Shown here piece after piece: positions 1 through 64,000 of a stretch of DNA of 64,000 bases. The notes beneath the pieces were generated by a model that saw nothing but the letters and a program-made list of their open reading frames with translations, searched no databases and was not told the DNA's origin. The translations under genes and the position numbers were made by a program. Source of the stretch: Candidatus Nanohaloarchaea archaeon (GTDB lineage Archaea; Nanohalarchaeota; Nanosalinia; Nanosalinales; Nanosalinaceae); the NCBI GenBank assembly GCA_014297435.1, contig JACOQA010000001.1, positions 1 to 64,000 on the forward strand, given 5' to 3'. Within the stretch, counting starts at the first letter, position 1. Every line of letters starts with the position of its first letter.

Positions 1-273
1 GCTATCAGCAAACTTGAAAGTGGAATTCATATCAGTTACTTGGGAGGTACATGCCTTGTATGCATTACTATTGTCAACCATGTCCTCTAAATCACTTTTA
101 TCGCCTGCAACCTCATATGTTACTCCATCCAAAGTCTTAGTTGTACCAGGAGAAACACCGTTGCAGTAAACAGTACCATCCTGCTTGTAGAAGTTGGATT
201 GCTGGGCTGTTCCTAATCCTGTTAGTATTAATGTTGCTGCAATTACTGAGATTATTTTGTATTTTTCTTTCAT
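1..273 (-). CDS. Secreted surface protein, probably BspA/DUF285-type repeat family (partial, runs off the left edge)
   Basis: Not in the ORF track. My translation from the ATG at 273 is open to position 1: MKEKYKIISVIAATLILTGLGTAQQ (signal peptide)...ACTSQVTDMNSTFKFADS. The 'TSxVTDMxxxF' motif is typical of the start of DUF285 repeats. The ATG overlaps the pilin stop (TAATG). Confidence 0.7.
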   Translation of the reverse strand, partial: MKEKYKIISVIAATLILTGLGTAQQSNFYKQDGTVYCNGVSPGTTKTLDGVTYEVAGDKSDLEDMVDNSNAYKACTSQVTDMNSTFKFADS

Positions 274-752
274 TATTGTTTCACCTGGAAGTCTGAGTTT
301 GTCATAGGGCTTGGCACTGAACCACCGGAACTCTGAATGGTTTCTTCTTCAGCTGAAACCGGTAAATTCCGTGAAGATACTTCAACACGGTCAGGCTTTG
401 AAGAAGTATTTAACTCGACAGTAGCGATCCCGTTTTGAGATAAAGAAAAATCAACGTTTCTCTGAACGGGTTTCTCGCCGTAAGCGGTTATAGTAAAGTT
501 ATTCATTTCGGTTTGACCGGAGTTTTGTAAAACGACGGTTATATTACCAGAACCGGAACTGTAACTGGCCTGAGAAATATCTAGTCTTGCCTGTGAAGCG
601 TCCAGAACTGTATCACTGGTATCAGAAACGCTTTGCTGAGTATTATCTAAAAGATCTGGTACCCACTGTGCGAAAATGCTGGCAATAGCCATGGTAAAAG
701 CAATCAGTAAAACAGCCGCAATCAACGGCGAAATACCTTTATGGACGGTCAT
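273..752 (-). CDS. Archaeal type IV pilin-like protein
   Basis: Class III signal peptide KG|ISPLIAAVLLIAFT followed by a hydrophobic helix and a beta-rich C-terminal domain. Confidence 0.85.
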   Translation of the reverse strand: MTVHKGISPLIAAVLLIAFTMAIASIFAQWVPDLLDNTQQSVSDTSDTVLDASQARLDISQASYSSGSGNITVVLQNSGQTEMNNFTITAYGEKPVQRNVDFSLSQNGIATVELNTSSKPDRVEVSSRNLPVSAEEETIQSSGGSVPSPMTNSDFQVKQ

Positions 753-815
753 ACTGGTATTTTATAGGAGGTCGGATATAAACCTTTAATTCATGTTCGT
801 CTTGTGAGATAGAGT

Positions 816-888
816 TGGCAGGGGGAGGATTTGAACCCCCGTCCGTACCGCCCCGGGGTACGATGATAGTCCGCTACACTACCCCGCC
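816..888 (-). tRNA. tRNA-Pro(GGG), with atypical C33
   Basis: The reverse complement folds as a cloverleaf: acceptor GGCGGGG/CCCTGCC-A73, D arm GTGT..TCAT, anticodon stem GTACC/GGTAC with loop CCGGGGC, T arm GGGGG-TTCAAAT-CCTCC. No CCA is encoded. Confidence 0.88.
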
Positions 889-1015
889 TAAACATGCTTA
901 CCTAAATTTCACGGATTCAAGGTTTTAAACCTGACTTTGAGCAGGGTTGTCCGATACTGGATGAAACCACTTGAAGCAAGGCATCGCAGAATTCGCAGGT
1001 GGAGGGGGAAATAAT

Positions 1016-1933
1016 ATGGTTACACCAGAGGAAGTCGGTGCATGCCCGGTCTGTGGAGCTGAAGAGTTTGAAGAAGACAAAACTCTAGGGGAAACAGTCT
1101 GCAGGAACTGTGGAGCAATAATAGAAGAGGATATGGTCGAAGAGGAGGGAGGTCCTCGCGCATTCACACAGGAAGAGAAGAATAAGATTGAACGCACAGG
1201 TGCACCTCTCACGTTCACCAAGCATGACAGAGGGATATCCACACAGATGGGTTCAGGAGGCGCTTTACGGAATGTATCGCCTTCTAAAAGAGGACAGTAT
1301 TACCGTATAAGAAAATGGAACCGCAGGCTTTCAGGATCAAAACCTAGAAACTTGCGTTATGCATTATCCGAGATAAAAACGTTGGTAGATTTAATGAATT
1401 TGCCGAGATCGGTTCACGAGGAGTCTGCCAGACTTTACGAAAAATCATGGGAAGATGAAGCCTTGAAAGGCAGGAAAATCGAAAAGATTGTTGCAGGTAT
1501 TGTCTTCCTTGTTTCGAGGATGCAGGGGGTTCCAAGAACTTTGAAGGAGGTGGCGGATGCTTCGGGTGTTGACAAGAGAGAGGTAGGTAAAAACTACCGT
1601 TACATCGCCAGGAAACTCGACAAACAGGTAATGCCTGCAAGACCTGAAGAGTTTGTCTCCCGTTTCGCAGAGGAACTTGAGCTTCCCGGAGAGGTACAAG
1701 CAAGAGCAAAGAACATAATAGAAGAAGTTCGTGAAAAAGAGATTTTGTCTGGTAGAAGCCCTGAAGGCGTAGTCGCATCAGCCCTATATATAGCGTCAAA
1801 GATCGAAGGTGAAGACCGACCTCAAAAAGATATCGCGGAAACAGTAGGTGTCACGGAGGTAACTATCCGGAAAGGTTACAAGGATTTTGTAGAGGCTTTA
1901 GGGCTGGAGGAAGAAATGGAGGAGGCTAGCTAG
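1016..1933 (+). CDS. tfb: Transcription initiation factor IIB (TFB)
   Basis: Zn ribbon CPVC..CRNC, B-reader 'ERTGAPLTFTKHDRGIST', two cyclin repeats ending 'GVTEVTIRKGYK'. The ATG at 1016 follows a GGAGG SD; the ORF track starts at TTG 971. Confidence 0.95.
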   Translation: MVTPEEVGACPVCGAEEFEEDKTLGETVCRNCGAIIEEDMVEEEGGPRAFTQEEKNKIERTGAPLTFTKHDRGISTQMGSGGALRNVSPSKRGQYYRIRKWNRRLSGSKPRNLRYALSEIKTLVDLMNLPRSVHEESARLYEKSWEDEALKGRKIEKIVAGIVFLVSRMQGVPRTLKEVADASGVDKREVGKNYRYIARKLDKQVMPARPEEFVSRFAEELELPGEVQARAKNIIEEVREKEILSGRSPEGVVASALYIASKIEGEDRPQKDIAETVGVTEVTIRKGYKDFVEALGLEEEMEEAS

Positions 1934-2772
1934 TTCTGTTCTGCGGCGTACTCCAGTACTTTGCCTTGGAACTGTTCGTATCTTTCTTTGAGTTTTCTCT
2001 CAACCTCGTCCTTATTTTTCCAGTTAAATTTCTCGCAAGCTAGGTAGCGTTCTTTCTGAGTCTGTAGGCATCTTGAGTCTGAAACCGTGAAATTACGACC
2101 AGGAAGCAAATTATTCTGATCTGAAGTAACATAGCTGTTTTTTTCCGCGTATTTCTGGCACTTCGATTTCTCAAGAGTTTTTCCCACGTTATAAGGTGTG
2201 TTTGAAGACCATTTTGTTCCTTCGGTGGCGTTAATTTTCATCTCGCAGTTACAGGTTTGTTTTTGTTTTAGTTTGCCGGTTATCTCTATTCTCGGTTTTG
2301 GTATATTTCCTGAATCTGAGAAGAAAGCGCTTATTCCGGATGCACCTTTCATCAAGTCAGAGGCAAGACCTGATTTTTCTTGACATGATCTGAAACTGAC
2401 TGTGCTTCCTGAACCGGTCAAAGTGTTGCTTGAACTTAACTTACCTGAAATCTTCACTGTCTCGCCTACCAGCTTTTGGCTGTTCGACAGCTTATCTATT
2501 GAAACTTGTTTGGGTCCGGAAGTGACAAGAGCTGCAGTTAAAACCACTGCAATCACTAATGTTGTCGCGCTACCGATCTTCAACCAGAACGTCTTGTTCG
2601 ACTTTTTCCCAGGTATTGTTGCTTCCTTTCCACTTCTCTTGACTTTTTCTATCGCTCTATCTATGTCTCGATCCGATATATCTTCATTGGCTAAAACATC
2701 TCTTATCTCTTCGAAACTATAGCCTTCTTCACGCTGTTCACTTATCCATTCTTCTAGCTCTCTTTCATCCAT
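1930..2772 (-). CDS. Single-pass membrane protein with acidic N-terminal helical domain and Cys/Lys-rich outer domain
   Basis: 280-aa ORF with one TM segment (ATTLVIAVVLTAALV). The N-terminus 'LEEWISEQREEGYSFEEIRDVL' resembles a helical module I recall as common in DPANN proteins. Confidence 0.7.
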   Translation of the reverse strand: MDERELEEWISEQREEGYSFEEIRDVLANEDISDRDIDRAIEKVKRSGKEATIPGKKSNKTFWLKIGSATTLVIAVVLTAALVTSGPKQVSIDKLSNSQKLVGETVKISGKLSSSNTLTGSGSTVSFRSCQEKSGLASDLMKGASGISAFFSDSGNIPKPRIEITGKLKQKQTCNCEMKINATEGTKWSSNTPYNVGKTLEKSKCQKYAEKNSYVTSDQNNLLPGRNFTVSDSRCLQTQKERYLACEKFNWKNKDEVERKLKERYEQFQGKVLEYAAEQN

Positions 2773-2816
2773 GCAAAAACCGTTATAGAAACTTTCTTTT
2801 GAATTTAACTTCCCTT

Positions 2817-4721
2817 CTACTTCAGGTCTGACTTGCCTGGCGGCATCGATCTCATGATGTAGTCGAGATCCAGTTTCTCATCGAACTGTTTCCGAATCTT
2901 TTTTGCGATATCTGACTTTTTTTCCCTACCAGGAACTATCTCAACTGCATTACCGCAGTGTTCCTTGACTGCTTCTATTGGTCCGCACATAGGAACGAAT
3001 ACATCATCCTCTATTTCGTAGGATCCTACGCCGGCTTCGACAGAAACGTTCCTGATGTACTCTCTTTCGCCCCGGATAACGAAAGCGCCTTTTGCCAGGT
3101 ATTCGCCTGACTCCGCTTCCTGTGTGACTTGATCAGGTTCAACGTAGTAGACGTCGTCAGCTCCTATACCTGCTTTCCAGGTCTTCGTGAATGTTACTGC
3201 AGCTTTCGCAGCTTCCTGTCTTGTTTTCTCTCCAGCATCCTGACCATCTTTCACTACTACAGATGGCGCTCCATCAAAGTTGGCGTGGAAGTATAGATCG
3301 TTCTTCTCCATATGCTTCTTCACAAGCATCTCGTTGGTCTGAACATCTCTACCCATCAAAACTAGGTGTCCTTCGGAAGATTTGAACCAGCGGTACTTCT
3401 CGAACCATTCTTTTTCTCTCTTCTCTGACTTGTCCTCCATGACTTCGTCGAGATCTATATCCTGTTCTCCCAATTCTTCTAACTGTTCTTCTACGTCTTT
3501 CAGGGCGTTTTTGGCGCTTTCTATCTTGCTTTCCGAATCCTTGGCTTTGTCGTATAGTTCGGAGGCTGTGGCTTCTAAGTCCTGGAATAGGTTGATCTTC
3601 AGGGTTTTATCCCCTACATCGATTGATATGAATTCTTCCTGTTCGTTCATGCCTTTGATTTTCTCGATGTCGCCATGATCTTCTTCACTCTCTTTAGCCT
3701 CCTCTATCTTTCCACGTGTTTCGGGCCATGAATGCTCCTTTATGGCGTTTTCGAACTCGGTCTTCAGTTTTTCAAGTAGCTGGTAGTTTTCGTAGATCGA
3801 TTCAGCATCCTCTCTTTTCTGTTCAGCCGACTTCTTCAGACCTTCAATCTTGCGCTCCATCTGCTTTTTCTGACGTTCCAAACCCTGCTTTTCTTCCTGA
3901 TAGACCTTCCTTCTCTTCCTCTCCTCTTTCCTCTTCTCCCGGCGGTAGAAAAACTCGTCTAGAGCAGTACTAAATAAGTCAAACTCCTCGACTTCCAGAT
4001 TAGAATATTCTTCTAGAGGGAATGGAGAAGCCCTCCTCAACTCTTTTTCGTCCTGGTAAATCCGTGGAGACCGTTCTCCTTCAATTATTTTCTCAATATT
4101 TGAATTAATTCTTTCTACCTCTTCTTCACTTAGCTCCGAGATCTCTGTATGTTTATCGATATCTGCGCGTGAACAGATCTCCTCTGCATAGGTTCCTCCA
4201 AGACTTAGGTCTGATGCAATTCTTCTCACAACTTCGCCTTCTTCCAATTTTTCAACATAATCCTCCATTTCCCTCGGGTCAGGTGCAGGATCCGGGTAAA
4301 CGTACTCTTCTCCGACCTCTATGGTTCTGTCAGCCCACTGCTCCTGCCTCAAAGCGCCGATAATCTTCCCGTCCTTTACCAGAATGAAGTTGCCTTTTCC
4401 GAAGATCTCGCAAATTAGTTTAACATCGCCCGATTTTAACTCGAGAATTCTGTCAAATCCGCGTTGTTTAACCTCGTCAAGTTTGCCGAGATGTTTTCTT
4501 AGCTCCATTGCGAAGCCTGGAGGCTTTGTAGGATTGTCTCTCTTGTACTTGGAAAGAAATGCGTAGCTTGTTCCGATTAGAAGTCTTTTCTTGCCTTCTC
4601 CGCCGATGTAGACCTCGACCGTTAACTCTTTGTCTCTCTGGTAAACTTTCTGGACATGACCTCCCTCTAACTCTCTGAAGTCGTCCATCAATATTGAAAG
4701 ATCGAGGCTTGTAAGTTCCAT
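2817..4721 (-). CDS. rqcH: Ribosome quality-control protein Rqc2/NEMF (NFACT family)
   Basis: NFACT-N 'FAMELRKHL..FDRIL..CEIFGKGNFIL', a coiled coil, and NFACT-R 'WFEKYRWFKSSEGHLVLMGRD', 'GEYLAKGAFVIRG'. Confidence 0.93.
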   Translation of the reverse strand: MELTSLDLSILMDDFRELEGGHVQKVYQRDKELTVEVYIGGEGKKRLLIGTSYAFLSKYKRDNPTKPPGFAMELRKHLGKLDEVKQRGFDRILELKSGDVKLICEIFGKGNFILVKDGKIIGALRQEQWADRTIEVGEEYVYPDPAPDPREMEDYVEKLEEGEVVRRIASDLSLGGTYAEEICSRADIDKHTEISELSEEEVERINSNIEKIIEGERSPRIYQDEKELRRASPFPLEEYSNLEVEEFDLFSTALDEFFYRREKRKEERKRRKVYQEEKQGLERQKKQMERKIEGLKKSAEQKREDAESIYENYQLLEKLKTEFENAIKEHSWPETRGKIEEAKESEEDHGDIEKIKGMNEQEEFISIDVGDKTLKINLFQDLEATASELYDKAKDSESKIESAKNALKDVEEQLEELGEQDIDLDEVMEDKSEKREKEWFEKYRWFKSSEGHLVLMGRDVQTNEMLVKKHMEKNDLYFHANFDGAPSVVVKDGQDAGEKTRQEAAKAAVTFTKTWKAGIGADDVYYVEPDQVTQEAESGEYLAKGAFVIRGEREYIRNVSVEAGVGSYEIEDDVFVPMCGPIEAVKEHCGNAVEIVPGREKKSDIAKKIRKQFDEKLDLDYIMRSMPPGKSDLK

Positions 4722-4760
4722 AACTAAGTCTGTTAAATCAAGTTACAAAAAGGGGTCTTA

Positions 4761-5294
4761 CTAGAACATGTCGACGCCTTCCTGCTCTCCGTCTCTTCCA
4801 GCCTGCTCGTTCTCGAACTGTCGCTTGAACTCATCAAAATCCGAAAGATCGAAGTAGTCTAGGAAGTGATTAGTAACGTCTAGGATGGCGGTTCTACCGT
4901 CTTTCTCCTTGGAGATAAATCCTCTCGATACCATTTCCTTCACGTGCTGGTAGGCTCTGTTACCTCTGATTTCAACGATATCTGTCTGTTCGACAGGTGC
5001 GTTGTAAGCAATAAGGGAAAGTGTTCTAAGCTGTCCTTCGTTGAGGTCTTGATGCGGTGCTAGATGGGAAACATGCTCCAGGTGATCTTTCTTGACCTTT
5101 AGCTCGTATCCTTCAGGCGTTTTAACAAGTTCTAGACCTCTATTATCTTCGTCAAGATCATCACGGAATTCCTCTATAAGCATGTCGACGTAGCCCATAG
5201 AACCTAGGTCTAGTATATCGGCTATTTCATCAGAGTCTACCGGTTCCTCTGCCAAGAAAAGCGCAGCCTCAAGTCTTGATTTCTTGTCTTCCAT
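4761..5294 (-). CDS. scpB: Segregation and condensation protein B (kite subunit)
   Basis: 'LEAALF', 'LRTLSLIAYNAPV..DIVEIRG', 'TNHFLDYFDL'; lies downstream of smc and scpA. Confidence 0.92.
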   Translation of the reverse strand: MEDKKSRLEAALFLAEEPVDSDEIADILDLGSMGYVDMLIEEFRDDLDEDNRGLELVKTPEGYELKVKKDHLEHVSHLAPHQDLNEGQLRTLSLIAYNAPVEQTDIVEIRGNRAYQHVKEMVSRGFISKEKDGRTAILDVTNHFLDYFDLSDFDEFKRQFENEQAGRDGEQEGVDMF

Positions 5295-5326
5295 GTTGAG
5301 AGTTTATTGCCTCCATTAAAAAATAC

Positions 5327-6061
5327 TTAGTTCGCTGCCTTCTCTTCCTCTCGTGGTTTAACTTCAAGTTCTCCTAGCCACTCGTCCTGTATACAGTCAA
5401 CCTTCCTATCATTTTCCAAGTGTAGGACGTGCAGGAACTTCTCTATCTGTTCCTCCTGATCCTTTGATTCGAGCAACTGGTCGAACTTTACCTTTTCTTT
5501 GCTTGAACCGACTAAACCGTTAAGCCTTGAGAAAAGCGAGTTTATCTTCTCGTTCAAAGACTTTTCGTCGATATCAACGGGATCGTCCATTTCCTCTCTA
5601 AGCTCTCTTCGCTCCTCTCTCTTTTCCTTAACTTCCATCGCGTCATCCAGAGCGTCCTTTAATTCATTGAGGCTCATACGTCTTTTTGGCTTAGCTTTTA
5701 CAGGGACTTCCAAGTCCGGTCCTACCTCTAGGTCGGGTTCTTCGTCTTCCTGTATCTCTTCTTCCTCTATCATTTCGTCTTCCTCGAAGTCCATAGGGTT
5801 CTCCGGTTCCTGCTGCTCTTCCTCTTGATAGTCTCCAGCTAAAGCCAAGGTTTTCATCCTGAGTAATGCGGCAGAAATTCTGACGGCCTTTGCAGGAATC
5901 TCTAAATCAAAATCTTCCAGCTCGGAAATATACTCTCGGTATCTGTCGGTAAGAAGGCATATATCTATGTTCTCGGGGTTCATGTCCGCGGTAAGAACTT
6001 CTAAAGTCTCTTCCCAAGGTTGTTCTGCGAGGGTCTCAGTATCTATTTCCAAATTTTCCAT
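5327..6061 (-). CDS. scpA: Segregation and condensation protein A (kleisin)
   Basis: 'MNPENIDICLLTDRY', 'AALLRMKT', C-terminal winged helix 'FLHVLHLEN..CIQDEWLGEL'; lies between smc and scpB. Confidence 0.9.
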   Translation of the reverse strand: MENLEIDTETLAEQPWEETLEVLTADMNPENIDICLLTDRYREYISELEDFDLEIPAKAVRISAALLRMKTLALAGDYQEEEQQEPENPMDFEEDEMIEEEEIQEDEEPDLEVGPDLEVPVKAKPKRRMSLNELKDALDDAMEVKEKREERRELREEMDDPVDIDEKSLNEKINSLFSRLNGLVGSSKEKVKFDQLLESKDQEEQIEKFLHVLHLENDRKVDCIQDEWLGELEVKPREEEKAAN

Positions 6062-6133
6062 TCTTTATCATCCTTTACTCCCTCACTCCCCATTGAATTG
6101 TTAGAACGCGTTTCTTTTAACTTTTCAGGTGGT

Positions 6134-8731
6134 CTAGGCATCGAGTTCGATGCTTCTCATTTTTGATACACCTTCCTGCATAGAAACGCCATAAGCTCTC
6201 TCAGCGTGTCTTACAGTAATTTCGTTGTGGCTGATAACTATGAACTGGTTGCCTTCCGCATAATCCTTAAGTAGTTCGGACAGCTTCTTTGAGTTCGATT
6301 TGTCTAATGCTGCATCGATCTCGTCCATGATGTAGAAAGGGCTTTCCTCATACTCTAAAATTGCGAATACGAAAGCAATTGCAGTCAATGTTTTTTCTCC
6401 GCCCGATAAGGCCTGGATGATGTGTGGTTCTTTCTTCGGAGGTGCCGCCCTGATCTTCAAGCCTTTCTCGATATTATCTTCCTCTAGTTCAAGTTCTGCG
6501 TTTCCTCCGTCGAATAACTGTGTAAAGATCCTTGAGAAGCTCTCCTGTAGCTGTTCAAGTGTTTCCATGAAGCATTCTCGTTTCTTCTTATCGATCTCGT
6601 TGATCAGGTCCTCGATCTCAAGTTTTTCCTGCCTTATCTCGGATACACGTTCTTTGAAGTCGTCGAAGTCTTCTTTCTTTCTCTTGTATTCGTCTATCGC
6701 CCTCATGTTGACAGGACCCATCGAGTTCTGTTTCCTAAGTACTTTCTTCTTTTTCTTCTTCAGATCTTCAGGACTAGAGTCCAACCCGATGAGTTCGTCC
6801 TCATCGAAATCATACTCTTGTTCGTCCTCTTCGATATTGTCAAGCTCGGCCTTGAGACGGGCTTTCTTCGAGCCTACATCATCAATTTTGGTTTCAAGTC
6901 TTTGCTGTTCGCTGTACTTTTCCTGCCTTTCCTCTCTCAGATCTCTTAAATCTTCTCTTATCTGTTTTTTCTCGTCTTTTAGATCATCGTCAGTCTCTTC
7001 CTCGTTCTCCTTGTTCTTCTTCATCTCCTTCAGTTCGGCAACATCTTTCTGAAGTTTTTCTATCTCTTTCTCAACTTCTTTCTTCTCATTTTTCTTCTTG
7101 TCGGGGTCAAGCGACTTTGAAAGCTTTTTAGTGTCGCTGCTTCGTTTCTTCTTCTTTTTACCTCCGGACATAGCTCCGCCGCGTGACATAACGTCGCCGT
7201 CAAGCGTCACAACTCTTACGCCGTCAATATTCTTAACGGATTCCAGGTCTTCGGCGATTAACGTGTCCGAGAAGACATGGTTGATCGCTTTCTCATACTC
7301 GTCGTTGTAATTTACCAGGTTCGAAGCGTAATCAATCACACCTTTCTTCTTTTTCGCCATCTTCGATTTGGCGCTTTTAGAACGATCCTTAATCTTGTCA
7401 AGAGGAAGCATCCGCGCTCTTCCGATATTCTCTCTTTTCAGATAATTAATTGCGTCGACAGCAGTATTTCTATCTTCAACCACAACATCCTTCATGTGTC
7501 CTCCTGCCGCCGTATCGATCGCGATGGAGAAACGGTCATCTGCTGAAATCAGGTCCTGGAATGCCCCGATAATCTTATCGTTGTCCATAGAAAGAACGGC
7601 GTCAACAGCCCGTGAACCTGTGTTCTGTCTTTTCTGCATTTTTTGAAGGTCTTCGATCTGTTCCTTGAGATCTTCAAGCTTGTCTTTCTTGTTCTCTATC
7701 TTTCCGCGCTTCTTCTCGATACGGTTCTCAAGGTGCTGTACATCAGAGGTGCCTTGGGACTGGTTCTCCTCTATCTCGTCAATTCTGTCCTGTTTCTCAT
7801 CTATTTCGTTATCAATTTTTTCGAGCTGTTCTTCCAGTTCATCGATCTGCTCTTTCTTCTCTGAAGTATCGGTATTGATGTTTGCAAGTTGGTTGGAGAG
7901 CGCACGTTTTCTTACTTCTAGTATTGATGCCTCCAGCTTTTCTTTCCGTTCTTCAAGTTCGCGGTACTGGAGAGCAAGCTCTTTATCCTCTTTCAGTTTC
8001 TCCAGCTGTTCCTTCTTTTCCTCTAGAAGTATTTCTTGTTCTTGAAGCTTTGATTCGACCTCTTCAAGCTCTTCTTCGGCCTCATCCTTCTTTTCGTCGA
8101 AGACTGCGACCCCTGAGAGCTCATCAACAACCTTTCTTCTTTCAATTTCTGACTGTTCTACGATCTCTGTAACTTTTCCCTGGCGTACGAAGTGGTAGCC
8201 TTCAGGATCAATATTTGCTTTCTGAGCGATCTCATCTATCTTAGATTTTTTGCAGTTGGAGCCCTGGAACTTGTAGATAGAGCTACCGGCTTGAGTCACT
8301 TTTCTAGCAACTTTGATTTCCTCTGCCTCATCCTCTTCTTCAAGAAACTCGTCAAAAATTCCGGAGGAATTATCAAGATAGATTGATACCTTAGCGTAAT
8401 CAGCTTCTTTCCGGTTCTCGCCACCGTTAAATATTAGCTGTGTTAATTTCTCGGCTCTTAGGTTAGAAGAACGTCTTCCAAATATGAAACTAATGCCGTC
8501 AATTATGTTCGACTTACCATTACCATTCTCTCCGACTATAGCGGTCAGTCCTTCGTAGAATGGTACTGCAGTCTTCTGCTGGAACGACTTAAATCCTTTC
8601 GAGGTCACTTTGTTTATCTTTGTCGAGCCGTTTACTTTCTCCTCCTCTATCTTTTCTTCCATCTCCTCGAGTTCCTGTTTCTCTTCCTCGAGGTCTATAT
8701 CGTTAGATTCCTGCGCCACAGCCTCTGTCAT
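6134..8731 (-). CDS. smc: Chromosome segregation protein SMC, unusually short coiled-coil arms
   Basis: GFKSF, Walker A GENGNGKSN, hinge 'YLKRENIGRARMLPL..VTLDGD..GGAMSGG', signature LSGGEK, Walker B/D-loop IMDEIDAALD, ISH. Likely start MTEAV at 8731. Confidence 0.95.
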   Translation of the reverse strand: MTEAVAQESNDIDLEEEKQELEEMEEKIEEEKVNGSTKINKVTSKGFKSFQQKTAVPFYEGLTAIVGENGNGKSNIIDGISFIFGRRSSNLRAEKLTQLIFNGGENRKEADYAKVSIYLDNSSGIFDEFLEEEDEAEEIKVARKVTQAGSSIYKFQGSNCKKSKIDEIAQKANIDPEGYHFVRQGKVTEIVEQSEIERRKVVDELSGVAVFDEKKDEAEEELEEVESKLQEQEILLEEKKEQLEKLKEDKELALQYRELEERKEKLEASILEVRKRALSNQLANINTDTSEKKEQIDELEEQLEKIDNEIDEKQDRIDEIEENQSQGTSDVQHLENRIEKKRGKIENKKDKLEDLKEQIEDLQKMQKRQNTGSRAVDAVLSMDNDKIIGAFQDLISADDRFSIAIDTAAGGHMKDVVVEDRNTAVDAINYLKRENIGRARMLPLDKIKDRSKSAKSKMAKKKKGVIDYASNLVNYNDEYEKAINHVFSDTLIAEDLESVKNIDGVRVVTLDGDVMSRGGAMSGGKKKKKRSSDTKKLSKSLDPDKKKNEKKEVEKEIEKLQKDVAELKEMKKNKENEEETDDDLKDEKKQIREDLRDLREERQEKYSEQQRLETKIDDVGSKKARLKAELDNIEEDEQEYDFDEDELIGLDSSPEDLKKKKKKVLRKQNSMGPVNMRAIDEYKRKKEDFDDFKERVSEIRQEKLEIEDLINEIDKKKRECFMETLEQLQESFSRIFTQLFDGGNAELELEEDNIEKGLKIRAAPPKKEPHIIQALSGGEKTLTAIAFVFAILEYEESPFYIMDEIDAALDKSNSKKLSELLKDYAEGNQFIVISHNEITVRHAERAYGVSMQEGVSKMRSIELDA

Positions 8732-8833
8732 CGCTGAAAAAGGTTTGAACTGGCAGGAATAAAAAGGCTGTTGAACCACGGTCTCAGGGTAAAAAAGAAG
8801 GTTAAATGGGGGTGGCAGCTTGAAATCAAACTT

Positions 8834-10000
8834 CTAAGTAGGTGTGGTGTTTTCTGTGTTATTGATTGTCTGATTCATGTCTCCGGGTGTCTCTGTCTGA
8901 TTCTCGGACATGTTTTCCTCAGGCGTCTCTGTCATGTTCTCATCAGGATTTTCTGTTGTTGTTTCTGTGGTGTTCTCCGTCTGGTTCATCTCTTCCTCAG
9001 GAGTAGCTGTTTGGTTGTCGGTTGTTGTCTCCTGAATTTCGAGTTCCTCTCCGGGTAGCTGGCTCCATTCTTCCTGTTTTCTCAGAACCAGTTCGGATGC
9101 TATTTCCGAAGGTTCTCCTGTAAAGGATTCAGCTTCCATGCCTGTTGCCTCTGAAATGGTCTGTCCAAAGTCTTCCGGTCCGATAGCCCAGATCTCTTCG
9201 ACCTCAACATCCTCAAGTGTCTGGGTTGCATTCTCTGGATCTACAGATACTACTGCTGCATTAGGTACGTAAGGAGCAGGTATTGAGTAGCTGAAGTTTT
9301 CTCTTGATGTAACGACCAATGTGTCGGCTCCGGCTGTTTCAGGTCTTGCGTCCTCCAGAATCTGATCAACTGAGCCTGTGTACTCCTGTGTTTCGACTCC
9401 TGTGATGTTGCCTACTTCTCCTGTAGTGAAGATGTTGGCTGTTTGAGGCTGAAGCATCTCAAGCGCTTCGTTGGTTGTGTTAGATGCGTTCTGGGTCACT
9501 AGAAGTGTTGGAGCATCATTGAAATGCACTGCACCAGCTAAGAGAGTAGGGTCATCATCAACCAAGTTGACTTCCTGGCTTCCTTCAGCCCAGAACCTCT
9601 GAGCGACCTTACTTGCGGTCTCTTCTGCGGTCTCCCCGGATACTCTCTCTACATTGTAGTTCTGTGAGAGCTGCATCTCAAGTTCGGGTGCGACTACTGC
9701 AGGACCTCCAACAATCACTATATTGGAGGGCTGGAGCTGTTCAAGGGTTCCGGAAGTTGTCTCGGGGATCTCTTCTGACTCTGTCAGAAGCACTGGTGCT
9801 CCGTACTTCTCCGCGACTTGTCCCGCTAACAGGGAGTCGTGGTAGGTCTCTGTTGTTGTCATTATTACTGTGTCTACCTGCTGTTGCTGCGCTTGGTTAT
9901 CTGGTTCAACGGTTGTGTTGTCATCCTGTGCCATTACTGTTCCTGATAGGACTAAGATAGCTGCCACCAATAATCCTAGTTCTTCTTTACTGAATCTCAT
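8834..10000 (-). CDS. Secreted cell-surface glycoprotein with cell-wall-binding-repeat-2-like domain and T/E/N-rich tail
   Basis: Signal peptide; 'APVLLT', 'IVIVGGPAVV', 'RVSGETAEETASKVA' resemble CW_binding_2. The tail carries several N-x-T/S sequons. Confidence 0.75.
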   Translation of the reverse strand: MRFSKEELGLLVAAILVLSGTVMAQDDNTTVEPDNQAQQQQVDTVIMTTTETYHDSLLAGQVAEKYGAPVLLTESEEIPETTSGTLEQLQPSNIVIVGGPAVVAPELEMQLSQNYNVERVSGETAEETASKVAQRFWAEGSQEVNLVDDDPTLLAGAVHFNDAPTLLVTQNASNTTNEALEMLQPQTANIFTTGEVGNITGVETQEYTGSVDQILEDARPETAGADTLVVTSRENFSYSIPAPYVPNAAVVSVDPENATQTLEDVEVEEIWAIGPEDFGQTISEATGMEAESFTGEPSEIASELVLRKQEEWSQLPGEELEIQETTTDNQTATPEEEMNQTENTTETTTENPDENMTETPEENMSENQTETPGDMNQTINNTENTTPT

Positions 10001-10119
10001 ACAGGTTGTAAGTCTCTTATTTTCCTTATCAAGATTCTAGTGAAGTTATCGTTATCTTTGATGGCTAAGGTTGTTCTACATACCCCACAGTTTATTATTA
10101 CGAAAATCAAGTTATCCGC

Positions 10120-10977
10120 ATGAGGAAAATCTCTGAGAAATTACTAGCCTTATTAGTGATATTGGTTTTAGCTTTGGTTTTGTTTGTGATGCCAAAAATC
10201 GGCTTTTCTTCGCCTTCAACAGATTCAGAAAGTTCAGTTTATTACAACGTAGTCGGAGGAAACTCGAACAAAACGGAATGGATTCCGGAGAAAGAATTTT
10301 CGTTTCAGAACTATTCGGCAGGAACATTTGAGGTGAATAGGCATCCGGATGAAAATGTCACTGAAAACGATATTAGAGAAGCTTGGAAGGTCTACGACAG
10401 AAGTTTTGAGGCTGCAAGAAACAATGGCTGGTTCGATTACGAAGAGGCAAGGAAAGATGGTTACCGATTGGAGAGTACTGGTTATCACTGGCTTGACTTA
10501 GATAGGAAAACCAGGACAAAGAAGGCTGTGAGTCCCGAAAATCCTCACAACCTAATCTATTATGATAATCCTAATAATGAGAGCCAGAAGATTCTTGCCG
10601 GTTTCATGTACCACAAAAGACTTGGCTCTACCGAGCATGGTCCGCAGTTTGGAGGTCCTCTCACGGTATGGCACTTCCATCCTATGAGGACAGCAGGTTA
10701 TTCTGGTTTCATTAGGAAAGTTGTCTCTATGAGAGATGATATCGCTGATACTTCAGAATATTTCGATATATTTAGTCCAGAGTTTGAAAATCTGGAGGAT
10801 TACCTAAATAAAACTCCTAGAACTGCTGAAATGATTCATGTATGGTTTATCAAACATCCTGACGGTCCTTACGCCACAGAATTCGTCGTTGATGAAGAAT
10901 ATATAGAAGAGCCGGAGAAAATGAATTATACAGAATTCCGTCAGTTCGCGCTTGAGAATTATGCGAATGAATCATAA
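10120..10977 (+). CDS. Membrane-anchored/secreted protein with His/Trp motifs (possible metal binding)
   Basis: N-terminal hydrophobic anchor; 'GGPLTVWHFH' and 'EMIHVWFIKHPDGPYA'. Confidence 0.7.
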   Translation: MRKISEKLLALLVILVLALVLFVMPKIGFSSPSTDSESSVYYNVVGGNSNKTEWIPEKEFSFQNYSAGTFEVNRHPDENVTENDIREAWKVYDRSFEAARNNGWFDYEEARKDGYRLESTGYHWLDLDRKTRTKKAVSPENPHNLIYYDNPNNESQKILAGFMYHKRLGSTEHGPQFGGPLTVWHFHPMRTAGYSGFIRKVVSMRDDIADTSEYFDIFSPEFENLEDYLNKTPRTAEMIHVWFIKHPDGPYATEFVVDEEYIEEPEKMNYTEFRQFALENYANES

Positions 10978-11000
10978 AATTAGAAGATAAATCCTATTTT

Positions 11001-11516
11001 ATGCCCTTTAATAGAGCTGAAATAAAAGCGAGAATTGATGGGGACGATCTTGTACAAAGTTACGTACATCTAGAAACACAACTACAGCCCAACGGCTTCG
11101 ACATGACTGCTGGTGAAATCCACAGATACAAGGGAAAAGGCAAGCTTGATTTCTCAAACTCTGAAAGAGAGATACCGGAAACAGAAAAAGTAGACACTGA
11201 GAAAAAGAATGAAGCAGATGAATACGGCTGGTGGGACTTAGAGCCTGGAGTCTACAAGGTTGTTATGAATGAAAAAGTTGACATACCGAAGGATGTGACG
11301 GCTTTAGCTTTTCCACGCAGCTCTTTACTTAGGATGGGCTGTACGATAGAGAACGCAGTATGGGACTCGGGCTACACAGGTACAGGAAGCTTCATGCTCG
11401 AAGTTCACAACCCTGAAGGTGTTGAAATAAAGGAGAATGCTAGAGTGAACCAACTGGTCTTCTTCGAGATGGAGGAGGCTGGAGAAGGATACTCAGGTAT
11501 CTACCACGAGGGCTGA
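11001..11516 (+). CDS. dUTPase / dCTP deaminase family protein
   Basis: 'LQPNGFDMT', 'PRSSLLRMG', 'AVWDSGYTG', 'RVNQLVF'. Confidence 0.88.
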   Translation: MPFNRAEIKARIDGDDLVQSYVHLETQLQPNGFDMTAGEIHRYKGKGKLDFSNSEREIPETEKVDTEKKNEADEYGWWDLEPGVYKVVMNEKVDIPKDVTALAFPRSSLLRMGCTIENAVWDSGYTGTGSFMLEVHNPEGVEIKENARVNQLVFFEMEEAGEGYSGIYHEG

Positions 11517-11549
11517 CTGATTTAAATTTTTTACTTGTTTATAACAAAT

Positions 11550-12584
11550 ATGGCTGAGGTCGAGTCTGATCTATCCGATTTAGAGGATTTAATCTGGGAA
11601 GGCTTCGATATAGTGGGAGATAGACACGGTCATATCAGCTATGATCCTTATTTGAGAGGTCAGGGCGAAATTCTGGATGAAAAGGAGCTTTATGAGTTTC
11701 TAAATGAGACGGCAGACTTCTACGATGAGCTTTTAGAGGTAGATTCTTCAGATCTAAGAGAGGATTTTCAAAAGCGTACTGTTTACAATCCTGATAGGAA
11801 AGAGGGATTGAAGTTAATGATGGATCCTCCAGGTCAACGAGTTGAACTTGGCGGCGAGGAGAGAAACCTTTTTCCAATGATTTACGGGGGTTTAACTGGA
11901 GCCACTATTATCGGTTCGTTTACTTTTGCGCCCTTGGCTGCATTGATAGGAGCCTCTGCCGGATATACGATGCATAAAGTGAAGAATCAAGGCGAAGATG
12001 CTATTGAAGGGGTGAGCGGTTCTTACTTTAGAGATACCGGTACTATCGGAATAAGTATGGGGGAGAAAAGAGAGTCGGATGCGTATAGGAAAGTAACATC
12101 AGAGCTTTTGCACGCTTTTCAGGATGACTTTGATTCGCCTACCTACGACCATCCAACGCTTAAGGAGGGAATGGATGTGGGAGTAAGTAACTTGGTCTGC
12201 CACCATTTCGATCAAAAAGATAAGTATGACCATATAGACTGGGGTTGGCAGAGAGATCAGCAATGGATTTACTCTCTTCTACATGCTTGGGGGAGTCTCA
12301 ACCGCCCTGAAACACCCGGTATGGATATTGGATCTTTCAGCAGTTTCTTTGAAGATGTGGGACTGAACTCTGAACATGTGAATGAGATGCTTAGGGAGTT
12401 TCAGAACCATCATCATGGTCACTCTAAAAACCTGAGTGAGTATTTTGTGGGTGCAGCAGGTTTGTTTGTTGCCGAGTCAAAATATGGGGATGATGTCTAT
12501 TCTGACGTTTTCCATGGGAATTATGATCTTCTTCCGAGCTGGGTCGAGGAATACAGCGAGTTTGTCAATGATAATGATTATTAA
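11550..12584 (+). CDS. Hypothetical membrane protein with a zincin-like motif
   Basis: Central hydrophobic hairpin, then 'SELLHAFQ...LKEG', which resembles HExxH...E with the first His replaced. Confidence 0.6.
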   Translation: MAEVESDLSDLEDLIWEGFDIVGDRHGHISYDPYLRGQGEILDEKELYEFLNETADFYDELLEVDSSDLREDFQKRTVYNPDRKEGLKLMMDPPGQRVELGGEERNLFPMIYGGLTGATIIGSFTFAPLAALIGASAGYTMHKVKNQGEDAIEGVSGSYFRDTGTIGISMGEKRESDAYRKVTSELLHAFQDDFDSPTYDHPTLKEGMDVGVSNLVCHHFDQKDKYDHIDWGWQRDQQWIYSLLHAWGSLNRPETPGMDIGSFSSFFEDVGLNSEHVNEMLREFQNHHHGHSKNLSEYFVGAAGLFVAESKYGDDVYSDVFHGNYDLLPSWVEEYSEFVNDNDY

Positions 12585-12607
12585 GAATCGGTTTTGAAAG
12601 CAGAACT

Positions 12608-12684
12608 ATTCAATGATGAGGTACTGACATCGTCTGATGCCCGACCTAAAGGGCAAATGATGACACACGAACACCTCTGAGAAT
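12608..12684 (+). ncRNA. Box C/D guide sRNA (dual guide, 2'-O-methylation)
   Basis: Terminal stem ATTC/GAAT; box C ATGATGA 12613-12619; box D' CTGA 12634-12637; internal stem TGCCC/GGGCA; box C' ATGATGA 12657-12663; box D CTGA 12677-12680. It is entirely intergenic. Confidence 0.92.
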
Positions 12685-12687
12685 GAT

Positions 12688-14163
12688 TTAACTATTTCTA
12701 AAAGAAAGAAGCTTCGAAATCGTTTCTCTAACAGTGCTGTTTAATTCGTAAAGTTTCTCTACCACAAATCCGTGATCTTTATCATTCACCACGTTCTGTT
12801 TCCAGGTTCCTTTCCTAAACCATAGGAATGCTATCAAACCGCCCAGTACGTTTGAGGCTGCAAACGCCATCCAGACACCTTCCGGTCCGAAGAGACCGGA
12901 TCCGAAGAAGGCTAAAGGTACGCGTGTAAGCCCGAGGAATGAAATTGATATGGCTGCTGCGATCAATGTCTTGCCTGAGCCTCTGAAACCTCCTGAAAAG
13001 GCTCTTATAACTCCTATAAAGCCGAAAGTAAATGAAACGTATCTTAGGAACTCTGTTCCTACATTCAGTACTTCAGGTTTATCTGCAAACACTCCTGCTA
13101 TCGGCTCGGCGAAGATAAACGTTATTGATCCTACAAGAGTCAATAGGATGAACATGAACTTTGCTGCAATATAGTTGGTTTTCTCAGCTCTTCCATATTT
13201 TTCTACTCCGACGTTTTGACCGGTCATGGTTTCAACGCCTTTACCTATGGCTATTGCAGGGAGAAATATCATCGAGAAAATCCTTATGGAGATTCCGAAT
13301 CCTGCCACTACTGCCGTCGAAAATGTTCCGACAATTGCAAGCACGAGATTTACCGATATTGATCTTCCTACGCCATCAATTGAGGCGGGAATTCCTATGC
13401 CAAGCATCTTTTTCAGGAATCCTCTATCAGGTACCATGTTCCGCCACGATATTTTTACGCCTCTTTTACCCGAAAAGAGAATTGCTATTCCTGCGAGGAA
13501 CGCCAGTCCTCTGCAGAAGATGGTTGCGTAGGCAGCGCCTTCTATACCCATCTTCGGGAAAATCCACCAGCCAAAAATTAGGAACGGATCTAGAACTATG
13601 TTTAATGCGACAGAGCCTAGCATGAGCAGCATAGGTGTTATAGTGTCGCCGTAACCTCTCATCAAAGCTATGAACATTGAGAAGCCGAAAAGGAAAACAA
13701 GTCCGAGTGTAATTACCTGCATGTAACTGCTTGCTAGAGGTACAACATCGGGTTTTGCGCCAAGAAGCTTCACTATCTCTTCTACAAGGAAAAAACCGAT
13801 TGTTCCTAAGGTGATGGCTGCTATTGATCCGAAAGTAATAGTCTGAGATGCTGCCTTGTCAACCATTTCTCTATTTTTCCTTCCTTCATACTGCGCGACC
13901 AGAACACTTCCTGCGACAGCTAGTCCAAGTCCTAACGATATGAAAAAGAAGACCAGAGGGAAACCGAATGTGATGGCTGCCAATGAGTTCTTACCTACTT
14001 CTCCGGCAAGTTGAGCCACCCAGAAAGTGTCTGCTATGTTGTAAGCAGTTCTTAACAGATTGATTATCACGATTGGAAGGGATAGGTAGAACAGGTCTTT
14101 CCAGATCGTGCCTGTAGTAAGCTCTAGATCTTCTTTGTCCTTAAACAGCTTTTGAAGTATCAC
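12688..14163 (-). CDS. MATE family efflux transporter
   Basis: About 12 TM segments; 'YNIADTFWV', 'RGYGDTITP', 'NIVLDPFLIFG..MGIEGAAYAT'. Confidence 0.93.
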   Translation of the reverse strand: MILQKLFKDKEDLELTTGTIWKDLFYLSLPIVIINLLRTAYNIADTFWVAQLAGEVGKNSLAAITFGFPLVFFFISLGLGLAVAGSVLVAQYEGRKNREMVDKAASQTITFGSIAAITLGTIGFFLVEEIVKLLGAKPDVVPLASSYMQVITLGLVFLFGFSMFIALMRGYGDTITPMLLMLGSVALNIVLDPFLIFGWWIFPKMGIEGAAYATIFCRGLAFLAGIAILFSGKRGVKISWRNMVPDRGFLKKMLGIGIPASIDGVGRSISVNLVLAIVGTFSTAVVAGFGISIRIFSMIFLPAIAIGKGVETMTGQNVGVEKYGRAEKTNYIAAKFMFILLTLVGSITFIFAEPIAGVFADKPEVLNVGTEFLRYVSFTFGFIGVIRAFSGGFRGSGKTLIAAAISISFLGLTRVPLAFFGSGLFGPEGVWMAFAASNVLGGLIAFLWFRKGTWKQNVVNDKDHGFVVEKLYELNSTVRETISKLLSFRNS

Positions 14164-14254
14164 AAAGAAAATCTTGGAACCAGTTTTTTAAGACGTCAAG
14201 TTTCCAAACTGAAAGTTATCTTTAATAACTGGCTTGGAAAAGTTTGGAACAGAG

Positions 14255-14605
14255 ATGTCGAACGAACGAGAAGAGCTTTATGTGAGAGTCGACGGATACA
14301 GAGTACTTCTACAAGACCTAGAGGCGGTAAACCAGATAATCGAAAATATCCATGAAGCCTCAGAAGTTCTCTCACAGGTAAGAGATGTCAAAGAAAAGTC
14401 AATCGATACGATCTACGAGAACATCGATCGTCTGAACGAGAAGCTTGAAGACATCGAGATGGAGATGCCGGAAGTCGATGGCGCACCAACAGTAGAGTAC
14501 GCTCCCGAAAATCATGAAGAGCCTGACCGTATTGATGACTCGGTACAGGAACTTCACTCTGAACTAGAGAATCTTCAAAGCGAGCTTAGTGACTTAGGAA
14601 ACTAG
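14255..14605 (+). CDS. Small coiled-coil hypothetical protein
   Basis: Acidic helical ORF 'EELYVRVDGYRVLLQDL'; likely ATG at 14255. Confidence 0.7.
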   Translation: MSNEREELYVRVDGYRVLLQDLEAVNQIIENIHEASEVLSQVRDVKEKSIDTIYENIDRLNEKLEDIEMEMPEVDGAPTVEYAPENHEEPDRIDDSVQELHSELENLQSELSDLGN

Positions 14606-14632
14606 AAATCGCTTCAATCGAGCCGTCCATAA

Positions 14633-14944
14633 TCATTTACTACGTTCTCTAATTCCTCTGTATAAAGCTTCTCGGTAGTATTTCCACCCTTTCTGTAATT
14701 CTGCATGTTTCATCCCCTTGAGATCTTCGAAGATCTGGTTGTTACTCTCTAAGTCGTTTGCTACGACTTCTAGAGCCTCCTCGGTCAAAGATGGGTTAAT
14801 GAAGTCTAGTTCATCCAAACCTAAGCTGCCGTCTTCTGATCTTCGTTCCAATACTTATTCTGCGTAGAGGCATCCTATTGTGTGTGCCGCTGGCTCCGAA
14901 TATAGGCTTGATAGTTCTCCGCTTCTAACTCTCACGAATATCAC
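14633..14944 (-). pseudogene. Possible gene remnant just downstream of tRNA-Leu
   Basis: The 72-aa TTG ORF (14633-14851) continues in frame up to a GTG at 14944 with a single TAA at 14855-14857 (MIFVRVRSG...GCLYAE*VLERR...). Confidence 0.35.
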
Positions 14945-14950
14945 GTTAAA

Positions 14951-15073
14951 TGCCGGGGACAAGATTTGAACTTGCGAACCCCTAAGGGAGCAGATCTTGA
15001 GTCTGCCGCTTCTAACCCTCATAGAGTCCTCCGAAAAGGGCTCTGTAGAGATTGGCCACTTAGCTACCCCGGC
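14951..15073 (-). tRNA. tRNA-Leu(CAA) with a 40-nt intron in the D-loop (position 21/22; intron 15012-15051)
   Basis: Acceptor GCCGGGG/CCCCGGC-A, anticodon arm GCAGA-CTCAAGA-TCTGC, long variable arm, T arm GCAAG-TTCAAAT-CTTGT. The D arm is interrupted by a hairpin-forming insert with a relaxed bulge-helix-bulge (GGCC/GGTT, bulges AAT and AGA). Confidence 0.9.
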
Positions 15074-15198
15074 AAATGTTTACGCTCTTTTTGTGAAAAC
15101 CAAGCTCCTTCCTGTAAGGGAAGACCTCTTGATAAACCCTGGGTCGTGAAATCTTTTGAATCCATTCTCTTATTAGACGCGAAGCTGAAAACAGTTAT

Positions 15199-15687
15199 AT
15201 GAAGTTCTCCGAACTTGTCGAAAAGACAATTTTCAAGATTATCCCATCAAAAGGAAAAAGTCAGGAACAAGGTGATAAGGTCCCGGTTTTCGAACTAGAG
15301 AATCAAGAAGGGAAAAAAGTAAGTTCGGATCAAATCGAAAATGCTTTAATTTATTTCTACCCGAAGGCAGGAACTTCAGGTTGTACAGAACAGGCGTGCG
15401 ACCTCCGTGACAACATAAAGAGGCTTGAGGAGCTAGATCTCAATGTCTACGGTATTAGTGTCAACTCTGTTGATGAACAGAAAGAGTTTCACGAAAATCA
15501 GGAGCTTAACTTCGATCTTCTTGCCGATGAAAATGGCGAGGTGGCGGAGAAGTTCGGTGTGTTGACTGAAGCAGGTGTCTCGGAGAGAACGAGTTTTCTT
15601 GTTAGAGATGGAAAGATAGAACGGATTTTCCGGAAAGTAAGTCCTTCAGAGCACGTCCAAAAAGTACTTAAGTCAATAGAGAATTAG
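15199..15687 (+). CDS. bcp: Peroxiredoxin, Bcp/PrxQ type
   Basis: 'YFYPKAGTSGCTEQAC', 'ERTSFLV'. Confidence 0.92.
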   Translation: MKFSELVEKTIFKIIPSKGKSQEQGDKVPVFELENQEGKKVSSDQIENALIYFYPKAGTSGCTEQACDLRDNIKRLEELDLNVYGISVNSVDEQKEFHENQELNFDLLADENGEVAEKFGVLTEAGVSERTSFLVRDGKIERIFRKVSPSEHVQKVLKSIEN

Positions 15688-15709
15688 TAAAGGGAGAAAG
15701 AAAGAAATT

Positions 15710-16264
15710 TTACTCGAGGAGCTCTGTCTTCCTGACTTCAAGCTCTCTGAAAGGATAGATCTTGTTGATCTCTTCTCTCAGCTCGTCCTGAAGGTTGTCG
15801 AGGAAGATGTTCTCCATCAATTCGTTGTAGCTCTGTTCGGAAGCTCTTTCCTCGATAATTTCCTTGATCGTGTTTCTTGCATCGCTGAGTGTCTGTGAGG
15901 AAGTTTTCTTGACTGTTGCCCCGACGAGCTTGATTCTTACTGTTCTGTCGTCTGCTGTCTGGAAGTCTTCGACCATGTCCATGCGGTCGCTTCTTTTCCT
16001 GATCATTCTGGAAACGAATTCTGAGCTGCATTCCATTCCGTTGATCTCGGAGAATGCTTTGTTTCCTTCGACTTCTGTGACTTTGAATTCGACGTCTACG
16101 TAGTATTTGTCTGAATCTTCTAGTAGTTCGGTTAGAGATTCTTTAACCGTTCTTCCGACGACCTGGGACTGCTTCTCTGCCGGTGTCTCCGTTACGGAGT
16201 CCTCGGTGAAGATGTCCGGGGTCTGGATCTCGTACCAGTTTTTCTGGATAACTGCCTTGGCCAT
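15710..16264 (-). CDS. rps3ae: 30S ribosomal protein S3Ae (eS1)
   Basis: 'KNWYEIQTP', 'VVGRTV', 'KIYPFRELEVRK'; conserved synteny with rps15-recJ. Confidence 0.92.
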   Translation of the reverse strand: MAKAVIQKNWYEIQTPDIFTEDSVTETPAEKQSQVVGRTVKESLTELLEDSDKYYVDVEFKVTEVEGNKAFSEINGMECSSEFVSRMIRKRSDRMDMVEDFQTADDRTVRIKLVGATVKKTSSQTLSDARNTIKEIIEERASEQSYNELMENIFLDNLQDELREEINKIYPFRELEVRKTELLE

Positions 16265-16326
16265 ACCCCGAATCACGAATCAAAACTTTATAAACGGTAG
16301 GCTGTATAGGATTGAACCGAGTTCTT

Positions 16327-17241
16327 CTAACTTTCTGACATCTTTTCAAGCATATTACTCTGGCGTTTTATGTAGCTTCTATACCTGTCTATTTCGTCCT
16401 GCTTTTCTGATTTCGAGATTCGTTGAAGACACCAAACTATGTTGAAGATATGTCTGATCTGTTTCGCGGCATCAACTTTTTCATCAAAACCTTCTTTCCG
16501 ATCTAATTTTTCTTTGTATTTTCGCCTGATCGCTTCCCTTTTCTCTTTATTAAGTTGGCTGTGCGCAAGTATTATGCCTAGATCTGAGTAAGGGTTTTGA
16601 TTGAAACCGGAGAACTCCCAATCGATAAAGAAGAAATTATTACCGGTTCTCCTTGTGCTGTTGGAAAGATCTGAGTGAGTTAGAAAAGCACTTCCCGGGG
16701 TTTCGGTTTGTAAATCTTTTTCTAGATAGTCTAGTCTATTCTTCAGAAGTTCGATCAAACCGTTGGATTCTGATAGTGACTCAACATCCTCACGTAACTC
16801 GTTGAGGTTCTCTCCAGGAGTTCTAGGCTCTTCATAATCGAGACCTTTTCTCTCGCAGTAATCCTTGTATTCGCTGAATTTCAGTCTGTTAATGCTTAGA
16901 AGTTTTTTTGTCCATTCATCTAGGTCGGGCTGATTCAGGTGACCGATTTCAACATCTTTCTGACCGACAAAAGTTATTATGTGGATTTCTCGGTCAGTAT
17001 CGTAGCTTACTGATCGAGGAACACTTTCAATCTCTTTGAATTCTAGAAATTTCAGGATATTTCTCTCGTTCTCGAGGCTTTTATCCTCTGAAATTTGTTT
17101 TTTCCTTCGCAGAACGTATTTGTTGTTTGAAGACTCGAAAATGTAGTTGTGGTTGTTATCGCCAGTCTTTTTCCTTAGAATATTACAACTGTCAAACTCG
17201 CCTTGACTTCTCAAATACTCTCTGGCAGATCTAAGATCCAT
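16327..17241 (-). CDS. Aminoglycoside phosphotransferase / choline kinase-like protein
   Basis: 'GDNNHNY', 'YVLR', Brenner-like 'THSDL', 'FIDWEFS', 'PYSDLG'. Confidence 0.8.
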   Translation of the reverse strand: MDLRSAREYLRSQGEFDSCNILRKKTGDNNHNYIFESSNNKYVLRRKKQISEDKSLENERNILKFLEFKEIESVPRSVSYDTDREIHIITFVGQKDVEIGHLNQPDLDEWTKKLLSINRLKFSEYKDYCERKGLDYEEPRTPGENLNELREDVESLSESNGLIELLKNRLDYLEKDLQTETPGSAFLTHSDLSNSTRRTGNNFFFIDWEFSGFNQNPYSDLGIILAHSQLNKEKREAIRRKYKEKLDRKEGFDEKVDAAKQIRHIFNIVWCLQRISKSEKQDEIDRYRSYIKRQSNMLEKMSES

Positions 17242-17273
17242 CCTATCAATAACAACTTGTTATTCCCTTTTAA

Positions 17274-18641
17274 TCAGTTTGAAACCTCTTCTAGGACACC
17301 TTCCCGTACTTTCTCAATAAACTCTTCTTTCTTCTCACGTGGGAATTTGGCGCCTGCCGCGACGTTGTGACCGCCACCTTCGCCATCAATCTCCTCGCAG
17401 ATCTCTTCAATTATTTCACCAAGGTTCAAACCGTTCTCGACAGCATCCTTGTCCGCACGTGAAGAAGCCTTTATTTTGTCTTTTTCGGACTCAGCTACTC
17501 CCAGAATTACGGGAACGTCCGAGAAAAAGCCGTTACTCATTGTTATTGTTGTGACGGTTCCGATAAAGTCGTCTTCTACTTCATCTTTTCCATCGATTAT
17601 GCCGATTCCGTCTTCGTAGATAACTTCTGTATCATCTTTGTTCTCTTCCACATAGCCTAGTGCGGAGCTTATCTCCCGGCTGTACTTTCTTGATATCTTT
17701 CCGGCGAGCTCTAAGTCTTGTTCGAGAAGTATTTTCACGCCGGTCTTCGGTTCACCAAGCCTCCCGCATGCGTTAATAATGGTGGAAAATTCGTCGATCC
17801 CATGACTGTTATTCAGGACGTAGATGTTCTGCATCAGCTCCTGGGCAGGATAGCCGTGTTTGATCATTCCGCTGATCAATTTTTTCTCTTCCTCTTCGGA
17901 GAGATCTTCCAGAGTTCTGAAGTCTCCATCCTCTCTAATCTCTACGCCGCAGCTTTTGACGAACTGTATAGCGCCAGACTCGTTGTTGGTAATTCCTTCA
18001 AGATGAGGATCGGAAGTATACATCAACGACTTGTGAAGTGGTTTGGTGCTTCTTCCGTAGAGATCTAGACCCTGCCGTTTCTCTATCAGCTCCCGTTCTT
18101 CTGCTCTTTCCAGAAGATCTTTGTTCAACCCCATGAATTCGCCGTCCTGTTTCTGGACATCTCCTGTTGCTCCGATTAGAGCATATTCTACAAGTTCATG
18201 GTTTTCTTCCGAGGCTTTCTCGGCCAGCAAGTAGGTCATTCCTGCTGCGGAAATCGCTTCTCCTCCATCATGACCTAAAAAGTGCGGGTTCAAATGAATG
18301 AATTCGCCTTCTATCTGGGGTTCGTGGTGGTCGCTGACAATAACTTCTTTGCCTGCTTCTTCAACTATGTGTTCCTGTACGAATTCTGATTGACCGGAAC
18401 CGATGTCAACAAATAGAATAAGTTCTTCATCTTCTTCAGCTATCCGTTTAACGTCCTCTTCGTAGAGCTGTTTCAGTATTTCGTATTCGAAGTCTTTGCC
18501 CATCCGGTCAAGCATTTCGTGTGCGATGGCTGTCGCAGATATGCCGTCAGCGTCGTACTGACCTACCAGTCTAATCTTTCCTTCAAAGTTTTCGAGTTTC
18601 TCAACTGCGGGCTCACATTCTTCGAGAATATCTTCAACCAT
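17274..18641 (-). CDS. recJ: RecJ/Cdc45-like DHH family exonuclease
   Basis: 'DADG', 'VDIGSG', 'SDHH', DHHA1 'GGGHNVAAG'; follows rps15. Confidence 0.9.
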   Translation of the reverse strand: MVEDILEECEPAVEKLENFEGKIRLVGQYDADGISATAIAHEMLDRMGKDFEYEILKQLYEEDVKRIAEEDEELILFVDIGSGQSEFVQEHIVEEAGKEVIVSDHHEPQIEGEFIHLNPHFLGHDGGEAISAAGMTYLLAEKASEENHELVEYALIGATGDVQKQDGEFMGLNKDLLERAEERELIEKRQGLDLYGRSTKPLHKSLMYTSDPHLEGITNNESGAIQFVKSCGVEIREDGDFRTLEDLSEEEEKKLISGMIKHGYPAQELMQNIYVLNNSHGIDEFSTIINACGRLGEPKTGVKILLEQDLELAGKISRKYSREISSALGYVEENKDDTEVIYEDGIGIIDGKDEVEDDFIGTVTTITMSNGFFSDVPVILGVAESEKDKIKASSRADKDAVENGLNLGEIIEEICEEIDGEGGGHNVAAGAKFPREKKEEFIEKVREGVLEEVSN

Positions 18642-18728
18642 CGCTGGAAAAGTGTAAGATCAGAGCCTATTAAATGGGTTTTGATAGCTCGTGGAAAATA
18701 AATTATATTAAGAATATGATTGAGAGAG

Positions 18729-19166
18729 TTATTCGTCTCTCTCGTATTCCCAGTCTTCGGGAATGTCTCCTTCTTCTCTGTGGTAGGAAGCGATTCTTCT
18801 GATCTTTGCCTCTGTAAGTTCGAGGTTTCTCTGTGCGTCCTCGTCCTTAGGGTTCTCGTTTACGTGGTTCTGAATTGATTCAGCTTTTTCTAGAAGGTTC
18901 TTCAAGTCCTCTGGAACTTCAAGTTCGAGACCTTCTTCCTCAAGAATTTCTGTAATCTTCATGTCTGTGACTTGTTTGACTGAAGGGATTCCGTACTGGT
19001 CTCTCAGCTTCATACCGATCTGTGAAGGATCGTCTCCGTTCCTTCTCAGCTTGACAACAAGGTCTTTGACCTCTTGTTCGTCGTACTCGACCCAGCGCGG
19101 GTTTTTCTTGTTAACGGGTTTATCAGAACCTGAAGATCCTCTTCCTTTAGAGTGCATTCGTGACAT
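18729..19166 (-). CDS. rps15: 30S ribosomal protein S15 (uS15)
   Basis: 'MSRMHSKGRGSSGS', 'IGMKLRDQYGIP', 'EAKIRRIASY'. Confidence 0.97.
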   Translation of the reverse strand: MSRMHSKGRGSSGSDKPVNKKNPRWVEYDEQEVKDLVVKLRRNGDDPSQIGMKLRDQYGIPSVKQVTDMKITEILEEEGLELEVPEDLKNLLEKAESIQNHVNENPKDEDAQRNLELTEAKIRRIASYHREEGDIPEDWEYERDE

Positions 19167-19293
19167 TATTAATTTTCACCTGATCCGGCTTAGCTCTCAC
19201 CTCGCCGGTCTTAAACAACGAGTCTCGGTAAAACTTTTTAACTATGGACGGATGTCGCCGACCTTTTATTCGTGAAACCTCCATAGCTATAAC

Positions 19294-19752
19294 ATGAAGA
19301 AACTCGAAAAACAGATTCTCAAGGCATGGATCCTAGGTTCACTGATCTTTGCGGCTTTTCTCGGCTTCGTAACTGAGATAGCAGCCAGAATAGGTCTTGA
19401 AATGCCGTGGCTTGGAGTCGCCGTGTTTGCGGTATCCAGCGTGATTGGAACTGTCTACAGTCTTTACAGGTACAAGAACTGGGGGTACGAGAAAAAAGAA
19501 GGTTATCTGTACCTGGAGCACGGTGTTCTGCGGAAGGTGAAGTCCATGGTTCCTCACGTCAGGATACAGCACGTTGACTCTCAGAGAAGCGTTATGGACA
19601 GGGTTTTCGGTCTATCAAGTGTTGTGGTTTATACTGCCGGAAGTAGAGGTGCCGATGTGAATATCCCTGGTTTGACGCCTAAGAAGGCGGAAGAGCTTCA
19701 ATCGTATCTGAGGAAAGTTGCGATAGAGTCTGAAGACGAGGACGCAGTATGA
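19294..19752 (+). CDS. Bacterial-type PH-domain membrane protein (YdbS-like)
   Basis: Two TM segments, then 'VPHVRIQHVD', 'VVVYTAGS', 'IPGL'. Confidence 0.85.
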   Translation: MKKLEKQILKAWILGSLIFAAFLGFVTEIAARIGLEMPWLGVAVFAVSSVIGTVYSLYRYKNWGYEKKEGYLYLEHGVLRKVKSMVPHVRIQHVDSQRSVMDRVFGLSSVVVYTAGSRGADVNIPGLTPKKAEELQSYLRKVAIESEDEDAV

Positions 19753-21161
19753 AACTAAGCAAGCTTTCGATACCCTACAAGGCAGCTCAGAAAGCCGGTA
19801 CGCTCGTGCTAGTACTTGCATTTGGAGGTTCTGCGAGTCTTCAAAGCCTCTTAATTGCTGTGTTTCTTTTTATAGTTCTTGGAACAGCTATTTTGGTTTA
19901 CGAATATCTTTACTGGCGTAACTACAACTACGAGATTACCGAGGACACCTTTGACATTCGTTCAGGTGTTTTCCAGAAGAGGAAAAGAGAAATTCCGATC
20001 CACCGAATACAGAATGTTGATATCAGCAGGAACGTCGTGATAAGACTCTTAGGTCTATCACAGGTGAACCTTGAGACTGCAGGCGGCGGCTCTACAGAAG
20101 CATCAATAAAATTTGTAGGGCTTCAGGAGGCAAGGGATATCCAGAAAAAGGTCAGAAGACTGAAGCGCGATGAAAAACAGCAGGTCGATGATGAGGATGA
20201 AGAGCTTCTCTTTGAGATGGATATGCGTGAACTGCTCGTTATGTGCGCTTTTTCCGTGAAAGCCCGGGCGATTGTAGGCTTAGGTCTTCTCTTTTCGGTT
20301 GCCGGCGGCTTCATGGGTTCGGCAATAGAGGGTACAGGAGTTGGCATAACAGCCGGTCTTTTGATAACTGCAACCTTGTCTGTATTCGCAGTATGGCTAT
20401 TCAGTGCGGCTTCTAGCTTCATTCAGTACTTTGATTTCAAACTATATAGGAGGGATGACGCATTAGAGTACGAGAGAGGTTTACTAAGTAGATCTAGTGG
20501 GAGCATTCCTTTCAAGAAGATTCAAACGGTTTCATTCGAGGAAAACCCCCTAAAACGTATTTTCGGTTATTCGACTGTTAAGATAGAGACTGCAGGTTAT
20601 TCTGCTGAAACTGCAGCTGAAAAAGGTGCAGAAGCAGCAATACCGCTTGCAAAAAGAGATAGGGCTATAAATCTTGCTAGAAAGATTAGGGGCTACGAAA
20701 ACTTAGAATTTAAGATGTATGAAATACCGAAAAGAGCTATGCACCGTTACATGGGGAGGTATGCAGTTATCTGGTCTTCAATTATGATTTTAGGCTTTAC
20801 GTTAAAGTATTTCGCATCCGGAGTCAGACTGATTCTTCCAGGTTTGCTTGTGCTGGTTATACCTCCTGCAGCATACTTCAAATGGAAGAACAGGGGTTTC
20901 GGGACAGATGAAGAGTTCTTCTACAGTATGAACGGATTTTGGAACAGAAGAATAACGGTTACTCCGTACTTCAGAGTTCAAAACCTTATGGAATCCCAGA
21001 ATATCTTCCAGGCTCGTTTCAGGCTTTCCAACCTGACACTTGATACGGCAGGTTCTGGTATTCTCGGCAATAATCCTAAAGCCTTCGATCTAGATGTGAA
21101 TAAAGCATCTGAGCTAAGGAAATCTGTTTTCGAGAAGTTTGAAAAATCTCTCTACTTGTAG
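19749..21161 (+). CDS. Multi-PH-domain membrane protein (YdbT-like)
   Basis: Repeated 'IPxxRIQNV..L.LETAG' modules between TM pairs; 4-nt overlap with the ydbS-like gene. Confidence 0.85.
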   Translation: MKLSKLSIPYKAAQKAGTLVLVLAFGGSASLQSLLIAVFLFIVLGTAILVYEYLYWRNYNYEITEDTFDIRSGVFQKRKREIPIHRIQNVDISRNVVIRLLGLSQVNLETAGGGSTEASIKFVGLQEARDIQKKVRRLKRDEKQQVDDEDEELLFEMDMRELLVMCAFSVKARAIVGLGLLFSVAGGFMGSAIEGTGVGITAGLLITATLSVFAVWLFSAASSFIQYFDFKLYRRDDALEYERGLLSRSSGSIPFKKIQTVSFEENPLKRIFGYSTVKIETAGYSAETAAEKGAEAAIPLAKRDRAINLARKIRGYENLEFKMYEIPKRAMHRYMGRYAVIWSSIMILGFTLKYFASGVRLILPGLLVLVIPPAAYFKWKNRGFGTDEEFFYSMNGFWNRRITVTPYFRVQNLMESQNIFQARFRLSNLTLDTAGSGILGNNPKAFDLDVNKASELRKSVFEKFEKSLYL

Positions 21162-21724
21162 CGTCCCCGTTTCTCTACTTTCTTTAACCAGTTTTGAACC
21201 TCTTCTGAGTCTTCATAGCTGCTGTAGCCTTTGAGGAAGCTTTGCCAGGCTTCTTCCGCAACTTCAGGATGTGAGGAGTTTAGAACCTGTTTTAATAGGT
21301 GGATATCTACAGCCTTGTCCTCTGTTCTTTCTGATCTGAAGGAGAGACCGAAATCAATAATTGTTGTAGAATTGTCTTTGACGATTACGTTGCTCGTAGT
21401 GAGATCGCCGTGGATAATCCCAGTTGAATGAAGAAGTCCTACGTTCTTCCCGAGATCCTTGAAAAGCTTGTTTTCCGAAGCCTTTTCCTTCAAGATCACT
21501 CCATCAACTTTCTCCATATCAAGTTCGAAATTACCTGTTTTCTCGACTTCCGGCACGGAGACATTATGGTTCCTGGCTTCTTCGATTAGTCTTGCTTCCG
21601 TCTCTGTTCTATCTTTTCTGATTCTATCATCGAGTTCAGGGTGTCTGTATTTCTTCTTCTCTCTTTTCTTTGAGACCTTTTCTCCTATCTTTACTGTGGC
21701 TTCGGCGCCTTTTCGCTCACTCAT
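21152..21724 (-). CDS. bud32: KEOPS kinase Bud32
   Basis: 'GAEA', 'KKYRHPELD', 'HGDLTTSN', 'IDFGL', 'DKAVDIHLL', C-terminal 'RGRY'. Confidence 0.95.
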   Translation of the reverse strand: MSERKGAEATVKIGEKVSKKREKKKYRHPELDDRIRKDRTETEARLIEEARNHNVSVPEVEKTGNFELDMEKVDGVILKEKASENKLFKDLGKNVGLLHSTGIIHGDLTTSNVIVKDNSTTIIDFGLSFRSERTEDKAVDIHLLKQVLNSSHPEVAEEAWQSFLKGYSSYEDSEEVQNWLKKVEKRGRYK

Positions 21725-23366
21725 GTTCCTGAAGGTAACGCCTTATCTCTAAAAGGTTTCTTCTTCTCAGCTCCTCCCGGTAGTGCCTGTCCTCGATAAC
21801 GCCGTTGACGTGTTCAACAAGTTCTTCAGAGGAAAGAATGTCTGGAACATTTACATACAGGGCGCCATCCTCCAGCAATTCTCTGGCTTCTAAGGTGCTC
21901 TGTGCTCTCAGAATCTTGTCGGCATCAGTCTCTAGGTCAAGTATTTTCTTTGAAATCCTTCTGAAAGGAATTGTTGATATTACCATTTTCGCACTTCTGG
22001 AACTGGCTTTTTTCCATGTCTCTTCGTCCATCACGTCACCAAAAATGTAGTTGTCGTGTTTCTTTGAGAACTCCTCGATCTTCTCAGGGTCATTTTCAAT
22101 TAACACAAAGCTTTGATCTTCCTGTCTCAATGCTTCTGCAATTTCTCGTCCTTGCGTATCGAAGCCGAGAAGAATCACATGGTCTTCTAGTTTCTCCGGT
22201 AGACTTGTTTTCTCGTTGATTTTTCTCGAGTTTACCTCCACAAGCTGCAGATTCGAAACATAGTTGTACAGCTCCTCCTCGTATCTCGAGGTATAGGAAG
22301 AGACTATCATGGTTAATGTGGCGGAGAGTATGATCGACTGGAAGATCGCAGGATCTATAGTTCCTGCAATATGGGCTTGGATCGCTATAATTAGAGCGAA
22401 CTCACTGGTCTGGTCAAGGCTCAAACCGGTCAAGTAGGCGGTTCTCCTATCGTATCCGTTGATAAGGAGTGCTACACCAGTCATTACAGGTTTCAGCAAT
22501 AGTGTTGTTGAGGTGAGGACGGCTGTGAGGATTAAGGTTTCGAAAGTTGGAACTGCGATCAAAGCTCCCAGGGTAACGAAGAATATTGAGGAGAAAAAGT
22601 CTTTCATCGATCCCATAGTGTCTAGGATCTCCATGTTGTGTGGGAACTTTGAGACGGCGAGTCCTGCCGCGAACGAGCCTACAACTAAAGATGAGTTGAT
22701 GTACTGCGAAGTGCTTATGAAGAGAATTAGAACTGAAAGCGAGAACAGTGTTATGAGTTCTCTTGAGCCTTCAGCAAGTCTAGCGACTTTATCCATGAGG
22801 ATTTGTCTGATTATGAGGGCGCCGAGGATCGTAACACATAGGTAGGAAAGGTTTAGACCTATACTCTCAACTGTGAAGCCTGAAAGTATAATGGTGATTG
22901 CGATCACGGCCACTAAGTCCTGGAAGAGCTGGATAGCTTCTGCCAATCTTCCATGCAGTATGTCGACCCGTACCTCACTCTTGACAAGTTCAAGTCCCAC
23001 AAGCGAGGAGCTTAACGCTCCGGCTAAACTAAAGTAGAGAGAGTCGGATAGGCTGAAACCGATTCCTTTGGCTACGAGGAACAGCATCGTTCCAACTACA
23101 AAGATCTGAATTAAAGCGGTTGAAACTGATTCTTCTCCTACTGCTCTTATCCGACCTAGATCGGATTTAATGCCGAAAACGAAAACTAGGAATGCAATTC
23201 CTAATTGTGAGAGTCCTAGTATCTCGGATTGGTTAATGAATGTTCCTACAAAGATCCCTGCAAGAATATAAGCGGGTATTCGCGGGTGTGAAAGTTTTTC
23301 AAGTAGGAATATCATTATCGAAGAAGCTACGAACACTGCAGTCAGTATGGTTATTAGTTCAGACAT
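21717..23366 (-). CDS. Kef-type cation:proton antiporter (CPA2) with C-terminal RCK/KTN domain, paralog 2
   Basis: Multi-TM; 'FQDL', 'FFVTLG', 'QTSEFALII'; KTN 'HVILLGFDTQG..IENDPE..IFGD'. Confidence 0.88.
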   Translation of the reverse strand: MSELITILTAVFVASSIMIFLLEKLSHPRIPAYILAGIFVGTFINQSEILGLSQLGIAFLVFVFGIKSDLGRIRAVGEESVSTALIQIFVVGTMLFLVAKGIGFSLSDSLYFSLAGALSSSLVGLELVKSEVRVDILHGRLAEAIQLFQDLVAVIAITIILSGFTVESIGLNLSYLCVTILGALIIRQILMDKVARLAEGSRELITLFSLSVLILFISTSQYINSSLVVGSFAAGLAVSKFPHNMEILDTMGSMKDFFSSIFFVTLGALIAVPTFETLILTAVLTSTTLLLKPVMTGVALLINGYDRRTAYLTGLSLDQTSEFALIIAIQAHIAGTIDPAIFQSIILSATLTMIVSSYTSRYEEELYNYVSNLQLVEVNSRKINEKTSLPEKLEDHVILLGFDTQGREIAEALRQEDQSFVLIENDPEKIEEFSKKHDNYIFGDVMDEETWKKASSRSAKMVISTIPFRRISKKILDLETDADKILRAQSTLEARELLEDGALYVNVPDILSSEELVEHVNGVIEDRHYREELRRRNLLEIRRYLQEHE

Positions 23367-25032
23367 CTTCTCTACCTCCGTACTTAATATGGTTTACATC
23401 GTCCTCTATTTCTTTCAAGAAGAGTTCTCTATCCTCCAGGAACAGTTTTACATAGTCGCTCATCTTCTCGCCTGTCAAAATGTTTCTGATGATTACATAG
23501 TGGGCTCCCATTTCGTAGAGGTCAGCTGCTTCGTCAACCTCGTCAGCTTTCACGAATACAGTGGTTTCAGGTCTTACGTGTTCAAGTATCTCTCGGTTTA
23601 CCTCAAATTCTGGTGCAACGCTGACCAGTATCTCTGCATCTTTTAGTCCTGCCGCCCTACGTATCTCGCTGTGTCTGAAATCGCCGTAGATAAACTCGAA
23701 GTCCGACTCCGCCAGTTCATCGACTTTTCTGGAACTTCTGTCGACAATCACAACATCTTCGTAATGCCTCTTAAGATCGTCAAGAAGCTTTTCAGTAATC
23801 TTATCGTATCCGACAACCACTGCGTGTTCTTCAAGTCTTTCAATACTGACATCTTGTTTGTCTTCTGACTTGAAACGTTCGAGCAGGTGCTCGACAGCCT
23901 CAAAGATCTCTTGATTGTAATTAAGCAGATAAGAGGAGATTCCCATGGTTATGACTGCCACTAGGCTGATAAATCCGACTAGTTCGCTTCCAATCAATCC
24001 TTCGGAAAGAGCTAAAGCCCCAAGTATAAGCGAGAACTCGCTGATCTGTGTCATGTTAACAGCCGCTTTAAAAGAGGTCTGTGGAGTAAACTTCATCCTG
24101 TCAGTTAATAGGAAGATTATCACAAACTTTCCAGCAATCAGAACTGCTGAAGCGATTAAGGCTTCAGTAATATAGGCTGTAAGCTGTCCTGGAACTATTT
24201 TTAGACCGAAATTAATGAAGAAAACCGCCATAAAAATGTCTGTCAAAGGTCTAACTCTTTCCTGAAGCTCTCTACTGTAAGGAAGCTGTGCAAGGCTTAA
24301 ACCCGCAAAGAAAGCTCCAATCTCCATCGAAAGGTTGAGTTGCTGAGCTAAAAATATCAGTGCAAACGCCCAGGCAATTCCGTGGATAAAGAACGAGTGA
24401 AGATCTTTGGAAAGTTTTTTGAACGCCTGAGGCAGAAGATACTGAGACGAAAGATAGGAAAGAACGCCGATTACTCCTATCATAACAAAGACCTCGCCAA
24501 GTCTTAATATTGCCTGTGTCGGAGAGTTTAGCTGTGTTGAAATAAGTGCGAGTATTATCACGACTGCCACGTCCTGTATAAGCAGTATTCCGACATCGAG
24601 CCTTCCAGGAAGTGAAGAAGTTTCATCCTTGTCTGTCAGAAGCTTTACTACTAGTGCGGTGGAGCTGAACATCGAAGCTGCTCCGATGAATATTGATTCA
24701 ATTAATGTAAATCCTAGCAGAAACCCTGTAATTGCTCCAAGTCCGAAAGTAAGAATCATTTGAAAGATTCCGATTAAGACTGTAGGTCTCAAAACCTCTC
24801 TTACCTTCTTAACATCGATCTCAAGACCGATCAAGAACAATAGGAAGACAAGTCCGAGTTCGGATAAAATTTTGGTTAGTTCTGTCTGTGCCAGTATTCC
24901 TAGGCCTACAGGTCCTAGAACCATCCCGGCAGCGATGTAGGCTATAATCGTAGGCTGGTGGGTCTTCCTCGCGATAAAGGCGAATACTGTGGCGACCGCC
25001 ACTGCCATTCCAAAGGTTTCGAAACCTGTCAT
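23359..25032 (-). CDS. Kef-type cation:proton antiporter (CPA2) with C-terminal RCK/KTN domain, paralog 1
   Basis: 'ELGLVFLLFLIGLE', 'SSTALVVKLL', 'GILLIQD', 'QISEFSLIL'; KTN domain. Confidence 0.9.
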   Translation of the reverse strand: MTGFETFGMAVAVATVFAFIARKTHQPTIIAYIAAGMVLGPVGLGILAQTELTKILSELGLVFLLFLIGLEIDVKKVREVLRPTVLIGIFQMILTFGLGAITGFLLGFTLIESIFIGAASMFSSTALVVKLLTDKDETSSLPGRLDVGILLIQDVAVVIILALISTQLNSPTQAILRLGEVFVMIGVIGVLSYLSSQYLLPQAFKKLSKDLHSFFIHGIAWAFALIFLAQQLNLSMEIGAFFAGLSLAQLPYSRELQERVRPLTDIFMAVFFINFGLKIVPGQLTAYITEALIASAVLIAGKFVIIFLLTDRMKFTPQTSFKAAVNMTQISEFSLILGALALSEGLIGSELVGFISLVAVITMGISSYLLNYNQEIFEAVEHLLERFKSEDKQDVSIERLEEHAVVVGYDKITEKLLDDLKRHYEDVVIVDRSSRKVDELAESDFEFIYGDFRHSEIRRAAGLKDAEILVSVAPEFEVNREILEHVRPETTVFVKADEVDEAADLYEMGAHYVIIRNILTGEKMSDYVKLFLEDRELFLKEIEDDVNHIKYGGREDV

Positions 25033-25601
25033 TCAACTACTTTTTCGATCTCTTTCTTCTTAATAGGTCCCTCTCTATGGATCACGACTTCGCCATCAAC
25101 GATTTCAGTTATCGTCGAGGTAGGTCCGTCCTCGAGTTTCCCTGTATCAATAACAAAATCAACTTTCTCAAGTAACTTGTCCGAAATATCTTCTATGGAG
25201 TAAGAAGTTTCCTCGCCTGAAATGTTGGCGCTTGTCGCAGTGATTGGAATATTTTCAGCTAGCGTCCTTGCAGTCTTACTGGAGGAAACCCTGAAGACAA
25301 ATTTCTCATTCATGCTGTCCGGGATTCTGTCTTTTTTCTCTGATACCAGTGTTATGGGTCCGGGCATCAACTCCTTAACGATTTTTCTCTCATTATCTGA
25401 AAGCTTCGCGTACCTTTCCGCCTGCTCGAGAGAAGACACTATCGCAGTCAGACCTTTCTCTTGGGGTCGCTGTTTCGCTTCGTAAACCTTCTCCACTGCA
25501 TCAGGGTTTGTTGCGTCCGCGGCTATGCCGTAAGCAGTTTCTGTCGGGAAGACAACAAGACCGCATTCTTCGATCACTTTTCTAGCTTCCTGTAGTTCCA
25601 T
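25029..25601 (-). CDS. sua5: L-threonylcarbamoyladenylate synthase (single-domain TsaC/YrdC, Sua5 family)
   Basis: 'VFPTETAYGI', 'KQRP', 'PGPIT', 'TATSANISG'. Confidence 0.92.
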   Translation of the reverse strand: MELQEARKVIEECGLVVFPTETAYGIAADATNPDAVEKVYEAKQRPQEKGLTAIVSSLEQAERYAKLSDNERKIVKELMPGPITLVSEKKDRIPDSMNEKFVFRVSSSKTARTLAENIPITATSANISGEETSYSIEDISDKLLEKVDFVIDTGKLEDGPTSTITEIVDGEVVIHREGPIKKKEIEKVVE

Positions 25602-25616
25602 AATTATTCACGTCTC

Positions 25617-26399
25617 CTACCCAAATTTAATATCGCCTAATGATTTGCTTAACGGGACAGCTCTATAGATGTCATAGAGCGCTTGCGCGTCACGGTCAAG
25701 ATCATCATAATCCTCCCTTCCATTAACTCCGCTGTAATCGGCAGGGCTGAGCACATCTTTCAGCCCCAGGTTCTCGTTATGGAAATGAATTCTTACCTTC
25801 CTGCCATCGCTCCAAGCATCAAAATGATTGCCGGTGTAATGACTGTCGCCGAACGCTGTCTCGGTAGATAAGGTAGGCTGACTATCAAGCCCGTGGATCT
25901 GAACTACGTTCTTGCCATCAATAACGTAGCTCTCGACAGGATGTAGCTTTTCTCTGTCAAACTCCTGTGCTTCCTCTAGGCTAAATTCTCCCTCGAGTTC
26001 TTGGAGCTGTGAGTCCATCCTGCGTAGTTCCTCATCCCCAAGTCTTACTTCCGAACCTGAAGTATAAGGATTCAGGAGCTTGTAAAGAGGATCTTCTGTA
26101 TCCAAAGATTCAAGGCTCTCGTAAGGTATTTTGGAGAATCTTTCAGGAGTTTCTCCGCCTTTGAAAATCGTTTCCATATCCTCCGCTATCTGTGACAAAG
26201 GAGGTCCTTCTTCGGGATAAATGGCAGCCTCAATTATTCCCTCGTCTTGCTTCAGGTTAATCTCCCAGCCTCCTCCCATTCTTTCGTCTAATGGTGATCC
26301 CTTTGAGAGCGTGTCAATTTCGGTTCCTATAGTTGCAGCGCCTAGAACTCCCCCAAGAAAACTTCTGCGACTCTGTTTAAATTTATCATCCTCAACCAT
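25617..26399 (-). CDS. Hypothetical protein with twin-arginine-like N-terminal motif
   Basis: 'SRRSFLGGVLGAATIG'; acidic 260-aa ORF in the operon orientation. Confidence 0.65.
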   Translation of the reverse strand: MVEDDKFKQSRRSFLGGVLGAATIGTEIDTLSKGSPLDERMGGGWEINLKQDEGIIEAAIYPEEGPPLSQIAEDMETIFKGGETPERFSKIPYESLESLDTEDPLYKLLNPYTSGSEVRLGDEELRRMDSQLQELEGEFSLEEAQEFDREKLHPVESYVIDGKNVVQIHGLDSQPTLSTETAFGDSHYTGNHFDAWSDGRKVRIHFHNENLGLKDVLSPADYSGVNGREDYDDLDRDAQALYDIYRAVPLSKSLGDIKFG

Positions 26400-26466
26400 C
26401 TAGCAACATTCCTCTACTATCTCACTAGGTAAATTTTCTTGTTTTTCTACGCTATTCGTTTTTACT

Positions 26467-26967
26467 CTAATAATCGTTTTCTGATAACGTCTCAAATGTC
26501 TGAAGAGTATCTCTTAGTTCTGTCTCGTCAAGTTCGTGAAGAGATTTCCTAGCCTCTACAACATCTTGTTTATAACCATCTAGTTTCTCAGCTCTTTCAT
26601 TTGAAATCGTGTAGCTGAACTCCTCGGAACCTATTCTTGCCTCGATTCTTGTATGGTCTGTAGTCCGCACTAAAGAAACGCTGTGCACGTTTCTCTGGTA
26701 AGGCTCTAGTAGTCTATCTTTGGCGTCTACTAGTGTTTCATCTTCCTTTAGGCTTCCTTCCGAAAGCTGTTCCAGTTCTTCAGATACGCTTATCCATCCG
26801 TCCTCTGTATATGGGGTAGTCTCTATCAGTTCTACAGCTTTGTCTCTGTGTTGGCTTGGAATCAGGTAGCTGAACCGTTCTTCTTCAGTCTCCACTTCTA
26901 TTGCTGAAGCTGCCGAATCGAAGATATGGCTGTATGAGAACTCAGATATTTCTTCACGTGCAGACAT
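26467..26967 (-). CDS. Hypothetical protein
   Basis: 166-aa acidic ORF; a weak internal repeat (EERFSYLI / EEFSYTI) suggests two similar halves. Confidence 0.65.
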   Translation of the reverse strand: MSAREEISEFSYSHIFDSAASAIEVETEEERFSYLIPSQHRDKAVELIETTPYTEDGWISVSEELEQLSEGSLKEDETLVDAKDRLLEPYQRNVHSVSLVRTTDHTRIEARIGSEEFSYTISNERAEKLDGYKQDVVEARKSLHELDETELRDTLQTFETLSENDY

Positions 26968-27005
26968 AGTTAGTTGTTATTGAGTAAGAGTTAAAATTCT
27001 CGGTT

Positions 27006-27980
27006 TTACTGCCAGATTACCTCTATCTCATCAGGTCTCCAGTTCGGCATCTTTCCAGAATTCTCCATACTTGTTTTCCTTCCGGCTTTCAGCTCTAGCA
27101 TTCCTTGGTGGGCAATCATCACTCCGTTGTCCATACAAAACTCTGGTGGCGGAACATAAGCTTTTGCGCCTCGTTGCTCACACATTTTCTCAACCATTTC
27201 TCTAAGCCTTGAGTTCATCGCCACTCCGCCAGTCAGGAGCGCTTCATCGCTTCCTTCCTGCGCCATAGCTCTCTCCAGGGCTTCAACCGCTACAGCGTAA
27301 GCATGTTCCTGGAATGAGTTTGCGAGTAGTTCATCTTCAAAGTCCCCGACCTTTCTCTGCACCTCTGTTACAAGACCGGAGTAAGAAAGATCCATTCCTT
27401 TGATGGGGTAGCTCAGTTCAATTATATCATCTGTCTTTTCTGCAAGCTTTTCTATTTCCGGTCCTCCGGGATGTGGGTAACCGAGAGTACGGGCAAGTTT
27501 GTCTAACGCGTTTCCGAGAGCGACGTCCTGCGTCTCTCCGACTATTCGGTAACGACCTTTTCTGAAATCCAGTATCTGAGTGTTGCCACCTGAAACGTAG
27601 AGCGTAGTTGGGTTTTCTGCCTCCGTAGTTCTTGTACCGATTGAGATGTGGGCGAGGCAGTGGTTTACACCTATCATAGGAATATCGTGCTTTATTGAAA
27701 GTGATCTTGCGATTACTGCGCCAATGTCAAGGCACTGAGGGATTCCGGGTCCCTGAGAATAAGCGATGCCGTCAACTTCTTTGATTTCAATATCTGCTTC
27801 CTGCTCTGCGTTGTTTAGTAGTTCGAGTGCGTGCTGGTAGTGATGTTCTGCAGCTTTCCTCGGATGTATTCCGCCTTCCTCGGGTTCGAACATGTCCTTC
27901 TGGTTCGCCAGAACTTCATCTTCATCGACGATTCCGATTCCTAAAGTGTGGGCGGTTGACTCTATTCCAAGGACTTTCAT
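27006..27980 (-). CDS. kae1: tRNA t6A threonylcarbamoyltransferase Kae1
   Basis: 'LGIESTAHT', 'GIHPR', 'VNHCLAHI', 'LYVSGGNTQ', 'DNGVMIA'. Confidence 0.97.
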   Translation of the reverse strand: MKVLGIESTAHTLGIGIVDEDEVLANQKDMFEPEEGGIHPRKAAEHHYQHALELLNNAEQEADIEIKEVDGIAYSQGPGIPQCLDIGAVIARSLSIKHDIPMIGVNHCLAHISIGTRTTEAENPTTLYVSGGNTQILDFRKGRYRIVGETQDVALGNALDKLARTLGYPHPGGPEIEKLAEKTDDIIELSYPIKGMDLSYSGLVTEVQRKVGDFEDELLANSFQEHAYAVAVEALERAMAQEGSDEALLTGGVAMNSRLREMVEKMCEQRGAKAYVPPPEFCMDNGVMIAHQGMLELKAGRKTSMENSGKMPNWRPDEIEVIWQ

Positions 27981-28026
27981 ATCTAGATGATTGAGGTTTA
28001 ATTTGAAATAGAAAGGGTTGTGAAAC

Positions 28027-28338
28027 TTATGCTTCTACTGCATCGGTTGAACTCTTCTGATTTCTCAGCTTCTGATCAAGCTTGTAGAGCTGTTTAATTA
28101 CTTCTGAGTCTTGGTTTAGCTTGTAGAGCTGCGTTTTTCCGTATTTCCGAGATTCTTTTACTGCATTTATCTCTTCGATTTTATCCCATCTTCTGTGTAC
28201 TGTTGATTCCGCTATTCCTGATGCTTCGGCTAGCTCTTTCTTAGAGTAATCCATAGAGGGGTGTTTCATGAGAATGTCCAGGATCTTCAGTACCGTGGAT
28301 TCTCCGAACAATTTTCCTAAAGCAGTTTTCTTGGTCAT
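28027..28338 (-). CDS. Winged helix-turn-helix protein
   Basis: 'DYSKKELAEASGIAESTV', wing 'RKYGKTQLYKLN'. Confidence 0.8.
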   Translation of the reverse strand: MTKKTALGKLFGESTVLKILDILMKHPSMDYSKKELAEASGIAESTVHRRWDKIEEINAVKESRKYGKTQLYKLNQDSEVIKQLYKLDQKLRNQKSSTDAVEA

Positions 28339-28401
28339 TATGTTTACATTTTGAGCGCGACTGATAATGTTTTGTTGAAAGATGTCTCGACTTTCAAACT
28401 T

Positions 28402-28782
28402 CTACGGACATTTTATGTATGATATCTTCGACTCTAGACAGAAGCTTTCTTCTGAGACATAAATTTTCCCTGAGTTCGGTTTTTCCTCCGAGAAGCTGGA
28501 GCTCTCCGTCAGATTCTCCACTTCATCAAAAGCTGGGTCCTTCGAGTCCTCACCGCATTTCTCCGGCTGTTCAGGACACAGAGGGTGGTACGACTCGTAC
28601 TTCTCGTACCTTAGCTCGGAACCGTTGTCGAGTTCAACTTTATACGCCGTCAGTGTTCCCGTGTTCCCGGCGCCGGTTGTTTCATGAATTCTCTGAACCT
28701 CGGCTGGCTCTCTACCTGTCAAGAAGAATCCGATAGCTGTGAAAACCAGAACGATGCCGACACCGATTCCGTCCGGCTTCAT
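28402..28782 (-). CDS. Small membrane-anchored Cys-containing hypothetical protein
   Basis: Likely start MKPDGIGVGIVLVF at 28782, because the longer track ORF crosses the inferred IS boundary. It has four Cys. Confidence 0.55.
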   Translation of the reverse strand: MKPDGIGVGIVLVFTAIGFFLTGREPAEVQRIHETTGAGNTGTLTAYKVELDNGSELRYEKYESYHPLCPEQPEKCGEDSKDPAFDEVENLTESSSFSEEKPNSGKIYVSEESFCLESKISYIKCP

Positions 28783-28820
28783 CTGAAATCCTGGACGGAA
28801 AGATTCATAGAATAACTGAA

Positions 28821-28839
28821 TGAAGGGGGAAGAAAAAAG
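28821..28839 (-). terminator. Pyrimidine-rich tract, probable original rps27ae terminator displaced by the IS insertion
   Basis: The minus strand reads CTTTTTTCTTCCCCCTTCA just after GTAA, like the tracts after rps3ae and the histone gene. Confidence 0.5.
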
Positions 28840-28844
28840 TTTAC

Positions 28845-30065
28845 GTTGAAATTGATTGAGAGAATTCATCTAGGTTGAGAAAGATAACAACAAAGCCTAA
28901 ACAATTGTATCTCTAATCGTCAAACGATGGCCAGAAAAACTGTAGTCTGCCGGTTCCAGAAACCAAATAAAAAGAAGCTGGAAGCTGTAGAACGGGAGTA
29001 TAGGAATACCCAGAAGTATCTTCAAGGGGAAGACGATGTGGATTTGTATTCTGCTACGAAACAGCAGATGGATAGGAGAGCCGGCAATGAAGATAATGAG
29101 CAGCCGTTGTTTATCCGCAACGACTCCTTTGAAGTTGTGGAGAGGGATACTGATTTGACGAAATACTGGGTGAGGGTTCCGGTTGCTTCTGTGTATGGGG
29201 GAGTTTGGATACCTATACAACCCCACACGGATATTCAAAGTGGTTGGGATATCGGCGATTCTATGATTGTTCGGAAGGATCATGGTTTTGAACTCCACCT
29301 TGTTGTCAAAAAAGAAGTAGAAGAACAAGAGGAGTATGATGGAGCTCTGGGCGTGGATTTGGGTTTGAGGAAGTTGGCGACTGCCACGGAATGTTTCTGT
29401 GGTTCTGACACGTCCTCAAAAACGCTGTGCCTCGGAAGCTCTGTTGAGAACTACTTTGACAAGTATTTCCACTTACGTAGAAACTGTCGTGATGGTTATG
29501 TCCGGAAACGGTGGGATGGAAAAGTAGCAGATAAGACCGAAGACCTCTGCCATCAAATCAGTCGAAAAATCGTAGACCACGCACAAGAAAACAACCTGTT
29601 TATCGCAGTAGGAGACCTCGAAGGAATACAGGACAAAGACAGAGGAAAAAGAATGAACAGGAAGCTACATCATTTCCCACACTGGAAACTCCGCAACTAC
29701 ATCAGGTATAAAGCGGATTGGGAGGGAATCAGGGTAGTTGAAGTAGACGAAGCCTACACCAGTCAGACCTGCTCGAGGTGCGGAGAAAAAGGGGAACGGA
29801 ACAAAGGAAACTTTCAGTGTCCTGAGTGTGACTACGAAACGGATGCAGATAAGAACGCTTCTCATAATATTGGGGAGCGAGGGATTGGAAAGCTGAATGC
29901 CTCTTCTGATTCTGAGGGTTGCGTGACACAGCCCTTAGTTTGAATCTATCGTTTGATGACGCAACCTCTGCATAGTCAAGTTGTCGAGACGGATAGAAAC
30001 CCAAGGAAACGTCGCTAACAAGAAAAATGTGTCAGGAAACCGCCTAAAGGCGGGTGGGATGTCAC
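28845..30065 (+). mobile_element. Non-autonomous IS200/IS605-family (IS1341-like, tnpB-only) element
   Basis: Right end: hairpin CCGCC-TAAA-GGCGG (30040-30053) then ...GGATGTCAC. The left boundary is inferred after TTAC (28841-28844), because removing 28845-30065 restores rps27ae ...CAC GAG TAA plus its terminator. No tnpA is present. Confidence 0.8.
28927..29943 (+). CDS. tnpB: RNA-guided endonuclease TnpB, compact (338 aa), rearranged RuvC-II
   Basis: RuvC-I 'LGVDLG', RuvC-II 'AVGDL', 'VDEAYTSQTC', Zn finger CSRC..CPEC, RuvC-III 'DADKNASHNI'. Confidence 0.93.
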   Translation: MARKTVVCRFQKPNKKKLEAVEREYRNTQKYLQGEDDVDLYSATKQQMDRRAGNEDNEQPLFIRNDSFEVVERDTDLTKYWVRVPVASVYGGVWIPIQPHTDIQSGWDIGDSMIVRKDHGFELHLVVKKEVEEQEEYDGALGVDLGLRKLATATECFCGSDTSSKTLCLGSSVENYFDKYFHLRRNCRDGYVRKRWDGKVADKTEDLCHQISRKIVDHAQENNLFIAVGDLEGIQDKDRGKRMNRKLHHFPHWKLRNYIRYKADWEGIRVVEVDEAYTSQTCSRCGEKGERNKGNFQCPECDYETDADKNASHNIGERGIGKLNASSDSEGCVTQPLV

Positions 30066-30085
30066 TCGTGCTTTGTGTAACCACA
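29910..30085 (+). ncRNA. TnpB omega/re-RNA scaffold plus guide (boundaries approximate)
   Basis: Hairpin AGGGTTG/CAGCCCT whose loop GTGACA (29923-29928) is complementary to the terminal TGTCAC (30060-30065), forming a pseudoknot. Second stem 29945-29960/29980-29997, then the RE hairpin. The guide would be the sequence from 30066. Confidence 0.72.
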
Positions 30086-30211
30086 TTTTCCGCAGCTTTT
30101 GCGGTCGCCGTGGTCTGCTAGGAAGCTTGAGCATCGAGGACACTTTTCTGTGTCTGTTGTTCCGTCTTCGTCGTACTTCTCCCATCTCTCGACTTTCTCG
30201 TGTTTTGCCAT
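30062..30211 (-). CDS. rps27ae: 30S ribosomal protein S27ae (eS31)
   Basis: '[21 protein letters not shown]'; follows rps24e. Confidence 0.95.
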
Positions 30212-30218
30212 TAGTGAA

Positions 30219-30659
30219 TCACTTCTGGCTTTCGAGCCAATCAACTAGGGTTGTACGGTTTTTGTTGTCTTTCTCTGCCTGTACGGCTGCGTCCCAGTCA
30301 ACGGAGTCCATCGAATTAAACGCGTCCTTCGCGTCTGTAATGGTTCCTGCGACTGCTTCTTCGTAGTCAGCGGAAACTTCTACTTCTTCTCCCTGATCTT
30401 CACTAGGGTCTCTTTCGAGTTCTTCGTCGTAGTCGAAGTCATCGTAGACCTTGAGTGTTGCCTTAGAAGTGTTTGAACCGAATCCTGTGTAAACTGATTC
30501 GATTTCAACTTTTTCGACATCTAGGTCGTTTTCTGCTGCTACACGGTTTTTAACGTCTTCGTTTGAAGGAGTAGCTTCTCCTTCGTGGTCGATCTCGACC
30601 TCTACCTCTCTTCTTTCGAGGAGAGGATTTTCTTTTACAGATACAAGTGTTGAATCCAT
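30219..30659 (-). CDS. rps24e: 30S ribosomal protein S24e with extra C-terminal domain
   Basis: '[11 protein letters not shown]', 'HEGEATPS', 'TGFGS'; about 50 extra residues ending '[16 protein letters not shown]'. Confidence 0.93.
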
Positions 30660-30668
30660 AGTATGAAT

Positions 30669-30857
30669 TTACCTCGTTCGAATTGCGTAACGTCCTGGTG
30701 TCTGGATTTCAAGCTGTTCGGCGATCTCCGAATCCTCGGGATCGTATATTACAACCAGTCCGCTCCAGTTTTCTGATAAATCGTTGTTTTTACATACAGG
30801 ACACTCGTCTGAATCTTCGACGATCCTGTTACATTCTTTACATGCGCGCTCTGCCAT
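30669..30857 (-). CDS. spt4: Transcription elongation factor Spt4 (RpoE2)
   Basis: 'ACKEC..CPVC', 'WSGLVVIYDPEDSEIA', 'PGRYA'. Confidence 0.96.
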   Translation of the reverse strand: MAERACKECNRIVEDSDECPVCKNNDLSENWSGLVVIYDPEDSEIAEQLEIQTPGRYAIRTR

Positions 30858-30860
30858 TTT

Positions 30861-31433
30861 CTATTCCTCCTGTTCTTCCTCTTCTTCGGCTTTTTCTTCC
30901 TCGTAAAGCTCTATCCATTCGTCTTTGCCGAGTCCAGGCTGTCTCATCGTCAAGTTGATCTTGTTAGTGTCCTGTTTCTCCATAGAGACTGCGATAATTC
31001 GAGCGGTAACCGTATCGTTTACCTGTAGGTTGTGCTGTTCTTCCTCGGATACAAGCATCGAGTTCTCTTCGTCTAGGTTGACGTACTCGTCCATTACCTG
31101 GCTGACGTGGCATAGTCCGTCGAAAGGTCCGATTCTGATGAATGCACCGAACTCTGTTATGTCAACTACTTCACCGGTGATAACTTCGTGTAGTTCCGGT
31201 TCGAAGACTATTGCGGTGTATTCTACTTCATAGTGGACTCCTGCGTCCTCCGGTTTGATATCACCGCCTTCAATATCTTTTACTTCTTCTATTCCGATTA
31301 CTACACCGATTTCTTCGTAGATGTTGCCCTCTACCTCGGACTCGAGTCCTGCTTTGACGCTTTCGTCGACGTCCTCACCGAAGTGTTGTGGAGGAACTCT
31401 TACCGAGTCCTCGACTGTCAGCCTTTTGTACAT
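30861..31433 (-). CDS. rpoE1: RNA polymerase subunit Rpo7 (RpoE1)
   Basis: 'VRVPP..FG', S1 domain 'FGAFIRIGPFDGLCHVSQV', 'LTMRQPGLGK'. Confidence 0.96.
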   Translation of the reverse strand: MYKRLTVEDSVRVPPQHFGEDVDESVKAGLESEVEGNIYEEIGVVIGIEEVKDIEGGDIKPEDAGVHYEVEYTAIVFEPELHEVITGEVVDITEFGAFIRIGPFDGLCHVSQVMDEYVNLDEENSMLVSEEEQHNLQVNDTVTARIIAVSMEKQDTNKINLTMRQPGLGKDEWIELYEEEKAEEEEEQEE

Positions 31434-31495
31434 CTTTTTTACCTCTAAAACAAATATCGAATGTTTCGCAAGCTTTAAATTGGGTTTGTAAATTT

Positions 31496-31894
31496 CTAGA
31501 TTTGGGTTAGTTCTAGTTCCAGGTATCCGTCATCTGCAGGATCTAGGTCTTGCCGCAATCGCATCTTTGTTTTCGGGTCATATCTCCTGTCAATTAATAT
31601 CTCTTGTTCTCCTGCGGTCACCACCCCTCTATATGTGCCTTCAATTTCTTCGACATTATTTTCAGGTTCTAGTAGGTGGAGAAAGTTGTTCACATTTGGT
31701 GCTTTTCGGGCAATAGCTAAAGTAGGTTCAAGCCCAGCTTGCTTGTAGATTCCGGACGCGTCTGTCGCAAGTCTTTGATCCTTCCAGAAATCTACAAGAG
31801 TGCCCTCCACCGCAGTTCCTTCTATGTTTAGCTGTCCCGAGAATTCTATCTCAGCTTCGTCAAAAATATATCGACCCTCTGCAGCGTAGTTCAT
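31496..31894 (-). CDS. Hypothetical protein (beta-rich)
   Basis: 132-aa ORF inserted between the PIN gene and rpoE1. Confidence 0.65.
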   Translation of the reverse strand: MNYAAEGRYIFDEAEIEFSGQLNIEGTAVEGTLVDFWKDQRLATDASGIYKQAGLEPTLAIARKAPNVNNFLHLLEPENNVEEIEGTYRGVVTAGEQEILIDRRYDPKTKMRLRQDLDPADDGYLELELTQI

Positions 31895-31929
31895 AGAACA
31901 AATATTTGTGATTTAAAATTTATTATAGT

Positions 31930-32313
31930 CTACAGTCTATTTGTTCTTCCTTCCACGACCTCAAGATGGTCATTAGTCCTGATGATTACAACGGGATTAC
32001 CTTCCTTTCTAATCCTCTGCTTCAACTCCTTGTCGTTGGTAGCCACTAAGTAATCTGAGGAAACATCTAAAAGGAGATCGTCGACAGTTCCTTCTCCTTC
32101 AGTCTCCAGAACCTCAATATCAAGCTTCTCAATCAGTGTCTCGACCAAGTCTCCATACTTCCCGCCCTCGATACTCTTAGCCTCCTGAACCGCATCTTCC
32201 AAGGTATAGAGCTGGTGGAATGGATAGAGTCGGTCGAACTCGTCCTCCAAGGTCATCGAAAGCTGGAAGGGCGCTACCAAAAAATTGGTGTCAAGCATGA
32301 TTTTCTCGTCCAT
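31930..32313 (-). CDS. PIN-domain protein (Fcf1/Utp24-like)
   Basis: 'IMLDTNFL', 'VDD', 'VATNDKELK'; usual position between eif2g and rpoE1. Confidence 0.88.
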   Translation of the reverse strand: MDEKIMLDTNFLVAPFQLSMTLEDEFDRLYPFHQLYTLEDAVQEAKSIEGGKYGDLVETLIEKLDIEVLETEGEGTVDDLLLDVSSDYLVATNDKELKQRIRKEGNPVVIIRTNDHLEVVEGRTNRL

Positions 32314-32365
32314 ATAAACCACTTAATGGTCAAACGTCAAAAAGTCCGGTCCCGAAATAGACTCC

Positions 32366-33298
32366 ATGAATATTGTATCTCTCTGGGATAGCGCTGTAAG
32401 TGATTGGGAACTTGAGAGACCGTTCTCAAAGCAACAATACAACCGAGACTACGAGCACTACTCTAAACTAGCAGAGGAGAAAGACGCGAAACTGTTCCTC
32501 GCCCACTACACATGGTATAAAGATGGAAGGATGAAGAAAGCCTTTACCTATGAAAACGGTGAGTGGAGGAAAGTAAACGATATTGAAGTTAACGGAGTCT
32601 GGGATGCCTTTAAGGTCAACGATGAAACCTTGGAGATAAAGAGGCGGATGGAAGAAAGGCACGTCATAATTAACAGACCTAATGTCGACAGATTGTGTAA
32701 AGACAAGCTAGAAACTTACGAAAGATTCAGCAATTTGGTTCCAGAGACTAGGAAAGCCTCAGAAACAAATATTGAGAGAATGATAGAAAAGTATGGTGAA
32801 GCTGTCGTGAAACCGAGAGATGACTGGGGTGGAGAAGGGGTACAGATAGTTGAAGATGTTTCCGGATTTAATGATGATTCGGAGGACTGGTTGGTACAGG
32901 AGTTCGTTGATGCTTCAGAGGGAATCTCGAAACTTGGAGTAGAAGGAGTACACGATCTCAGGGCCTTAGTCGTAAACGGGGAGGCAGTGACAGGTTTCCT
33001 GAGGCAGCCGGACGAAGGCTTCGTCAGCAACGTACATCAGGGAGGGAGTATCGAAGTAGTTGAACTTGAAAACTTTCCTAGTGGGGCGCTGAATATTGTT
33101 GAACAGGTTAAGGAAGAGATGTCGGATTTAGAACCTTACTTGATGACTGTAGATATGATATATGATTCAGAGACGGATGAGTTCAGGGTGCTGGAGCTTA
33201 ACTCTAAACCAGGAATGAGCTTCTACGGAAGAGAGGATATGAAAAAGGCAAAGTCAAGGGTTATGGAAAGGATTGTTGAGTCTTTCAAAAATGCCTAA
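32366..33298 (+). CDS. ATP-grasp ligase (RimK/YheCD-like), apparently intact
   Basis: 'CKDK', 'VVKPRDDWGGEGV', 'LVQEFV', 'DLRALVV', 'SNVHQGG', 'VD', 'LELNSKPG'. Confidence 0.85.
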   Translation: MNIVSLWDSAVSDWELERPFSKQQYNRDYEHYSKLAEEKDAKLFLAHYTWYKDGRMKKAFTYENGEWRKVNDIEVNGVWDAFKVNDETLEIKRRMEERHVIINRPNVDRLCKDKLETYERFSNLVPETRKASETNIERMIEKYGEAVVKPRDDWGGEGVQIVEDVSGFNDDSEDWLVQEFVDASEGISKLGVEGVHDLRALVVNGEAVTGFLRQPDEGFVSNVHQGGSIEVVELENFPSGALNIVEQVKEEMSDLEPYLMTVDMIYDSETDEFRVLELNSKPGMSFYGREDMKKAKSRVMERIVESFKNA

Positions 33299-34176
33299 TT
33301 TCTCTGTTTCTTCATAGCTCTTTCATGAAGCCTTTCAACCATTAGAAGCATAACATCTCTCCCGATTATTTCGTTCATTTCCTCATTTATCCCGTATGAT
33401 CCATTTACCTCAAGCACGTAGGCATCTTCTTCTGTCTCGATTACGTCACAGCCGCAAATGTCGAAACCTGTAGCTCTTGCTGCTCTTAATGCAGCTGTCT
33501 TCATTTCCTCGGTAAGTTCTGCTTTTTTTCTTTCTCCGCCGCCTGAAATGTTGGAACGCCATTCATCACCGCTGCTTGATCTACTGTAGGCCATAACTTC
33601 GTCACCTATAACTATTACTCGGTTATCGGTTCCCGCATGTTCCTTAAAATCCTGTAGACATATTTCTTGCTCGAAAGATTTCATCGTGTCCATAACCGGT
33701 TTTAACTCGTTTTCTGAGGAAGCGCGCATCACCCCCTCCCCGCCACCGCCCTTAATGGTCTTCATGATGATCGGGTATCCTAGTGTTTCGGCTGCTTCGA
33801 CGGCTACATCGGGTGAGAGCGTATAGACGCTGTCCGGTACTTTGATACCTGTCTCGGCAAGAACTTTCATCGAGTAGAACTTGTTTGATTCGTAGCTGTA
33901 AGTGTCGTTAGCAGCTTGTGTAACGACTCCTTCTTCGTTTAGGATCTCGACTAGATGTTCTGAGAATAGCATGTCTCTGTCGGAGGTTCTAATGTAGACT
34001 GCATCGAATTCCGTCAGATCGACGTCCTTGTAGAGAACTTTCTGCCCCTCATCTGTGTGCACCATCTTTAATCCGTCTACAGGAGCTGCTAATACGGAGT
34101 CGAAGATATCTTCGGCTCTCTCCATAAGCAACTGGTGCTGAGTCGATATCTCCCCGTAGATAATGCCTAGTTTCAT
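33295..34176 (-). CDS. RimK/LysX-family ATP-grasp ligase, intact
   Basis: 'SNK', 'GYPIIMKTIKGGGGEGV', 'LQDF', 'DNRVIVIG', 'WRSNISGGG', 'GCD', 'LEVN'. Confidence 0.9.
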   Translation of the reverse strand: MKLGIIYGEISTQHQLLMERAEDIFDSVLAAPVDGLKMVHTDEGQKVLYKDVDLTEFDAVYIRTSDRDMLFSEHLVEILNEEGVVTQAANDTYSYESNKFYSMKVLAETGIKVPDSVYTLSPDVAVEAAETLGYPIIMKTIKGGGGEGVMRASSENELKPVMDTMKSFEQEICLQDFKEHAGTDNRVIVIGDEVMAYSRSSSGDEWRSNISGGGERKKAELTEEMKTAALRAARATGFDICGCDVIETEEDAYVLEVNGSYGINEEMNEIIGRDVMLLMVERLHERAMKKQRN

Positions 34177-34982
34177 TTTTCATCCTCCTTCAAAAGATCG
34201 GCAACTGTCTCGTACACGTTTTTGCCGCTTGCATCCGAGAAAAGCTGTAGGTCGGGATTAGGATTGATATCGAAGATCTGTTCGCCTCTTAGCTTTACTT
34301 CGGCTACAGAGGTCCCTAAGGAGTTCATGCATTCCCTGATTTTTTGTTCCTTTGAGTCTGAAATGTTCGAATATTTAGGGTTTTCATCCTTGAATTTCCA
34401 AGAATCGGAGTCGTCTTTTAGTGAAATTATTTCGTCTCCGACCACCAAGCATCGATATTTCTCTCCTTTGTCGTAGTTCTGGAATAGCAGGACGTCAGTC
34501 TCATATTCTGTTCCTTCGGCAAAGCTTTGGATGTCCTCAACGGTTTCCAGTTTTCTTATTTCCGTCTCCTCCAGATTCTCGATTTTTCTACCTACTAAAG
34601 GAGGTTCGACTTGGTTGTGAACATTTCTGGCAGCCTTTTCGCTTGGTACAACCACGGTATTCGGAGATTTGATATCTCTCTTCTTCAGGACGTAGTATAG
34701 GTAATTTTTCTTTGACAAGGTGAAGAAACAGGTTGAGGATATGTTTGTATTAACGCCTTTTTCTTCTGTCATTTCGAGAAGAACTCTTCCGAAGACAGCG
34801 TTTTTTGGTCTTATTGTTGCGAAAACTGCGTCGTAGTCTTCAATACTGTTTCCGTTCACTCTTACATCCTTATTTCCTTCGATAACTTCTGGCGCTATAC
34901 TATCAAGTTTTTTGTGTTCAACATTATCGAAGAAAGGTTCAAATTCTTCTACAGGTTCCTCAGAGATCGTCAGAAGTTTAAT
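34173..34982 (-). CDS. Degenerate RimK-like ATP-grasp protein; probable ATT start
   Basis: RimK-like scaffold ('DYDAVF', 'KSPNTVV', 'LFQNY', 'YRCLVVG', 'FDINPNP') lacking the Gly-rich loop and the ExN glutamate. The frame stays open 41 codons upstream of the GTG at 34859, to ATT-AAA-CTT-CTG ((M)KLLTIS) at 34982. Confidence 0.75.
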   Translation of the reverse strand: MKLLTISEEPVEEFEPFFDNVEHKKLDSIAPEVIEGNKDVRVNGNSIEDYDAVFATIRPKNAVFGRVLLEMTEEKGVNTNISSTCFFTLSKKNYLYYVLKKRDIKSPNTVVVPSEKAARNVHNQVEPPLVGRKIENLEETEIRKLETVEDIQSFAEGTEYETDVLLFQNYDKGEKYRCLVVGDEIISLKDDSDSWKFKDENPKYSNISDSKEQKIRECMNSLGTSVAEVKLRGEQIFDINPNPDLQLFSDASGKNVYETVADLLKEDEK

Positions 34983-34988
34983 TGTGGA

Positions 34989-36485
34989 TCAATCCTCGTT
35001 AGGAGACCATAGACGTGTTACATCTCCGTTTTTACGCCATTTCTCCATGTAGCTGGATACTGATTCGGGCATGCTCTCCTGCATAAGTCTTCCTTGTCTC
35101 ATAATCTTTGTAAGCCTCGATTCCAGAGTCTTCGAAAGCTCATCGTAGTAATTTCTGTCGGAGTAGATCAAATCGTTCTTAATCCTCCAGAATGCTGTTG
35201 TTCCCTGAGGTGCGAAGACGTAGTATCCCGAATCGTCAACTATTGCGTCCTGAAGTTTTTCTCTTTCAACATAGTATACTCCGCCATTCTTCACAGGGTC
35301 TACAACCAGGACTTCTCTGTTTTCAACTCCTACACATAGAACGAACTGCTTGCCATCTGATTCAGGGAAAATTTCACTTTTCTCTATCTCCGTTGAAGCA
35401 AGTCCGCCATCATTGAACCAGGTCTTAAGTTCGGCGGAAAGATCAGTTATCTTTTCTTTTTCTATAAATGCAGTTTTTACCTCAGACTCGGTGACCTGTC
35501 TTACCGTCTCATATATTTCTTCGGGACTTGATTCTTCCAGTTTCTCATCTATTTCTTCCTGAGTGGATCGGTAGCCAAAGATTTCTAGTGCCATAACTAT
35601 CGAGGCTGCTCCGCTTGTCTCAGGCTTTTCAGCCACGAAATATTCCTTTATATCTTCAAGTGTTTCAAGGTCGCTCTGGGTTCTCTTGAACGCCATCTTT
35701 GAATCCATCATTTTCTGGTTAGGAACAACTATTGTCCGTCCATCCATGGTGTTGAGGCTTGTACTGAAAAGTGATACTTTCTGAACTTCTGCGATTTCGT
35801 CTTCTATCTCGGCTTCTTCGCCAGGTCTGACGTTCCTTGTGTTTTTGAGGTAGATTCCTGCTGCGTAGTTTTCGAAAAGATCCTTAAAGCCGTAGAACAC
35901 TAGTCCTGCGACAAGGAATGCTACTGCCCAAGATGAGGCAGTGACAAGCTCGTCGACAAACGTACTGCCGATCCCAAATTCAGCAAGAGCTACCTGCATC
36001 AATAACAAGTATAGGAATCCTTTGAGTAGTCCTCCCAGAAGATCTATCGATCCTCCGGAAAGCCCTAGTTCATTCATGTAGCTTTCTGTTCCTAGATTCT
36101 TCAGTAGTTCTCTTCCCAGTCTCGTCGATAGATTGATCGCGATGAAGCCAAGTACGGCTACCATTATCGCAGATATTACTCTAGGTACGTAGCTGGCAAG
36201 GCTTGAAAGAACATTGGCGGATAAACCGGTATTTATGTAGAGTAATGCTAATAGAAGAACTCCTGCGTCTAAAATATAAGATAGGTATTCAAGGATCTCG
36301 TACCGGTTCTCAACCTCTCTTTTAGTGAGTTCCTGGCTTCTGTTAGCCCAGTATTTTTTACCTAGTATGTTTACCAGCTTTACGCCTAGATGTCCTAGTA
36401 CAAGAATTAGGAGCGCTACGCCGGTACGTACCAAAGGGTTTTGCCCCATTCCAAAGTCTAGGAGAGAAGCTAGTAACTGAGCCAT
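34989..36485 (-). CDS. MscS-family channel fused to a catalytically inactive C39-like (papain-fold) domain
   Basis: About 6 TM segments, then the MscS beta-domain 'KDLFENYAAGIYL..RPGE..IVVPNQ', then 'PETSGAASIVMALEIFGYRSTQEEI' and 'GKQFVLCVGV..VLVVDP' (C39 motifs with Cys replaced by Ser and the His lost). Confidence 0.78.
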   Translation of the reverse strand: MAQLLASLLDFGMGQNPLVRTGVALLILVLGHLGVKLVNILGKKYWANRSQELTKREVENRYEILEYLSYILDAGVLLLALLYINTGLSANVLSSLASYVPRVISAIMVAVLGFIAINLSTRLGRELLKNLGTESYMNELGLSGGSIDLLGGLLKGFLYLLLMQVALAEFGIGSTFVDELVTASSWAVAFLVAGLVFYGFKDLFENYAAGIYLKNTRNVRPGEEAEIEDEIAEVQKVSLFSTSLNTMDGRTIVVPNQKMMDSKMAFKRTQSDLETLEDIKEYFVAEKPETSGAASIVMALEIFGYRSTQEEIDEKLEESSPEEIYETVRQVTESEVKTAFIEKEKITDLSAELKTWFNDGGLASTEIEKSEIFPESDGKQFVLCVGVENREVLVVDPVKNGGVYYVEREKLQDAIVDDSGYYVFAPQGTTAFWRIKNDLIYSDRNYYDELSKTLESRLTKIMRQGRLMQESMPESVSSYMEKWRKNGDVTRLWSPNED

Positions 36486-36526
36486 ATAATTAGTTCATCC
36501 TCCTTCAGCCTATAAAAAACCGTGTG

Positions 36527-37717
36527 TCATTCTTTCGACACGATCTCTCCATGGCCGATTAGGCGCCATCTGGAGCCTATCTGGCGGGAGATAGCGACCC
36601 TGTCACCTTCTTCTGCGCATACAGGCACTTTGAGGTCTACTTTGATCCTGTCGCCGGCCTGAGTTACGTAACCTGCTGACTTGCTTGTGCCGACGTTGAG
36701 CATAAGAGGTTCTTTCTCCTTGATGTTCTCGATCTCCTGCTCGTTCTCAGAACCTACAAGACGGTCCATAAGCTCAACATCTACTGTTATATTGTACGTG
36801 ACTTCAGGAAGTTCTCCTTCACGTCCCATGATGTTGCCTGAAAGACCATCAGATTTTCCAAGTGAAGGATCTAGCTTTGTTTCTACTGCGAGAAGTCCTC
36901 CAGGTTTACCTTTCCCTACAGGATTGCCTCCATGGAAAATGTTGGAAACCTCGGTCTTTACAGGCTCCCATTCGTCTTCGGCGACTTTTACGCCAGGACG
37001 GATCTCGACTTTCTCGCCCTTCTCCAGCTCGCCTTTAGTCAGGGAGCCTCCGACAACGCCTCCTTTTATCTCGGAGATCTCGCTTCCTGGCTTGTTGATG
37101 TCGAAAGATCTTGCAAGAAGCATCTTCGGTGCTGCATCATTGTCTCTTTCCGGTGTAGGGATCTCTTCATCAACTGCTTCAAGCAGCGCATCGATGTTAA
37201 CCTGTTGCTGTGCAGAGACAGGTATAATAGGTGCTTCCTCTGCAACAGAACCTTCTAGGAAGTTCTTGATCTGTTCGTAGTTTTCTCGGGCTTCTTCTTT
37301 AGATACTTTGTCTATCTTGTTCTGTACTACTACAATGTTTTCTACTCCTGCGATATCCAGGGCTGCGAGGTGTTCTCTTGTCTGTGGCTGAGGGCAGTCC
37401 TCATCTGCGGCTACAAGAAGGATTGCGCCGTCCATAATCGCTGCTCCTGAAAGAACGTTTGCCATCAGGGTCTCGTGTCCTGGTGCATCGACAAGCGAAA
37501 CAGTTCTCTCAATTTTGCCGTCTCCATCTACGTTCAGCTCACCATCATCATTATAGTATGTGATGTCGGCGTAGCCGAGCTTGATGGTGATGCCTCTCTT
37601 CAATTCTTCTGAGTGTTCGTCAGTCCATTTGCCTGAGAGGGCGTTTGTTAGGGTTGTCTTTCCGTGGTCTACGTGACCTACGAGCCCGATGTTTACCTCG
37701 GGTATTTTATCTGTCAT
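36527..37717 (-). CDS. eif2g: Translation initiation factor 2 gamma subunit
   Basis: 'GHVDHGKTT', 'RGITIKLGY', 'DAPGHE', 'NKID', 'RWRLIG'. Confidence 0.97.
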
Positions 37718-37977
37718 AATATAATTTCATCCTCCGGAACCTTGATAGTTCTTTCTTCGTTCGAAAGTTGGTATTTTTTGGCGAAGGAGAATGAAAATCT
37801 CTCCTCCACTGTGTACTGATTGTCTCGATAACTTACTTCTTCTCCTTCTTGAAACCTAAAACCTCTTAGAGACTCGGTATAAGATTCGACTTCCTGTTTG
37901 TAAGGAAGTGAATCTGCCTTTTTCTCCAGCTTGTTTACTTTTCTATGGAGTTTCCGAGTCCAGGGTTCGTGAGTCAT
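37714..37977 (-). CDS. Small hypothetical protein translationally coupled between rps6e and eif2g
   Basis: 87-aa ORF with ATGA overlaps at both ends. Confidence 0.7.
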
Positions 37978-38345
37978 TCCTCGTCTTCTGAGAGAAGTTC
38001 TTCGATCGATTCAGATCCTTCATCGACAACTGTCGTGTTAAGCTGCTCGATCGCATCCGATACAGTATTTCCTCTTACTGACTTTCTCTTTCTTTCTCCT
38101 TTCTCTTCTGCGTCGATCCCTGCACCTGAGTCGAGAAGGATTCTACGTCTTCCTGTGCCTTCGATCGATTTTCTCATAGGGAAGCCTTGCTTGTCGCTTC
38201 CGCCGGTAATTTCAAGTTCGTATCCTTCGAGACCGATGATTCCGCCGTCAAAGGTTTCGCCAATCTGTTTTCCTGCGAGTTTGGAAGATTCTTCGGTTTC
38301 GACTTGATGTGTATTTCCGTCGTTGTCTCCGACTGTAACTTTCAT
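37974..38345 (-). CDS. rps6e: 30S ribosomal protein S6e
   Basis: 'GYELEITGGSDKQGFPMR', 'GERKRKSVRGN', 'QLN'. Confidence 0.97.
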   Translation of the reverse strand: MKVTVGDNDGNTHQVETEESSKLAGKQIGETFDGGIIGLEGYELEITGGSDKQGFPMRKSIEGTGRRRILLDSGAGIDAEEKGERKRKSVRGNTVSDAIEQLNTTVVDEGSESIEELLSEDEE

Positions 38346-38450
38346 TATTTGTTCACCTTTGCTCAGTTCGGTTAGTTCCGAGCATCAATAACCGGTCTTC
38401 TAAGCTTTAAATATGAACACTTTTTATTCAGGCCATCGGAAATACGGTTT

Positions 38451-39878
38451 ATGAGGAGTTCAGTTATAGATGATATTGTCGGAAGCTTCCTGAAGATATA
38501 CTCTTTAGTGCTCCTCGTACCGTTTTTTGTCGGAATCTACTTCATGGACTCTATTTTGACAGTTACAGGATTTGGTCTTGCATCTCTGGTTTCTTTCACA
38601 CTAGGTTATGGGCTTTCCGGTTCTACCAAGAAACCTACTGTTTCCGAAGCCATGTTCGCTACAGTACTTGGATGGATACTGGCTATCATACTGGGGGCGA
38701 TACCTTTCATGAGCCACGTTCCTATGATCGATGCTATATTCGAGTCAAGTGCAGGTCTTACAACCACAGGAATCTCTATGGTTCTTGAGCCTTCCAGCCT
38801 GCCTCAATCACTGCTGTTCTGGAGAGGTTTCTCCCAGTGGATCGGAGGTCTAGGAATACTAACATTCTTTATAGCGGTTGTAAGAGAGTCTGGAGGCGTC
38901 ACGAGAAGGCTTTACTCCGCAGAGTCGCATAAGACAGATTCTGGCTCTATAAGACCTTCGCTTAAGAAATCAATAGTTGATCTATGGAAGGTTTACGGTT
39001 TCATAACTGTTCTTTTCGGAGCTATCTATCTGGGTCTCGATATGTCGATATTTGACTCTTTAATGCACGTCTTCTCAGGTATCTCAACAGGAGGTTTTTC
39101 AACACAGGCTTCAAGCATAGGAGGATTCTCTTTAGGCGTCCAGATAGCGACGATTCCGCTAATGTTGCTTGGAGGGATCAACTTCGTCCTGCTATACAAA
39201 CTTCTGAAGATGGATGTCCGCCCTCTTATCGGTAGTTCGGAGTTCAAGATGTACGTTATGATCTTTCTCGGAGTCGCTCTGATGACTTCTACAGAACTAT
39301 TCGTTACCGGAGGGAACTTAGTTGTTTCGATCTTTGAGGGAAGCTTCAAATCAGCCGCAGTGATTTCATCGACAGGGTACTCTACCTTTTCTATCACATC
39401 GCTTTCCGTAGCTTTACAGGTTGTTTTCCTCGCAGTTATGTTTGTCGGAGGATCTTTAGGTTCAACATCAGGAGGATGGAAAGTCTTCAGACTAAAGACG
39501 ATGTACGAAGCTTTGAAGGTCAGGTTAAGAGGTTACAAGCTTCCAGAATCTGCTATAAACAAGGTCAAGATAGATGGAGAGATTGTAAATAATTCAACGG
39601 TTAGAACGATCTCGGTTCTATTCTTTACGTGGATTTCGATGATATTTGTCTCAAGCGTTCTGGTTTTGGTTGCGGATGGAACAAGCTTCATGGCTGCGCT
39701 TTCAGGCTCTATTTCAGCTGCTGGAAACATGGGTCCGGTGTACATGTCGGGGAACGAGATGCTTGCTCTTTCCGGTTTCACAAAGATTCTCTGGAGCTTC
39801 CTGATGCTTGCCGGTCGTTTGGAGATGCTTCCTCTGCTGGCAATATTTAATAGGGAGCTTTTCGAAGGTTCTAAATAA
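38451..39878 (+). CDS. trkH: Trk potassium uptake membrane protein TrkH
   Basis: P-loop repeats 'FESSAGLTTTG', 'QWIGGLG', 'ISTGGFS', 'GSTSGG.K', 'MLAGRLE'. Confidence 0.93.
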   Translation: MRSSVIDDIVGSFLKIYSLVLLVPFFVGIYFMDSILTVTGFGLASLVSFTLGYGLSGSTKKPTVSEAMFATVLGWILAIILGAIPFMSHVPMIDAIFESSAGLTTTGISMVLEPSSLPQSLLFWRGFSQWIGGLGILTFFIAVVRESGGVTRRLYSAESHKTDSGSIRPSLKKSIVDLWKVYGFITVLFGAIYLGLDMSIFDSLMHVFSGISTGGFSTQASSIGGFSLGVQIATIPLMLLGGINFVLLYKLLKMDVRPLIGSSEFKMYVMIFLGVALMTSTELFVTGGNLVVSIFEGSFKSAAVISSTGYSTFSITSLSVALQVVFLAVMFVGGSLGSTSGGWKVFRLKTMYEALKVRLRGYKLPESAINKVKIDGEIVNNSTVRTISVLFFTWISMIFVSSVLVLVADGTSFMAALSGSISAAGNMGPVYMSGNEMLALSGFTKILWSFLMLAGRLEMLPLLAIFNRELFEGSK

Positions 39879-39879
39879 T

Positions 39880-40539
39880 ATGTATGTAGTAATCGCAGGA
39901 ATCACGACGCTGGGAAGAAAGCTGGTTGAAGAGCTTGAAGACAATCATGACATAGTCGTGATCGATGAAGACCAGGACAGATGTGAAAGACTTTACTCTT
40001 CATCTGGTGCGACAGTGATCAACAAATCTCCATCGAATATTACAGCTCTGGAGGATGCGGGAGTTACGAAAGCAGATGTACTAATATCTGCTCTGGATGA
40101 TGATAACAGCAACATGGTTGTATGCTCGCTTGCGAAGAAATATGGTGTACCTAAAGTTGTTTCAAGAGTGGAAAATGATGAGTATCTTGAGGCATTCGAG
40201 ATAGTGGGAGCTGAACCTATCGCCCACACAGATATCTTACTATCCGAGTTCTTGTCTTACGTAGAACATCCGTATTTGTTGAAGCTTGCGAACCTTTCGA
40301 ATAATCGTGAGATCTTGAAAGCTTCGATCAAAGAAGGTTCGGGTCTCGAAGGAAGGACTCCTAAAGAAATGCAGCAGGACGATAAGTTTCCTGACCGTTT
40401 TAAAGTAGTTTCAGTTCTACAGGACGATAAAACTATCTCCGACGACCTGAATATCCAGTTGAATCAGGAGGACAAGATGATTATGATAGGTCCTTCGGAT
40501 ATGACGGACAAACTTGATCGGTATTTCCAGAAACAGTGA
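39880..40539 (+). CDS. trkA: Trk potassium uptake regulatory subunit TrkA
   Basis: RCK domain 'LEDAGVTKADVLI', 'AKKYGVPKVVSRV'; ATG at 39880 right after trkH. Confidence 0.88.
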   Translation: MYVVIAGITTLGRKLVEELEDNHDIVVIDEDQDRCERLYSSSGATVINKSPSNITALEDAGVTKADVLISALDDDNSNMVVCSLAKKYGVPKVVSRVENDEYLEAFEIVGAEPIAHTDILLSEFLSYVEHPYLLKLANLSNNREILKASIKEGSGLEGRTPKEMQQDDKFPDRFKVVSVLQDDKTISDDLNIQLNQEDKMIMIGPSDMTDKLDRYFQKQ

Positions 40540-40573
40540 AAGAATTCTTAATCTTTCTCTCTAACTATCTTCC

Positions 40574-42001
40574 GTGACAGCTGTAGTCTGGATTCGACGA
40601 AGTTTGAGAGAGTATGATAACACTGCTTTAGTTGAAGCTTCGAAAGAACATGAAGAGTTAATACCGTTCTACGTTGTGGACGACGATTACTTCTCAAACG
40701 CCGAGCTAGGCTATCCCCGTGTTAAGTTCTGGCATGATTCCTTAGTCGAACTCAAAGAAGGTATGAAAGAGGAAGGAAAGGATCTGATAGTTAGGAAGGG
40801 AAGACCGATCGAGCAGCTGAAAAACATAGTTGAGGAGACGGATCCTGATGAGGTTTACTATAACCGGGATTATTCGCCGTACTCGAAAAAAAGAGATAGC
40901 AGGGCTGAGGAAGAGCTTGAAGTACCCGTTAATTCGTTTAAAGACATCGTGATGTTTGAGAAGGAGGAAATTCTTACTAATTCAGGAACGCCTTACAAGG
41001 TTTACAGTTATTACGCGAAGAAATGGTTTGATAAAAAGAAGCGTAGACCGGGAAAACCTGAAGATTATACTGTTCCAGAGCTTGGGTCGGATGAAATTCC
41101 TTCCGTGAATGATTTAGGCTACGAAAAACCTGAAGAAATGAATTGGTACTGGAATCCGGGTAGAGAAGGCGGCAAAAAGAGGTTAGAGGAGTTCAAGGAT
41201 AAGATCTGGAACTATGATGAGAACCGGGATTATGCCTGGAAAGACTCGACTTCAAAACTTTCTCCGCACCTGAAGTTTGGAACTGTCTCGATCAGAGAGG
41301 TTTTCTGGGAGGCTGAACGTATCAAAGCCCGGAAACCCGATATGGATGCTGAAGGAATAAAGACATGGCAGGAGGAACTGGCTTGGCGCGACTTCTACTT
41401 CCAAGTCATGTGGAACTTTCCGTACTGTGTCGAAAAACCTTTCCTCGAACAGTACGAAGATCTGGAATGGAGATCTAAAGAAGAGGCAAGCGAGGAATGG
41501 GAGCGTTTTATCGAAGGCAGAACTGGTTATCCGTTTGTAGATGCTGGTATGCGCCAACTGAAAGAGGAGGGTTGGATGCATAACAGATTGAGAATGGTTG
41601 TAACCAGTTTTGCCTGTAAGGACCTTTGGCTTGACTGGAAAGACATTCATTCTTACTTTAAGAGGATGTTCGTTGACGCTGAACTCTCAGCCATGATAGG
41701 TGGGATACAATGGGCATACTCAATAGGTACTGACGCTCAACCATACTTCCGAGTTTTCAACCCACGTAGTCAGAGCGAAAGCTATGATCCGGATGGAGAA
41801 TACATCCGGGAATACGTTCCGGAGTTAGAGGATGTTCCTGATAAGTACATCCATAACCCGCAGAAGATGCCTAAGACCGCACAGCATGATGCGGACTGTA
41901 TTGTTGGAGAGGATTACCCTGAACCCATCGTAGATCATGATGATTGTAGGAAGGAGGCTGTATCGAGGTTCGAAAAGGTAAGAGAAGATGAAGATGATTA
42001 A
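40574..42001 (+). CDS. phr: DNA photolyase / cryptochrome family protein
   Basis: 'WIRRSLREYDNTAL', 'TSKLSPHLKFG', 'ELAWRDFY', 'GRTGYPFVDAGMRQL..GWMHNRLRM', 'QPYFRVFNP'. Confidence 0.95.
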   Translation: MTAVVWIRRSLREYDNTALVEASKEHEELIPFYVVDDDYFSNAELGYPRVKFWHDSLVELKEGMKEEGKDLIVRKGRPIEQLKNIVEETDPDEVYYNRDYSPYSKKRDSRAEEELEVPVNSFKDIVMFEKEEILTNSGTPYKVYSYYAKKWFDKKKRRPGKPEDYTVPELGSDEIPSVNDLGYEKPEEMNWYWNPGREGGKKRLEEFKDKIWNYDENRDYAWKDSTSKLSPHLKFGTVSIREVFWEAERIKARKPDMDAEGIKTWQEELAWRDFYFQVMWNFPYCVEKPFLEQYEDLEWRSKEEASEEWERFIEGRTGYPFVDAGMRQLKEEGWMHNRLRMVVTSFACKDLWLDWKDIHSYFKRMFVDAELSAMIGGIQWAYSIGTDAQPYFRVFNPRSQSESYDPDGEYIREYVPELEDVPDKYIHNPQKMPKTAQHDADCIVGEDYPEPIVDHDDCRKEAVSRFEKVREDEDD

Positions 42002-42356
42002 GGCAGCTAAATCAAGATTTTCTAAGCTTTCAGCAAGTTTGGTCCTGGTTTTTCTAGGCTTTGCAATATCATTTGTTTTAGAGGGTTACATGACCCTGCT
42101 TCCTGGATTTTTAATGAGCGTTCCGGCTATTCTGCTTGTATCAAGTTCGAGAACTGATAGTGTGAAAAGCGCGGTCGCCGGATTTCTCTTCGGATCATGG
42201 TTCATGCTGGTCCTTGTGAGGGTCACTGCGCCCGTTCTCGTGGCTTTATTCATCTGCTTTTTCTACTTCATGTTCCGAGCCGATCAGATGATTCTACTTG
42301 AACTCTATGAGACAGGGAACGTAGGTCTAAAATCCGAGGAAAACCGGGAGAAATAA
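41988..42356 (+). CDS. Small integral membrane protein
   Basis: About 4 hydrophobic segments; overlaps the photolyase stop. Confidence 0.6.
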   Translation: MKMIKAAKSRFSKLSASLVLVFLGFAISFVLEGYMTLLPGFLMSVPAILLVSSSRTDSVKSAVAGFLFGSWFMLVLVRVTAPVLVALFICFFYFMFRADQMILLELYETGNVGLKSEENREK

Positions 42357-42414
42357 CTGGAAGCCGAAAAATTTACTTAAACATTCATCTCTAACCCATG
42401 TTTAGTGATACACT

Positions 42415-44565
42415 ATCAGTCGCGGCAAGCTTAAAGCCGGAGCACTCGCAATCTTTGCAACCCTTTTTATAGTACATGCAGCCGCAGTGGAATGGAACGA
42501 CCCTTCCTCAGACGGAGACTTTGACTCGGATGTCTTTCTATCTGTAGATCCCTCGTCCGACAGCAACGTCCATAATGTCACGCTGTACGTGCAAGGTCCG
42601 GATCAGGATTCCTTCGCCTATACTGATGAAATGACGCAAGGTGATGGAACAAATAATTACACTACGACACTAGGAAAAGATCAGCTCTCGGGCACGCATG
42701 GAGATTATGATGTGAAAGCTGCTGTATACAACGCATCCGATGAAACAGCTCCCGAAACGGAAACAGATACTCTTACACTAACTCTAGATGGAAAATCTCC
42801 GTCCATTAATATAGAGGGGGGCGACTATGTCGCAGACGATCCTACTATCTCTATTGAGCTAAGTGATGAGCATACCGGTGTAGACAGTTTCTCAGTCGAT
42901 GCTACTGATGATGCTTCAATCGAGGATAACGGAGACTTTGATTCCTGCGACGCGGATGAAACATGTACGGTTGAGGTTCAGGTCGATACTTCGGATCTGG
43001 ACTCCGGCGACTCTTTCGATCTTGATGCCGATGCTACTGATGATGTAGGAAACCAAGGTTCGAGCTCGAAGACCTTTGACTTCGACACAGAATATAATGG
43101 AGATACTTCACCGTCCTTCGATCCGGAAGAAGGAAATATTCTACTTACAGATGACGATGAGGAGACCTTGGAGATAACGCTTGACGGTCAGGGAGACGAC
43201 GCAGAAGAGTCTGATATAACCGTCACCTGTTACGATGGTAGTGACGATGAATTTGATTCGGAAACACAAGATGTTGACGAAGAAGATTCGACCACTTTCG
43301 ACTGTGATGTTGAAGGCGATGAGTACGCTGGATCAACTGAAGATATTTACGTCGAAATGTGCGACGAAGCAGATAACTGTGAGGAGTCGGAAACAAGAAC
43401 TTACAACTTTGATGCAAACCCTCCAGTTTTAACAGATGTCGAAGCAGCATCAGAGGTCAACTCTTTCAACTCAGACTTCGATGTCAACTTTGAAGTTGCG
43501 GATGATGCATCCGGAGTCGAAAGTCTTGAATACTACTTCGATAGCTCGACAGATGAAGGAGACGGAACTTCGATCGATTACTCTGATGATTCATCAAGTT
43601 TCGAAGTTGACACATCCGGACTTTCGGAAGGAGATCATACTCTATACCTGAGAGCTAAAGATAATGCTGAAAGATGGAGTGAGCCAGAAACAATAGACTT
43701 CAACTTTTATCCTAACGCCGACCCCAAAGTCAGTCTAAGCTCCGATTCAAGTATAGAAGTTGCTGCAGGAAGCTCTAAAACCCTAATAGCGACACTAGAG
43801 AACACGGGTAAGTTCTACATAGGTTCTCTAGATTTCTCAGCTTCCTCGCCAGTTTTCAGTGATTCACAGACTATTTCAGACTTTGGTAAAGGCGACACAG
43901 CTAATTTGGAACTTGAAATAAATCCAGCTGAACAGGATATCGGAAGCTATGATCTCCAGCTTTCGACCTCAAATCCTTCCAGCTCTAAAACAGTAAATCT
44001 GAGAGTAAAGGCTAGCGAGGATCAGAGATCCAGTATTGAATCTGAGTTCCAGAGCCAGCTTTCAAAGTATGAGAGGCTTAAATCCAACATAACAAGCTTA
44101 AGAACAAAGGTAGGACAGCAGAAGACCCAAAACCTGAACGCCAACTTCTCAGCTCTAAACGAATCAATTAACAACGCACAAACCGCGATGGATAACGGAG
44201 AGTACTACAAGGTGGAGTCCGAGCTTTCAAGTTTGAATGATGAGTACTCGAAAGCATCCCAAACATATCAAACCGTAAAGGAACACTACGATAGTTCTCG
44301 CACAGCCATGATGTTCATAGCGCTCTTCGGAATTGTAGTTATCGGAGGTCTAGGTGCAGGAGCGTTCCTTATCTACTCTGATGATTTCGATGTTGGAATC
44401 GAACCTGAAGATCTTAAGCAAATCGGTTCGGACGTGGACATGGACTCGGTAGATGAAGTGAAGCAGAAAGTCGAGTCGAAAGTAGAAGACTTGACCGATT
44501 CGAATGGTTCAGGAGCCAAATCGGAGGAAGGGGAGTTCGAATGGGATGGGTTTAAAGATGCTTAA
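42415..44565 (+). CDS. Very acidic multi-Ig-fold surface protein with coiled coil and C-terminal TM anchor; probable ATC start
   Basis: Ig-like motifs 'ATDDVGN', 'GLSEGDHTLYLRAKD', 'LENTG'; TM near the C-terminus. The frame extends upstream of GTG 42487 through a full signal peptide (SRGKLKAGALAIFATLFIVHAAA) to ATC 42415, with an in-frame TGA at 42406. Confidence 0.8.
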   Translation: MSRGKLKAGALAIFATLFIVHAAAVEWNDPSSDGDFDSDVFLSVDPSSDSNVHNVTLYVQGPDQDSFAYTDEMTQGDGTNNYTTTLGKDQLSGTHGDYDVKAAVYNASDETAPETETDTLTLTLDGKSPSINIEGGDYVADDPTISIELSDEHTGVDSFSVDATDDASIEDNGDFDSCDADETCTVEVQVDTSDLDSGDSFDLDADATDDVGNQGSSSKTFDFDTEYNGDTSPSFDPEEGNILLTDDDEETLEITLDGQGDDAEESDITVTCYDGSDDEFDSETQDVDEEDSTTFDCDVEGDEYAGSTEDIYVEMCDEADNCEESETRTYNFDANPPVLTDVEAASEVNSFNSDFDVNFEVADDASGVESLEYYFDSSTDEGDGTSIDYSDDSSSFEVDTSGLSEGDHTLYLRAKDNAERWSEPETIDFNFYPNADPKVSLSSDSSIEVAAGSSKTLIATLENTGKFYIGSLDFSASSPVFSDSQTISDFGKGDTANLELEINPAEQDIGSYDLQLSTSNPSSSKTVNLRVKASEDQRSSIESEFQSQLSKYERLKSNITSLRTKVGQQKTQNLNANFSALNESINNAQTAMDNGEYYKVESELSSLNDEYSKASQTYQTVKEHYDSSRTAMMFIALFGIVVIGGLGAGAFLIYSDDFDVGIEPEDLKQIGSDVDMDSVDEVKQKVESKVEDLTDSNGSGAKSEEGEFEWDGFKDA

Positions 44566-44906
44566 AGAGCTCTTTCCGCGTCCTTAAACCTTTCCTTAAA
44601 TAATCCTTTGTCTCTTGATGTCTTAATAATCTCTCTTATCTCGGATCCAAATTTTTTGTTTTTTGCTGCATTCGATACCGCATCATCCAATATTAAGTTG
44701 ATTTGTGGATCTGATTTCAGTTTTTTCACAATTTCGGAGTCGGATCGTTTGCCTTTCAAGTACTGTGAAACCGCGGGCTGTGTCACGTCAAGCTTGGCGG
44801 CCACTTCTTCCTGTGTGTATCCATAGTCTTTCTGGAGTCTGTCGGCTATGATCTTCCGTATTGCGGGAAGAATATCCTCTGACACGATTTCCGACTCGAA
44901 CCTCAT
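44562..44906 (-). CDS. XRE-type HTH transcriptional regulator
   Basis: 'ILPAIRKIIA..GYTQEEVAAKLDVTQPAVSQYLKGKR'. Confidence 0.88.
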   Translation of the reverse strand: MRFESEIVSEDILPAIRKIIADRLQKDYGYTQEEVAAKLDVTQPAVSQYLKGKRSDSEIVKKLKSDPQINLILDDAVSNAAKNKKFGSEIREIIKTSRDKGLFKERFKDAERAL

Positions 44907-44999
44907 AGAAAATATAACGGCGTGATAATCTATTAATACTTCTTCCAAAAGAAACATCTCGACAAAATGAGAGATAGAAAAGAGAAGAAGGAAGGGTTG

Positions 45000-45341
45000 T
45001 TATTCGTCAGCCTGGTTGACTTCGCGGGACAGATGTTCAATATCTGAAGCCAGTGCATCAAGCTTTCTGGAGACTCTTTCCTTTTCCTTCATAATGTTCT
45101 CGACCTTCTCGTACTTTCTTGCAGCTCTATCAAGATCGTATTTCTCTACATAAGCTGCGTTCGTATCCATCATTTTTTCAATGATCTCGTCAGCGATCTC
45201 TCCTAGAAGCAGGTTTAGTCCGTAGTATACCTCGCTTCTTACATACTGACCGTCTTCAGCCTTTTCTCTTACCATCCTCTTTATCCTTGCGTGAGTGAAC
45301 GGGAGGTCCGAAACTTCAACATCTTCAGGTACGTTTACCAT
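45000..45341 (-). CDS. Histone-fold protein with C-terminal coiled-coil helix
   Basis: 'LPFTHARIKRMVR' (alpha1), long alpha2, 'YVEKYDLDRA' (L2/alpha3), then a heptad-rich extension. Confidence 0.72.
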   Translation of the reverse strand: MVNVPEDVEVSDLPFTHARIKRMVREKAEDGQYVRSEVYYGLNLLLGEIADEIIEKMMDTNAAYVEKYDLDRAARKYEKVENIMKEKERVSRKLDALASDIEHLSREVNQADE

Positions 45342-45422
45342 GTTATCACACCCAAAAATTCGCCCTAGAGGCTTTTAAGGGTTTCCGAAACCCGTTTATT
45401 TCAGGCTTCCGCATAAGTCTCT

Positions 45423-46019
45423 ATGGAGTTTGAATGTACTGAAAAAGAGTTCAGAGTGTTCGAGAGCCTTGTAGAGGAGGGGTTTAAAGGATCCTTTCCT
45501 TACTTCCTTGAACTGGTTTTACTGGGTCTGAAGCCTGCAACAGTTCCTACAGCTTATGAAGAGATTGAGTTTACTGAAAACCAAATCCTGGAGATGGGTC
45601 TAGAAATCCGAGTTGTTGAACTTGACTTTGTAGATACCGAAGATTTGCCTGATTATGCCAAGAAGCCGGGAAAAATGTTCTTCGTTGGACGTAAAGAGGA
45701 TTTGAAGGATCTCAAAAACTCGTACGAGGAGAGGAAAGAGTATCGAAAAGACTTTGGAATAGTTATGGGCTATCCTCGAGAGGATGTTGAATGGTTCGTC
45801 AGACGGGAAGAAGTAGCTTATGAGAAGGCTAGATCCGAAATCAAAAACCTGGAAGAGTTACTTGCATTCGTAGGTTACGTACCTAAACCAGAGAAAGAGA
45901 GGATAGAGAACGCGAGAAACGCGATGGAGGAATACAAGAAGGCGATCAGGGAAGCTGATAGAAGGTTTGGCTCAACTGTTGGCGGAGAACTACTAGGCTG
46001 TCTGAGAGAGAACCAATAA
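45423..46019 (+). CDS. Hypothetical protein (DUF483-like motifs)
   Basis: 'VLLGLKPA', 'FGIVMGYP..VEWF'. Confidence 0.6.
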   Translation: MEFECTEKEFRVFESLVEEGFKGSFPYFLELVLLGLKPATVPTAYEEIEFTENQILEMGLEIRVVELDFVDTEDLPDYAKKPGKMFFVGRKEDLKDLKNSYEERKEYRKDFGIVMGYPREDVEWFVRREEVAYEKARSEIKNLEELLAFVGYVPKPEKERIENARNAMEEYKKAIREADRRFGSTVGGELLGCLRENQ

Positions 46020-46050
46020 CTATAAACCTCGGAACACCACAACAACCGAT

Positions 46051-46269
46051 ATGGTAGAACTTGCAACCATCGACTTAACCTTAAGCATTCTCCTGAAGAC
46101 TATAACGATAGCCTTGCTTGTGATGTTCCTAGTACTTCTCAAGAACCTAGATGAGGCTGTTCAAGGACTTGAACGTTCTATAGAGTCGATGGAGCGCTCG
46201 GCAGAAACGGTTGAAGACATAATCGCTATCGCACGACACATCCCGTTCGTAGGTGGTAAACGTGACTAA
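46051..46269 (+). CDS. Small membrane-anchored coiled-coil protein
   Basis: One TM segment followed by a heptad pattern. Confidence 0.65.
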   Translation: MVELATIDLTLSILLKTITIALLVMFLVLLKNLDEAVQGLERSIESMERSAETVEDIIAIARHIPFVGGKRD

Positions 46270-46501
46270 CGACTTCCTAGAAGCAGCAAAGAACTCGAGC
46301 GACGAATCCTCTGAAGAAAGGTATGAGAAGGCGAAGAAGAAAGAGGCTGGAACTGACAGGAACATGGCTGAGAAACGTTACGAAGAGCTGAAGGAAGAAG
46401 CCAAAGAAGAGATGATGGAGCAGGAACACAATCAGGAGAAAGAAGAGGTAGAGGAAAAAGACAAAGAGGACGAAGAGGACGAAAGCTTCGTCACTTACTA
46501 A
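46262..46501 (+). CDS. Small, highly charged hypothetical protein
   Basis: E/K-rich ORF with an internal 'E(E/K)RYE' duplication; probable GTG start overlapping the upstream gene. Confidence 0.6.
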   Translation: MTNDFLEAAKNSSDESSEERYEKAKKKEAGTDRNMAEKRYEELKEEAKEEMMEQEHNQEKEEVEEKDKEDEEDESFVTY

Positions 46502-46533
46502 GCTTTTAATTCGGAGTTACGAACCTATTTTTT

Positions 46534-47706
46534 ATGGAGCTGGACAGGGTACCTGAAGTAGCAAAATATCTATCCTTAGTTTTCCTGTTCGGCTGGATAG
46601 GAAGAAGCACGGTCTGGAACTTTCTACCGGTATTCTTCAAAACACATATCGAAAGCGTTTTTCTTATAGGCATAATAACTTCTATACCGCCGATAATAAC
46701 AGTTTTATTCGATATACCTGCAGGCAACTTGGTTCAGAGAGCAGGCGAGAAAATAGTAGTTTTAATGGGTTTGATAGCAGCAATATTCCCAGCATTTCTT
46801 TACATAACAGCTGCTCCAGTACTACTTCTGCTTGGAAAAGTGTTTGAAGGCTTTACGAAAGTCCTAGTTTGGAACGGTAGCTGGAGCCTAACACTAAAGC
46901 AATCAGATGACGACGTTGAGTCAGAAACTGTCTCAGTCGTTTTACTTGGCGCAAACCTTGGAGCGGTACTCGGACCTATCTTAGGAGGATACCTAATCGC
47001 CTCCGAAGGATTTAGTATAACATTCTACATATGGGCTTTCACCTCAGCTGTTGCGGTACTTGTTTTCTACAGCTACATAGGCGCATCAGCCAAAAAACTC
47101 AGGAGCTCGGTCGAAAAACTGGGGCACAGAAAAACTTACTTCGATGACTGGCATCACTTGAGAAACAACTGGAAAGAGTTGAGGTTTGCATTCGGACTTA
47201 CATTCCTCTACTCGATTATTTTCTCGTTTTACTGGCTGGCTGTACCTCTCTTACTAGACAAGATGGGGGCAGGATTCGAACAGATGGGCATAATCTTCGG
47301 TGTGGCGGCTTTACCTAAAGTATTCCAGTTCGTCTTTGGAGGTATCGCCGACCGTTACGGAAAGCTGGAAACTATTTCAGTACTTTCACTCGTGCTTTCA
47401 CTGACATTGGTTGGTGTTTTCTATGTCCAGAGTTTGATAGCGATTGGCGTTCTCTTCTTTGTAGCAAGAACGTTTTCTTCAGGGATGTCGCCACCGGTAC
47501 ACGCATTTTATGATTCGAAAGTACCTGACGATATAGAAGGAGAGATGACAGGTTTCTTCGAGATGTTCAAACACCTTGGACAGATGCTTGGTCCATTTCT
47601 GGCTGGAACAATCGCATCAATATGGAGCGTCAACGCATCCTTCCTAGCAGCCGCAGTTGTTTCTCTTCTCATAGGAGGTCTTTCACTGGTAGCCAGGAGA
47701 TATTAG
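46534..47706 (+). CDS. MFS transporter
   Basis: 12 TM segments; motif A-like 'GNLVQRAGEK' and 'GGIADRYGK'. Confidence 0.9.
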   Translation: MELDRVPEVAKYLSLVFLFGWIGRSTVWNFLPVFFKTHIESVFLIGIITSIPPIITVLFDIPAGNLVQRAGEKIVVLMGLIAAIFPAFLYITAAPVLLLLGKVFEGFTKVLVWNGSWSLTLKQSDDDVESETVSVVLLGANLGAVLGPILGGYLIASEGFSITFYIWAFTSAVAVLVFYSYIGASAKKLRSSVEKLGHRKTYFDDWHHLRNNWKELRFAFGLTFLYSIIFSFYWLAVPLLLDKMGAGFEQMGIIFGVAALPKVFQFVFGGIADRYGKLETISVLSLVLSLTLVGVFYVQSLIAIGVLFFVARTFSSGMSPPVHAFYDSKVPDDIEGEMTGFFEMFKHLGQMLGPFLAGTIASIWSVNASFLAAAVVSLLIGGLSLVARRY

Positions 47707-48434
47707 ATCTTACCTATCTCTGGGAATTTGAATATTCCGGCTTCTCTCGACACCGCAACGGCTTTCAACTTATTTTTGTTTACATGATCTCTCATGATAG
47801 GGGAAAGAAGCTGCGATTGCGGTGTTTCATTCACATTTGTTCCGTTGGAGATGCTGGAAAAAGCAGGTAGAACTAGAATCCGTTTATCTTCCATATCGCC
47901 GTAAAGAAAACAGGCTACTTTTTCTCTAATACCTATCTCGTCTTCCAGAGCAAGCGCAGGGTGTTCGTGGCCGATAACCACCGTCTCGAAGCTTTCAGCT
48001 TCCAGTTCTTCGAGTTCCAGATGACCATGTGTAAAGAGAATGTCGTCTTCTAGATGGTATTCCTGGAGCTCAAGACCGTAGTCCTCTACTGTTTCTTCAA
48101 GGAAAGTGTCGTGGTTTCCTTCGATAAGTATTATCTCCTCGAACTCTCTGTCAAGAAAACCGAGAAAGTTCTCTATCTCATCTGTCTCCGAGTAACGTGT
48201 CTTGAACTCGTTTTTCAGGTCGCCGTTAACGATTATTCTCGATGCGTCTGTCTCTTCCTTCATCTTCTCTATATCCTTTAACAGTTTCTCAAGCTGATGC
48301 TTCGGCACGTAGTTGCCGTCAAAGGTCATCGATCCCTCAAGACCTAAGTGGAGATCTGATATCACTATAAGTTCCAGTTCGGGATGGTAAAGCCCGGGTA
48401 TGCTGTCAACTGTTTGGAACCCTTCGATCTCCAT
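47703..48434 (-). CDS. Metallophosphoesterase (Lhr-associated type)
   Basis: 'SDLHLG', 'NGD', 'GNHD', 'HGH', 'GHEHP', 'LPAFS'. Confidence 0.9.
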   Translation of the reverse strand: MEIEGFQTVDSIPGLYHPELELIVISDLHLGLEGSMTFDGNYVPKHQLEKLLKDIEKMKEETDASRIIVNGDLKNEFKTRYSETDEIENFLGFLDREFEEIILIEGNHDTFLEETVEDYGLELQEYHLEDDILFTHGHLELEELEAESFETVVIGHEHPALALEDEIGIREKVACFLYGDMEDKRILVLPAFSSISNGTNVNETPQSQLLSPIMRDHVNKNKLKAVAVSREAGIFKFPEIGKI

Positions 48435-48461
48435 AAAATCGTTTTTCTGTAAGTCACCTTT

Positions 48462-49319
48462 TTACCGGTTGACTGCACTCCAGAGATCGAGAAATGATTC
48501 GAAGAAATCGTCCTGTGTTGACTTCAGAAGATAGCTGGCGCCGTATTTGTCAGAAAGCTCTTCGATATTGTCAGTATGTTCGTTCAACTGTCTCTTGTAT
48601 TTTTTCTTCGTTCTCTTGGATAGAAAAGTTCTTAGTTTTGAGGATGATTCAGGATCCTTGAGTATCTTGTCGCCCTTCATCTCTGGATCCATTTCTTCCT
48701 CGTCAAGAACGTTTACAAGTATAGTTTCCGAGCCCTTCAAGCGTTCGAGAGCGGATTCAATCTCGTCCAAGTCGGTTAAGAAATCTGATATTATGATCAC
48801 GACTGATTTGTTTTCAATTCTGTTGCTGTACTCTGTTACGCAACGCTCTACCCTTGATTCCGGAGTCTTCCTCAGCTCGTTTAACGTTTCGACAAGATCT
48901 CCTAGGTTGGCGTTCCTTCTTGCGCTTGAGATGTCTGTAACTGTCTCTGAAAATACGGAGAAGCGGAAGCGATCGTTCGTGTTTGAAACCATGTAAGCCA
49001 TAGCCAGTCCAAGCTTAGAGGCAAAGTCATACTTGTTCACCTCTCCATAATCCATGGAGCTTGAACGATCGACAAGTATGTGGACTGTTACGCTTTTCTC
49101 TTCCTCGAAACGTTTAATGAAGAGCTCGTCTGTTCGTGCGTATGCTTTCCAGTCAACTTTTCTGATGTCATCCCCGGCAACGTATTTCTTGTGATCTTCG
49201 AAGATCATTCCATGCCCTGTGCTGGATGAGGACTGTTCTCCTTCCTGTATCTCTGTCGAGTTCTTCTTTAAGGCTAGGTTGAACCTGTCGAGCTCCTCTA
49301 TAAAGTCTGCCTCTATCAT
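48462..49319 (-). CDS. DUF58 family vWA-like protein (MoxR partner)
   Basis: 'GDDIRKVDWKAYART', 'LVDRSSSM', 'IISDF'. Confidence 0.92.
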   Translation of the reverse strand: MIEADFIEELDRFNLALKKNSTEIQEGEQSSSSTGHGMIFEDHKKYVAGDDIRKVDWKAYARTDELFIKRFEEEKSVTVHILVDRSSSMDYGEVNKYDFASKLGLAMAYMVSNTNDRFRFSVFSETVTDISSARRNANLGDLVETLNELRKTPESRVERCVTEYSNRIENKSVVIIISDFLTDLDEIESALERLKGSETILVNVLDEEEMDPEMKGDKILKDPESSSKLRTFLSKRTKKKYKRQLNEHTDNIEELSDKYGASYLLKSTQDDFFESFLDLWSAVNR

Positions 49320-49324
49320 AAGGT

Positions 49325-50293
49325 TTAGACTTCCTCTATTATCTCCTCAATAACGTCGTCGGCGTTTTTGCCTTCTTTCTCCGCCTTGAAGTTCAAACCT
49401 ACTCTGTGCCTTAGAACCGGTTTAGCCATCGAGTTAATATCTTCAGCAGACACATAACTTCTTCCTTCGAGTAAGGCCTTCCCTTTGCCACCAAGCACAA
49501 GATTGATCGAAGCCCTTGGTGAGGCGCCGTAGTTAAGGTCTTCGTGCGCACGGGTTGCTGACACAAGCGCCACAGCTCTCTCACGGATATCATCGGCGAT
49601 CGGAACCTGCCTCACGAACTCCTGGAGTTTGATTAGCGAGGGTTGAGAAAGAACCTGTTCAAGCTTCGGATCGTAGTCAAGTTCGGATGAGAAACGCTTA
49701 ACGATCTTCTCCTCGTTCTGTTCTTCAGGATAGTCAAGAGAAAGCTTCATCATGAAACGATCCTTCTGTGCCTCTGGAAGAGGATAAGTTCCCTCCTGAT
49801 CGATAGGGTTCTGCGTGGCTATAAGGAAGAAAGGCTTCTCAAGTTCGTAGCTTTTGTTGCCGGATGTAACCTGTTTCTCTTGCATAGCCTCCAGTAGTGC
49901 GGACTGCGTCTTAGGCGTTGCACGGTTGATCTCGTCCGCAAGGATCATGTTGGCGAAAATCGGACCTTTCTGGAACACGAACTCCTTTTCACCTTTCTCG
50001 TTCTCGTTAATTATGTCGGTACCTGTGATATCGGAAGGCATTAGATCCGGTGTGTTCTGAATTCTTGAGAAGCTGAGCCCTAGAACTTCGGATAAGGTTG
50101 AAACCATTTTTGTCTTGCCAAGTCCTGGATTTGATTCTAGTAGGACGTTACCGTCACATATTATTGATATCAGTACGTTTTCGATTATTTCTTCCTGTCC
50201 GACCATTACTTTGCCGGTCTCGTTCATTACTTCTTGGAGCTTTTCGCTTGCCTTCTCATACTTGGTGGCTTCATCCTGCGACTTGAGCTTCAT
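49325..50293 (-). CDS. moxR: MoxR family AAA+ ATPase
   Basis: 'PGLGKT', 'RIQNTPDLMPSDITG', 'DEINRATPKTQSALLEAMQE', 'ATQNPIDQEGTYPLPEAQ'. Confidence 0.95.
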   Translation of the reverse strand: MKLKSQDEATKYEKASEKLQEVMNETGKVMVGQEEIIENVLISIICDGNVLLESNPGLGKTKMVSTLSEVLGLSFSRIQNTPDLMPSDITGTDIINENEKGEKEFVFQKGPIFANMILADEINRATPKTQSALLEAMQEKQVTSGNKSYELEKPFFLIATQNPIDQEGTYPLPEAQKDRFMMKLSLDYPEEQNEEKIVKRFSSELDYDPKLEQVLSQPSLIKLQEFVRQVPIADDIRERAVALVSATRAHEDLNYGASPRASINLVLGGKGKALLEGRSYVSAEDINSMAKPVLRHRVGLNFKAEKEGKNADDVIEEIIEEV

Positions 50294-50332
50294 GATATAT
50301 CGTTTGAAACGGTATCGTTTAAATCGATTGAT

Positions 50333-51091
50333 TTAGTCGAGGGACTTTATCTCCAGGCTGTACTGCTTCGCCAACTCGAGATCTTCCGAAAGCTCCGGTC
50401 CGGTAGAGTCTAGCCTTGCAGGTCTGGAAACAGGATTAGCAGAAAGATCGGAACTCTCTGGGTTCCCTGTACCCTCTATAGAATAATTTACGAGCTTTCC
50501 TGAAAGCTTGATATCTCTACTTCCCTCAATATTCGATGCGTTCTGCACTTGGAACCTTTGTTCTCTTTCCTTTTCTTGGTTGAGAACGTCATCAATAGGT
50601 CCTAGATCGTTGATTAACTCCCCGCTGTCATCCAGTACTTGGAAGTTGGCGATCCCGGATATAACGGTTATGAAGCTGAGGGCGCCGACAGCCAGAATCT
50701 TCTGGATAATTCTCTTACTCGGGACAATACTTTCAGAGGTAACGGAACGAGACCTATCCATTAACTCGTCAAAAAGAGCTTGTGAAACAATATTTCGACT
50801 ATTAAGGTTATCTCTTGCAGTTCTGAGAATTTCTCTTAGCTCCGGGTTTTTCTGCTCGTATATCTCAAGAGTATAGTTTTTAGACCTATAGTAGAAGTCA
50901 GCTCCGAAGAAAGCAAGAGATGAAAGCGCTATAACTGCCTTGTTGTCCACGCTTCCTACAAGGCTGAAGTCGAGCAAGAAGAGAACTATGTTAGCTGATA
51001 GGAAGAATAAGATAGAGTCTAGACACGCCTGCATCAGGTTTACTTTCAGAAACTCTCTCTTCAACCGCTTGAGGAGTTTTTCAACTCGCAT
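50333..51091 (-). CDS. Membrane protein of the MoxR/vWA cluster
   Basis: 3 TM segments; 'YEQKNPELREILRTARD'. Confidence 0.75.
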   Translation of the reverse strand: MRVEKLLKRLKREFLKVNLMQACLDSILFFLSANIVLFLLDFSLVGSVDNKAVIALSSLAFFGADFYYRSKNYTLEIYEQKNPELREILRTARDNLNSRNIVSQALFDELMDRSRSVTSESIVPSKRIIQKILAVGALSFITVISGIANFQVLDDSGELINDLGPIDDVLNQEKEREQRFQVQNASNIEGSRDIKLSGKLVNYSIEGTGNPESSDLSANPVSRPARLDSTGPELSEDLELAKQYSLEIKSLD

Positions 51092-51093
51092 TT

Positions 51094-51582
51094 TCAGTCC
51101 ACTTCATGACCCCAGTTCTCACATTCATCTTCTGAGGAGTCAGTAAGGTTTTCCTCGGGAGCGTCCTCACATACCTCACCCAGGCTTTCATTAATCGAAG
51201 AAGCTGTTATCTCCAGATCCGTCAGGTTTTCCTCCAGATTCGAGACCTCTGTCTCAAGATCGGACTTATCCGATTCCAGATCTGAAACCTCCGATTCAAG
51301 CTCGCCTACCCGTGAACGCAAGTTCTTAGTTTCAGATACGTATGTGTTTACATCCTCCCTTTTCTCGGAAAGCTCTTCTGTAAGATTCTGGTTCTCAGCT
51401 CTCAACTGGTTAACTTCACTTTTCTTTTCCTCTAATTGTTGATCAAGTCCCTGTTTCTCCGAGAGTATATCGCTTAACTGTCCCTGCCACAGAACTGATA
51501 GTCCTGCAAGCAAAGCAAGTATTAGTACTGTTGACGCAACTAGAAACGGGTTCAATCTTCTTTTTAGCATTGTGTCGCTCAT
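51094..51582 (-). CDS. Membrane-anchored coiled-coil protein
   Basis: N-terminal TM and long heptad repeats (LESEVSDLESDKSDLETEVS). Confidence 0.75.
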   Translation of the reverse strand: MSDTMLKRRLNPFLVASTVLILALLAGLSVLWQGQLSDILSEKQGLDQQLEEKKSEVNQLRAENQNLTEELSEKREDVNTYVSETKNLRSRVGELESEVSDLESDKSDLETEVSNLEENLTDLEITASSINESLGEVCEDAPEENLTDSSEDECENWGHEVD

Positions 51583-53882
51583 TTTCTACCACTTCTCTTT
51601 CTGTAACCAACTTCGGAAAGGAAGACTAATAGAGCCGCGATAATGAAGTAGTCGCCAAGGTTCTTCTGTTTCTGTACCTTTCTGTCCGAGAAGCTCTTCA
51701 AGTCCTCCACTATAGATTGTTTCTCGTCGGGCGTATAAACGTTTCCTCCGGTGTTCTGAACCACATCCAAGTTATCCTTGTTTAGACCAACCTGCTTTAT
51801 CTCAGGATTATAGCTGTAAGCATAGACTTTTTCCTGGAAACTGTGGAATCCTGTTGTTTCGGGTTCGACCTCTGCCGAGTAAAGATCTTCGCCCTGTCTC
51901 TTCAATCCATCAACATCGTAAGATGCCTCAATTCTTACTTTTTCGTCGTTATAGCCGTCCTGAACTCTTATCCATTTTTCCTGCTTTCTCTGTGGCTGTC
52001 CTACAGCCCAGCTAACTGATCTGGTCGCCATCAAGGGGTCAGAGTTGAGTATTCTTGAGAGGTCCTTGTCTCCTGCGGAGAAAGCCGCGACACGACCCAA
52101 CCCATATCTCCAGGAGGTTAAAACAGGGCTTCCTGAACTAGATGTTGCGAGAAGGTCTGCACCACTCTTAGGCTTAACAGGATCAAAACCGGTAATCACT
52201 CCATTAGGGTTCAATCCTTCCGTAATCATGTGATCTGGATCGGTTACAACGATGCTTTCAGCTTCTTTTGAAGCCCCACCAGCTTTGAAACGGGTTGTCA
52301 ACCTGTTGTTGTTTTCGGAGCTGAAAGGCATGTACTGGTCGCCGGAACGAGTCAAACTTCTCAAGAAGTCGTCGTTGGGGTTTCCGGTACCTATAATCAG
52401 GAGTCTTGAATCCAGACTGTCAACAGCCCTCCGTGTCTTTGCCGGAATGTTCTCGTTTATCTCCTTCGGACTCAACTCTCCAGGAGTTATCCAGATAATG
52501 TTTCCTTCTCCCTCCATAACCCGGTCAGCGTACTTGAGACCGTAGTGGTGAGGTGCCCATCCACGGATAGAGTAGTCAGATTCAAGCTGGCTCTTCAATT
52601 TAGACCTATGAGTGGAGTCGAGGGCTTTAGGACTGCTGAACTTAACTAGTTGAGGTCCATCAAAGTTCCCTTTGTAAGCTACCGCACCCACCTTGTTGTT
52701 TGAAGGAAGACCAACAGGAGGTCGGTGAATCAGCGAGTAGGCAATTCTCAGCGCCTTCTGTGTCGAGTTCTGTGTGCTTATAGAGCCAGAGAAATCGTTT
52801 TCTTCCCTATTTTGCAGGTACTGTGATCCACAGAACTCTTGATTTGTGCAGTCGGATGAGGTGTGTGATATGTCAAACACGATCATGATCTTGGAGCCTT
52901 TAGACTCCTTAGCCTCTTCCGAGTATCTTGCTGGAAGAACCGAGTTCTGTTCCTCATAGTTGCCTGTATAAACTAATCCGTTTCCTTCAGCTAGGTATCC
53001 GCTGATCTCAGACTCATCGAACTGCTTTTTTGCGATAACGGCATAGTATTCGTCCATGTTCTCCGGGAAGCTCGAACGGTACTCGAGACTGTAAAATTTA
53101 TCGAGTTCATCCGACATACTGCCCTCGTTCCCTAAAACCAGTATATTCGGTTTTTCAACCACTTCAACGGTCTTATAGAACACGTTGTTCGACCCAAATT
53201 CATCTTCCGAATCTATAGAAGCCTTAATCCTATGCGATCCTTTCTCATCAAAGCTCCTTGTAAAACTCCATGTGCTGTTGTCAGCTCTTTCCAGATCGGT
53301 CTTATCGCCGTCTACTAACACTTCGGGTTTTTGAGGCATAGTTGTTGAGCTCACTTCCACGGTAAAACTGTTTTCTGCTCCAGGAACGGTAGAGCTTGGA
53401 CCTTGAACTGAAACTGCGGATTCTTCCTCGGAATCGGTTTTCAAAAGGTTTAGACTGGCGTTCTTCCGTCTTATTTCCCTAGCTGTATTTTCTAGCGATG
53501 AAGAGGATTGGAGATCGCTGACTAGGAGGTAGGCCTGGTTTTCCTTGATATTCCGTGTCAGACCACTTTTTAGGTCCGAGTTGTTGCCTGATGCTATAAT
53601 TTTACGATTAACTTTTACGTTCTCTAGGCTTAGATTCTCTTCCTCCATAACCGACATAGAGGTTGAAGAGTCCTCTAAGATTGTTAGTTGTGGTTGCTTG
53701 GAGATCTCTTCTTCGCCTGTCACGAATGGTGAAGCTGCGGCAACTGCCAGTAGAATAACTGTTATAGCTTTCGTGACTCCGACTATCTTCTTGAATCGTT
53801 CTTCTGCTTTAATTGTTGTAAAAAGCGCCGGCAGGGCTAATAGGCTTAAAGCAAGGAGTAACGGGTTTTGAATTCCTACCAT
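51579..53882 (-). CDS. vWA-domain membrane protein with GATase-like domain
   Basis: N-terminal TMs, 'LEDSSTSM', 'LLVSD', second degenerate vWA 'VFDISHTS', 'WRYGLGRVAAF', C-terminal TM. Confidence 0.82.
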   Translation of the reverse strand: MVGIQNPLLLALSLLALPALFTTIKAEERFKKIVGVTKAITVILLAVAAASPFVTGEEEISKQPQLTILEDSSTSMSVMEEENLSLENVKVNRKIIASGNNSDLKSGLTRNIKENQAYLLVSDLQSSSSLENTAREIRRKNASLNLLKTDSEEESAVSVQGPSSTVPGAENSFTVEVSSTTMPQKPEVLVDGDKTDLERADNSTWSFTRSFDEKGSHRIKASIDSEDEFGSNNVFYKTVEVVEKPNILVLGNEGSMSDELDKFYSLEYRSSFPENMDEYYAVIAKKQFDESEISGYLAEGNGLVYTGNYEEQNSVLPARYSEEAKESKGSKIMIVFDISHTSSDCTNQEFCGSQYLQNREENDFSGSISTQNSTQKALRIAYSLIHRPPVGLPSNNKVGAVAYKGNFDGPQLVKFSSPKALDSTHRSKLKSQLESDYSIRGWAPHHYGLKYADRVMEGEGNIIWITPGELSPKEINENIPAKTRRAVDSLDSRLLIIGTGNPNDDFLRSLTRSGDQYMPFSSENNNRLTTRFKAGGASKEAESIVVTDPDHMITEGLNPNGVITGFDPVKPKSGADLLATSSSGSPVLTSWRYGLGRVAAFSAGDKDLSRILNSDPLMATRSVSWAVGQPQRKQEKWIRVQDGYNDEKVRIEASYDVDGLKRQGEDLYSAEVEPETTGFHSFQEKVYAYSYNPEIKQVGLNKDNLDVVQNTGGNVYTPDEKQSIVEDLKSFSDRKVQKQKNLGDYFIIAALLVFLSEVGYRKRSGRK

Positions 53883-55570
53883 TTTAGCTCACCTATTCTA
53901 TAAAGGTAAGCCATTTCTGCTGTTACCAGAAGTCCTAGTAACACTGCAACCAGGTTTTGGATATTTTTTTGCTCAGTGCCTTCTTCTACATTACTGCCGG
54001 TCTTAGTTTGGATCTGTTCTTCGGAGGATTCGTCCTCGCTTTCGAGATTAGCTGCATAAGTTCTACCGGAGCTATTGTAGAAGCCTGTGTCGTATAGTGT
54101 TTTGGTTTCACCCTGTATTTGAAGCTGTTCGCCTGTTTCAACGTTTAATTGGTTGACGGAAGGTTCATCTACAAGCCTGCGGGTTATCTGTTTCCAGAAA
54201 ACAGGGTAAAGAAAGTCTTTATTGAAGTCACTATCGTCAATATTGTAGAACAGAACTTCGCCCTCTCCGTACTCTGCTTGTACTAATGCGTTTGAGCTAG
54301 CTGTAAGGCTTTCACCTCTCGTCCTATTAACCTCGATGACATTTGTAGTGCCTATGTCTATTCTACGAGGTTTTCTGATTTCAACATTCATATCTCGTGC
54401 TTCCCCGGTTTTTTCAACAGGAACTGAGTCCATGCCTGTTTCAATACCTGTTTCAGCAAAGGCTATCATGGCTTTACCAGATTTTGTCTGTGACTCTATT
54501 TCTGACACCGTCTCTGAAAGTAAATTGTCTGACTCGCCGATTATGTAGATGTCGGAATCAAGTTCCTGCTCGACTGGCGGCGTCAATTTTTCGAATTCAG
54601 TGAAATCAATCAAGTCGAAAGCCTTCCTCATGTAAGGATTTTCCTCTTCCGAAATCAAGGTCACCTTATAGTCGTTCTGTTCCGGATAGAAGAAGTAGGC
54701 TTCGTTATCAGCTTCAAGATCATCTGAAGGTAAGGAAAATCGATTCTTGCCTTCGTTTAAATCGAATTTAACTGTTGCTACTGCATTAGACTCTACTGTA
54801 ACATCCTTTATAGTTTCTCCATGTTCTACCGGCAGCTTTCTCGTCGAATTCGCAAAGTTTTTCACATCTATTGAAGCTTGACCTTCCTGGCTACCAACAC
54901 TCACTATACCCCAAGAGTTTGAAGTTTTCGCTTCGTAGGTTTTTACTGTTCTTCCGCTATCTCTTAACTGTTCTACTATCTCGGATGCATCTCTACTGTT
55001 GACTGTCTGGTCAAGATCGCTTGCGATTATAATAGGTCCTGAGTATCTGGATGCGACCTGTAGAGCGTTCGATATATCGGTCTCGGTCTCGGTGGCTTCG
55101 AGCTGATCTATTTTTGAGCTTGTCTGCGATCTATGTGCATTCTCTAGCGGTATATCGGTAGTTTCAGCGACTGTGAGAAGCGTGTTTTCAGGTCCTAGAT
55201 TCGATTTTGCAAAACTTTTCACGTCTTCAACTTCGTCAGTTATGCTTGCCGATCTATCCATAACTATTACTGCTCTGTCCGAGTTCGCTGGTGCATCAAG
55301 AAAAGGATCTGCTATCGCCGCAGCCATCCCAAGCACTAGAAGTATGTGGAATAGCAGCAAAAAGTTTCTTAGGAATGTTCTGAGAGCTGTTCTTGCTTTT
55401 CCTGACTTCCTGTTCTTCATGAAAAACATTATAGACGGCATTACTTCTTCGTCCGGCTTTTTCTTCACTAAATAGAATATTATCAGCGGGATAAGAGCTA
55501 GAGCTGCCAGAAATCCTTCCGGCTGAAGGAAGTAACCGCTCAAGAATTGCTGTCCCGGGAATGCCATCAT
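53876..55570 (-). CDS. BatA-type N-terminal domain + vWA membrane protein
   Basis: 'ALIPLIIFYL..PSIMFF', 'VMDRSAS', 'IASD', 'YPVFW', C-terminal TM. Confidence 0.85.
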   Translation of the reverse strand: MMAFPGQQFLSGYFLQPEGFLAALALIPLIIFYLVKKKPDEEVMPSIMFFMKNRKSGKARTALRTFLRNFLLLFHILLVLGMAAAIADPFLDAPANSDRAVIVMDRSASITDEVEDVKSFAKSNLGPENTLLTVAETTDIPLENAHRSQTSSKIDQLEATETETDISNALQVASRYSGPIIIASDLDQTVNSRDASEIVEQLRDSGRTVKTYEAKTSNSWGIVSVGSQEGQASIDVKNFANSTRKLPVEHGETIKDVTVESNAVATVKFDLNEGKNRFSLPSDDLEADNEAYFFYPEQNDYKVTLISEEENPYMRKAFDLIDFTEFEKLTPPVEQELDSDIYIIGESDNLLSETVSEIESQTKSGKAMIAFAETGIETGMDSVPVEKTGEARDMNVEIRKPRRIDIGTTNVIEVNRTRGESLTASSNALVQAEYGEGEVLFYNIDDSDFNKDFLYPVFWKQITRRLVDEPSVNQLNVETGEQLQIQGETKTLYDTGFYNSSGRTYAANLESEDESSEEQIQTKTGSNVEEGTEQKNIQNLVAVLLGLLVTAEMAYLYRIGELKW

Positions 55571-55616
55571 CTAATAATTGAGCAGGGGGTTATAAACAAG
55601 TTTTACCAGTCCAGCG

Positions 55617-58307
55617 TTACTTTTCCTCAATCCTCTCCATCACCTGTTCATGAAGGTTCTGAAGCCTCTCCTTCTTATCCTCCATCTTAACCACATCAGT
55701 TGAGCCTTGGAGCAGCAGGTTATGGGAGAATGGCGAGGGTATATCCGAATCTATAACCTCGAAACTTATGTCTCCGCCGTCAATCTTTTCCACAACCTCT
55801 TTGGTATGCTTGATATCCATAGCATCCTCCATGATCTCCCGGTAAGTCTCCTTTACCATAGGGAAGTCCTCGGAATGCTCGTTCCTTATTGTCGAAAGAA
55901 GGAAGTGTCCTTTCATCTGTTGCTGTCCTACTGTCTTCGAGTTTCCGCCGTAGTTTCGAAGTATCATGAGAGACCTTCCGGCTACGTGCCTGAAACGTCT
56001 TTTCATAAGCTCGGTCTTTCCAACAGCATCTTTAAGTTCCTCTTCAAGATCGCAGCTCGCTAACTCGTCCATCAGCTTTTCTATATCTATAGGTCTTCTT
56101 GGAGTGATTAGAATGAAGCCGTTGTCGTCTATAACCATGCCAATGTTTGAACTTACTCGTTTCTGGAGAAGATGTGCCATTATTCGAGCCATCGCATCGT
56201 GAGTTCTTCTTCCGTAGATAGTATGGAAGATAAAGTTCTGTCTATTGTCTTCATCGATGTGTTTCTCAACTGTGATATCTTCATGTGTTGAAACTTTTCC
56301 GAGGAACTGTTTCTGCTGTTTAATATACCTGTAAATGGCTTCTGCAGTATTCTCATCGAGGTAGTAGTTGTGCATGATCCACTGGATGATGTCGTCGTCC
56401 CCCGCTCCAAGTTCAAGCTGGTCTGCTACCTGTTTACGGAATTCCCCGATTTTAACACCTAGATCATATGAGAGAGGAAGCCTCTCCGAGTACCAGGAAG
56501 GTACTGTAGGTGATGCATTAGGTTTAGGATCTACAAATACCTTCATGCCTTTTGCATAGCTGAACTTGTACGTGCTTCCTCCGAGCGTGAAAATATCTCC
56601 TTTGGTAAGTCTGTCAAGAAATTCCTCATCCAAGGTTCCAACATAGTTTCCTTCGCCCCTGGTCTTCACATCGTACCCGGTTTCATCCGGTATAGTTCCG
56701 ATGTTTGTCATGTAGATTACTCGAGTCATCTTGCCTGAGCGTCCGAGAAGGTTTTCATCTCGGTCAATCCATATCTTCCTGTAGACGTTCTGATCCTCTA
56801 ATTCGTACTCTCCGCCTAAGTACTTCAGAACATCATCATAGTTGTTTCGTGAAAGAGTTCTGTAGCAGTAAGATTTTCTTATGACGTTGAAAGCGTGGTC
56901 CAGATCCCACTTATGGTTACACGCCATACCGACCATGTGCTGTGCTAGTACATCAAGAGCGTTCTCCGGTATCTGTATACGGTCGAGCTCGTCTTCTTTA
57001 GCGCATTTTGTAAGAACAGAGCATTCCAGCGCATCGTCTCTATCGTTTACAATCATTTTGCCCTTTGCTTTTTCACCTATCTGGTGTCCTGAACGACCAA
57101 CTCTCTGTATCCCTCTCGCAACACCTTTCGGAGAACCGATCTGTATCACAAGATCAACGGAACCGATATCGACACCTAGTTCCAACGATGTTGAGGTTAC
57201 ACCGACTTTCATTTCGCCTTTCTTCAGCTTCTCCTCGACTTCCAAACGTTTCTCTCTTGACATCGATGAGTGGTGCGCGCCTATGTTCTCATTGTAATGG
57301 TCTGGAAACCGATCTTTTAGGTTGTTCACAACTCTCTCCGTTGCGCTCCTAGTATTCGTGAATATTATAGTTGATTCGTGGTTCTGCGCTAAGTTGTGGA
57401 TTTTGTCGTACATCGCCTCGTTTACGATCCCCGGATCCTCGTTAATCAGATCTTTAACGGGTGAAACTGTTTCAAGGTCAATCTCCTTTGAAGCCGCAAC
57501 GTCAACAATATTACACCCTCTTGTATCGTATTCGCCCTCTTCGGCGGGCTCTGCCGCTTTTATCTCCTCATCGTACTCTGTAACGGTTGTAGAAGTATCT
57601 TCTTCAACATCGTAACCTACGAGGTATTTGGCTATTTCATCGATAGGTGCCTGTGTAGCTGACAGTCCTATACGTGTGAAATCGTTGTTAGCCATTTCCT
57701 GCAGTCTTTCCATAGATAGTGAAAGATGAACTCCTCTCTTGTTCTCTGAAATCGAGTGTATCTCGTCGATTATAGTATACTTTACGTTCTTCAGCTTCTC
57801 CTTGAACTTTGGCGAGTTTATCAAAATGCCTAGTGTTTCTGGGGTTGTTATGAGGATATGCGGAGGTTTGTCAAGCATCTTTGATTTTTCCGCGTCAGTA
57901 GTATCGCCTGTTCTAACAGCGCTTCGTACTTCGGGAACATCGTAACCCATTTCCTCTGCCCTTTCCTTTATTCCATCTAGAGGTTCTTCGAGGTTACGTT
58001 CAATGTCGTTTCCAAGAGCACGTAGAGGGGAGATATAGAGAACATATACTTCATCGTCCAGTTCGCCTTCGTCTCCCATCATGAAAAGCTCGTTTAGACC
58101 CGACATAAATGCGCTTAGTGTTTTACCCGAACCGGTCGGCGCACAGATCAATGAGTTCTTATTTTCGTGGATCAGGTCGAAAGAAAACTTCTGTGGAGGG
58201 CTGAGAGATTCAAACTTCGAATTAAACCATTCCTTGACGTAGGGTTCGAACTCTTCCGGAAGTTCTTCTGATGCGTCTTCCTGATCAACAAAGTTTATTC
58301 TGTTCAC
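55617..58307 (-). CDS. lhr: Lhr-core ATP-dependent helicase
   Basis: 'APTGSGKT', 'YISPLRALGNDI', 'ITTPET', 'IDEIH', 'SAT', 'SLELGVDIG', 'QRVGRSGH', 'GTIPD'. Confidence 0.95.
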   Translation of the reverse strand: MNRINFVDQEDASEELPEEFEPYVKEWFNSKFESLSPPQKFSFDLIHENKNSLICAPTGSGKTLSAFMSGLNELFMMGDEGELDDEVYVLYISPLRALGNDIERNLEEPLDGIKERAEEMGYDVPEVRSAVRTGDTTDAEKSKMLDKPPHILITTPETLGILINSPKFKEKLKNVKYTIIDEIHSISENKRGVHLSLSMERLQEMANNDFTRIGLSATQAPIDEIAKYLVGYDVEEDTSTTVTEYDEEIKAAEPAEEGEYDTRGCNIVDVAASKEIDLETVSPVKDLINEDPGIVNEAMYDKIHNLAQNHESTIIFTNTRSATERVVNNLKDRFPDHYNENIGAHHSSMSREKRLEVEEKLKKGEMKVGVTSTSLELGVDIGSVDLVIQIGSPKGVARGIQRVGRSGHQIGEKAKGKMIVNDRDDALECSVLTKCAKEDELDRIQIPENALDVLAQHMVGMACNHKWDLDHAFNVIRKSYCYRTLSRNNYDDVLKYLGGEYELEDQNVYRKIWIDRDENLLGRSGKMTRVIYMTNIGTIPDETGYDVKTRGEGNYVGTLDEEFLDRLTKGDIFTLGGSTYKFSYAKGMKVFVDPKPNASPTVPSWYSERLPLSYDLGVKIGEFRKQVADQLELGAGDDDIIQWIMHNYYLDENTAEAIYRYIKQQKQFLGKVSTHEDITVEKHIDEDNRQNFIFHTIYGRRTHDAMARIMAHLLQKRVSSNIGMVIDDNGFILITPRRPIDIEKLMDELASCDLEEELKDAVGKTELMKRRFRHVAGRSLMILRNYGGNSKTVGQQQMKGHFLLSTIRNEHSEDFPMVKETYREIMEDAMDIKHTKEVVEKIDGGDISFEVIDSDIPSPFSHNLLLQGSTDVVKMEDKKERLQNLHEQVMERIEEK

Positions 58308-58330
58308 GATTCAGGAATGAGATACAATCT

Positions 58331-59191
58331 TTAAGACTCTGGCGCAGCGAGCTTACCTGCTAGTAACCGGAAAATCAGGGCGGAGAGCGCTGTGAAAACA
58401 CCGATTAAAGGATGCAGCGAATAGAAACCTAGGGCGACTACCGGAACTAAGAGAATCAGATTATCGGTAAGGAAGCTGCTCATATTGCTGGAAACCTCTT
58501 CGACCATTTCCTCCGTGTTCATTCCGGACTTTGACTGGTTAATCAATGTTTCAGGCACTTCATTCCTTGCATTGGAAAAAGAATCCAAAATAGTCATGTT
58601 TGCTTCTCGTGAAAGATCGCCAGAGTTGTTCAAGACGTGCTGTTGTGTCAGACTGATCGAAGCCCTGCTAGTTTGTCTTATCACTCTTTCTCCCGCATTT
58701 TTCTGCGTCTCCATGATTCCGGAGGCATCTAGAATCTTAGACGTCTGGTCTGACATAAATCCGCTAACCGAGGATTCGATCTGGTTTTCAAATGAGGGCT
58801 GTGTCGACGCACCTACAAACAACCCGGCGCCAAGCAAGACACCAATTGTGAGCATAGGCAGGCTTACCGAGCTGTAATAATCTTTGAAGCTATCGCCGCT
58901 TGCGAAAACAGAGGTCAAGATATTTCCTAAAATAATGATTATAGCTATCGGAGCTAGCTTTTCGATAAGCAGGAAAGGTAAAGCAAAAATAGTTAGTAAG
59001 GATGAGAAATGAAAGCTCTCGCTCGAAATAAAAGCTGTATAGCCGAACAAGATAGTCACTGGGATCAGAAATACTCCGGTCGTGATTTTGGAAGTATTGA
59101 AGAAATAGGCTGATGAAAGCGCCAGCATTACCAGACTGAATTCTGCAACATACTCCAGATAGTTATCCTCAAGACCCATTACTAAAGCCAA
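58331..59191 (-). CDS. Integral membrane hypothetical protein
   Basis: Several TM segments flanking a soluble loop. Confidence 0.7.
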   Translation of the reverse strand: MALVMGLEDNYLEYVAEFSLVMLALSSAYFFNTSKITTGVFLIPVTILFGYTAFISSESFHFSSLLTIFALPFLLIEKLAPIAIIIILGNILTSVFASGDSFKDYYSSVSLPMLTIGVLLGAGLFVGASTQPSFENQIESSVSGFMSDQTSKILDASGIMETQKNAGERVIRQTSRASISLTQQHVLNNSGDLSREANMTILDSFSNARNEVPETLINQSKSGMNTEEMVEEVSSNMSSFLTDNLILLVPVVALGFYSLHPLIGVFTALSALIFRLLAGKLAAPES

Positions 59192-59208
59192 ATTTCAGAG
59201 TTTCAAAT

Positions 59209-60144
59209 TTAAACCCCGATGGTCTCAGAAATTATAGATTCGGCATGTCCCCGGTCTTCAGCCTCGACAATTGCTCTACCTGAATGAAAGAAAACTATTT
59301 CTCTCCTGTCTAACTTTGCTCTAACCAGATACTCATTTTCTGCAATTATATTGCCGGCTTCTTTGACAGATTCATACGCTTCCTCACCAAAATCTTTCTC
59401 AATCTGAAACTTGTTTTCTCCACAAACGGAGGAAACTTTCTTTTTGGAGTTAAGTGTATCGAAGTTCTTGTATTCGCATACTTCACAGCCATGGCTTTCG
59501 ATTTCAAAACTCTGACCATCAGTAGTATCAAGTGTTTCTTTTGGAGGTTTGTCTGTAAGGTACTTGACGGCTTTTTCTGCACTTATTGAAGCTGCAGTTG
59601 TTGAGGTTTCTCTCAGGATTCCAGCTGACTCACAAGTGTCCAAAGCTCCCGGACTCACTTGTTCAAAAACACAGTTGAAGCATTTAGAGTCTAGAAACAT
59701 CGAATAACCTTTTTCAGCAATTGCGGAAGTGTATATCCAAGGAGTGTCTGTTTTCTTAGAAAATTCGTTTAGCAAAAACCGTGTCTCCATATTGTCGGTA
59801 CCGTCTACCATAAGATCGACGTCTTCAAGCTTCTCAACTGTTTCCGGGTTAAGCGATTCGTTAAATGACTCAACTTCTGTGAACTTTTCCAAGTAATTTT
59901 CCGCCGCTACGGCTTTTGGAAGGCTTTTCTCGCATTCTTCAGGAGTATAGATATTCGAAGAATATACATCGTTCTCTTCTAGATAGTCTCTATCAAATAG
60001 AACCAGGTCCACTCCATGTCTTGCAAGATGTTCGGCTATAGCCGAGCCTGTAGCTCCCAGACCTATTACAGCTACTTTCGAATTCTGTAACTGTTTAAGC
60101 TCGGTCTCTCCAAATTCTTGAAGCGCTTTGAAACGGCTGTACAT
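59209..60144 (-). CDS. ThiF/MoeB/E1-like adenylyltransferase
   Basis: 'YSR', 'VIGLGATG', 'DRD', 'DGTDNMETRFLLN', CxxC pairs (CFNC, CEVC), extra C-terminal domain. Confidence 0.88.
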   Translation of the reverse strand: MYSRFKALQEFGETELKQLQNSKVAVIGLGATGSAIAEHLARHGVDLVLFDRDYLEENDVYSSNIYTPEECEKSLPKAVAAENYLEKFTEVESFNESLNPETVEKLEDVDLMVDGTDNMETRFLLNEFSKKTDTPWIYTSAIAEKGYSMFLDSKCFNCVFEQVSPGALDTCESAGILRETSTTAASISAEKAVKYLTDKPPKETLDTTDGQSFEIESHGCEVCEYKNFDTLNSKKKVSSVCGENKFQIEKDFGEEAYESVKEAGNIIAENEYLVRAKLDRREIVFFHSGRAIVEAEDRGHAESIISETIGV

Positions 60145-60208
60145 ACGGTTTCAACAGCTCTGGAAGCTTTATTAAGCTGGCGGAGTCAAGCCTTGACTGT
60201 GGTCATTC

Positions 60209-61036
60209 ATGGTATCTCTTCCTCCGCAACTTACCAACAAAATTGAACTAATAGGCTTCTCAATCTCCCCACAAATCATAATTGTAGCTCTTCTAGTCGT
60301 TTTCGGCGGCTGGGTGGCTAACAAGATATCAAATGTCTTTATCCAAAGAGCAGTAAAAAGGAGAGGTGGTGACTTGCATGCAGCAGTTACGGGGAAGAAG
60401 ATATCAGCTTACATCATATACACATTAACGTTTATAGTCCTTCTAGGCGTATTTGGAGTACCTCTAACTTCACTTGGTGCGGTAGTAGGTCTTGTAGGTT
60501 TAGGGCTTTCCTTCGCCCTGAAAGACATGATTGCCAACTTCATTTCAGGGGTCTTTATCCTTGCGAACGGAGAGTTCAAGATAGGAGATCAGATCGAGGT
60601 CGCTGGAGAGGAAGGCACCATCAAGGATATTAAGATCCGAGCGACCGATATCAAAACCTTTGATGGACGAAAAGTAATCGTTCCGAACTCACAGCTCTAC
60701 AGCGATGTAGTTATCAACAACACAGCTTACGATGAAAGAAGGTTCGAGGTCGTAGTCGGAATAGGTTACGATGACGATATTGAGAAGGCAAAGGAACTTG
60801 CTTTCGAAGCATTGGAGGAAGCAGAAGGAATAGAAGCTGAACCCGAACCTCAAGTCTTAGTTAATGAGCTAGGAGGGTCTTCTGTTAATCTGAAGCTTAG
60901 AGGCTGGACTAAACCGACCAGAGCGAGTCAGGTAAAGGCTTCGTCTGAACTAACTCAACTCGTCAAGGAAAAGTACGATGGAGCAGGAATAGACATTCCG
61001 TATCCAATCAGAACAGTTTACATGAACGAGGAATAA
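60209..61036 (+). CDS. mscS: Small-conductance mechanosensitive channel MscS (canonical)
   Basis: 'GLSFALKDMIANFISG', 'FKIGDQI', 'IVPN', 'VGIGYDDD', 'IDIPYP'. Confidence 0.93.
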   Translation: MVSLPPQLTNKIELIGFSISPQIIIVALLVVFGGWVANKISNVFIQRAVKRRGGDLHAAVTGKKISAYIIYTLTFIVLLGVFGVPLTSLGAVVGLVGLGLSFALKDMIANFISGVFILANGEFKIGDQIEVAGEEGTIKDIKIRATDIKTFDGRKVIVPNSQLYSDVVINNTAYDERRFEVVVGIGYDDDIEKAKELAFEALEEAEGIEAEPEPQVLVNELGGSSVNLKLRGWTKPTRASQVKASSELTQLVKEKYDGAGIDIPYPIRTVYMNEE

Positions 61037-61096
61037 GGAAGGGAGTTACCTCCCTGTTTCCCATTTTTTCTTAAGCCTTCCATTCAAACCTGAGGT

Positions 61097-61408
61097 ATGC
61101 CAACCAATATTGATTCCGAGAAGATGGAGGATATCAAAAATTCTGATGAGACATGGGTAGTGGATTTCTGGGCTGAATGGTGCGGTCCCTGCAAAAAACT
61201 GGCGCCAAGATTCGAAGAAGTCTCCGAAGAACTGGACTCAGTCAACTTTGGAAAAGTCGATATGGAAGAGAACCAACAGATCGGAACCAGCGAAGGAATA
61301 AGAGCCCTTCCCACGCTCGTAATATACAGTGATGGTGAGGAAGTCGCGAGAAAGAGTGGCTTGATGAAGAAAGAAGAGTTGAAGAACTGGATTCAGGAAA
61401 AAGCCTAG
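61097..61408 (+). CDS. trxA: Thioredoxin
   Basis: 'DFWAEWCGPC', 'IRALPT'. Confidence 0.96.
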   Translation: MPTNIDSEKMEDIKNSDETWVVDFWAEWCGPCKKLAPRFEEVSEELDSVNFGKVDMEENQQIGTSEGIRALPTLVIYSDGEEVARKSGLMKKEELKNWIQEKA

Positions 61409-61905
61409 AGATACTCTGTCCAGTCAACACTTCCGAAACCGGTTTCCCCGTTTTCTACCTTCTCTATTACTTCTTCTGCAACGCGTTCAGCGCTTCTCTC
61501 TGTAGTATCAACTTCTATAATATCATCTTGTTTATGGACAGCTTCTGAAAGTATTATATCCAGTATCTCGGACTCAACATTCTCCTCAATCTTTTGCTCA
61601 GAGTAATCTCGGGTAGAAAGTCTTTCACGTAGTTCCTCAGGGTTGCATCTTAGGGCTATACAGTAATCTGCTTCGAAATGGTGCGAGAGATGACCTTCAA
61701 TTACAATATCTTTTTCTCTATCAATTTCTTTTTCCAGTGCTTCAACCATTTCCGGGATATCGACTTCGAACTCATCTCCTGGTTCTCCAAGACCTCTCTG
61801 CTTCACGAACTTAGTAAGATCTACTACTTCAAAGCCTTCGTTCTTCAGGTTCTCTGCGACTGAGGTTTTTCCGGTTCCGGGCGTCCCGGTTAATGCTATG
61901 ATCAT
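61405..61905 (-). CDS. Adenylate kinase AK6/Fap7 family
   Basis: Real start MIIALTGTPGTGKT at 61905; 'EGHLSH', 'RLSTRDYSEQKIEENVESE'. Confidence 0.9.
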   Translation of the reverse strand: MIIALTGTPGTGKTSVAENLKNEGFEVVDLTKFVKQRGLGEPGDEFEVDIPEMVEALEKEIDREKDIVIEGHLSHHFEADYCIALRCNPEELRERLSTRDYSEQKIEENVESEILDIILSEAVHKQDDIIEVDTTERSAERVAEEVIEKVENGETGFGSVDWTEYL

Positions 61906-61958
61906 AGTTTCAAAGCGGGATTGGAAAGAATAAAAGGTTGGTTTCCAGAACTTTAGGT

Positions 61959-62906
61959 ATGATTGAAGTTTGGACGGAAAAGTACAGACCTGACACACTT
62001 TCGGAAGTCGTCGGACAGGAAAAAATAGTAGACAGGCTTTCAGCCTTCGAAGACAGAGGTTCAATACCTCACCTAATGTTCACGGGTCCAGCAGGAACAG
62101 GAAAGACAACGTGCGCTATTGCATTAGCTAAGGATATCTACGGCGATGAATGGAAGCAAAACTTCATGGAGACAAACGCCTCAGATGAGAGAGGTATTGA
62201 TGTCGTAAGGGAGAAGATCAAAGACTTCGCACGTACAAAGGCAGTTAATGCCGAGTTCAAGATAATCTTTCTTGACGAAGCTGACGCACTCACTCAAGAT
62301 GCACAGCAAGCTTTGAGGAGAACTATGGAGCAGTTTTCGGAGAACTGCAGATTTATTCTCTCATGCAACTACTCGTCCAAAATTATCGATCCGATACAGT
62401 CCCGCTGCTCCGTCTTCCGCTTTAATAGGCTTGAAGAAGAAAAAGTAAAAGAATATATCAAGAGAATAGCAGAAAATGAAGGATTCAAGGTTTCCGAGGA
62501 GGCTGTTAACGCTGTCTTACGTGTTTCAGATGGTGATCTTAGAAGAGTTACCAACGTTCTACAGACAGCTTCGATGGAGAACGACAAGGTTGAGGAAGAT
62601 GACATTTACGGCGCTGCAGCATCTCTAAGACCTGAGGAAATTAATGAAGTCCTTGAAAAAGCTTTAGATGGGGAATTTATGGATGCACGTGATCAGCTTT
62701 CAGGACTTATGATTGATCGAGGGCTTGACGGACAGGACGTTATAAACGCGATCCATAGGGAGGTTCTTGATCTTGAAATCTCAGATGAAGGAAAACTTAG
62801 GATCATCGATAACTTGGGAGAGTTCGAGTTCAGAATTGCGGAAGGCGGATCAAGTGATATACAGATCGAAGCACTTCTAGCCAAAATCGCAGATCTCGAT
62901 GAGTAA
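61959..62906 (+). CDS. rfcS: Replication factor C small subunit
   Basis: 'WTEKYRP', 'GPAGTGKT', 'NASDERG', 'DEAD', 'IQSRC'. Confidence 0.96.
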   Translation: MIEVWTEKYRPDTLSEVVGQEKIVDRLSAFEDRGSIPHLMFTGPAGTGKTTCAIALAKDIYGDEWKQNFMETNASDERGIDVVREKIKDFARTKAVNAEFKIIFLDEADALTQDAQQALRRTMEQFSENCRFILSCNYSSKIIDPIQSRCSVFRFNRLEEEKVKEYIKRIAENEGFKVSEEAVNAVLRVSDGDLRRVTNVLQTASMENDKVEEDDIYGAAASLRPEEINEVLEKALDGEFMDARDQLSGLMIDRGLDGQDVINAIHREVLDLEISDEGKLRIIDNLGEFEFRIAEGGSSDIQIEALLAKIADLDE

Positions 62907-62912
62907 CTGACT

Positions 62913-64000
62913 ATGTGGGTAGAAAAGTATAGACCGGAAAGCCTCGATGAGTATCGAGGAGCGAAGAAAGAAAAGAAGAAGCTGAAAGAATGGGCGGAAG
63001 ACTGGGAAAAAGGCGATGGTCCTGCCATGCTTCACGGTCCGGCAGGAACAGGAAAAACCTCTCTTGTTGAAGCTCTGGCAAACGACCTTGATCTTGAAAT
63101 GGTCGAGACGAACGCCTCTGATGTTAGGACGAAGAAAAAACTGAAGAAGGAGTTGAAAGAGGCAACAAGACAAAAATCATTCTTTGGAGGTCAGAAGCTG
63201 ATTCTGATAGACGAAGTTGATGGAATGGGGTCAACTGACAGAGGCGGTACTCAAGAACTCAATAGAATTGTGGACGAAACACGTTTCCCAGTGGTTATGA
63301 CGGCTAACGATGCCTATGATTCAAAGATCCGTAGTCTAAAGAATAAATCTAAGATGATTGAGATAGGGAAAGTCCATACAAACTCGATTAATGCACATCT
63401 GAAGAAAATACTTGAAAACGAAGGTGTCGAGTATGAAGATGGCGCAGTAAAGCGTATCGCAAGACAGGCGAACGGGCAAATGCGCTCAGCTATAAATGAT
63501 CTTGAGGCGGCTGCTGCAGGACAGGAAGAACTAGCCAAAGATGATTTACAGGCGATAGGTGTAAGAGATAATGAACAGGAGATCTTTGATGCTTTGAAGA
63601 TGGTTTTTAAGACCGATAGCGCTTCTACAGCTAAGAGAGCTACTGATAACCTTGATGAGGACGCAGATACCTTCCTCCAATGGATAAGGGAGAACGTTCC
63701 ACGTGAATATGAAAGATCAGAAGATATCTCTTCTGCATATAACTGGGTTTCAAAAGCAGATATATTTAACGGAAGAATTCATATAAGGCAGAACTGGAAA
63801 CTGCTGAAATACGTCTATCTCTACTCTACAGTCGGAGTAGCGCTTTCGAAGCGGCAGAAATACAAAGGCTGGACTAAGTACCAGTATCCTTCAAAGATCC
63901 GGAAGATGGGCAGTTCGAAAGCAGCACGTAACCAGATGGACTCGGTTTCGAAGAAGATAGGTGAAAAACTACATATCTCCATGAGGGAGTCAAAGTCGAC
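62913..64000 (+). CDS. rfcL: Replication factor C large subunit (partial, runs off the right edge)
   Basis: Not in the ORF track. My translation from ATG 62913: MWVEKYRPESL..HGPAGTGKT..ETNASDVR..LIDEVDG..MTAND. Confidence 0.93.
   Translation, partial: MWVEKYRPESLDEYRGAKKEKKKLKEWAEDWEKGDGPAMLHGPAGTGKTSLVEALANDLDLEMVETNASDVRTKKKLKKELKEATRQKSFFGGQKLILIDEVDGMGSTDRGGTQELNRIVDETRFPVVMTANDAYDSKIRSLKNKSKMIEIGKVHTNSINAHLKKILENEGVEYEDGAVKRIARQANGQMRSAINDLEAAAAGQEELAKDDLQAIGVRDNEQEIFDALKMVFKTDSASTAKRATDNLDEDADTFLQWIRENVPREYERSEDISSAYNWVSKADIFNGRIHIRQNWKLLKYVYLYSTVGVALSKRQKYKGWTKYQYPSKIRKMGSSKAARNQMDSVSKKIGEKLHISMRESKS

Follow-up and report, generated by a model that had tools for sequence, protein, structure and literature searches.

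A predicted operon joining an MscS/papain-fold fusion to a degenerate and an intact RimK-type ligase in nanohaloarchaea: a candidate membrane-bound ligation module

Main finding

We found that a genome of a Candidatus Nanohaloarchaea archaeon encodes an MscS-type membrane protein fused to a papain-fold domain (G1), a degenerate RimK paralogue (G2) and an intact RimK-type ligase (G3) in a set of genes that is kept together across related genomes. The constant set of channel fusion, dead ligase and live ligase points to an undescribed membrane-bound peptide-making module, and no description of this architecture was found in the literature. We consider it an even call that G1-G2-G3 would act as an ATP-dependent ligation module of the carboxylate-amine type, anchored in the membrane and working on a small acidic peptide. 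Whether such a module would be specific to halophilic DPANN archaea seems to us just as finely balanced.

Gene layout

The window is the whole stretch of DNA analysed, 64,000 nucleotides in length. A sequence-only reading of it had proposed four genes at 32366-36485, and all four ORFs are present there. The start of G3 overlaps the stop of G2 (ATGA) and G4 is convergent to the other three, both as described in that reading.

36527-37717, minus strand: eIF2-gamma, the upstream flank, same strand as G1 and 41 nt away
34989-36485, minus strand: G1, 498 aa, MscS/papain-fold fusion
35703-36485, minus strand: G1 residues 1-261, MscS-like membrane part (five hydrophobic helices) and beta-domain
35196-35702, minus strand: G1 residues 262-430, papain-fold domain, C39/phytochelatin-synthase-like
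34992-35195, minus strand: G1 residues 431-498, conserved C-terminal extension without a family match
34173-34982, minus strand: G2, catalytically degenerate RimK paralogue, about 269 aa, ATT start
33295-34176, minus strand: G3, intact RimK-family ATP-grasp ligase
32366-33298, plus strand: G4, convergent, intact, divergent ATP-grasp ligase (GshB/RimK/YheCD/TTL-like)
31930-32322, minus strand: PIN-domain gene, the downstream flank of the insertion (Pfam PIN_9, E 3.7e-9)

Among related loci with enough upstream DNA, eIF2γ lies directly 5' of G1 in 39 of 43, and the neighbours of the operon are translation and transcription genes (S6e, eIF2γ, rpoE, spt4, S24e; 39/43 loci with upstream DNA). The four genes had been taken to interrupt an eif2g-PIN-rpoE1 order. 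This is borne out, the genes being an insertion into an S6e-eIF2γ-PIN-rpoE cluster: in one relative that lacks the module (genome G001), the cluster is uninterrupted and the PIN gene adjoins eIF2γ.

G1 joins an MscS-like membrane part to a papain-fold domain

Pfam matches and hydropathy agree that G1 carries an MscS-like membrane part and beta-domain. We found matches to PF00924 (MS_channel_2nd, E 1.4e-9) and PF05552 (MscS TM helix, E 2.4e-5), and hydropathy placed hydrophobic segments at residues 23-41, 64-93, 103-121, 149-167 and 180-198, with none beyond 198. In a sequence search of the PDB, residues 93-260 matched MscM and MscS (E 2e-7 to 8e-6). The usual MscS C-terminal domain (PF21082) is absent from G1, as had been claimed, and is present in the canonical MscS encoded elsewhere in the window at 60209-61036.

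The domain found in its place belongs to the papain/C39 clan, as the first reading had suspected, on the basis of family-wide Pfam matches and structural matches of an ESM Atlas model. Of 44 family members, 38 matched PF13529 (best E 1.2e-12), 32 matched PF03412 and 16 matched PF05023. The window G1 taken alone is below the Pfam C39 cut-off (Peptidase_C39, 14 bits vs 22, E 0.046) and scored a sub-threshold 16.6 bits in the family-wide comparison. The Atlas model matched C39, C39_2 and phytochelatin-synthase clusters at TM 0.50-0.70 (0.56 for the phytochelatin-synthase cluster). When the PDB was searched with the domain profile, the sole match was Nostoc Alr0975 (E 2e-3), which aligns at Cys, His and Asp. 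The papain-fold domain gave 63 matches among 1.84 billion representatives; 45 of these fell in the C-terminal half of a protein of 436-544 aa. The MscS-fusion architecture is therefore almost the only setting in which the domain is found. The tail behind it (431-498) had no match in Pfam or NCBIfam, and in the family alignment W433, R434, Y441, K452, E455, R463, G465, W483 and W493 are invariant.

Both motif strings quoted earlier for G1 (one of them 'GKQFVLCVGV..VLVVDP') are found in the sequence. In the window G1 the oxyanion Gln is replaced by Glu ('VAEKPETSG'), Cys by Ser and His by Gln, while Asp is kept. The reported loss of both Cys and His therefore holds, although in the family alignment the His column falls on the Gln of 'GKQFVL' and not on its Lys. 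The papain-fold domain is accordingly predicted to be catalytically dead in this genome. As a family trait, however, the dead state did not survive comparison: Cys and His are both retained in 28 of the 44 relatives aligned, so that the ancestral system had an active-looking peptidase or transpeptidase and the dead domain is a derived state. We obtained dN/dS values between 0.046 and 0.084 for each half of G1 and for G4, with 0.075 for G1 residues 262-498; for G2, dN was 0.078 and dS was saturated. The dead papain-fold domain is still under strong purifying selection.

G3 is an intact ligase and G2 its degenerate paralogue

G3 carries the full set of ATP-grasp catalytic residues, confirming it as an intact RimK-like ligase. 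It scored 145.5 bits against TIGR00768 (cut-off 143.4) and E 7.6e-35 against Pfam RimK, and its best PDB matches are RimK enzymes (E 8e-26 to 2e-24). In 44 sequences K139, the Gly loop, Q175, D184, R186, R207, S208, N209, D244, E256 and N258 are invariant. G3 fits rimK_fam (E 2e-42) and matches the graspetide maturase model TIGR04187 at only 3e-6. The ligases are distinct from the CofF, MptN, LysX and RimK equivalogs, with all scores far under the cut-offs (MptN 124 vs 350, LysX 108 vs 275.6, CofF 74 vs 300; G3 against the S6-ligase equivalog, 100 bits vs 331). CofE and LysW were not found in this 99%-complete genome by a search that was positive in control genomes; together with the low scores, this makes a CofF or LysX role unlikely. 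G2, G3 and G4 are the sole RimK-family genes in the genome.

G2 had been described as a degenerate RimK-like protein of 228 aa, and the degeneracy was upheld while the length was not. We found that 41 codons 5' of the GTG are kept in frame, with differences to the nearest genome of 6/0/23 by codon position. The conserved N-terminal stretch begins at ATT 34982, seven bases past the G1 stop, where orthologues have ATG; these observations give a protein of about 269 aa. G2 scored 22.7 bits against Pfam RimK (cut-off 21) and aligned to G3 in hhalign at 99.6% (E 7.8e-24). In that alignment the Gly-rich loop is missing from G2, as are residues equivalent to G3 D184, S208/N209 and D244, and only four columns, none catalytic, are invariant in 44 sequences. 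Residue conservation thus shows G2 as a conserved paralogue predicted to be incapable of catalysis.

G1, G2 and G3 stay together

We fetched 49 related loci, of which 46 reach past G1 into downstream DNA. G1, G2 and G3 followed in the same order and on the same strand in all 46, an arrangement beyond chance. In most loci G2 starts before G1 ends, with an overlap of 23 nt or 4 nt that places the G2 ribosome-binding site within G1, and the three genes are predicted to be one tightly overlapping operon. The G1 C-terminal domain was found in 64 of the 70 genomes of the phylum (27 of the 28 high-quality ones) and G3 in 65 of the 70; of the six genomes where G1 is missing, five have no G3 either. 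Of 201 genomes sampled from a second GTDB phylum, 7 had the trio, in other genomic contexts. By their distribution, the trio genes were evidently gained, kept and lost together.

These results bear on the reading that there is no system here, only an ordinary mechanosensitive channel variant and ordinary CofF/MptN/LysX/ArgX-type ligases that are syntenic in one phylum. Synteny within one phylum can last without function, and each gene has a name of its own in public annotation ('mechanosensitive ion channel domain-containing protein', 'RimK family alpha-L-glutamate ligase'). However, the trio is together in at least three genomic contexts and two GTDB phyla, its genes overlap, and G1 and G3 are matched in presence and absence. 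The equivalog scores, the missing CofE and LysW and the lack of other RimK-family genes also speak against this reading, which we regard as scarcely credible.

The fourth position is variable

G4 matched ATP-grasp_3 (E 1.5e-11) and also YheCD, RimK and GSH-S_ATP in Pfam, and its best PDB match is E. coli glutathione synthetase (E 2e-5). No variation was seen across 24 sequences at its catalytic residues K149, Q178, D197, R199, R213, N222, D263, E277 and N279, and precomputed TTL-family (PF03133) matches exist for members of its family. It is thus an intact ATP-grasp protein as proposed, but not a fixed member of the system, since other loci carry zero to three copies. The fourth position is held by a GshB/TTL-like ATP-grasp protein (as in the window), a GCS2 ligase or a P-loop protein. 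GCS2 lies directly 3' of G3 in 10 loci and a P-loop gene takes its place in 18; GCS2 was not found in this genome. GCS2, the GshB-like ligase and an AstE/AspA-like deacylase, all found as accessory genes, come from families whose substrates are small acyl-amino acids.

A GCS2 or P-loop gene was found in 27 of the 28 aligned loci with intact Cys and His. Among loci with lost residues and downstream DNA, none of 14 had either gene and all 14 had at least one G4. Catalytic residues were lost independently at least four times, at least three of them on the tree (FastTree, SH-like support only) and one in locus L063, in every case at loci with neither GCS2 nor the P-loop gene. The peptidase state tracks the accessory ligase, over only 3-4 independent events in which kin share labels.

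The accessory genes bring in the possibility of gamma-glutamyl thiol peptides of the glutathione/phytochelatin kind, in which GCS2 would make gamma-Glu-Cys, the GshB-like G4 would extend it, the G1 domain would transpeptidate or deglycinate and the channel would release the product. The Alr0975 match, the PF05023 and phytochelatin-synthase cluster matches, GCS2 next to G3 and the glutathione synthetase relationship of G4 are all consistent with this. Yet the operon is under purifying selection in this genome, which has no GCS2 and whose domain has lost Gln, Cys and His, and P-loop genes replace GCS2 elsewhere. Family members are also matched in larger numbers and with better scores by the C39_2 and C39 models than by the phytochelatin model, and the constant RimK-type pair would be left without a role. 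We consider this reading improbable.

The C39 likeness raises maturation and export of a RiPP, where the ATP-grasps would modify a gene-encoded precursor, the C39 domain would remove a double-glycine leader and the MscS-like pore would replace an ABC exporter. C39-ABC transporters are the family most often beside graspetide ATP-grasp genes (PMC8939145), and C39 domains are known as transporter parts (PMC10318531). The overlapping trio leaves no room inside for a precursor gene, however, and G3 fits rimK_fam over the graspetide maturase model. The operon is retained through the repeated loss of peptidase residues, and where other genomes have Gly-Gly in the G1 tail, it reflects the G2 ribosome-binding site and not a cleavage motif. 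We hold this to be very improbable.

Proposed function

For the ligation module outlined above, G3, with G2 as a non-catalytic partner, would extend a small acidic peptide or metabolite with Glu-type residues on the cytoplasmic side of the membrane. Another amide bond would be made by a second, interchangeable ligase, G4 here and a GCS2 ligase or P-loop protein elsewhere. The papain-fold domain would bind product or substrate and, in most lineages, may also cut or transfer; in this genome, without Gln, Cys and His, its role would be limited to binding or docking. The MscS-like pore could be the exit route for the product or a membrane-tension input. One point against the module is that MscS pores are known for solutes. 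RimK with the RimB protease (PMC11957791) offers a precedent for pairing a ligase with a peptidase. We lean towards a small-molecule substrate because of the accessory families and because the one relative of the domain with a solved structure, a homologue of phytochelatin synthase, cleaves glutathione. Counting against this, RimK prototypes also modify proteins, so that the substrate could be a protein, and the TTL-family matches of G4 relatives fit protein tagging.

One alternative is protein tagging of the sort that RimK performs on ribosomal protein S6. Glu-type residues would be attached by G3 to a protein C-terminus or side chain; G2 would be its substrate adaptor and G4 a second tagger. 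The papain-fold domain would be the eraser where active and the MscS part would only anchor or regulate the complex. The RimK enzymes among the best solved relatives of G3, the TTL-family matches and the translation and transcription neighbourhood argue for it, as do the RimK-RimB writer/eraser precedent (PMC11957791) and the binding of the eukaryotic ATP-grasp protein CDC123 to eIF2γ (PMC4431377). Against it, G3 falls far short of the S6-ligase equivalog cut-off, and G2, G3 and G4 gave no D123/CDC123 Pfam match at E up to 0.1. The trio is also found away from eIF2γ, the accessory GCS2, AstE-like and P-loop genes suit small molecules better, and acidic C-termini occur everywhere in the proteome, so that no target stands out. 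We know of no archaeal counterpart of bacterial S6 (bS6). Protein tagging is, in our view, rather unlikely.

Comparison with known systems

Canonical MscS channels (E. coli MscS, MscM; PDB 2oau, 6rld and others) align with G1 over the beta-domain and the final three TM helices, and G1 also has their pore-helix motif 'NxAAG'. Unlike them, G1 has two additional N-terminal helices and, instead of the alpha-beta vestibule domain PF21082, a papain-fold domain and a 68-aa tail. Alr0975 (PDB 2btw), whose Cys, His and Asp align with the family, is a weak match; it is soluble, single-domain and acts on glutathione, whereas the window G1 is without catalytic residues.

The C39-like domains of HlyB-type exporters are inactive versions that only bind substrate. 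Peptidase-containing ABC transporters (PMC10318531) carry a C39-clan domain at the cytoplasmic side of a membrane conduit, as G1 does. Unlike ABC exporters and HlyB, the membrane part of G1 is MscS-type, its partners are RimK-type ligases and no double-glycine precursor was seen.

Iyer et al. (2009, Mol Biosyst) reportedly described gene neighbourhoods in which ATP-grasp/GCS2 amidoligases are found together with papain-like or AstE-like peptidases. The theme in common is several carboxylate-amine ligases with a peptidase, by which peptide tags or metabolites are made or removed. The first nanohaloarchaeal genomes were published later, and the MscS-channel fusion and dedicated pseudo-ligase are not known to be part of that work.

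In Pseudomonas RimABK, RimK works with a dedicated product-trimming protease, RimB, and fused ligase-peptidase forms exist (PMC11957791). There, as here, a RimK-type ATP-grasp glutamate ligase is encoded with a peptidase. RimB is retropepsin-like, whereas the peptidase domain here is papain-fold and fused to an MscS-type membrane protein; unlike RimK-RimB, the set described here constantly includes a dead ligase paralogue, and its live ligase lies outside the S6-ligase equivalog.

Layout of the locus

All four open reading frames (ORFs) described in the sequence-only reading, including the ATGA overlap of G2 with G3 and the convergent orientation of G4, were found in the window. They code for an MscS/papain-fold fusion (G1), a dead RimK paralogue (G2), a live RimK-family ATP-grasp ligase (G3) and a further ATP-grasp ligase (G4). 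The eIF2-gamma gene lies upstream of G1 on the same strand and ends 41 nt before it; downstream of the four ORFs come a PIN gene, a 132-aa ORF and rpoE.

Features of the locus in the window
34989-36485 (-): G1, 498 aa
34173-34859 (-): G2 as called, 228 aa, GTG start
34173-34982 (-): G2 as corrected here, predicted at about 269 aa, ATT start
33295-34176 (-): G3, 293 aa, ATGA overlap with G2
32366-33298 (+): G4, 310 aa, convergent on G3

The 132-aa ORF between the PIN gene and rpoE (31496-31894, -) has no Pfam match and gave 0 tblastn matches in 49 related loci, where PIN and rpoE usually adjoin. An 87-aa ORF (37714-37977, -), which overlaps the ends of S6e and eIF2-gamma, has no Pfam match either, and among the 49 loci it matched only the nearest relative, L001 (68%). 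TrkH and TrkA potassium-uptake genes (38451-40539, +) are divergent from S6e, and TrkH is found at the same position in most related loci with upstream DNA; the K+ transporter next to the operon may be synteny only. A 338-aa ORF adjoining ribosomal protein genes (28927-29943, +) has a Cas12f1-like/TnpB TNB domain (E 1.9e-24), matches OrfB_IS605 weakly and is a predicted TnpB-type transposon-associated nuclease gene.

The G1 fusion protein

G1 has five hydrophobic helices, all within residues 23-198, and none further on. Pfam recognised the MscS beta-domain (PF00924; 38.3 bits against a cut-off of 20.2, E 1.4e-9) and the MscS TM helix (PF05552; 24.6 bits against 22, E 2.4e-5), and residues 93-260 aligned with the PDB sequences of solved MscS and MscM. 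The pore-lining helix and beta-domain by which the MscS family is recognised are thus both present. The same Pfam scan gave no match to the C-terminal alpha-beta vestibule domain (PF21082) in G1. This domain is carried (E 9.6e-12) by a canonical MscS at 60209-61036, which confirms the separate mscS gene reported earlier; MscS-type genes in the window's genome number four in total.

The C-terminal half of G1 had been proposed to adopt a papain/C39 fold. The window protein alone scored 14-16.6 bits against Peptidase_C39, below the cut-off of 22, and an NCBIfam scan of the C-terminal domain gave no relevant match. The assignment rests on the relatives: Peptidase_C39_2 (PF13529) matched 38 of the 44 aligned family members (best E 1.2e-12), Peptidase_C39 (PF03412) matched 32 (best E 4.5e-9) and phytochelatin synthase (PF05023) matched 16, the window protein not among them (best 2e-6). 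By homology, the domain is accordingly placed in the papain/C39 clan, in agreement with the proposal. When the domain profile was compared with the PDB, a single solved relative was found, the phytochelatin-synthase homologue Alr0975 of Nostoc (2btw, E 2e-3), whose Cys, His and Asp align with those of the family. An ESM Atlas model of G1 (whole-protein pLDDT 0.69, pTM 0.38), in which residues 262-445 resembled C39, C39_2 and phytochelatin-synthase clusters at TM 0.50-0.70, was used as a lead and not as a test. Residues 431-498 (68 residues) are strongly conserved and match no family.

At the columns where most relatives share the consensus 'AQxPSYCGPAS ... GH(Y/F)VL ... DP', the window protein reads 'AEKPETSGAAS ... 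KQFVL ... DP'. From this alignment the oxyanion Gln is replaced by Glu, the Cys by Ser and the His by Gln, while the Asp is retained. The window protein therefore lacks the Cys, His and oxyanion Gln by which catalytic C39 and C39_2 peptidases are judged, and keeps only the Asp of the phytochelatin-synthase Cys-His-Asp triad. The earlier statement that both catalytic residues are lost was correct; its pairing of the His with a Lys was off by one, the His column being a Gln.

Comparison of the window with its nearest relative gave dN/dS values of 0.075 for residues 262-498 of G1 and 0.046 for its membrane half, with 0.084 for G4 and 0.027 for eIF2γ. dS was saturated for both G2 and G3, for which dN was 0.078 and 0.037, respectively. 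By its dN/dS, the catalytically dead G1 domain shows no decay.

Start and catalytic state of G2

Gene callers cut G2 to 228 aa both in the window's genome and in its nearest relative. We found that G2 orthologues begin 'MKLLKIT..', about 41 residues upstream of the called GTG, and that a matching stretch in the window ('..NED-stop-S T I K L L T I S E E P ..') runs in frame directly past the G1 stop. The stretch before the called GTG (34860-34991) contains no ATG, GTG or TTG. Differences between the 41 upstream codons and the nearest genome fall 6/0/23 at positions 1/2/3, indicating that these codons are translated. The position of the orthologues' ATG is taken by ATT in the window (34982), seven bases past the G1 TGA and in the frame of G1, and by ATC in the two nearest relatives, L001 and L002. 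Since the upstream stretch is both translated and conserved in frame from the ATT, G2 is predicted to be about 269 aa long (34173-34982), with an AUU start or re-initiation, and the 228-aa protein assumed earlier was not borne out.

In most loci where the G2 start could be placed, it overlaps the end of G1 by 23 nt or 4 nt. The last 7-8 G1 codons are the same DNA as the first G2 codons in most other genomes (for example L034:7525-7572 and L036:7450-7497); in the 23-nt overlap, 'DEFTDTDE-stop' of G1 and the G2 N-terminus 'MNLLILT' share their DNA. The overlap thus largely accounts for the conserved acidic tail of G1, whose DNA also codes for the G2 start. The ribosome-binding site (Shine-Dalgarno) of G2, GGAGGTGA, encodes Gly-Gly-Asp/Glu of the G1 tail. 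Self-processing of G1 was considered, as tails of deep-branching members ('..GG(D/E)KKLDEFTxTDE') resembled a C39 double-glycine site, and was rejected because GGAGGTGA is the G2 ribosome-binding site.

Comparison of G2 with G3 by hhalign revealed clear homology (99.6%, E 7.8e-24), which identifies G2, at the level of sequence, as a true paralogue of G3. G2 has no Gly-rich loop and no counterparts of G3 D184, S208/N209 and D244, and in 44 orthologues none of the catalytic columns is conserved. It falls short of the catalytic residues of RimK-family ATP-grasp enzymes (Gly-rich loop, Mg-binding Asp/Glu/Asn, Arg-Ser-Asn).

Identity of the ligases

G3 narrowly passed the cut-off of the RimK family (TIGR00768; 145.5 bits against 143.4), and K139, the Gly loop, Q175, D184, R186, R207-S208-N209, D244, E256 and N258 are invariant in 44 G3 sequences, giving it the subfamily score together with the full ATP-grasp catalytic set. 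It scored far under the equivalog cut-offs for MptN (124/350), LysX (108/275.6), S6 ligase RimK (100/331) and CofF (74/300). G4 failed the glutathione synthetase (GshB) equivalog (50.4 bits, cut-off 272); its ATP-grasp catalytic set is invariant in 24 sequences. G2, G3 and G4 are the only RimK-family genes in the window's genome (99%-complete, 1.0-Mb), where searches that gave positive matches in control genomes found no CofE, LysW or GCS2. The low equivalog scores and the absence of CofE and LysW make a cofactor or lysine-pathway role of the ligases appear unlikely, and the refuting case named earlier, that they are ordinary CofF, MptN or LysX enzymes, was not borne out.

Likeness to CDC123, an eIF2γ-binding ATP-grasp protein, was also considered and rejected: G2, G3 and G4 had no D123 Pfam match at E <=0.1, and the three-gene unit (G1-G2-G3) occurs away from eIF2γ as well.

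Distribution and linkage of G1, G2 and G3

Searching 5.8 billion proteins yielded 187 G1 relatives; the best 120 of these are all 411-533 aa long, and the named ones among them are all nanohaloarchaeal. A length-blind HMMER search with the C-terminal 229 residues against 1.84 billion representatives found only 63 proteins, 45 of them 436-544 aa long with the match in the C-terminal half. The four remote matches that were scanned (P0164, P0170, P0173 and P0175) all have the MscS beta-domain; for the 439-aa P0175, no locus was confirmed among genome contigs.

Gene order was compared in 49 loci from species-representative genomes, taxon names being used as in public records and counts across kin being non-independent. 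G1, G2 and G3 follow each other in the same order and on the same strand in 46 loci, and the remaining three are cut off within G1 by the contig edge. eIF2-gamma is directly upstream of G1 in 39 of the 43 loci with enough upstream DNA. Within the window's GTDB phylum, 64 of 70 genomes have the G1 domain (27 of the 28 of high quality) and 65 of 70 have G3; of the six that lack G1, five lack G3 as well and the sixth is fragmented. In one high-quality genome without the module (G001), the order S6e-eIF2γ-PIN-rpoE-spt4-S24e is uninterrupted, which fits insertion of the module elsewhere, the alternative being its deletion in G001. The genome of L036 belongs to another GTDB phylum, with the domain in 7 of 201 sampled genomes; there the three genes are not next to eIF2γ: in one case G4 and a P-loop gene accompany them, and in another they are flanked by purine genes and both G4 and the P-loop gene are missing. 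Conserved order, overlaps, joint presence or absence and occurrence in other contexts establish that G1, G2 and G3 travel as a unit. The co-occurrence expected of all four genes thus held for these three and not for G4, whose position is variable.

One locus, L027 (JBLGBK010000004.1), is titled a Colwellia polaris MAG. It carries a full nanohaloarchaeal S6e-eIF2γ-G1-G2-G3-G4-PIN-rpoE locus, so the record is evidently mislabelled.

The variable fourth position

Three kinds of gene were found after G3: a convergent P-loop protein of about 345 aa with a MobB/CbiA-like Walker A (18 loci), a co-directional GCS2/YbdK-type carboxylate-amine ligase (10 loci), or one to three convergent G4-type ATP-grasp genes. 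The P-loop gene (L034:9246-10283, -, and 17 other loci) occurs where G1 has retained Cys and His, and is absent from the window's genome. Its product has the motifs 'SRMDAGKTT' (Walker A), 'KLTGSARERD' and 'SGPITDTT' and no significant PDB relative, and its MobB/CbiA matches are at Walker-A level only, all below curated cut-offs. The GCS2 gene directly follows G3 on the same strand in L016 (9254-10306, +) and nine other loci, and not in the window. An AstE/AspA-like deacylase is found in five loci (L035:10165-11193, -, and four others), again not in the window. Between the G4 copies and PIN, L001 has an M24 Xaa-Pro peptidase gene (11832-12995, +; E 4.7e-61) and a 234-aa ORF without a family; the window has neither there.

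Of 44 aligned G1 proteins, 28 have Cys and His and 16 lack one or both. All but one of the 28 intact loci (27/28, the exception being L012) have a GCS2 or P-loop gene. Among the 'lost' loci, the 14 with downstream DNA (one being the window) have neither gene, and each carries at least one G4. An approximate FastTree tree gave at least three losses of catalytic residues, with a fourth in L063, from the second phylum. As loss events are few and related, the link between peptidase state and accessory gene is a pattern and not a statistic.

The repeated loss of peptidase residues also bears on whether the operon could be a ribosomal-peptide (graspetide-type) system. This is unlikely: the operon has no space for a precursor gene, and a graspetide maturase model matches G3 at 3e-6 only.

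Discussion

The operon encodes one live ligase, one dead paralogue and a membrane protein with a cytoplasmic papain-fold domain, and its three genes are arranged for coupled translation and co-inherited. RimK enzymes are oligomers, and G2 and G3 could form a hetero-oligomer active at the membrane, on the cytoplasmic domains of G1. G3 would add Glu-type residues, and a second ligase of varying fold would make a further amide bond. The papain-fold domain may bind the resulting molecule and, where intact, hydrolyse or transfer it; the pore may release the molecule or report tension.

As the G3 substrate we lean towards a small acidic peptide over a protein, because small acyl-amino acids are what the GCS2, GshB-like and AstE/AspA-like families act on, because glutathione is cleaved by the solved protein nearest to the G1 domain, and because MscS-type channels pass solutes. 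In Corynebacterium, glutamate is exported by an MscS-type channel. The alternative is protein tagging, in which G3, with G2 as adaptor and G4 as second tagger, would add Glu-type residues to a protein in the manner of RimK and S6. We consider this improbable on balance, though a serious rival, and the CDC123 lead is kept as a remark under it.

The small-peptide reading can be extended to a mechanosensitive 'channel-enzyme', an MscS-type ring in which papain-fold (trans)peptidase domains replace the vestibule domains and carry the docked G2/G3 pair. Membrane tension would directly control how far an acidic oligopeptide is made, broken down or released, for example oligo-glutamate acting as K+ counter-ion or osmotic buffer. 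This complete scheme is speculative and we hold it to be quite improbable; if true, it would give a salt-in symbiont with a 1-Mb genome a new way of handling osmotic shifts, or of host feeding or signalling. If the product is a small acidic peptide whose release or regulation runs via the channel, the operon would be a novel coupling of peptide metabolism to osmotic sensing.

Genomes of Nanohaloarchaeota are about 1 Mb in size and have lost most biosynthetic pathways. Since 27 of 28 high-quality genomes keep the operon, wedged in a core translation cluster, it is likely to be relevant to how nanohaloarchaea live. The operon provides papain-fold domains in active and inactive form on one scaffold, a natural series, together with a ligase pair of enzyme and pseudo-enzyme that is conserved. 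G1 and G2 orthologues are recorded from Nanohalobium constans and other named nanohaloarchaea; these are in co-culture, which makes the idea accessible to bench experiments.

Each piece belongs to a known family, and the genes are annotated singly in public records; the combination is new as far as our literature search shows. In the literature on nanohaloarchaea, RimK/ATP-grasp, MscS and C39 proteins (main texts), we found no description of the fusion or operon, that is, of an MscS channel with a papain enzyme fold in place of the vestibule, a fixed RimK enzyme/pseudo-enzyme pair and a swappable third ligase. A survey of papain-like proteins (PMC10318531) uses 'mechanosensitive' 0 times in its main text, and in PMC12650772 the term 'mechanosensitive channel' appears in three passages, which deal with isolates of haloarchaea or with halophilic archaea generally, not with nanohaloarchaea.

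Two themes are shared with known systems: modules of ligase and peptidase, and a peptidase on a membrane conduit. For the first, PMC11957791 describes the RimK-RimB pair, in which a RimK-type ligase can work jointly with its own dedicated peptidase, and the peptidase can stimulate polymer synthesis. For the second, bacteriocin-processing C39 domains differ in being fused to an ABC exporter, whereas the membrane part of G1 is MscS-like. Their substrate has a double-glycine leader, whereas here the operon has no precursor gene and the Gly-Gly is the G2 ribosome-binding site. Inactive C39-like domains of HlyB-type exporters serve in substrate binding only, and by analogy the dead but conserved domain of the window protein would fit such a substrate-binding role.
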